Below are positions 1 to 11,406 of a DNA stretch of 11,406 nt, piece after piece. Source of the stretch: Thermoproteota archaeon. Its GTDB lineage: Archaea; Korarchaeota; Korarchaeia; Korarchaeales; Korarchaeaceae. The translations under genes and the position numbers were made by a program. The notes under the pieces were generated by a model, which saw only the letters and a program-made list of their open reading frames with translations, did no database searches and was not told where the DNA came from. Positions within the stretch are counted from its first letter, which is position 1. The number at the start of each line of letters is the position of its first letter. Location of the stretch: contig JAOZFI010000057.1 of assembly GCA_027491395.1 (NCBI GenBank), positions 1 through 11,406 on the forward strand, read 5' to 3'.

Positions 1-312
1 TACGAGGTGTTGAAAAAGGTCGCACTACCCCTCTATCAATCCCTAGGGTATGGACTTGCCGAAGTGAATAAGAGAGGCGAGGACATAGTTGTTAGAAAGT
101 ACGAAAGCATAGAATGCACCTCTCTCAAGGAAGTGCTGGAGGAGAATCCTGATCTAGTAGGGAGCAGTGAGGATGTGGGGTGCAGCATGGTGAGGGGTAT
201 AATAGAGGGCGCGGTGTCGGTGATCATGGGGTTAGAGTACGAGTCTCGTGAGGAGAAGTGCATCGCTAGGGGGGATGATCACTGTGAGCTGGTCCTCACA
301 CCTCGACGATAG
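1..312 (+). CDS. V4R (4-vinyl reductase) domain protein, 5' truncated by the window edge
   Basis: The frame is open from base 1 (TAC GAG GTG TTG...), so the true start is probably upstream. The translation has the V4R pattern GYGLAE...SIEC...CSMVRGIIEGAVS...ESREEKCIARGDDHCELVL. Stop TAG at 310-312. Confidence 0.88.
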   Translation, partial: YEVLKKVALPLYQSLGYGLAEVNKRGEDIVVRKYESIECTSLKEVLEENPDLVGSSEDVGCSMVRGIIEGAVSVIMGLEYESREEKCIARGDDHCELVLTPRR

Positions 313-338
313 GGATGAGGGATCCTCAGCGAAGGAGC

Positions 339-379
339 TGTCCTTGAAAGGTTCGAATACCGACTTTCTTTTCAGGACA
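339..379 (+). terminator. Imperfect inverted repeat with a T-rich tract; possible terminator or operator
   Basis: TGTCC(T)TGAAA at 339-349 pairs with TTTCAGGACA at 370-379. TTTCTTTT at 365-372 lies about 55 nt after the V4R stop. Confidence 0.3.
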
Positions 380-391
380 AACTGCGACATC

Positions 392-399
392 CTTAATAT
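392..399 (+). promoter_or_regulatory. Putative archaeal TATA box for the zinc-ribbon/GT2 unit
   Basis: CTTAATAT about 25-31 nt upstream of ATG 424, the most TATA-like element in this intergenic region. Confidence 0.4.
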
Positions 400-423
400 C
401 ACTCGTGGGTACGGTAAACAAGG

Positions 424-1449
424 ATGGCCGTAAAGGACGAGGGATCGGACCGAGGGAGAAACGCTCTCAAGGGAAGACTGATGAACCTAATACTTTCGGG
501 GGACCTCCAAGAACTCGTTCCGGTTTTCGATCCCGATGAGGGCTTCACCTACTGCCCCGTGCTTAGGGAGATGGGGATTCGAGATTGCGAGGGGTTGGAT
601 GATGTCCTGAGAGAGTTGACGAGAAAAGGCATCCTGAGGGCAGAGCTTCACGATAATATCGCTGTGTGCGGGAGGTGCGGTTCTCACAGGCTCATCATCA
701 GGCCTGTCTGTCCTTACTGCGGGTCGATCAACTTCAACAAGACTACGGTCATAGAGCATCTCGCCTGTGGCTATTCGGGTCCGGAGACGGACTTCAAGAC
801 CCCCAGCGGAGAGATGGTCTGTCCTAAATGCGGGAAGACGCTCAGGGCTATTGGGGTGGATTACCTCAGGATCGCCGACATCTATCTGTGCTCTGACTGC
901 GGCGAGTTCTTCTCCCTGCCCGAGCTCAAGTTCGTGTGTGCCAATTGCGGTAGGGAGAACTCCATTAAGGACCTGAGAATCGCGAGGGCGTACCGCTACA
1001 GGGTCGTCCCGGAGAGGATAAGATCTCTGGAGGAGGCGTCCTTCCTCAACGAGATGGCTGACAGGTTACTCGAACTCGGCATAACGGTAGATGGTCCGGG
1101 AGCCAAGGTGAAGGGCGTCTCGGGCATAGAGCAAGTTTTTACTTTCGTGATAAGGTCCCCAGACGAGCCGATACCTGTGGCGGTGATAGATATCGTTCCT
1201 CCCGGGAAGCAGCTGAGGGAAGAGGATCTGCTGAGGTTCTTCGCGAAGGCATTCGACGCCAACGCCAAGTACTGGATACTCGCGATCCCGTCCCCTTTGG
1301 ATGAGAGGTTGAGGGACGTTGCTCGTAGGTATGGAATTACGCTGGTTGAATCCTCAGAGCATGGGGATCTGGTCGAGAGATTGATCCGAATGCTGAGAGA
1401 GCTCATAGCTGGGGAGAGGCTCTTGGAGAAGGACCACGGTACCCCATGA
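424..1449 (+). CDS. TackOD1-like (Thaumarchaeal output domain) multi-zinc-ribbon protein with a C-terminal degenerate Mrr/restriction-endonuclease-like domain
   Basis: N-terminal PVFDPDEGFTY..L...LRELTRKGIL segment, then six metal-ligand pairs: C82GRC, C96PYC, H112LAC, C133PKC, C156SDC, C172ANC. The CPKCGKTLRAIGVDY motif is typical of TackOD1. Residues ~205-325 (LLELGITV...VKGVSGIEQVFTFVI...VAVIDI...RFFAKAFD...ARRYGITLVE) follow the Mrr-cat-like pattern. Confidence 0.8.
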   Translation: MAVKDEGSDRGRNALKGRLMNLILSGDLQELVPVFDPDEGFTYCPVLREMGIRDCEGLDDVLRELTRKGILRAELHDNIAVCGRCGSHRLIIRPVCPYCGSINFNKTTVIEHLACGYSGPETDFKTPSGEMVCPKCGKTLRAIGVDYLRIADIYLCSDCGEFFSLPELKFVCANCGRENSIKDLRIARAYRYRVVPERIRSLEEASFLNEMADRLLELGITVDGPGAKVKGVSGIEQVFTFVIRSPDEPIPVAVIDIVPPGKQLREEDLLRFFAKAFDANAKYWILAIPSPLDERLRDVARRYGITLVESSEHGDLVERLIRMLRELIAGERLLEKDHGTP

Positions 1450-1450
1450 T

Positions 1451-1456
1451 GGGGTG
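1451..1456 (+). promoter_or_regulatory. Shine-Dalgarno site of the GT2 gene
   Basis: GGGGTG 5 nt before GTG 1462, within the 12-nt gap after the upstream TGA. Confidence 0.6.
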
Positions 1457-1461
1457 TTCTC

Positions 1462-2937
1462 GTGCGGAGGATTTACCTCACCGTTGCGGCGCTCTACGTC
1501 AGTATCGCCCTGATCCCTCTGGTGATACCCGGAAGCCTCACCATAGTCTCCCTCCTCATAGCTTCGGCCCTCACTCTCTACTACTTGGCTGAGGCTTTCA
1601 GGAGGGGAAGGAAGGGCCTCAGCTTCAAGAGAGGGCTGACCGAGCTCTCCATCCTCATGGTGATCGTGCCCATCGCGTTGGCTGTCGTGGTCCTCTACGA
1701 GGGACAAGCCAAGTTTCCCGGCCTATTAAACTCCCTGCTAGCCTTTGGACTGACCCTCATAACCTGGAACTACATGCTCATGTCTCCGCTCGCCGTCTAC
1801 CACAAGTACAGAGAGCTCCAGGAGGTCGAAAGGCCTCTCCTCTACCGGCCGCTGGTCTCCGTCATAGTTCCCGCCAGGAACGAGGAGAGGACCATTGCAG
1901 CGACGATAGAATCTATCCTCGAGACCGATTACGAGCCCAAGGAGGTGATAGTAGTGGACGACGCCTCAACAGACAGGACGTTCGAGATCGCGTCAAGGTA
2001 CGTCAGCAAAAAGGTCAAGGTGCTCAGGAGGGAGCACGGAGGTAGAGGGAAGGCCCCGGCCCTGAACTTCGGCATGAGGTTCGCCAAGGGCGATGTGATA
2101 GTGGTGGTGGATGCAGATACGCTGGTGGGCAGGAGGTCCATAACCGAGCTGGTGAGGAAGTTCCAAGATCCTGAGGTCTCTGCGGTCTCGGGTAACGTGC
2201 TGGTAAGGAACAGGGTGAACCTCCTCACGAAGCTTCAGGCCATAGAATACGTTCTAAGCTTCAACTTCGCTAGGAGGGCGCTCGATGTGTTCGGCGCCGT
2301 CATGATAATTTCCGGATCATTCGGAGGATTCAGGAGAGAAGTCCTACGCTCTACCGGGATGTACGACACGGATGTCGTGACAGAGGATTTCGATATCACC
2401 ATAAAGGCGCTGAAGACGGGCAGGATAGTGCAGGCCAGCTCCCTAGCCGTTGCATTTACAGAAGTGCCAAGGAAGCTCAGGGATCTGTACAGGCAGAGGA
2501 TGAGGTGGTACAGGGGGGCCTTCGAGGTCCTCCTGAAACACAGGGACGCCCTCTTCAATCTGAGGTACGGATACCTGCAGAGGCTGGTGTTTCCTGCGTT
2601 GATCATGCAGCTCATCGTAATCCCGCTGGTGGATGTGGCTGTCCTCTTCTCCCTAGTCTTAGGCCTGATTCACGGTCGATTCATACCCCTGCTGATGCAG
2701 TTCATTCTTTTCTCCTTCATACAGTTCCTCATATTCCTCCTCTCACTGCAGATAGCCGGAGAGGAGGACATAACCCTAGCGATCCTACCCCTCTTCGTCG
2801 TCGGGTACAAGCAGATGCATGAGGCCTGGATGGTGAGGGCCCTGCTGGACACCCTCATCGCTAGGGCTAGGGGAAGGAGGTTCGAGTGGGGGGAGCTGGA
2901 GAAAGAGGGACTGGACTTCAGAAAGGGCCCCTTCTGA
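1462..2937 (+). CDS. Processive GT2 glycosyltransferase (PgaC/IcaA/cellulose-synthase-like polysaccharide synthase)
   Basis: About 4 N-terminal hydrophobic helices, then VSVIVPARNEE, VVDDAS, GKAPALN, VVDAD, SGSFGGFRR, VTEDFD and QRMRW (the complete D,D,D,QxxRW set). About 3 C-terminal hydrophobic helices and a WGELEKEG tail follow. Confidence 0.93.
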   Translation: MRRIYLTVAALYVSIALIPLVIPGSLTIVSLLIASALTLYYLAEAFRRGRKGLSFKRGLTELSILMVIVPIALAVVVLYEGQAKFPGLLNSLLAFGLTLITWNYMLMSPLAVYHKYRELQEVERPLLYRPLVSVIVPARNEERTIAATIESILETDYEPKEVIVVDDASTDRTFEIASRYVSKKVKVLRREHGGRGKAPALNFGMRFAKGDVIVVVDADTLVGRRSITELVRKFQDPEVSAVSGNVLVRNRVNLLTKLQAIEYVLSFNFARRALDVFGAVMIISGSFGGFRREVLRSTGMYDTDVVTEDFDITIKALKTGRIVQASSLAVAFTEVPRKLRDLYRQRMRWYRGAFEVLLKHRDALFNLRYGYLQRLVFPALIMQLIVIPLVDVAVLFSLVLGLIHGRFIPLLMQFILFSFIQFLIFLLSLQIAGEEDITLAILPLFVVGYKQMHEAWMVRALLDTLIARARGRRFEWGELEKEGLDFRKGPF

Positions 2938-2946
2938 TCCTAAGGA

Positions 2947-3327
2947 TTAACTTTCCCTCCACAGTCTGGCAACCTCTTCAACGAGGTCATTGTCGCCCTC
3001 CACCACCAAGTGGTTCTCGCAGGCAGCCAGCAGGTTGGCGCACAGATCCAAGTAACAAGATATGCGGGGTGACCAGAGAAGCACGATCACCCTGACCCTA
3101 TTGACTAGTGGCGTGATTATGGCCTCGAACTCCTCAAAGTCATCCGGGATGGGGAGGGTCATGTGAAGACTAGGGCCCGAGATCACCAGCCGGGCATCCG
3201 GAAACCGGTCCCTCAACTTCCTCATGAAGGAATGTATCTTCAAGAGCTCCATCTTTTTGATCTGAGAGAGCCTCAGCGGCTGCCCGGAGTTTTCTCTTAA
3301 TATGGGGATCCTCGAGCGAGATCTCAA
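2947..3327 (-). CDS. Hypothetical protein (126 aa)
   Basis: The TTG start overlaps the upstream TGA stop (TTGA, 3327-3324) with GGAGG upstream. The ORF fills the gap up to the GT2 stop and has normal composition. No family recognised; the start could instead be the internal Met of MELLK. Confidence 0.6.
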   Translation of the reverse strand: MRSRSRIPILRENSGQPLRLSQIKKMELLKIHSFMRKLRDRFPDARLVISGPSLHMTLPIPDDFEEFEAIITPLVNRVRVIVLLWSPRISCYLDLCANLLAACENHLVVEGDNDLVEEVARLWRES

Positions 3328-4325
3328 GACTTCTCCGCCTCCTCCAGCGCCCTAGTAACTGTGTTTAGGGGGTCGCCTAACGATTTGAGGAACCTCATAG
3401 CCCTACTCTCGAGCTCACCAGAGCTCATGTCCTCCAGCAGCCTATCGTAGGCCCTGATCACGGTATCCTCCCTGGCCTTAACTATCAGACCCTCCCTCAT
3501 CAGAACCTCAGTGACACACGGCTCCTCCCTAGGAAAGAGGGATATCGCTGGGATACCGAGGAGCGCCGCCTCCCTTATCATGGTCCCCCCGCCGGAGAGG
3601 ACTCCAGCGGAGGTGGAGATCAGATCCAATCCGTCGACCACGCCCTCGTATCTCGATCCGTCGGGCAGGATGATCCCGCCTTCCCTCGGCATCCTGACCT
3701 CATCCAAGCCGGTCGAACGGATTAGCCTTCTCACGGCATCCTCGAAGTGCTCCGCAACTTCTAGGTAGTGGGATCTCACGGGTGGAGGTCTGACTATGAC
3801 GTATCCCCCCTCTCTTAGCCCTAAACGCCTGTGTTCCTCCTTTGTTGGCTCCTCAAGGTAATCGAGGACGTGCGATACCTCGAAGACCCCCTTGAACCTC
3901 AGGGTGGGCCCGTAGGTCGGACCCCGGAAGCACTCCGGCACCACCGCGACGGTGGAGAGGGGGAAGGTCAGCCTGGTGATCACGTGAGGCGGCAGGTCGT
4001 TATCGTTGAGGGCAACGAACGGGATTCCGAGCCCGAAAGCCACTCTAGCCTGATCCGCCGATCCCTTGGAGGTGGCCGCACTTACACCCAGTTCATCCAC
4101 CAGCTCGGCCAGTTCCCTGACCCTCTCGGCGAAGGCCCTGAGCTTCTCCTCCTTGGTGCGGCCCCACCTGCCCACCACCAAGAAGTCTTGGCCCAGCAGC
4201 CTGCGGGCCAGTTCCACCAGAGGGCCCTTTCTCCTTACCGTCACCAGCACCTCCTGAGGGTACCTGCGGAGGAACCTCCTCCAGAGCCTGACGTGGGGCT
4301 CGTTCACCACATCTATCCACAGCAT
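3324..4325 (-). CDS. DUF354 family protein (predicted GT-B-fold glycosyltransferase-like)
   Basis: N-terminal WIDVVNEPHV, central ARVAFGLGIPFVALNDND and C-terminal VLSGGGTMIREAALLGIPAIS are DUF354 signatures. An AGGTGA RBS lies just upstream, overlapping the previous stop. Confidence 0.88.
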   Translation of the reverse strand: MLWIDVVNEPHVRLWRRFLRRYPQEVLVTVRRKGPLVELARRLLGQDFLVVGRWGRTKEEKLRAFAERVRELAELVDELGVSAATSKGSADQARVAFGLGIPFVALNDNDLPPHVITRLTFPLSTVAVVPECFRGPTYGPTLRFKGVFEVSHVLDYLEEPTKEEHRRLGLREGGYVIVRPPPVRSHYLEVAEHFEDAVRRLIRSTGLDEVRMPREGGIILPDGSRYEGVVDGLDLISTSAGVLSGGGTMIREAALLGIPAISLFPREEPCVTEVLMREGLIVKAREDTVIRAYDRLLEDMSSGELESRAMRFLKSLGDPLNTVTRALEEAEKS

Positions 4326-4333
4326 ACCATCAC

Positions 4334-6766
4334 CTAGGGGGTCAGAGCGTACTCCACCACCAGCCTCACGTCCGTTCCTAAAGCGTGCCTCACCGTCTCC
4401 TCAGCAGCCCTCACCACCGCCGGGGTCATGACCGGTCCCTGTTTGAACCTCGCCTCGCTCACATATATCCTAGCTCTAAGCACCCACTCCGCCCCTCTAG
4501 AGGTCAGGGAAACGTTAACATCCTCCGGCAGCACGCCAGCATAGGAGGCGATTATCTCCTTCACCACCTTCATCACGTTGCCCGTTGAGAGTGTCTCGGC
4601 GGCCCTCATCGACTCGAACGCCGCGGCACTGTGGATCATGAGGGTGAGGAAGGTGAAGATCATGAAGGCGTAGAGGGCGATCCTCTTCCTCCTCTCCCAG
4701 AGGAATCTGTTCGAATAAACGGTGACGAACGCCATGACGAGGAGCGTGTATCCGGCGCTGACGTGGGTGAACCTGTTGATTCCCAGGATGTAACCGGACG
4801 TGAGCCAGAAGAGGAAAGCGTAGCCGAGGACCCTAGCCCTGCTCCTCCAGCTACCGGTCTCCCGGGCCCTCACCGCCTCTAGGGTCGTCAGTCTGAGGAA
4901 GGCTGCCGAGGCAATGAGGGCGAGGAAGAAAACCACGTTGGGAGTTAGCAGGCTGAGGGGGAGGATCGAGGCGACGAAAGCGATAACGCCAAGGAGGGAA
5001 TCATGAGCGATCGAGAAGAGGCCGGAGGCGTTGGTAGAGATCACAGCACCAAACAGCCAGCTCAGGACTATCGGGAGGAGAACGAAGGCCACTTTCCTGC
5101 CTATGGCTTTCAGGGCCTCCCCGGGGGACTTGGTCCCAAGCAGGCCGACCGACACCTTCACCCAGAGGGAGAGGAACCACACGACCGCCACTATGAAGGA
5201 ACCCACTGCCCTCAAAAGGACCTCGGCGCTCGTCCTGGCAACTCTTCCAGACATCTCACTGAAGGACTCCATGAACTCATGGAGAACGCGATCTATCACT
5301 GGGTATATGGCGTAGAACTTAGCCGAGATGTAGCCAGCAGCTATCAGGGCGATCACGTTCACAGCTACCAATGTGGCAGAGCCGACGAATAGTGAGGGGT
5401 TGAGCATCGCCAAAGACACTCCCACAGCGGCAGCCGGTGGTACTAGAGCTATGGCTATGGCAGAACCGACCAGAGCAGCCTCGGCTCTCTCGTGCATCAT
5501 GGCAACGGATCCAGCGAACCCTGCAGCCAAGGCTATGGCCAGATCAACTAGATTGGGACTTCCCCTGGCAGCTAGCTCCCTCGTGATTTGGAGGGGAACG
5601 TAGGAACCAGCGAGGGCGGAAGTGACCCAAGAGAGAACAATTACTAGGAAGAGGGCTTCTAACCCTACCTTCAGTCCTGTGTAGAAGAGGTCCAGACCTG
5701 TAACCTCCCCCCTCCTCACATCTATGAGAGCCAACCCCACAGCTCCAGCCACGATGGCCCCCATCAGGGGGGAGAGGAGCATCGAACCAATAATCGCGTA
5801 CACGTTATCCGCCATCAATCCCACTGCAGCCAAGGCGCTGGCCAGAGAAGTCATTATCATCGATTTGGGATCCGAGACCTCCTTAATCTGATCGAAAGCC
5901 CTTCCCAATATTCTGAGGGCCCTCTGATTAGCCTCATTTATCACCTCGCTGCTTTCAGCCTCCTCCATCTCCGACACCAAGTAATAGGTGAGGGTGATGT
6001 AGCCAGTGGTGTAGAGTGGGAAGAGCGCGAGCAGGAGGAGTATGACCCAGAGAGAGGCTGTTACTAGCCTGTACCAGAACTCGACGCTTATACCGGTGGG
6101 CATCTTAAGTGAGGAGTCTATGCTGCTAGACACAGACCAGACAACAAGTTCTAAGCTCCACAGCTTCCTTATTCGTCCGTTCATCTCCTCCATGGTGGAG
6201 GAGATGTTCTCATAGAGCTCCGCGGCCCTGAGGGGATCCCTCCCCTCAACTAGGAGCCTCACGAGCTCGCCGAACTGCTCCGCCATCTCAGCCCTTTCGG
6301 ATAGGAGGATCGAGAGCTCGCTCTCGTTCAGCCTGATCGCCTTCAGCTTATCCAGCTTGTCGTCCAGATCGGCGAGGGACGTTGCCAAGTGAGTGACATC
6401 CCTGAGCGTGGGGATCACGGTCAGGCTAGCGTTCTCGGTCACATTGACGTTGAGGTAGGAGAGGGTTACCCTCACGGGATAAACACCGGGTTTAGAGGGC
6501 GCAGTTAGGGAGAAGTGATGCACCTCCGCCGTACCTGTGGAGACGAAGAATCTCTCCTTTCGGATCGGCGTTCCCTCGTCTATCACTTCCACCTTCACGG
6601 TGTAGTGCGTGCCCTGGGGCAACCCAACGCTCAGAGCGACCGTGACATTTACCAAGCCCGACGGGCCGACAGCCCTAGGTTCCAAGGCAACCTCGATGCC
6701 CGGTACTTGTGCTCCGGCGTGCAGCAGGGTGATGGCTATTAATGCTAGGAGAAGGGCCCTCCTCAT
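4334..6766 (-). CDS. Extended DUF389 (TIGR00341-like) polytopic membrane protein with a signal peptide, an Ig-like segment and a coiled coil
   Basis: Core motifs LAAVGLMADNVYAIIGSMLLSPLMG, RGSPNLVDLAIALAAGFAG and LVGSAIAIALVPPAAAVG. N-terminal MRRALLLALIAITLLHAGA is signal-like, followed by a beta-rich segment ending APSKPGVYPVRVTLSY and a heptad-rich helical stretch. Confidence 0.85.
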   Translation of the reverse strand: MRRALLLALIAITLLHAGAQVPGIEVALEPRAVGPSGLVNVTVALSVGLPQGTHYTVKVEVIDEGTPIRKERFFVSTGTAEVHHFSLTAPSKPGVYPVRVTLSYLNVNVTENASLTVIPTLRDVTHLATSLADLDDKLDKLKAIRLNESELSILLSERAEMAEQFGELVRLLVEGRDPLRAAELYENISSTMEEMNGRIRKLWSLELVVWSVSSSIDSSLKMPTGISVEFWYRLVTASLWVILLLLALFPLYTTGYITLTYYLVSEMEEAESSEVINEANQRALRILGRAFDQIKEVSDPKSMIMTSLASALAAVGLMADNVYAIIGSMLLSPLMGAIVAGAVGLALIDVRRGEVTGLDLFYTGLKVGLEALFLVIVLSWVTSALAGSYVPLQITRELAARGSPNLVDLAIALAAGFAGSVAMMHERAEAALVGSAIAIALVPPAAAVGVSLAMLNPSLFVGSATLVAVNVIALIAAGYISAKFYAIYPVIDRVLHEFMESFSEMSGRVARTSAEVLLRAVGSFIVAVVWFLSLWVKVSVGLLGTKSPGEALKAIGRKVAFVLLPIVLSWLFGAVISTNASGLFSIAHDSLLGVIAFVASILPLSLLTPNVVFFLALIASAAFLRLTTLEAVRARETGSWRSRARVLGYAFLFWLTSGYILGINRFTHVSAGYTLLVMAFVTVYSNRFLWERRKRIALYAFMIFTFLTLMIHSAAAFESMRAAETLSTGNVMKVVKEIIASYAGVLPEDVNVSLTSRGAEWVLRARIYVSEARFKQGPVMTPAVVRAAEETVRHALGTDVRLVVEYALTP

Positions 6767-6798
6767 CCCTCGTCTTCTCTCCCATATGGACCAAAAAT

Positions 6799-8040
6799 TT
6801 AACGCTTAGCCCTCAGCTTGGGCACGACCAAACTCGCCTCGGGCAGGACTGCCACCTTCCCGCCCACCCTAGCGAGGGCCTCGTCCAACGCCTCCTGCGG
6901 ATTGAAGAAGGGCTTGAATCCTATCCTCTCGAGAACCTCAGGGCTCAAGTCAGTGACCGCGTACACCTCCGCCTTATCCAGAAGCTCCACTATCTTCGCG
7001 GACTTGTGATAGCCGAGCCTGTAATTCTTCCAGACGTATTCCCTGATCTCCTTTCTGCTCCTCCCGGCCAGGAGGTCGTAGAAGTTTCTGGGTCCTATAC
7101 CGTCCCAGCAGGGCGCGACGAGTATGACCACGCCGCCCTCCCTCACCAAGGGCTTGGCGGCCTCCAGCGCCTTGTGGGACTGATAGAGATCTATTCCCAT
7201 CTCTCCAGGGGCTACGGTCACAACTATGTCCGCCTGCTCGGGCAGCTCCACCGAGTACCTGCTCTCCACCTCCTCGACTAGGGAGTAGAAGGAGTCGAAT
7301 ATGTTACCTGACTTGGCGGCCCACGCCCTCCCCTCCCCGGTGATGGCCACATTCAGGGAGAAGATCCTCACTCTCCCCGCTACCTTCCTGACAATCTCCT
7401 CTAAATCTTCGTGCAGTGGGTTTCCTCTGAGTCTCCCAAGGGCCGCTTCGGGAAGGAGTGCCATCTTGTGGTTCGCCTCGACGCATTCATAGGCACACAG
7501 GCCGGGTGCTATGCTCTTCCTCCCACCAGTGTAGCCGGCAAAGTAGTGGGGCTCTATCGAGCCCAAGGTAATTACAAGATCGTTTCTGAAGACTTCCGAG
7601 TTTATCAGGACGGGGGTCCCCCTCGCGGTCCTTCCCAAGTCGGTGAACTCGCTTCCCTTCGAGTCATGGTACGTCGTTACCCTTCTCAGTCTGTCGTAGT
7701 GGTGTCCCAGTATCAGCCCCCTGTACTCCTCCTCGGTGGGTGGCCTGTGTGTCCCGGTGGCGACTATGATCCTCGCGTCCCCCTCCAACCTTGGGAGGAC
7801 GTGGTCCAGCATCTTAGGAGTGGGGGTGAGTCTGGCGGAGTCGTTAACCACTATGAGCACCTTAGAAGCCCTGATCTCCTCCAACCGATCGCTGCTAACT
7901 GGAGAATCCAGTGCCTCCTCCAGCATTTCATCTACATCAACTTGGGGAGGGGCCTTTACACCGTAGACCCCCAGCAGATTCTCATCCGGGATATTGAGGT
8001 GAAGGGGCCTGTCCCCGTAGAGGATCCTCACCTTCCCCAC
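6799..8040 (-). CDS. larA: LarA-family nickel-pincer-dependent 2-hydroxyacid racemase/epimerase
   Basis: Motifs NDSARLTP, ATGTHR, EPHYFAGYTGGRKSIAPG, EANH and DLYQSHKAL match the conserved LarA Asp/Arg pair, two catalytic His, the cofactor-binding Lys, the Ni-ligand His and YQxxK. The GTG start overlaps the upstream gene by 13 nt. Substrate is not established. Confidence 0.93.
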   Translation of the reverse strand: MGKVRILYGDRPLHLNIPDENLLGVYGVKAPPQVDVDEMLEEALDSPVSSDRLEEIRASKVLIVVNDSARLTPTPKMLDHVLPRLEGDARIIVATGTHRPPTEEEYRGLILGHHYDRLRRVTTYHDSKGSEFTDLGRTARGTPVLINSEVFRNDLVITLGSIEPHYFAGYTGGRKSIAPGLCAYECVEANHKMALLPEAALGRLRGNPLHEDLEEIVRKVAGRVRIFSLNVAITGEGRAWAAKSGNIFDSFYSLVEEVESRYSVELPEQADIVVTVAPGEMGIDLYQSHKALEAAKPLVREGGVVILVAPCWDGIGPRNFYDLLAGRSRKEIREYVWKNYRLGYHKSAKIVELLDKAEVYAVTDLSPEVLERIGFKPFFNPQEALDEALARVGGKVAVLPEASLVVPKLRAKR

Positions 8041-9236
8041 AGGATCACCCCCAGAGCGAGGGAAATTATCACAGATAGAATGGAGGCAGGCACCAAGTAC
8101 TTGTAGACGCCCGAGTACCTCCCACCGTAGTGTTCCAGTGTAAGTATTAGACAGAGGTGCACTGGGGAGAGCATGACCCCTATGTAGCCCCCCGTATACC
8201 CCACCAGAAGTGCCAAGTCATTTATCGCTTTACCCGTCCCCAGCACATTTATCAGGAGGGGAAAAGCTGTTCCCGCGAACACGAACTCCCCGGCGGTAGT
8301 GGCGCCTATGACGAAGGGGAGGGTGAAAACTACGGGCATTATTGGAATACCGTGGGAGACCATGAAATTCAGGAGAGCATCGGCTGAATGGCTGTCGAAC
8401 ACGTACTGCCTGTACATCATCACGGCCACTATCACCAAGAGGATCTTGGGCGAGAGGGCGAACTTCACGCCTTCCACCAGCTTCTCCTTGGAGGGCCTCG
8501 CGTATGCTGCGGTCGCTGAGGCGGTGATCAGGAGGGCGAACTCCACCGGGAGCCTCACCACGAAGACTAGGATCACGACGAGGAGGAAGGGCCATCCTGC
8601 CACTATCAGTTTCCACCTGCTGCCAACTCTCTCCTCACAGCTCCTAGCTCTCCTCCTCAGTAATGGGTAGGAGATTATTAAGCCCGCCCCTATCGTCCCG
8701 ATCGCTGCGGGAAAGGTTGATTCTATTATCCTGACTATCGGCGTGTTTAGTATGACTGCGGTGAGTATGAGGGCCTGGAACAGGGGCCAGACGGGCACCC
8801 ATATGTGCCTGAACCAGTAGTTCAGAAAGGAGGCGAAGTCACTATCCAGCCCCTGCCTCTCCAAGTAGTGCTCCTTTAGCATCATGGCCGAAACCAAGGC
8901 GCCGCCGGGCATGGGAATGAGACCTACCAGCGATGGGACGAATATGGAGGCGAAGTTGCAGCTCAGGCTGGCGAATAGCCGGGTCATCTTATCGAGGATG
9001 CCAGCCACCTTCATCATGTAAGAGAGGAACAGGGCCGAGAAGAAGGCTATAAACAGCTTCAGAGTGGAGTAGGTGAAGATCCCCCTGACAGTGGAATCTG
9101 CCATCCCTGCCCCCAAGGTGAGCAGGCCGAACACCAAGGTGGAGGCCATTATCGCAATGTGAACCTCAAGCTTCCTAATCAGAAGTCCCACGAGTATAGC
9201 CACCGATATAGCGAAACTCAGTACGGGATCTATCAT
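8028..9236 (-). CDS. DUF401 family (TIGR00529-like) membrane protein, putative transporter
   Basis: About 11-12 hydrophobic segments with GLIPMPGGALVSA, NYWFRHIW and MLSPVHLCL. ATG 9236 (MIDPVLSF) is preferred over 9299 because GGAGGCGGGGAAGG precedes it and a TTTTAA box lies about 30 nt upstream. Confidence 0.88.
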   Translation of the reverse strand: MIDPVLSFAISVAILVGLLIRKLEVHIAIMASTLVFGLLTLGAGMADSTVRGIFTYSTLKLFIAFFSALFLSYMMKVAGILDKMTRLFASLSCNFASIFVPSLVGLIPMPGGALVSAMMLKEHYLERQGLDSDFASFLNYWFRHIWVPVWPLFQALILTAVILNTPIVRIIESTFPAAIGTIGAGLIISYPLLRRRARSCEERVGSRWKLIVAGWPFLLVVILVFVVRLPVEFALLITASATAAYARPSKEKLVEGVKFALSPKILLVIVAVMMYRQYVFDSHSADALLNFMVSHGIPIMPVVFTLPFVIGATTAGEFVFAGTAFPLLINVLGTGKAINDLALLVGYTGGYIGVMLSPVHLCLILTLEHYGGRYSGVYKYLVPASILSVIISLALGVILWGR

Positions 9237-9264
9237 CGGCCTTCCCCGCCTCCAGATACCCTTT

Positions 9265-9272
9265 CTTAAAAT
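9265..9272 (-). promoter_or_regulatory. Putative TATA box for the DUF401-larA operon
   Basis: The minus strand reads ATTTTAAG about 30 nt upstream of ATG 9236. Confidence 0.45.
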
Positions 9273-9444
9273 CGTTGACTTGCTGACGTCTTCACCCATA
9301 GGCCCTGTCGACGGTGCAGCTGTTTCGTCGGAGGGATACGGATGCAGGTCCTAAAGCTTATCCGATCTTTCTAAGCACTCCAATCCCGGGAATACCTTTG
9401 TATGATCCGGTTGTCCTGAGGATGTCTTCTTAGAAATCCAGGCA

Positions 9445-9560
9445 ACATTAGGAAAATTAATTACGATTTAACAGTAGCTTCGGTTCACGGGCATACACGT
9501 AAAAAATTTGTTTGTAAAAAGAAAAACTAATTAGACGTAATTACACCCGTCCTTTTTGCC
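9445..9560. promoter_or_regulatory. AT-rich divergent regulatory region with three TAATTA palindromes and A-tracts
   Basis: TAATTA at 9458-9463, 9528-9533 and 9538-9543. A-tracts at 9501-9506, 9516-9520 and 9522-9526. This is visibly the most AT-rich stretch of the window. Confidence 0.5.
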
Positions 9561-9582
9561 ATTTGCGCGTATGACATCCAAG

Positions 9583-9590
9583 TTTATTAG
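9583..9590 (+). promoter_or_regulatory. Putative TATA box for the Csx1-like gene (leaderless or short leader)
   Basis: TTTATTAG about 21-28 nt before ATG 9611, with no RBS in between. Confidence 0.5.
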
Positions 9591-9610
9591 TAATCGACCC
9601 TCAATCCGGT

Positions 9611-11143
9611 ATGATGGAAAACCCCTCTTTAATAGTATACGTATACAGGGGAGGGCAAAAGTGGTCAAGGTTCCACACTGCCAGGGGAATAGTTGAGACT
9701 TCGATTCCCTTCATAGCTGACGTGGTCAGCCTCCTCGGCTCCCCTAGGGTCAAGGTCCTCGTGTTCGTTCCCCACTGCATCGCAAAATTGAGGGAGCTCA
9801 GGGATCTCGACGGCTTGGTGGAGAGGATCAGAGATGAGATTAGGAACGTGCTGAGAATGAGCAGATTGAACGGAGAACCGATAGATGGGATATTCAAGGA
9901 GAAGTACGGTAGGTCGTTGATGGCCGAAACTCGGGTGGTTCCCTTGGAGTGCACCGGCAGGTGTGAGATCGACGGTGAAGTAGTGGAGTTCCAAGGAGAT
10001 CTGCTATGGATGGCCCTCAGGATCATGCTGTTCTTGGAGGACGAGCTGAGGGACTTGCCATCCGAGAAGCTCCTCCTAGTGGATCTGAGTGGTGGTGGAA
10101 TTTATCACGCTCCGGTTTACGCTGCCTCAAACTTGGTAAGCGCCTCATACCCAGAGGTGTCCATGAGGTACGTTTACTGGGAGGGTTCCCCCACACTGGG
10201 CAGGCCAGAGACAAATGGAAGGATGGTGGTCAGGGGGGCTGAGGAGCTCCTGACCGTGGTGAATCTTCTAGCCGCCCTCTTGAAGGGATGTCCGGGTGAA
10301 CCTATCCATGCACTGCCGGATCTTGTGGACAGGTTGAGGAGAACCGAACTGGGGGAGAGGGCTGCAGTTGGATTACTCTCGATGGTTGGGGTGGTCTGTG
10401 GTCTCAAGCTCCCGATACTGCCCCTAGCACATCTCTCGATCCTTGAATTGATGAGGACGGAGATCCCTTACATTAGGGATCCGTTGGATTTGGAGATGAA
10501 CGTTGAATTGTTTAGGTACGATATCTGGACGGTGAGATACGTTTACCGCTCCTTCGGGACGGAGCTGGATGATCCCTTGGTCGCTCTGATGATCGCCGCT
10601 ACATCATACGCTAAGGAGAGGGTTCGGGAAATGGGGATCGTCCCCTCAATAGAGGAGTTCGAGATCGTGGACAGGCTCACGGGTAAAAAGCTTCGGCTCG
10701 CGGATATGAGTTGGGAGTGGCTGGAACTGATCAGCGATTTCCTCTTGGAGAATGGGGCCCTTACTCAGCTCGCTACGATATGCGTCCACCTAGGTCCACT
10801 GTTGGATATTTGCAGGGAGAACTTGGGCTTTCGCAACTCCACGGGAATGAGGTACGACGAACTATGGAAGCTGTCTAGGGAGGAAGGGATTTCGTTACTT
10901 GCAGATCTGCTCGAGAGGAACGAGATGGCTGAGGACCTCATGGATGAGATGAGGGAAGTGATGAGAGATCCCTCGAAGGTGATGGAGATGAGGGAGATCA
11001 TTGTTTCCTCAGCTGGACTGTCTCTTCCTCTCGTGTACCTTATACACGCCCTCGACAGGGGTGTGGAGTTCCTTTACGTGGTGGACCTTGTCAGGAAGTT
11101 GAGGGGGCCCTCCTCAATTGTTTTCCTGTGCTCCCTCCGATGA
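9611..11143 (+). CDS. Divergent Csx1-like CARF-HEPN protein with degenerate motifs
   Basis: Colinear with archaeal Csx1 as recalled. LIVYVYRGGQKW ~ LVxxWGxPxxW. KVLVFVPHCIA ~ ILILVxDTxA. VVPLECTG...VEFQGDL ~ VxVLPGxG...xFxGxx. LLVDLSGGGIYHAP ~ VYLDLTHGINFMP. MRYVYWEGSP ~ xxxxNSEPYP. The C-terminal MREIIVSSAGLSLPLVYL...VEFLY ~ RNFIAHxGFxxNxVxV...LxFxY. Length is similar. Confidence 0.65.
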   Translation: MMENPSLIVYVYRGGQKWSRFHTARGIVETSIPFIADVVSLLGSPRVKVLVFVPHCIAKLRELRDLDGLVERIRDEIRNVLRMSRLNGEPIDGIFKEKYGRSLMAETRVVPLECTGRCEIDGEVVEFQGDLLWMALRIMLFLEDELRDLPSEKLLLVDLSGGGIYHAPVYAASNLVSASYPEVSMRYVYWEGSPTLGRPETNGRMVVRGAEELLTVVNLLAALLKGCPGEPIHALPDLVDRLRRTELGERAAVGLLSMVGVVCGLKLPILPLAHLSILELMRTEIPYIRDPLDLEMNVELFRYDIWTVRYVYRSFGTELDDPLVALMIAATSYAKERVREMGIVPSIEEFEIVDRLTGKKLRLADMSWEWLELISDFLLENGALTQLATICVHLGPLLDICRENLGFRNSTGMRYDELWKLSREEGISLLADLLERNEMAEDLMDEMREVMRDPSKVMEMREIIVSSAGLSLPLVYLIHALDRGVEFLYVVDLVRKLRGPSSIVFLCSLR

Positions 11144-11406
11144 CCTCCTGAATCTCGCCACCTTGGCCGAGATTATCAGGGCGGCGCTCACCAAGAGCAC
11201 CACGATCCAACCGGGTGGATGGGAGAACCTAAGCGACCTTATCTCCCCTCCCACGCTGTAAACCAAGTTCCCGTCATCCGACCAAGCGTAATGTATCTCC
11301 CTTCCCCTAGCCAGCTCCTCAACTGAATCACCACTCCTGAGAAGGAGGACCTTGGTATCGTTGAACTCCAACCTCACCAATAGCTTCCCATCCCTAGACC
11401 ACTCGA
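11114..11406 (-). CDS. Membrane-anchored protein with beta-propeller-like (WSxDG) repeats, 5' truncated by the window edge
   Basis: The frame stays open to the window end and reads EWSRDGKLLVRL...YAWSDDGNLVYS (two TolB/PD40-like WSxDG motifs). A C-terminal hydrophobic helix WIVVLLVSAALIISA and a basic tail KVARFRR follow. The 3' end overlaps the convergent gene by 30 nt. Confidence 0.65.
   Translation of the reverse strand, partial: EWSRDGKLLVRLEFNDTKVLLLRSGDSVEELARGREIHYAWSDDGNLVYSVGGEIRSLRFSHPPGWIVVLLVSAALIISAKVARFRRSSEGAQENN

Follow-up and report, generated by a model that had tools for sequence, protein, structure and literature searches.

TackOD1 genes are paired with genes for PgaC-like polysaccharide synthases in two archaeal phyla and in bacteria

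Introduction

Genes for TackOD1 proteins are paired with genes for PgaC-like synthases in bacteria and in two phyla of archaea. TackOD1 is a response-regulator output domain whose function has stayed obscure since 2018, and the pairing gives it a specific and testable job. Interchangeable sensor modules come with the pairing, as do bacterial fusions to domains of the c-di-GMP type. How archaea control exopolysaccharide or biofilm production after sensing is largely unknown. The conserved TackOD1-synthase operon points to an undescribed control of slime or biofilm production.

In their searchable parts, the published accounts of TackOD1 (arCOG06883) call its function obscure, report only pilus loci and list stand-alone TackOD1 beside REC-TackOD1 (Galperin et al., 2018, PMC5847659; Makarova et al., 2016, PMC4858521). 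The word 'glycosyltransferase' does not occur alongside TackOD1 in these texts and their searchable supplements. No report of a TackOD1-GT2 link was found in the literature searched. Relative to PMC5847659 and PMC4858521, what is new here is the linkage to GT2, CE4 and V4R genes and, in the protein itself, a winged-helix lobe and an endonuclease-fold domain.

Results

Gene organisation

The window analysed is a whole archaeal contig of 11,406 nucleotides. Three co-oriented genes lie on the plus strand at the coordinates given by the first-pass annotation (Table 1). Profile matches bear out its reading of them as V4R (PF02830; E 1.2e-9, 38.5 bits, cut-off 31), TackOD1 (PF18551; E 1.1e-41, 142.9 bits, cut-off 32, residues 14-194) and GT2 (PF00535; E 1.8e-38; PF13641 and PF13632 also match). 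The genes directly 3' of the synthase are convergent.

Table 1. Features of the TackOD1-GT2 region of the window.
Feature	Position	Strand	Basis
ACT-V4R protein, C-terminal 103 aa	1..312	+	Open-ended frame, PF02830 match, overlap with contig C27
Intergenic region	313..423	+	Four-species alignment, repeat search, sequence
TackOD1 gene, 341 aa	424..1449	+	PF18551 match
TackOD1 winged-helix-like lobe, residues 1-80	424..663	+	AlphaFold models, structural matches
TackOD1 three zinc ribbons, residues 81-184	664..975	+	PF18551, PF12773, ligand columns
TackOD1 PD-(D/E)XK (restriction-endonuclease-like) fold, residues 197-335	1012..1428	+	Foldseek, VIA, profile against AF1548
Spacer between TackOD1 and synthase, 12 nt	1450..1461	+	Sequence
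Processive-type membrane GT2 synthase, 491 aa	1462..2937	+	PF00535, PF13641, PF13632; catalytic motifs

Because the window is a whole contig, the V4R gene is truncated by the contig end. Contig C27 from the same genome begins with a stretch that overlaps the fragment by ~156 nt at ~88% identity; the N-terminal part absent from the window is encoded there and includes an ACT domain. Next on C27 are another ACT-V4R gene and, in divergent orientation, a DUF505 gene, in agreement with the complete loci of the relatives G002 and G012. Full-length orthologues are 278-279 aa long, have both ACT and V4R domains and give weak XylR_N matches. The fragment has three Cys within its PF02830-matched stretch, and the V4R protein scores 26.8 against the MsvR NCBIfam model, far under the cut-off of 220. 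ACT-V4R is a candidate sensor of a small ligand. The first-pass annotation did not list the ACT domain, the third domain of the TackOD1 protein or the pilus loci that hold most sampled TackOD1 genes.

The 111 nt gap downstream of the V4R gene contains an inverted repeat (339-350/368-379) and a T-rich tract at ~365-373. The sequence TTAATAT, at 393-399 and ~28 nt upstream of the TackOD1 ATG, is conserved in an alignment of four species, as are blocks between this TATA-like box and the ATG. On this arrangement, transcription of the V4R gene may end within the gap and a promoter of its own may serve a TackOD1-GT2 operon. Hence, given the T-tract and the conserved TATA-like box, the V4R gene is probably a separate transcription unit. 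As first described, TackOD1 and the synthase are 12 nt apart. This spacer holds GGGGTG, 5 nt upstream of the synthase GTG start; it is a plausible ribosome-binding site, and the layout suggests translational coupling. In relatives, the gap between the two genes runs from an overlap up to 47 nt.

Anatomy of the TackOD1 protein

The six metal-ligand pairs noted at first reading are real: C82/C85, C96/C99, H112/C115, C133/C136, C156/C159 and C172/C175, or five CxxC and one HxxC. Their columns are invariant or at least 90% conserved across 106 relatives. The protein thus has the eleven Cys in five CxxC, plus one HxxC, by which the family was defined (PMC5847659). A Pfam scan found no REC domain, and no other recognised ligand-binding or receiver domain, in the window TackOD1 protein; REC forms were found among its relatives.

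The winged-helix lobe falls within the Pfam TackOD1 model and is seen in AlphaFold models with pLDDT 93.4 and 95.6. Its best structural matches are winged helix-turn-helix (wHTH) domains of GntR/FadR-type regulators (Z 6.0-6.6). PadR and Fur wHTH domains also resemble it, the matches spanning Z 5-6.6 and all lying below 8. Foldseek returned no match to the lobe at E<=0.001.

The C-terminal domain matched AF1548 (1y88) in Foldseek searches (E 4.7e-4), and the family profile of the domain matched AF1548 at E 3.9e-5. Using VIA, the matches were 1xmx (Z 10.8), 1y88 (Z 10.6; rmsd 3.8 over 115 residues) and Can2 (Z 10.0). Mrr_cat matches were weak. The domain has the PD-(D/E)XK fold and lacks the catalytic D...(D/E)xK residues. 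When aligned to AF1548, the TackOD1 family has a hydrophobic residue in place of the ExK Lys, and T240 of the window protein occupies the first catalytic Asp position. Judged from these residues, the domain is probably catalytically inactive. The anatomy of the family is redefined here: the winged-helix lobe is followed by three zinc ribbons and by an endonuclease-fold domain that is probably inactive.

The synthase

The D,D,D,QxxRW motifs are intact, as first claimed. Across 30 relatives there is no variation at D217, D309 or Q345-R346-x-R348-W349 and next to none at D219 and E308; the first Asp motif, read directly, is VVDDAS. The protein has the D, DxD, (T)ED and QxxRW signature of processive membrane GT2 enzymes (BcsA, HAS, NodC, chitin-synthase-like), with hydrophobic flanking segments judged from the sequence alone. 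In the PDB, hyaluronan synthase (E 2.4e-28) and BcsA (E 6e-27) are among the profile matches. The nearest curated family is PgaC/IcaA (TIGR03937; E 2.8e-58), at 197.8 bits and so below the equivalog threshold of 422.3. The synthase lacks a PilZ tail, as had been noted, and PF07238 matched neither it nor the TackOD1 protein.

Among the 10 window proteins scanned, none had a Pfam match for a PgaD/IcaD partner or a deacetylase. A CE4 deacetylase gene, absent from the window, adjoins GT2 in the loci L040, L071 and L098 and in those of the Nitrosopumilus-like family of genome G053. A GlcNAc-based polymer, probably deacetylated in part in many lineages, is the likely product.

Gene neighbourhoods in archaea

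The first-pass annotation counted a lack of conserved linkage between TackOD1 and GT2 or V4R genes among the findings that would refute it. The tabulated neighbourhoods clearly show the opposite: linkage to synthase-type GT2 genes is conserved in bacteria as well as in both archaeal phyla sampled, and V4R recurs at a minority of loci. In the window's phylum, TackOD1 and GT2 are paired in 15 of the 23 genomes with a true TackOD1 match (14 on one contig, and G018 across a contig break). The flanks vary and include ACT-V4R/DUF505, EamA/HMG-CoA reductase or KaiC/EF-Tu-like genes. GT2 orthologues (E<1e-100) in this phylum are confined to TackOD1 genomes, with the exception of G001, in which a contig end truncates the gene.

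For the second archaeal phylum, we took the one best-scoring listed TackOD1 match per genus. A QxxRW GT2 gene lies within 4 genes at 16/60 of these loci. At 10 of the 16, TackOD1 is directly upstream and co-oriented, over the range of gaps given above. A further 33/60 are type IV pilus loci, none of them GT2-linked, which confirms the pilus linkage reported in the searchable parts of PMC5847659 and PMC4858521. Viewed from the synthase, 52 of the best 86 GT2 matches lie <4 kb from a TackOD1 match, 14 do not and 20 are not assignable. Both counts favour this clade, given the choice of one best-scoring listed match per genus and a GT2 profile derived from synthases already linked to TackOD1. On a TackOD1 tree of 80 sequences, the minimum is 5 switches between GT2 and pilus contexts; none of 500 shuffles was as low for either label. 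The pairing is not a matter of local chance.

In the Nitrosopumilus-like family, GT2, CE4 deacetylase and REC-TackOD1 genes occur in that order at four of the seven loci read. GT2 and REC-TackOD1 are <=3.5 kb apart in 9/14 genomes. This suggests that Nitrosopumilus-type ammonia-oxidising archaea place a GlcNAc-polymer synthase and a deacetylase under two-component control. Both genes look decayed in G104.

V4R adjoins the TackOD1-GT2 pair in 6/23 genomes of the window's phylum and at 4/16 GT2-linked loci of the second, in independent arrangements. ACT-V4R genes were present at only some GT2-linked loci and at none of the pilus-type TackOD1 loci. Species of the G013, G016 and G017 type have the pair without V4R and an ACT-V4R pair elsewhere in the genome. 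That the V4R protein may feed TackOD1 is a proposal drawn from gene neighbourhood. Other signalling genes found beside TackOD1 encode a Ras-like GTPase, KaiC and REC-GGDEF-EAL.

Bacterial relatives

A Colwellia MAG has a locus of HlyD-like, TackOD1, GT2 and REC-GGDEF-EAL genes, and in a Pirellulales MAG REC-PilZ-TackOD1 is followed by GT2. Bacterial TackOD1 neighbours include GT2, HlyD-like and OEP genes. In our Planctomycetota sample, 16/17 TackOD1 proteins scanned have a GGDEF domain, which in bacterial members replaces the endonuclease-fold domain. The GG[DE]EF motif was found in none of 14 such proteins tested. The synthase HMM detects GT2 at 7/18 Planctomycetota loci, the one in L135 being read from coordinates. 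Precomputed annotation places PilZ in 8 of the 120 listed TackOD1 homologues; fusion of PilZ to TackOD1 occurs only in bacterial relatives. These fusions with PilZ, REC and GGDEF fit the analogy with c-di-GMP-controlled synthases that was drawn at the outset.

Discussion

We see an even chance that TackOD1 is an output module which stays constant while the sensors vary and which links these sensors to the synthase, probably via direct contact. The window would then hold a two-gene operon in which a cytoplasmic TackOD1 protein is translationally coupled to a PgaC/IcaA-like synthase, with an ACT-V4R pair just upstream. The TackOD1-synthase pair may be an old, mobile module in which TackOD1 is the constant part. 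Inputs would come from separate ACT-V4R proteins here, from fused REC in the Nitrosopumilus-like family, and elsewhere from bacterial fused REC, PilZ and motif-less GGDEF domains or from neighbouring Ras-like GTPase or KaiC genes. Most likely, the zinc-ribbon module would dock on the cytosolic face of the synthase and turn polymerisation on or off. Such docking would parallel PilZ in BcsA, PelD with PelF and PgaD with PgaC. For pilus-linked paralogues, the target may be the type IV pilus machinery.

Domain identities, fold, adjacency, fusions and the clustering of contexts on the tree are observations; the contact, the direction of control, the ligand of ACT-V4R and the identity of the polymer we infer. 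The earlier proposal of TackOD1 as the regulatory partner of the synthase gains from the conserved linkage and the fusions, and tests of binding between the two proteins gave it no support. Also against direct coupling, no fusion to GT2, pilus ATPase or KaiC was found among 34 long TackOD1 forms scanned. The two genes are convergent in L077, L082, L093 and L105 and divergent in L128 and L131. With 33 of the 60 sampled genes in pilus loci, the family is not specific to synthases. The 14 GT2 genes of the clade with no TackOD1 nearby, and the minority of loci with V4R, count against it too.

Tentatively, the output-module reading may extend to a post-translational docking module in archaea and bacteria, with GT2 synthases as the target of one subfamily and type IV pili of the other. 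TackOD1 would then be the functional counterpart in archaea of bacterial PilZ adaptors, working without c-di-GMP, and its interchangeable inputs would be ACT-V4R (metabolite or redox), REC, Ras-like GTPase and KaiC. If true, this would be the first described signal-controlled synthesis of a biofilm matrix in TACK archaea.

It is rather doubtful that TackOD1 is instead a DNA-binding transcription factor for the neighbouring GT2 or pilus operon, bound through lobe, ribbons and dead endonuclease fold and modulated by ACT-V4R, REC or other partners. The modelled lobe is structurally closest to the DNA-binding wHTH domains of bacterial regulators, and the fold of the C-terminal domain is one found in enzymes that act on nucleic acids. 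Predicted AsnC-type HTH (L032), TrmB (P0051) or HHH_5 (P0150) domains are added in some relatives. The variable orientation to pilus and GT2 genes, the service of two unrelated machineries by one family and the conserved blocks upstream of the TackOD1 ATG would fit too. REC-TackOD1 looks like a typical response regulator (searchable parts of PMC5847659). Against DNA binding, the lobe has a median net charge of -3 (positive in 20/77 sequences), and in its helix 3, mostly net acidic, no basic residue is conserved. Most relatives also have a net acidic endonuclease-fold domain (positive in 16/106), and the lobe matches are of low score. PilZ and degenerate GGDEF modules, to which bacterial TackOD1 is fused, usually act on enzymes and not on DNA. 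REC-PilZ-TackOD1 and the Nitrosopumilus-like REC-TackOD1 lack the first 30-50 model positions, which correspond to the lobe, and still adjoin GT2. The pair also stays a unit across the archaea-bacteria divide.

We consider it improbable that TackOD1 is a constitutive accessory or assembly subunit like PgaD or IcaD, serving stability, zinc-dependent folding or placement and relaying no signal, with sensor genes nearby by coincidence or acting elsewhere. The tight gene coupling, the tandem TackOD1 paralogues upstream of a single synthase (G013, G016, G017, G007, G005, G018 and L101), which suggest a hetero-oligomer, the want of a recognised sensory domain in the window protein and the scarcity of V4R would agree with such a role. 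The repeated fusion of signalling domains to TackOD1, the repeated presence of signalling genes beside it and the clade synthases that have no TackOD1 nearby argue against it. It is highly improbable that the adjacency is meaningless, or that the protein is a working nuclease from a defence system or mobile element that travels beside a glycosyltransferase: the restriction-endonuclease fold, the weak Mrr_cat matches and the toxin-antitoxin genes (HepT, PIN, MazE) found within a few kb in G002 and C27 are outweighed by linkage in three phyla with differing flanks, by context clustering on the tree, by replacement of the catalytic Lys in the family and of the first Asp in the window protein and by the substitution of GGDEF for this domain in bacteria.

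Comparison with known systems

PgaC-PgaD and IcaA-IcaD are poly-beta-1,6-GlcNAc synthases that need a small partner encoded alongside. Relatives of the window locus resemble them in a frequent third gene, a CE4 deacetylase like PgaB and IcaB. They differ in that a soluble zinc protein, of 341 aa in the window, takes the place of a small membrane partner, c-di-GMP has no known part and the product of the window synthase is a predicted one.

Receptors of c-di-GMP that switch exopolysaccharide synthases include the PilZ domains of BcsA and Alg44, and PelD with its degenerate GGDEF. PilZ proteins serve both synthases and type IV pilus ATPases. The TackOD1 module may work alike, and the split between synthase and pilus matches its two genomic contexts. 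The window TackOD1 protein, however, has neither PilZ nor GGDEF; a dead endonuclease fold stands in that position.

The V4R sensors MsvR and XylR/DmpR/PoxR, both matched in NCBIfam, share with the window protein a V4R domain with a Cys cluster. Unlike them, the proteins here have an N-terminal ACT domain and no DNA-binding or AAA+ domain.

TackOD1 as published, so far as the searchable parts of PMC5847659 and PMC4858521 go, is the same Pfam family with the same five CxxC and one HxxC as the window protein. The searchable text of PMC5847659 also reports REC-GT2 fusions in Methanobacteriaceae (MTH_548), in which an archaeal BcsA-like GT2 is under receiver-domain control. There the receiver is fused to the synthase, whereas in the window any input would reach the synthase by way of a separate TackOD1 protein.

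Organisation of the TackOD1-GT2 locus

The source genome, from an archaeon, is a 1.72-Mb assembly in 62 contigs with 53% G+C, and the window is the whole of contig C39 (11,406 bp). The first-pass annotation had described three co-oriented genes here, encoding V4R, TackOD1 and GT2 proteins. All three are present at the contig start, and HMM searches matched their domains. The six Cys/His pairs of TackOD1, and the D, DxD, ED and QxxRW motifs of GT2, are likewise present and conserved.

Coordinates of the genes and segments discussed. Positions without a prefix are those of the window; G, C and L numbers denote genomes (G000 is the source genome), contigs and gene loci.
Feature	Position	Strand	Details
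V4R protein, last 103 aa	1-312	+	PF02830, E 1.2e-9
TackOD1 protein, 341 aa	424-1449	+	PF18551, E 1.1e-41
GT2 enzyme, 491 aa	1462-2937	+	PF00535, PF13641, PF13632
DUF354 gene (family of unknown function) and 126-aa ORF	2947-4325	-	4-nt overlap of the two; ORF of no family
LarA-like racemase and DUF401/TIGR00529 membrane protein genes	6799-9299	-	Top family of the racemase, malate racemase LarAH6, 323 bits (below cut-off, 500); 13-nt overlap of the two genes
510-aa ORF	9611-11143	+	Conserved and syntenic in G002 (L023:7-1539); no family found in Pfam or NCBIfam
Copies of one ACT-V4R gene	1-160; G000:C27:1-160		Near-identical, non-identical
223-aa protein	G000:C43:10518-10814		Conserved; orthologues in G002, G006, G010, G012
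Ras-family small GTPase gene	L068:6171-6764		Second archaeal phylum
Ras-family small GTPase gene	L078:6542-7267		Second archaeal phylum
GHL13-GH114 gene	L029:9918-12251		G022
GHL13-GH114 gene	L043:11558-12305		G049
Adjacent GT2 and REC-TackOD1 genes	G104:C1:1198461-1200017		In-frame stop codons in both

The V4R gene is cut by the contig end. Contig C27 begins with ~156 nt that overlap the window start at roughly 88% identity, and it supplies the N-terminal part of the cut gene, with an ACT domain. Beyond it, C27 carries a second ACT-V4R gene and then a divergent DUF505 gene. The same order is found in the complete loci of G002, which has a 90% identical TackOD1, and G012. Hence, the window V4R gene is one of a tandem ACT-V4R pair. 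The ACT-V4R proteins are about 275-300 aa and have no DNA-binding domain. The break at the window start was probably caused by strain heterogeneity.

Two elements of the 111-nt gap before TackOD1 are common to four species: a tract rich in T, and a TTAATAT box that precedes the ATG by ~28 nt. TackOD1 and GT2 probably form their own transcription unit. The 12-nt spacing between the two genes contains GGGGTG and suggests that GT2 is translationally coupled to TackOD1.

Convergent genes downstream of GT2 are, in order, the 126-aa ORF, DUF354, DUF389, the LarA-like gene and DUF401. DUF354 and DUF401 also adjoin an MBL-GT2-TackOD1 cluster in G016 and G015 (L026, L030) and may be part of a wider conserved neighbourhood. 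The LarA-like and DUF401/TIGR00529 genes may form a transporter-racemase pair.

Linkage of TackOD1 and GT2 in the window's phylum

The collection searched holds 43 genomes of the window's phylum, and 23 have true TackOD1 matches. In 14 of the 23 (G000, G002, G012, G006, G011, G007, G016, G015, G017, G013, G024, G022, G045 and G047) TackOD1 and a gene matching the window GT2 share a contig and lie within ~1.5 kb of each other. The same arrangement is interrupted by a contig end in G018. In G005 and G031 TackOD1 lies at the end of its contig, and in G048 the parts of the locus are spread over two contigs. No GT2 neighbour of TackOD1 was seen in G049, G051 (stop codons), G046, G030 or G025. Close GT2 orthologues (E<1e-100) are confined to TackOD1-bearing genomes, except for G001 (gene cut by contig end).

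The flank is ACT-V4R/DUF505 in the window's clade. In G013, G016 and G017 the flanks comprise EamA and HMG-CoA reductase genes, with TackOD1 present as a tandem pair and an MBL gene alongside. The order in G022 is TackOD1, a 286-aa gene, ACT-V4R, GT2, TackOD1 and KaiC. Pfam gave no family for this 286-aa gene, or for the 281- and 214-aa genes within the G048 and G024 clusters. In several species (L025, L026, L027, L101 and other loci) one synthase is preceded by two diverged TackOD1 paralogues in tandem, each sharing ~31-45% identity with the window protein.

TackOD1 contexts in a second archaeal phylum

PF18551 matches were found in 229 of 401 genomes sampled, and 150 of the 336 matches were listed. 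We took the best match among those listed for each of 60 genera, leaving out 10 further genera. We read 6 kb per side, called ORFs and scanned them with our own HMMs; context was defined as within 4 ORFs. Type IV pilus genes only were found at 33 of the 60 loci and synthase-type GT2 at 16, one of which also has a pilus ATPase. ACT-V4R only and KaiC only account for one locus each, and nine loci have none of these contexts. QxxRW is present in all 17 GT2 proteins of the 16 GT2 loci. At 10 of these loci TackOD1 is directly upstream of, and co-oriented with, GT2; the gaps range from overlap to 47 nt. Other neighbours include genes for CE4 deacetylases, at L071 and L098, and for Ras-like GTPases, at L068 and L078. 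The GTPase genes, from two families, are directly upstream of TackOD1-GT2 and occupy the position held by ACT-V4R in the window's locus.

We built a quick maximum-likelihood tree for 80 TackOD1 proteins, dropping three rows shorter than 290 aa. One half of the tree holds 27 GT2-linked and 6 pilus-linked rows; the other holds 30 pilus-linked and 4 GT2-linked rows. Context is clustered, with a minimum of 5 switches, and 0 of 500 shuffles were as low for either label. In a reverse search, a GT2 profile made from TackOD1-linked synthases was run against the same 401 genomes. Among the 86 best GT2 rows, 52 were ≤4 kb from a TackOD1 match among those listed and 10 were not. Four of the other 24 were read (L109, L110, L115, L120), and all were unlinked to TackOD1.

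Of the 23 genomes of the window's phylum, 6 have V4R genes beside TackOD1-GT2, in two arrangements: upstream of TackOD1 (G000, G002, G012, G006) or directly upstream of GT2 (G022, G048). The ACT-V4R genes of G013 and G016 are elsewhere, beside Lon-like and saccharopine dehydrogenase genes. In the second phylum, V4R is found at 4/16 GT2 loci and 0/33 pilus loci. Since it recurs in independent arrangements, the ACT-V4R pair is a credible candidate input to the TackOD1-GT2 module. V4R is missing from most loci and is thus rejected as an obligatory partner.

REC forms and bacterial relatives

In the Nitrosopumilus-like family of G053 the synthase is longer (608-797 aa). Seven loci of this family were read, and in 4 of them the synthase gene precedes those for a CE4 deacetylase (640-905 aa) and then REC-TackOD1 (307-345 aa). 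GT2 and REC-TackOD1 are ≤3.5 kb apart in 9 of the 14 family genomes present in both lists. REC-TackOD1 is the architecture behind the domain name and is listed for Nitrosopumilus koreensis in the supplement of PMC5847659. The adjacent pair in G104 may be decaying together.

Matches to the window protein were found in three bacterial records. The order in a Colwellia MAG is HlyD-like, TackOD1 (E 2.7e-52), GT2 and REC-GGDEF-EAL. A Pirellulales MAG has a REC-PilZ-TackOD1 gene that overlaps the GT2 gene start. Neither arrangement was seen in the third, an Oscillospiraceae MAG. The homologues listed for this REC-PilZ-TackOD1 protein number 120, and 8 of these have a precomputed PilZ domain. Among Planctomycetota, the phylum of the Pirellulales genome, 18 of 201 genomes have TackOD1. 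A C-terminal GGDEF domain is present in 16 of 17 proteins scanned, with REC also in 5; a GG[DE]EF-like motif was found in 0 of 14 proteins checked. Neighbours include OEP (TolC-like) and HlyD-like genes, and GT2 was identified by the synthase HMM in 7 of 18 loci, the L135 case by coordinates. Loci L128-L141, with motif-less TackOD1-GGDEF beside HlyD-like genes, 670-1020-aa OEP and often GT2, appear to form a hitherto undescribed bacterial cluster of synthase and export genes.

Taken together, the linkage of TackOD1 to GT2 proposed in the first-pass annotation extends to the window's phylum, the second archaeal phylum and bacteria; the proposed linkage to V4R applies to a minority only.

The synthase and its product

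The curated family nearest to the window GT2 is PgaC/IcaA (TIGR03937), at 197.8 bits, under the cut-off of 422.3. Given this affinity, and CE4 neighbours at other loci, the enzyme probably makes a polymer of GlcNAc. No deacetylase gene is present in the window. In genus g3, a 778-aa glycoside hydrolase combining GHL13 and GH114 is encoded ~3.5 kb from the TackOD1 locus and could act on the polymer. Complex prediction for GT2 and TackOD1 from alignments scored 0.02, against a mark of 0.32, and gave no answer.

Anatomy of the TackOD1 protein

We built a TackOD1 profile from 24 relatives and searched it against cluster representatives; 3318 matched at E≤0.001, and 1196 of them reached E≤1e-30. 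The Pfam PF18551 model reaches only the first 188 positions. Because the best 150 representatives mostly align across positions ~10-320, the two-part, roughly 330-aa architecture is, on these alignments, the standard TackOD1 form.

An AlphaFold model (106 sequences) had a pLDDT of 93.4. Structure searches with it identified a PD-(D/E)XK fold at residues 197-335. The closest comparisons were AF1548 (1y88; Foldseek E 4.7e-4; VIA Z 10.6, rmsd 3.8 over 115 residues), VC1899 (VIA Z 10.8) and Can2 (VIA Z 10.0). By sequence, the family profile matched AF1548 at E 3.9e-5. In the AF1548 alignment a hydrophobic residue replaces the ExK Lys and, in the window protein, Thr is at the first Asp. Hence, this domain is probably not a nuclease. 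With catalytic residues missing, an active nuclease or defence gene was rejected.

Residues 1-80, folded alone, gave a pLDDT of 95.6. In VIA they resemble the wHTH of GntR/FadR-type regulators, at Z 6.0-6.6 only; Foldseek returned no match at E≤0.001. With the N-terminal model, every VIA match was to a winged helix and scored below Z 8; for the zinc ribbons VIA gave nothing informative. The winged-helix lobe is net acidic, with a median charge of -3 and a positive charge in 20 of 77 sequences, and basic residues are not conserved in helix 3.

Among 34 long TackOD1 representatives, archaeal and other, REC is present in 12 and Mrr_cat in 19; fusion to GT2, pilus ATPase or KaiC was found in none. 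Pfam gave no family for the N-terminal extensions of 497-519-aa TackOD1 proteins (L052, L075, L106). The 223-aa protein on contig C43 matches TackOD1/double-zinc-ribbon weakly, at about 29-35 bits, and is a distant TackOD1 paralogue outside the GT2 locus.

Role of TackOD1

We are confident that TackOD1 and GT2 truly function as a unit. TackOD1 is its constant part, and we read the modules that adjoin TackOD1 or are fused to it as signal inputs. The first-pass annotation proposed that TackOD1 could be the regulatory partner of GT2, and we give direct control of the synthase an even chance. This reading is favoured because PilZ and GGDEF are fused to TackOD1, because forms lacking the winged-helix lobe keep the GT2 linkage and because the pair has been transferred as a unit between domains of life. 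The ‘recognition’ helix, which is acidic and poorly conserved, argues the same way.

Alternatively, TackOD1 could be a transcription factor, as its winged-helix and endonuclease folds, occasional HTH and HhH fusions, variable gene orientation and the service of two machineries by one family suggest; we consider this competing reading less likely. That the protein is a constitutive accessory subunit seems improbable. A nuclease, or no functional link at all, is hardly credible.

Comparison with described systems

In the library searched, no relevant paper came up for archaeal biofilm, EPS, GT or zinc ribbon, and only general mentions came up for PNAG/PgaC in Thaumarchaeota. Searches of it on TackOD1, PF18551 and arCOG06883 found only two papers, one supplement file being unsearchable. 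In their accessible parts, these papers describe TackOD1 pilus loci and call the function obscure (Makarova et al., 2016, PMC4858521; Galperin et al., 2018, PMC5847659). Judged against those parts, what appears to be undescribed is the linkage of TackOD1 to GT2, CE4 and V4R, together with its c-di-GMP-type fusions in bacteria and its anatomy of three parts.

Follow-up and report, generated by a model that had tools for sequence, protein, structure and literature searches.

The gene at positions 9611 to 11143 on the forward strand of the window (the whole 11,406-nucleotide stretch of DNA that was analysed) encodes a full-length homologue of Csx1. We consider it fairly probable, taking the statement as a whole, that this gene is a domesticated, catalytically dead Csx1 derivative whose product has a binding or regulatory role as a dimer and no catalytic one. 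Considered by its parts, it is very likely that the product is an inactivated Csx1 homologue under selection, and a noncatalytic binding or regulatory mode is slightly favoured; the gene was probably retained for some other task, one that involves no cutting. The coding sequence (P0001, 510 amino acids) is open throughout with a single terminal stop, as an earlier sequence-only reading of this DNA had reported, and the coordinates of the three motif replacements that it named (DLSGG, WEGSP, and REIIVSSAGL) all hold precisely (Table 1).

Table 1. Coordinates of the features of the Csx1-like gene and its surroundings
Feature	Position (nt)	Strand	Description
Promoter element	9576-9589	+	14-nt block ATCCAAGTTTATTA; holds TATA-like TTTATTA at 9583-9589
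N-terminal CARF-like Rossmann domain	9611-10180	+	aa 1-190; alternating strands and helices, pLDDT 81-97; Foldseek matches to Csx1/Csm6
P54-H55-C56, end of strand 2	9770-9778	+	PHS in canonical relatives; Ser replaced by Cys
E113-C114, end of strand 3	9947-9952	+	ES or EG in canonical relatives
Remodelled DxTHGxN loop	10082-10114	+	D158-L-S-G-G-G-I-Y-H-A-P168; DLSGG is aa 158-162, nt 10082-10096
W190-E-G-S-P, after strand 5	10178-10192	+	aa 190-194
Middle helical and beta region	10238-10930	+	aa 210-440; in place of the Csx1 HTH/insert region
C-terminal HEPN-derived domain	10931-11140	+	aa 441-510; motif helix 454-466, then beta-hairpin 475-490
Former HEPN active-site stretch REIIVSSAGL	10991-11020	+	aa 461-470
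Convergent gene, 3' part	11114-11404	-	about 294-aa protein; shares 30 nt with the Csx1-like gene

RESULTS

Homology to Csx1 is traced through canonical relatives

Direct comparison of P0001 with Pfam, NCBIfam, and PADLOC matched no family, even at E values of up to 1 to 10, and the protein lies below the curated family cut-offs (Pfam Csx1_CARF and Csx1_HEPN, TIGR01897, and PADLOC Csx1). Sequence searches of the PDB with P0001 matched no chain, and direct assignment by these searches, or by PDB searches with the profiles A1 and A3, was rejected (best E values of 0.3 to 2, to irrelevant proteins such as annexin and ATP synthase delta). Csx1 was likewise missed when the PDB was searched with the canonical relatives P0012 and P0010, and a word-indexed search with profile A4, run to widen the canonical group, returned P0010 alone. 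Across a library of 1.84 billion representatives, phmmer matched only seven clusters, which marks the family as small and deep-branching.

The same phmmer searches tied the protein to relatives that pass a Csx1 model (E values of 1e-41, 3e-20, and 2e-17). Three canonical relatives (P0010, P0012, and P0013) are full-length, carry both D/E-x-[ST]-H-G-x-N and R-H-x-x-A-H-A-G, and match the PADLOC Csx1/Csm6 CARF+HEPN model at E values of 4e-19 to 3e-15; P0010 and P0012 also lie above the Pfam Csx1_CARF cut-off, and the match of P0010 to Csx1_HEPN is weak (E value = 0.17). The closest canonical relatives share 24 to 29% identity with the protein. When the orthologue profile was aligned to these three sequences with hhalign, the match covered 463 columns and residues 26 to 498 (probability = 100, E value = 6.5e-41), the motif columns fell in register, and the middle region aligned along its whole length. 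A language-model (Atlas) search with the orthologue P0004 returned Csx1 clusters at 0.93 (217/256 features). Homology to Csx1 is thus transitive and structural, based on the profile-profile match, the AF2 model described below, and the language-model search, and the end-to-end colinearity with Csx1 that the sequence-only reading proposed is borne out indirectly, by the profile alignment over residues 26 to 498 and by full-length matches to Csx1/Csm6 structures.

The predicted fold and dimer resemble Csx1 and Csm6

A first AF2 model, built from eight close orthologues, was too poor for use (pLDDT of 51), and its weak structural matches, headed by Csx1, included none at E ≤ 1e-3. The model built from a 12-row alignment reached a pLDDT of 88.1 and a pTM of 0.88; given the poor first model, it leans on the three canonical relatives in its alignment. 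With this better model, Foldseek returned 11 PDB matches at E ≤ 1e-3, every one of them Csx1/Csm6, headed by 4eog (E value = 3.6e-7, TM-scores of 0.46/0.50) and followed by 6o6x, 6o6z, 6o6s, 6o6t, 2i71, and 6qzt. TM-scores to Csx1/Csm6 were moderate (0.46 to 0.55, rmsd of about 10 Å). Profile alignment and structure search, checks of the kind that the sequence-only reading had proposed, both point to the Csx1 fold (hhalign probability of 100; 11 Csx1/Csm6 matches).

Csx1 has been described as having the architecture CARF-HTH-HEPN (PMC9704534), with a beta-hairpin directly after the Rx4-6H motif given as its hallmark (PMC3710099). Within the modelled HEPN-derived domain, strands 475 to 480 and 485 to 490 follow helix 454 to 466, and the Foldseek alignments to 4eog and 6o6x are full-length.

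The homodimer prediction scored 0.56, compared with 0.00 for the best of three controls, a value that may show likeness only, since Csx1/Csm6 dimers have already been solved. Of 30 proteins solved as one-chain pairs, 20 reach the mark used for this score; of 23 solved as single chains, one does. Contact agreement between runs was at least 40%, and partner pLDDT was at least 78. The predicted symmetric dimer has an interface formed by residues 159 to 170, 187 to 193, and 461 to 466, with the motif loops on its axis; the interface residues of the CARF loop, on the predicted axis, are 159, 161 to 164, 166, 167, and 170.

The gene has its own TATA-like box and a stable neighbourhood without cas genes in the stretches examined

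The first ATG is missing from locus L002 and from most orthologues, so the true start may be 9614. Upstream, the block ATCCAAGTTTATTA is unchanged in all three loci for which upstream DNA was available (the window, L001, and L002), in agreement with the claim that the gene has a TATA-like box of its own. Archaeal TATA boxes usually lie about 26 nt from the transcription start. The box here stands 25 to 28 nt 5' of the start codon, which suggests a leaderless or near-leaderless mRNA. That the conserved spacer upstream might encode a structured RNA was considered and rejected: the consensus fold of three sequences was weak (-11.9 kcal/mol), and Rfam gave no match at E ≤ 1 within the window.

No cas gene or repeat array was found in the window, as the sequence-only reading had stated, or in the 21.5 kb examined; L001, which is syntenic, held none within 10 kb on either side, including 10 kb more on the downstream side, and the examined stretches of L002, L003, and L004 likewise held none. 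The search for CRISPR arrays found coding repeats only. Within these stretches the gene does not lie in or beside a type III cas cassette, the setting in which Csx1 is expected. Gene order is retained in four loci from four related archaeal genomes (the window, L001, L002, and L003), all of them stable and placed amid metabolic and transport genes. As far as each contig extends, the neighbours agree: a DUF401 gene lies upstream in the window, L001, and L002, and the convergent gene of about 294 codons is a conserved neighbour in all four. Its product lies below threshold for every Pfam and PADLOC family; as a side observation, its structural leads were beta-propeller-like, all below 0.9. A more distant relative (L004) sits amid toxin-antitoxin and restriction-like genes. 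Neither tblastn against phage and plasmid collections nor a search of BFVD (at E ≤ 1e-3) returned a match, and the idea of a viral or plasmid decoy was dropped on these grounds.

The CARF signature is remodelled rather than erased

We compared the CARF loop with the DxTHG(xN) motif as defined in PMC3973734, PMC9676260, and PMC6754442. By hhalign, the canonical His corresponds to G161, one residue is deleted, and the Asn corresponds to G163; His and Asn are replaced in 12/12 noncanonical relatives, with D158, S160 (for Thr), and G162 kept. The sequence-only reading had called the CARF signature erased, which holds for the His and Asn, but the loop as a whole is remodelled, with three of its residues retained. 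The retention of D158, S160, and G162 keeps some nucleotide binding conceivable. P54, H55, E113, and W190 are common to the Csx1-like protein and its canonical relatives, and His166 of the remodelled loop is invariant among nine orthologues.

Two cysteines set the noncanonical group apart. Position 56 is Cys in 12/12 noncanonical and Ser in 3/3 canonical relatives, a single change on the tree, and position 114 is Cys in 12/12 noncanonical relatives vs Ser, Gly, and Ser in the three canonical ones. The contacts of SisCsx1 with cOA4 are given in PMC6754442 as Y14, Y19, S51, T154, H155, G156, and N158; by position, C56 would be the counterpart of S51. Substitutions in this loop have been reported to matter in Synechocystis Csx1, where H117D and R120A nearly abolish activity and where H388A in RxxxxH affects it (PMC9676260).

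A further claim, that WEGSP replaces an NSEP motif, found no support. Canonical relatives read NWEPP, GWESP, and NWEPA at this site, and all 15 sequences, canonical ones included, share W190, so the site is no lost motif.

The wider CARF superfamily signature is described as [DN]X[ST]XXX[RK] after strand 4, with a polar S/T ending strand 1 (PMC4012209). D158-x-S160 is present here, with I, L, M, or P at the seventh position and no Lys or Arg there, and after strand 1 the protein reads Y-R-G-G where the superfamily has the polar residue. According to the same source, the basic residue after strand 4 is mostly absent from two other families as well, RV2818 and RtcR. The idea of a specially constrained new ligand pocket gained no support: the pocket-face loops are conserved no more than the remaining CARF domain (16/35 vs 67/159 invariant positions, Fisher P value = 0.71).

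These observations bear on the idea that the protein modulates type III signalling encoded elsewhere in the genome, whether as a cOA sponge or buffer or as a dead partner that damps active Csx1 in mixed dimers. Such a role would fit the predicted dimer, which keeps the Csx1 architecture and places the former motif loops along its axis, the survival of D158, S160, and G162, and the defence-like setting of L004. Csx1 is described as acting in trans (PMC9704534), through a diffusible messenger, which makes linkage needless and leaves room for dependence on a distant type III system despite the lack of linkage within 21.5 kb. However, the cOA4 contacts described for solved Csx1 (PMC6754442) have largely been replaced here (His and Asn lost, Ser now Cys), an identity of only 24 to 29% to canonical relatives makes mixed dimers unlikely, no active csx1 or cas10 lies in the 21.5 kb, and the syntenic setting in 4/4 orthologue loci is metabolic. 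We regard a modulator of this kind as rather improbable.

Both catalytic residues of the HEPN motif are replaced

By hhalign, the canonical Arg column of the HEPN motif is occupied by E462 (nt 10994 to 10996) and the His column by S467 (nt 11009 to 11011), so that both catalytic residues are replaced and the Rx4-6H motif of Csx1 is absent. The sequence-only reading had noted that REIIVSSAGL lacks the catalytic His, which is correct, but the Arg is lost as well; R461 (found in 7/9 orthologues) lies one position upstream of the Arg column. The canonical Arg is lost in all 12 noncanonical relatives. The His column, on the other hand, varies among the nine orthologues (Ser in five, His in two, Leu in one, and Thr in one) and belongs to the 62/510 columns with at least four states; around it, S466, A468, G469, and L470 are invariant. 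The two orthologues with His (P0006 and P0007) read R-x5-H, and residual RNase activity may persist in this part of the family.

Could the protein itself still be an RNase, cOA activated or not, that works through noncanonical residues? The nearby R461, the R-x5-H of P0006 and P0007, the invariance of H479 in nine orthologues, and the existence of other HEPN families with variant motifs (PMC3710099) would all be in keeping with this. Yet in P0001 the His and Arg columns hold Ser and Glu, few positions vary as much as the His column, a behaviour that does not suit a catalytic residue, and H479 is lost in two of three intermediate relatives. This makes continued RNase activity of P0001 a distinctly improbable explanation.

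The gene is under purifying selection and shares motif losses with all 12 noncanonical relatives

Eight orthologue clusters were found, at 60 to 100% identity (one cluster is named Candidatus Korarchaeota, and the MAGs that hold the loci are labelled Crenarchaeota or Thermoproteota archaeon). Orthologues at 60 to 93% identity, together with the dN/dS ratios, show that the frame exceeds a chance occurrence. The dN/dS ratio was 0.19 against L001, 0.09 against L002, and 0.14 against L003, at dS values of 0.26 to 1.7, with higher ratios in the C-terminal part (0.12 to 0.40). The frame is unbroken in 9/9 orthologues and 3/3 intermediate relatives, and 203/510 positions are invariant across the nine orthologues. 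These results indicate purifying selection, as the sequence-only reading predicted when it spoke of selection for a new role, and the neutral decay that it named as the contrary outcome was not seen. A young pseudogene, or what is left of a lost CRISPR module under neutral drift, would explain two degraded motifs and the lack of nearby cas genes, but it is contradicted by dN/dS ratios of 0.09 to 0.19, unbroken frames, invariant positions, and a conserved promoter block, and it deserves next to no credence. The same is true of a protein unrelated to Csx1 with a generic Rossmann-plus-helical resemblance, which would account for the missing direct profile matches and the moderate TM-scores but not for the phmmer links (E values of 1e-41, 3e-20, and 2e-17), the hhalign match over 463 columns, the motif columns in register, or PDB matches that are all Csx1/Csm6.

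The substitutions are shared: the CARF losses and the Arg loss are common to all 12 noncanonical relatives. On the tree, loss of the His of THG takes one change, and the HEPN His column takes at least five. This tree takes the canonical group as its assumed root, and its three canonical rows lie on long branches. Read in this way, loss of the CARF pocket and of the HEPN Arg would have happened once, in the ancestor of the 12 noncanonical relatives; the orphaned His may then have been left free to vary.

DISCUSSION

The overall picture of an exapted effector drawn by the sequence-only reading holds insofar as the protein appears to be an inactivated Csx1 homologue under selection, but the CARF signature is lost only in part and the NSEP replacement falls away. 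We propose that the protein is no longer a cOA4-activated RNase and that it works noncatalytically, with a dimer that binds or regulates. Its HEPN-derived half would hold RNA and not cut it, and the remodelled CARF face would bind a ligand other than cOA4 or merely hold the dimer together.

A more specific version of this proposal, which we find unlikely but worth stating, is that the Csx1 scaffold was recruited in an archaeal lineage as a vertically inherited housekeeping sensor, with the CARF face rebuilt and the dead HEPN half holding RNA without cutting it. The rebuilding might have come in one step, with a Gly-rich loop in place of THGxN, the Ser-to-Cys changes at C56 and C114 where the adjacent strands 2 and 3 end, and the invariant His166. 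The signal would be something other than cyclic oligoadenylate, for example, redox state read through the Cys56-Cys114 pair or another phosphorylated nucleotide. Such a protein would be an archaeal counterpart to bacterial RtcR, derived from a complete CARF-HEPN effector.

Csx1 and Csm6 are the textbook effectors of cyclic oligoadenylate signalling, and the reviews consulted treat them as active RNases of type III loci. We found no earlier description of an inactivated Korarchaeota Csx1 in the literature searched, which lay apart from the CARF census of PMC7498327; the literature that we found on inactivated HEPN concerns Cas13. A whole scaffold held under purifying selection after the loss of its sensor and catalytic residues would be a natural case of a pseudoenzyme that began as a defence effector. 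The relatives form an ordered series, from canonical, to pocket and Arg lost, to His drifting, and this series could serve to ask which parts of a CARF-HEPN protein matter beyond catalysis. If the remodelled pocket does bind a new ligand, the range of signals read by CARF domains is widened; if the protein only dimerises, the gain is smaller, one more entry among the inactivated proteins of Cas origin.

Compared with known systems, the protein is closest to Csx1 itself, with which it shares the order of parts (CARF, middle region, and a HEPN-derived domain whose motif helix is followed by a beta-hairpin, as described in PMC3710099 and PMC9704534), a similar size, a homology traceable via intermediates, and, by prediction, a symmetric dimer whose interface would involve the CARF loops and the motif helix. 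It differs from Csx1 in having lost the His and Asn of DxTHGxN and the Arg and His of Rx4-6H, in having Cys for the Ser of strand 2, in having no cas genes in the 21.5 kb examined, and in falling below every curated Csx1 model. The best TM-scores (0.47 to 0.48 by query and 0.53 to 0.55 by target, over the full length) were to Csm6 crystallised with cA4 (6o6s, 6o6t, 6o6x, and 6o6z; ToCsm6 in PMC6754442). ToCsm6 is reported there to bind and cleave cA4 in its CARF domain and to cut RNA by its HEPN His, whereas the counterparts of these residues are replaced here.

Like RtcR, the protein may have a CARF domain outside cOA signalling, RtcR being a housekeeping regulator from a family mostly without the basic residue (PMC4012209, PMC7790460, and PMC9650030). 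RtcR, for its part, is a bacterial AAA+/HTH transcription activator that has no HEPN domain. Finally, the protein resembles motif-less HEPN domains, such as that of Swt1, in that the catalytic motif is lost and the domain kept. Those domains belong to HEPN families other than Csx1, and the four CRISPR-associated families, Csx1 included, are described as having a strongly conserved motif (PMC3710099). In the same paper, Anantharaman et al. inferred that motif-less HEPN domains are noncatalytic nucleic acid binders.

Results

The Csx1-like gene of the window encodes P0001, and its frame is intact as first described, with 510 open codons and a single terminal stop. DLSGG, WEGSP and REIIVSSAGL lie exactly where the sequence-only reading had placed them. 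The TATA-like box that it reported, TTTATTA, is enclosed in a 14-nt block that is invariant in all three loci with upstream DNA, across which the whole upstream spacer is 72% identical. The distance from this block to the start of the gene is 25 to 28 nt, which, going by archaeal promoters in general, we take to fit a leaderless or near-leaderless mRNA. Because the first ATG is missing in L002 (L001, L002 and L003 are further loci with orthologues) and in most orthologues, the true start may be 9614.

Coordinates of features in the window and in the related loci (window positions unless a locus is named)
Feature	Position (nt)	Strand	Remark
Csx1-like gene	9611-11143	+	510 aa
DLSGG	10082-10096	+	aa 158-162, translated frame
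WEGSP	10178-10192	+	aa 190-194, translated frame
REIIVSSAGL	10991-11020	+	aa 461-470, translated frame
Segment aligned to the P0002 loop	10082-10102		
TTTATTA	9583-9589		
14-nt invariant block	9576-9589		
Convergent gene, ~294 aa	11114-11404; L001:11504-12388; L002:2515-3393; L003:1514-2416	-	In 4/4 orthologue loci
Spacer, 310 nt	9300-9610		
DUF401 gene	8028-9299	-	
LarA-like gene	6799-8040	-	Lactate racemase family
DUF389-domain gene	4334-6766	-	810 aa
28-nt direct repeats	5363-5552		
V4R-domain gene	1-312	+	Cut at window edge
TackOD1 gene	424-1449	+	Double zinc ribbons
PD-(D/E)XK_10 nuclease-family gene	L001:12867-13523	+	DUF3782 coiled-coil part
Five 21-nt tandem units	L001 12986-13121		Inside PD-(D/E)XK_10 gene
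PIN-domain gene	L001:14926-15387	-	Near PD-(D/E)XK_10 gene
Locus of P0016	L004:1-8480		

P0001 had no direct match among Pfam families, NCBIfam families or PADLOC models, even at E values up to 1 to 10, and none among PDB chains by sequence; profiles of its family retrieved PDB chains at chance level only. A word-indexed search of 5.8 billion proteins recovered orthologues in eight clusters (60 to 100% identity, all of about 509 aa), one of which bears the name of a hypothetical protein from a Candidatus Korarchaeota MAG. When 1.84 billion representatives were scanned exhaustively with phmmer, just seven clusters came up at E ≤ 1e-3, namely, the orthologue cluster, P0009 (36% identity), P0010 (E value = 1e-41), P0012 (3e-20), P0013 (2e-17) and two fragments. 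Judged by sequence, P0010, P0012 and P0013 are recognizable Csx1 proteins: they match the PADLOC Csx1/Csm6 CARF+HEPN model (E values of 4e-19, 4e-17 and 3e-15, respectively) and carry D/E-x-[ST]-H-G-x-N together with R-H-x-x-A-H-A-G. For Pfam Csx1_CARF (cut-off, 24.7 bits), P0010 and P0012 scored above the cut-off (31 bits) and P0013 slightly under it (22.9 bits), and matches to TIGR01897 were weak (31 to 36 bits versus a cut-off of 110). A profile of eight orthologues aligned with a profile of these canonical relatives over 463 columns, residues 26 to 498 (probability 100, E value = 6.5e-41); the end-to-end colinearity with Csx1 claimed from the sequence is therefore right through intermediates only, and not as a direct match. 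A language-model search with the orthologue P0004, which we regard as independent of the other Csx1 searches, ranked Csx1 CARF/HEPN clusters first (0.93, 217/256 features).

An AF2 model from eight close orthologues was poor (pLDDT 51) and still matched Csx1 entries of the PDB best (E value of about 2e-3). A second model, from a 12-row alignment that included distant relatives, had a pLDDT of 88.1 and a pTM of 0.88, and the proposed Foldseek comparison gave 11 PDB matches at E ≤ 1e-3, every one a Csx1 or Csm6 entry. These included Pyrococcus furiosus Csx1 4eog (E value = 3.6e-7, TM 0.46/0.50), the cA4-binding Csm6 entries 6o6x, 6o6z, 6o6s and 6o6t (TM 0.47/0.54), Sulfolobus islandicus Csx1 6qzt and S. 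solfataricus 2i71, which is called Csx1 in PMC3710099. With moderate TM-scores and an rmsd near 10 Å, the fold evidence is limited; from the model, we put these values down to domain orientation. In the model, the helix of the former motif (454-466) is followed directly by a beta-hairpin (475-490). A hairpin directly after the motif helix has been singled out as peculiar to the HEPN domain of Csx1 (PMC3710099), and predicted P0001 would share this hallmark.

Conserved cOA4 contacts of SisCsx1 are Y14, Y19, S51, T154, H155, G156 and N158 (PMC6754442), and in Synechocystis Csx1 the CARF-loop substitutions H117D and R120A leave activity barely measurable (PMC9676260). In the alignments the P0001 loop reads D158-L-S160-G161-G162-(one-residue gap)-G163. 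The claim that DLSGG replaces DxTHG stands for the His, which is now Gly, as is the Asn that follows the motif; the D, the S (for T) and the G are still there. Canonical relatives carry PHS after strand 2, and its Ser, which by position we tentatively equate with SisCsx1 S51, is Cys56 in P0001; after strand 3 P0001 has Cys114, whereas the canonical relatives have ES or EG. In the HEPN motif, E462 stands in the column of the canonical Arg, immediately after R461, and the catalytic His is missing as reported, its column holding S467. WEGSP had been taken to replace NSEP; going by the aligned sequences it is not a lost motif, as the canonical relatives have NWEPP, GWESP and NWEPA and all 15 sequences share W190.

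These 15 sequences comprised nine orthologues (with the protein of L001), three intermediates (P0009, P0016 from L004, and P0017) and the three canonical relatives. A quick IQ-TREE tree, with motif columns left out and rooted by assumption on the canonical group, whose three rows are on long branches, supported the orthologue clade (SH-aLRT 100), the intermediate clade (97) and the two together (100). The changes from THG-His to Gly and from Ser56 to Cys each occurred once on this tree, the Arg column changed three times (R; then E or D; Y once), and the His column changed at least five times. The latter holds S in five orthologues, H in two, and L and T in one each (H, H and C in the intermediates); it is one of just 62/510 columns with at least four states among the nine orthologues, and its neighbors S466, A468, G469 and L470 are invariant. 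Such a pattern would be expected of a former catalytic residue freed from constraint. The partner Arg and the sensor pocket would have been lost first, releasing the catalytic His. This history is not entirely clean: in P0006 and P0007 the stretch is R-E-R-L-I-S-H, formally still an Rx4-6H motif. The orthologue P0002 (93% identical) would also count against a simple account: its loop reads DLS-G-R, with a deletion and an Arg, versus DLSGGG in the other eight, so either the Gly-rich loop varies to some extent or this record has an assembly error.

We estimated dN/dS (Nei-Gojobori) for the window gene against L001, L002 and L003, as had been proposed, and obtained 0.19, 0.09 and 0.14, at dS values of 0.26, 1.55 and 1.72, respectively. 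By part of the gene, the ratios were 0.09 to 0.15 (N-terminal), 0.07 to 0.18 (middle) and 0.12 to 0.40 (C-terminal 70 residues). With 203/510 positions also invariant in nine orthologues, it follows that the gene is being maintained rather than left to decay.

A scan of genome contigs matched 38 stretches, four of which encode relatives. The window and L001 to L003 have the same gene neighbors wherever the contig reaches: the DUF401 gene upstream (window, L001 and L002), the convergent gene, which in the window overlaps the Csx1-like 3' end by 30 nt, and past it a metallo-beta-lactamase/rhodanese gene (L002 and L003). To us, this common neighborhood suggests that the gene has been inherited vertically without moving. 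The Csx1-like protein of the window is 90, 78 and 67% identical to those of L001, L002 and L003, the DUF401 protein is 94% identical to both its L001 and L002 counterparts, and the convergent neighbors of L001 to L003 are 86, 78 and 80% identical to one another; the Csx1-like protein thus diverges somewhat faster than its neighbors. The window holds no cas gene or CRISPR array, as had been noted, and in L001 the flanking 10 kb to either side are also free of both. Phage and plasmid collections contained no copy of the gene, and BFVD no similar fold. L004, where P0016 is 33% identical to the Csx1-like protein, also has no cas genes. Its neighbors (a SocA/Panacea antitoxin-like gene, a nucleotidyltransferase-HepT [MNT-HepT] pair, an AAA_14/DUF4143 ATPase and an Eco57I-like methylase) form a defense-island-like setting, unlike the metabolic neighborhood of the orthologues; P0016 keeps the HEPN His, with Asp in the Arg column.

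Residues 6-505 were predicted as a dimer of two copies from the family alignment A3 alongside three controls. The homodimer score was 0.56 (runs, 0.56, 0.62 and 0.44; best control, 0.00), which, because such dimers have been solved, may show likeness and not binding by P0001; the dimer mark was reached by 20/30 proteins solved as one-chain pairs and 1/23 solved as single chains. The runs share at least 40% of contacts, with partner pLDDT of at least 78. The confidently predicted interface is symmetric (115-117, 159-170, 187-193, 222-229, 266-268, 384-392 and 461-466); stretch 159-170 comprises what was the THG loop plus the first part of the helix after it, and there 166:166' and 163:163' are in contact. 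In the predicted dimer, sensor loops and motif helices lie on the two-fold axis, the Csx1 arrangement (PMC6754442, PMC9704534), and the mutual contact of the two Gly-rich loops could be a closed pocket.

Other features of the neighborhood

Neither Pfam nor PADLOC gave the convergent protein a family at threshold; its only leads are a sub-threshold WD40-type match and Atlas beta-propeller matches below 0.9. The spacer between the Csx1-like gene and the divergent DUF401 gene has long blocks invariant in three loci and far from both start codons, e.g., an A/T-rich stretch (~9499-9527) and TTCGGTTCAC (~9480). It had no Rfam match, and its minus-strand consensus fold was weak (-11.9 kcal/mol). The blocks might represent a small RNA or else serve the DUF401 gene as its promoter and a long leader. 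The LarA-like and DUF401 genes overlap by 13 nt, which suggests one operon. The DUF389-domain gene contains three imperfect direct repeats, spaced 78 to 84 nt and also found in L001, which point to an internal protein repeat of some 26 to 28 residues. The V4R-domain protein and the Thaumarchaeal output domain protein encoded after it may be a signaling pair. L001 further encodes a nuclease-family protein with tandem units and a PIN-domain protein.

Discussion

P0001 is very probably an inactivated Csx1 scaffold under purifying selection; we are much less confident of its role than of its identity. The alignments show that it has lost the residues linked by mutagenesis and by structures to cOA4 contact and RNA cleavage, and its gene is in a fixed locus without cas genes, within the DNA examined. 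P0001 would then not be a cOA4-activated RNase and would act as a noncatalytic dimer. Conservation of the pocket-face loops does not exceed that of the remaining CARF domain (16/35 versus 67/159 invariant, P value = 0.71), and a new ligand site therefore has no positive support.

It is possible that P0001 modulates type III signaling encoded elsewhere, as a sponge or poisoning partner, given that Csx1 acts in trans. P0001 is unlikely to be an RNase that uses alternative residues. A pseudogene is contradicted by the dN/dS values of 0.09 to 0.19, and a protein unrelated to Csx1 by the profile-profile and Csx1/Csm6 structure matches.

In the portions of the literature covered, PMC12669027 included, no such family is described, and it may figure in the 2020 CARF census (PMC7498327) or in 2025 classification supplements. 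An inactivated Csx1 family is of moderate specialist interest, and of more if the remodeled CARF face senses something new. It is unusual for Csx1 and similar accessory proteins to be encoded outside a cas cassette (PMC3973734), and Rx4-6H is strongly conserved in all four CRISPR-associated HEPN families (PMC3710099). Nucleic acid binding has been proposed for HEPN domains without the motif (PMC3710099), and in RtcR a divergent CARF domain serves a housekeeping regulator outside CRISPR (PMC4012209, PMC7790460, PMC9650030).
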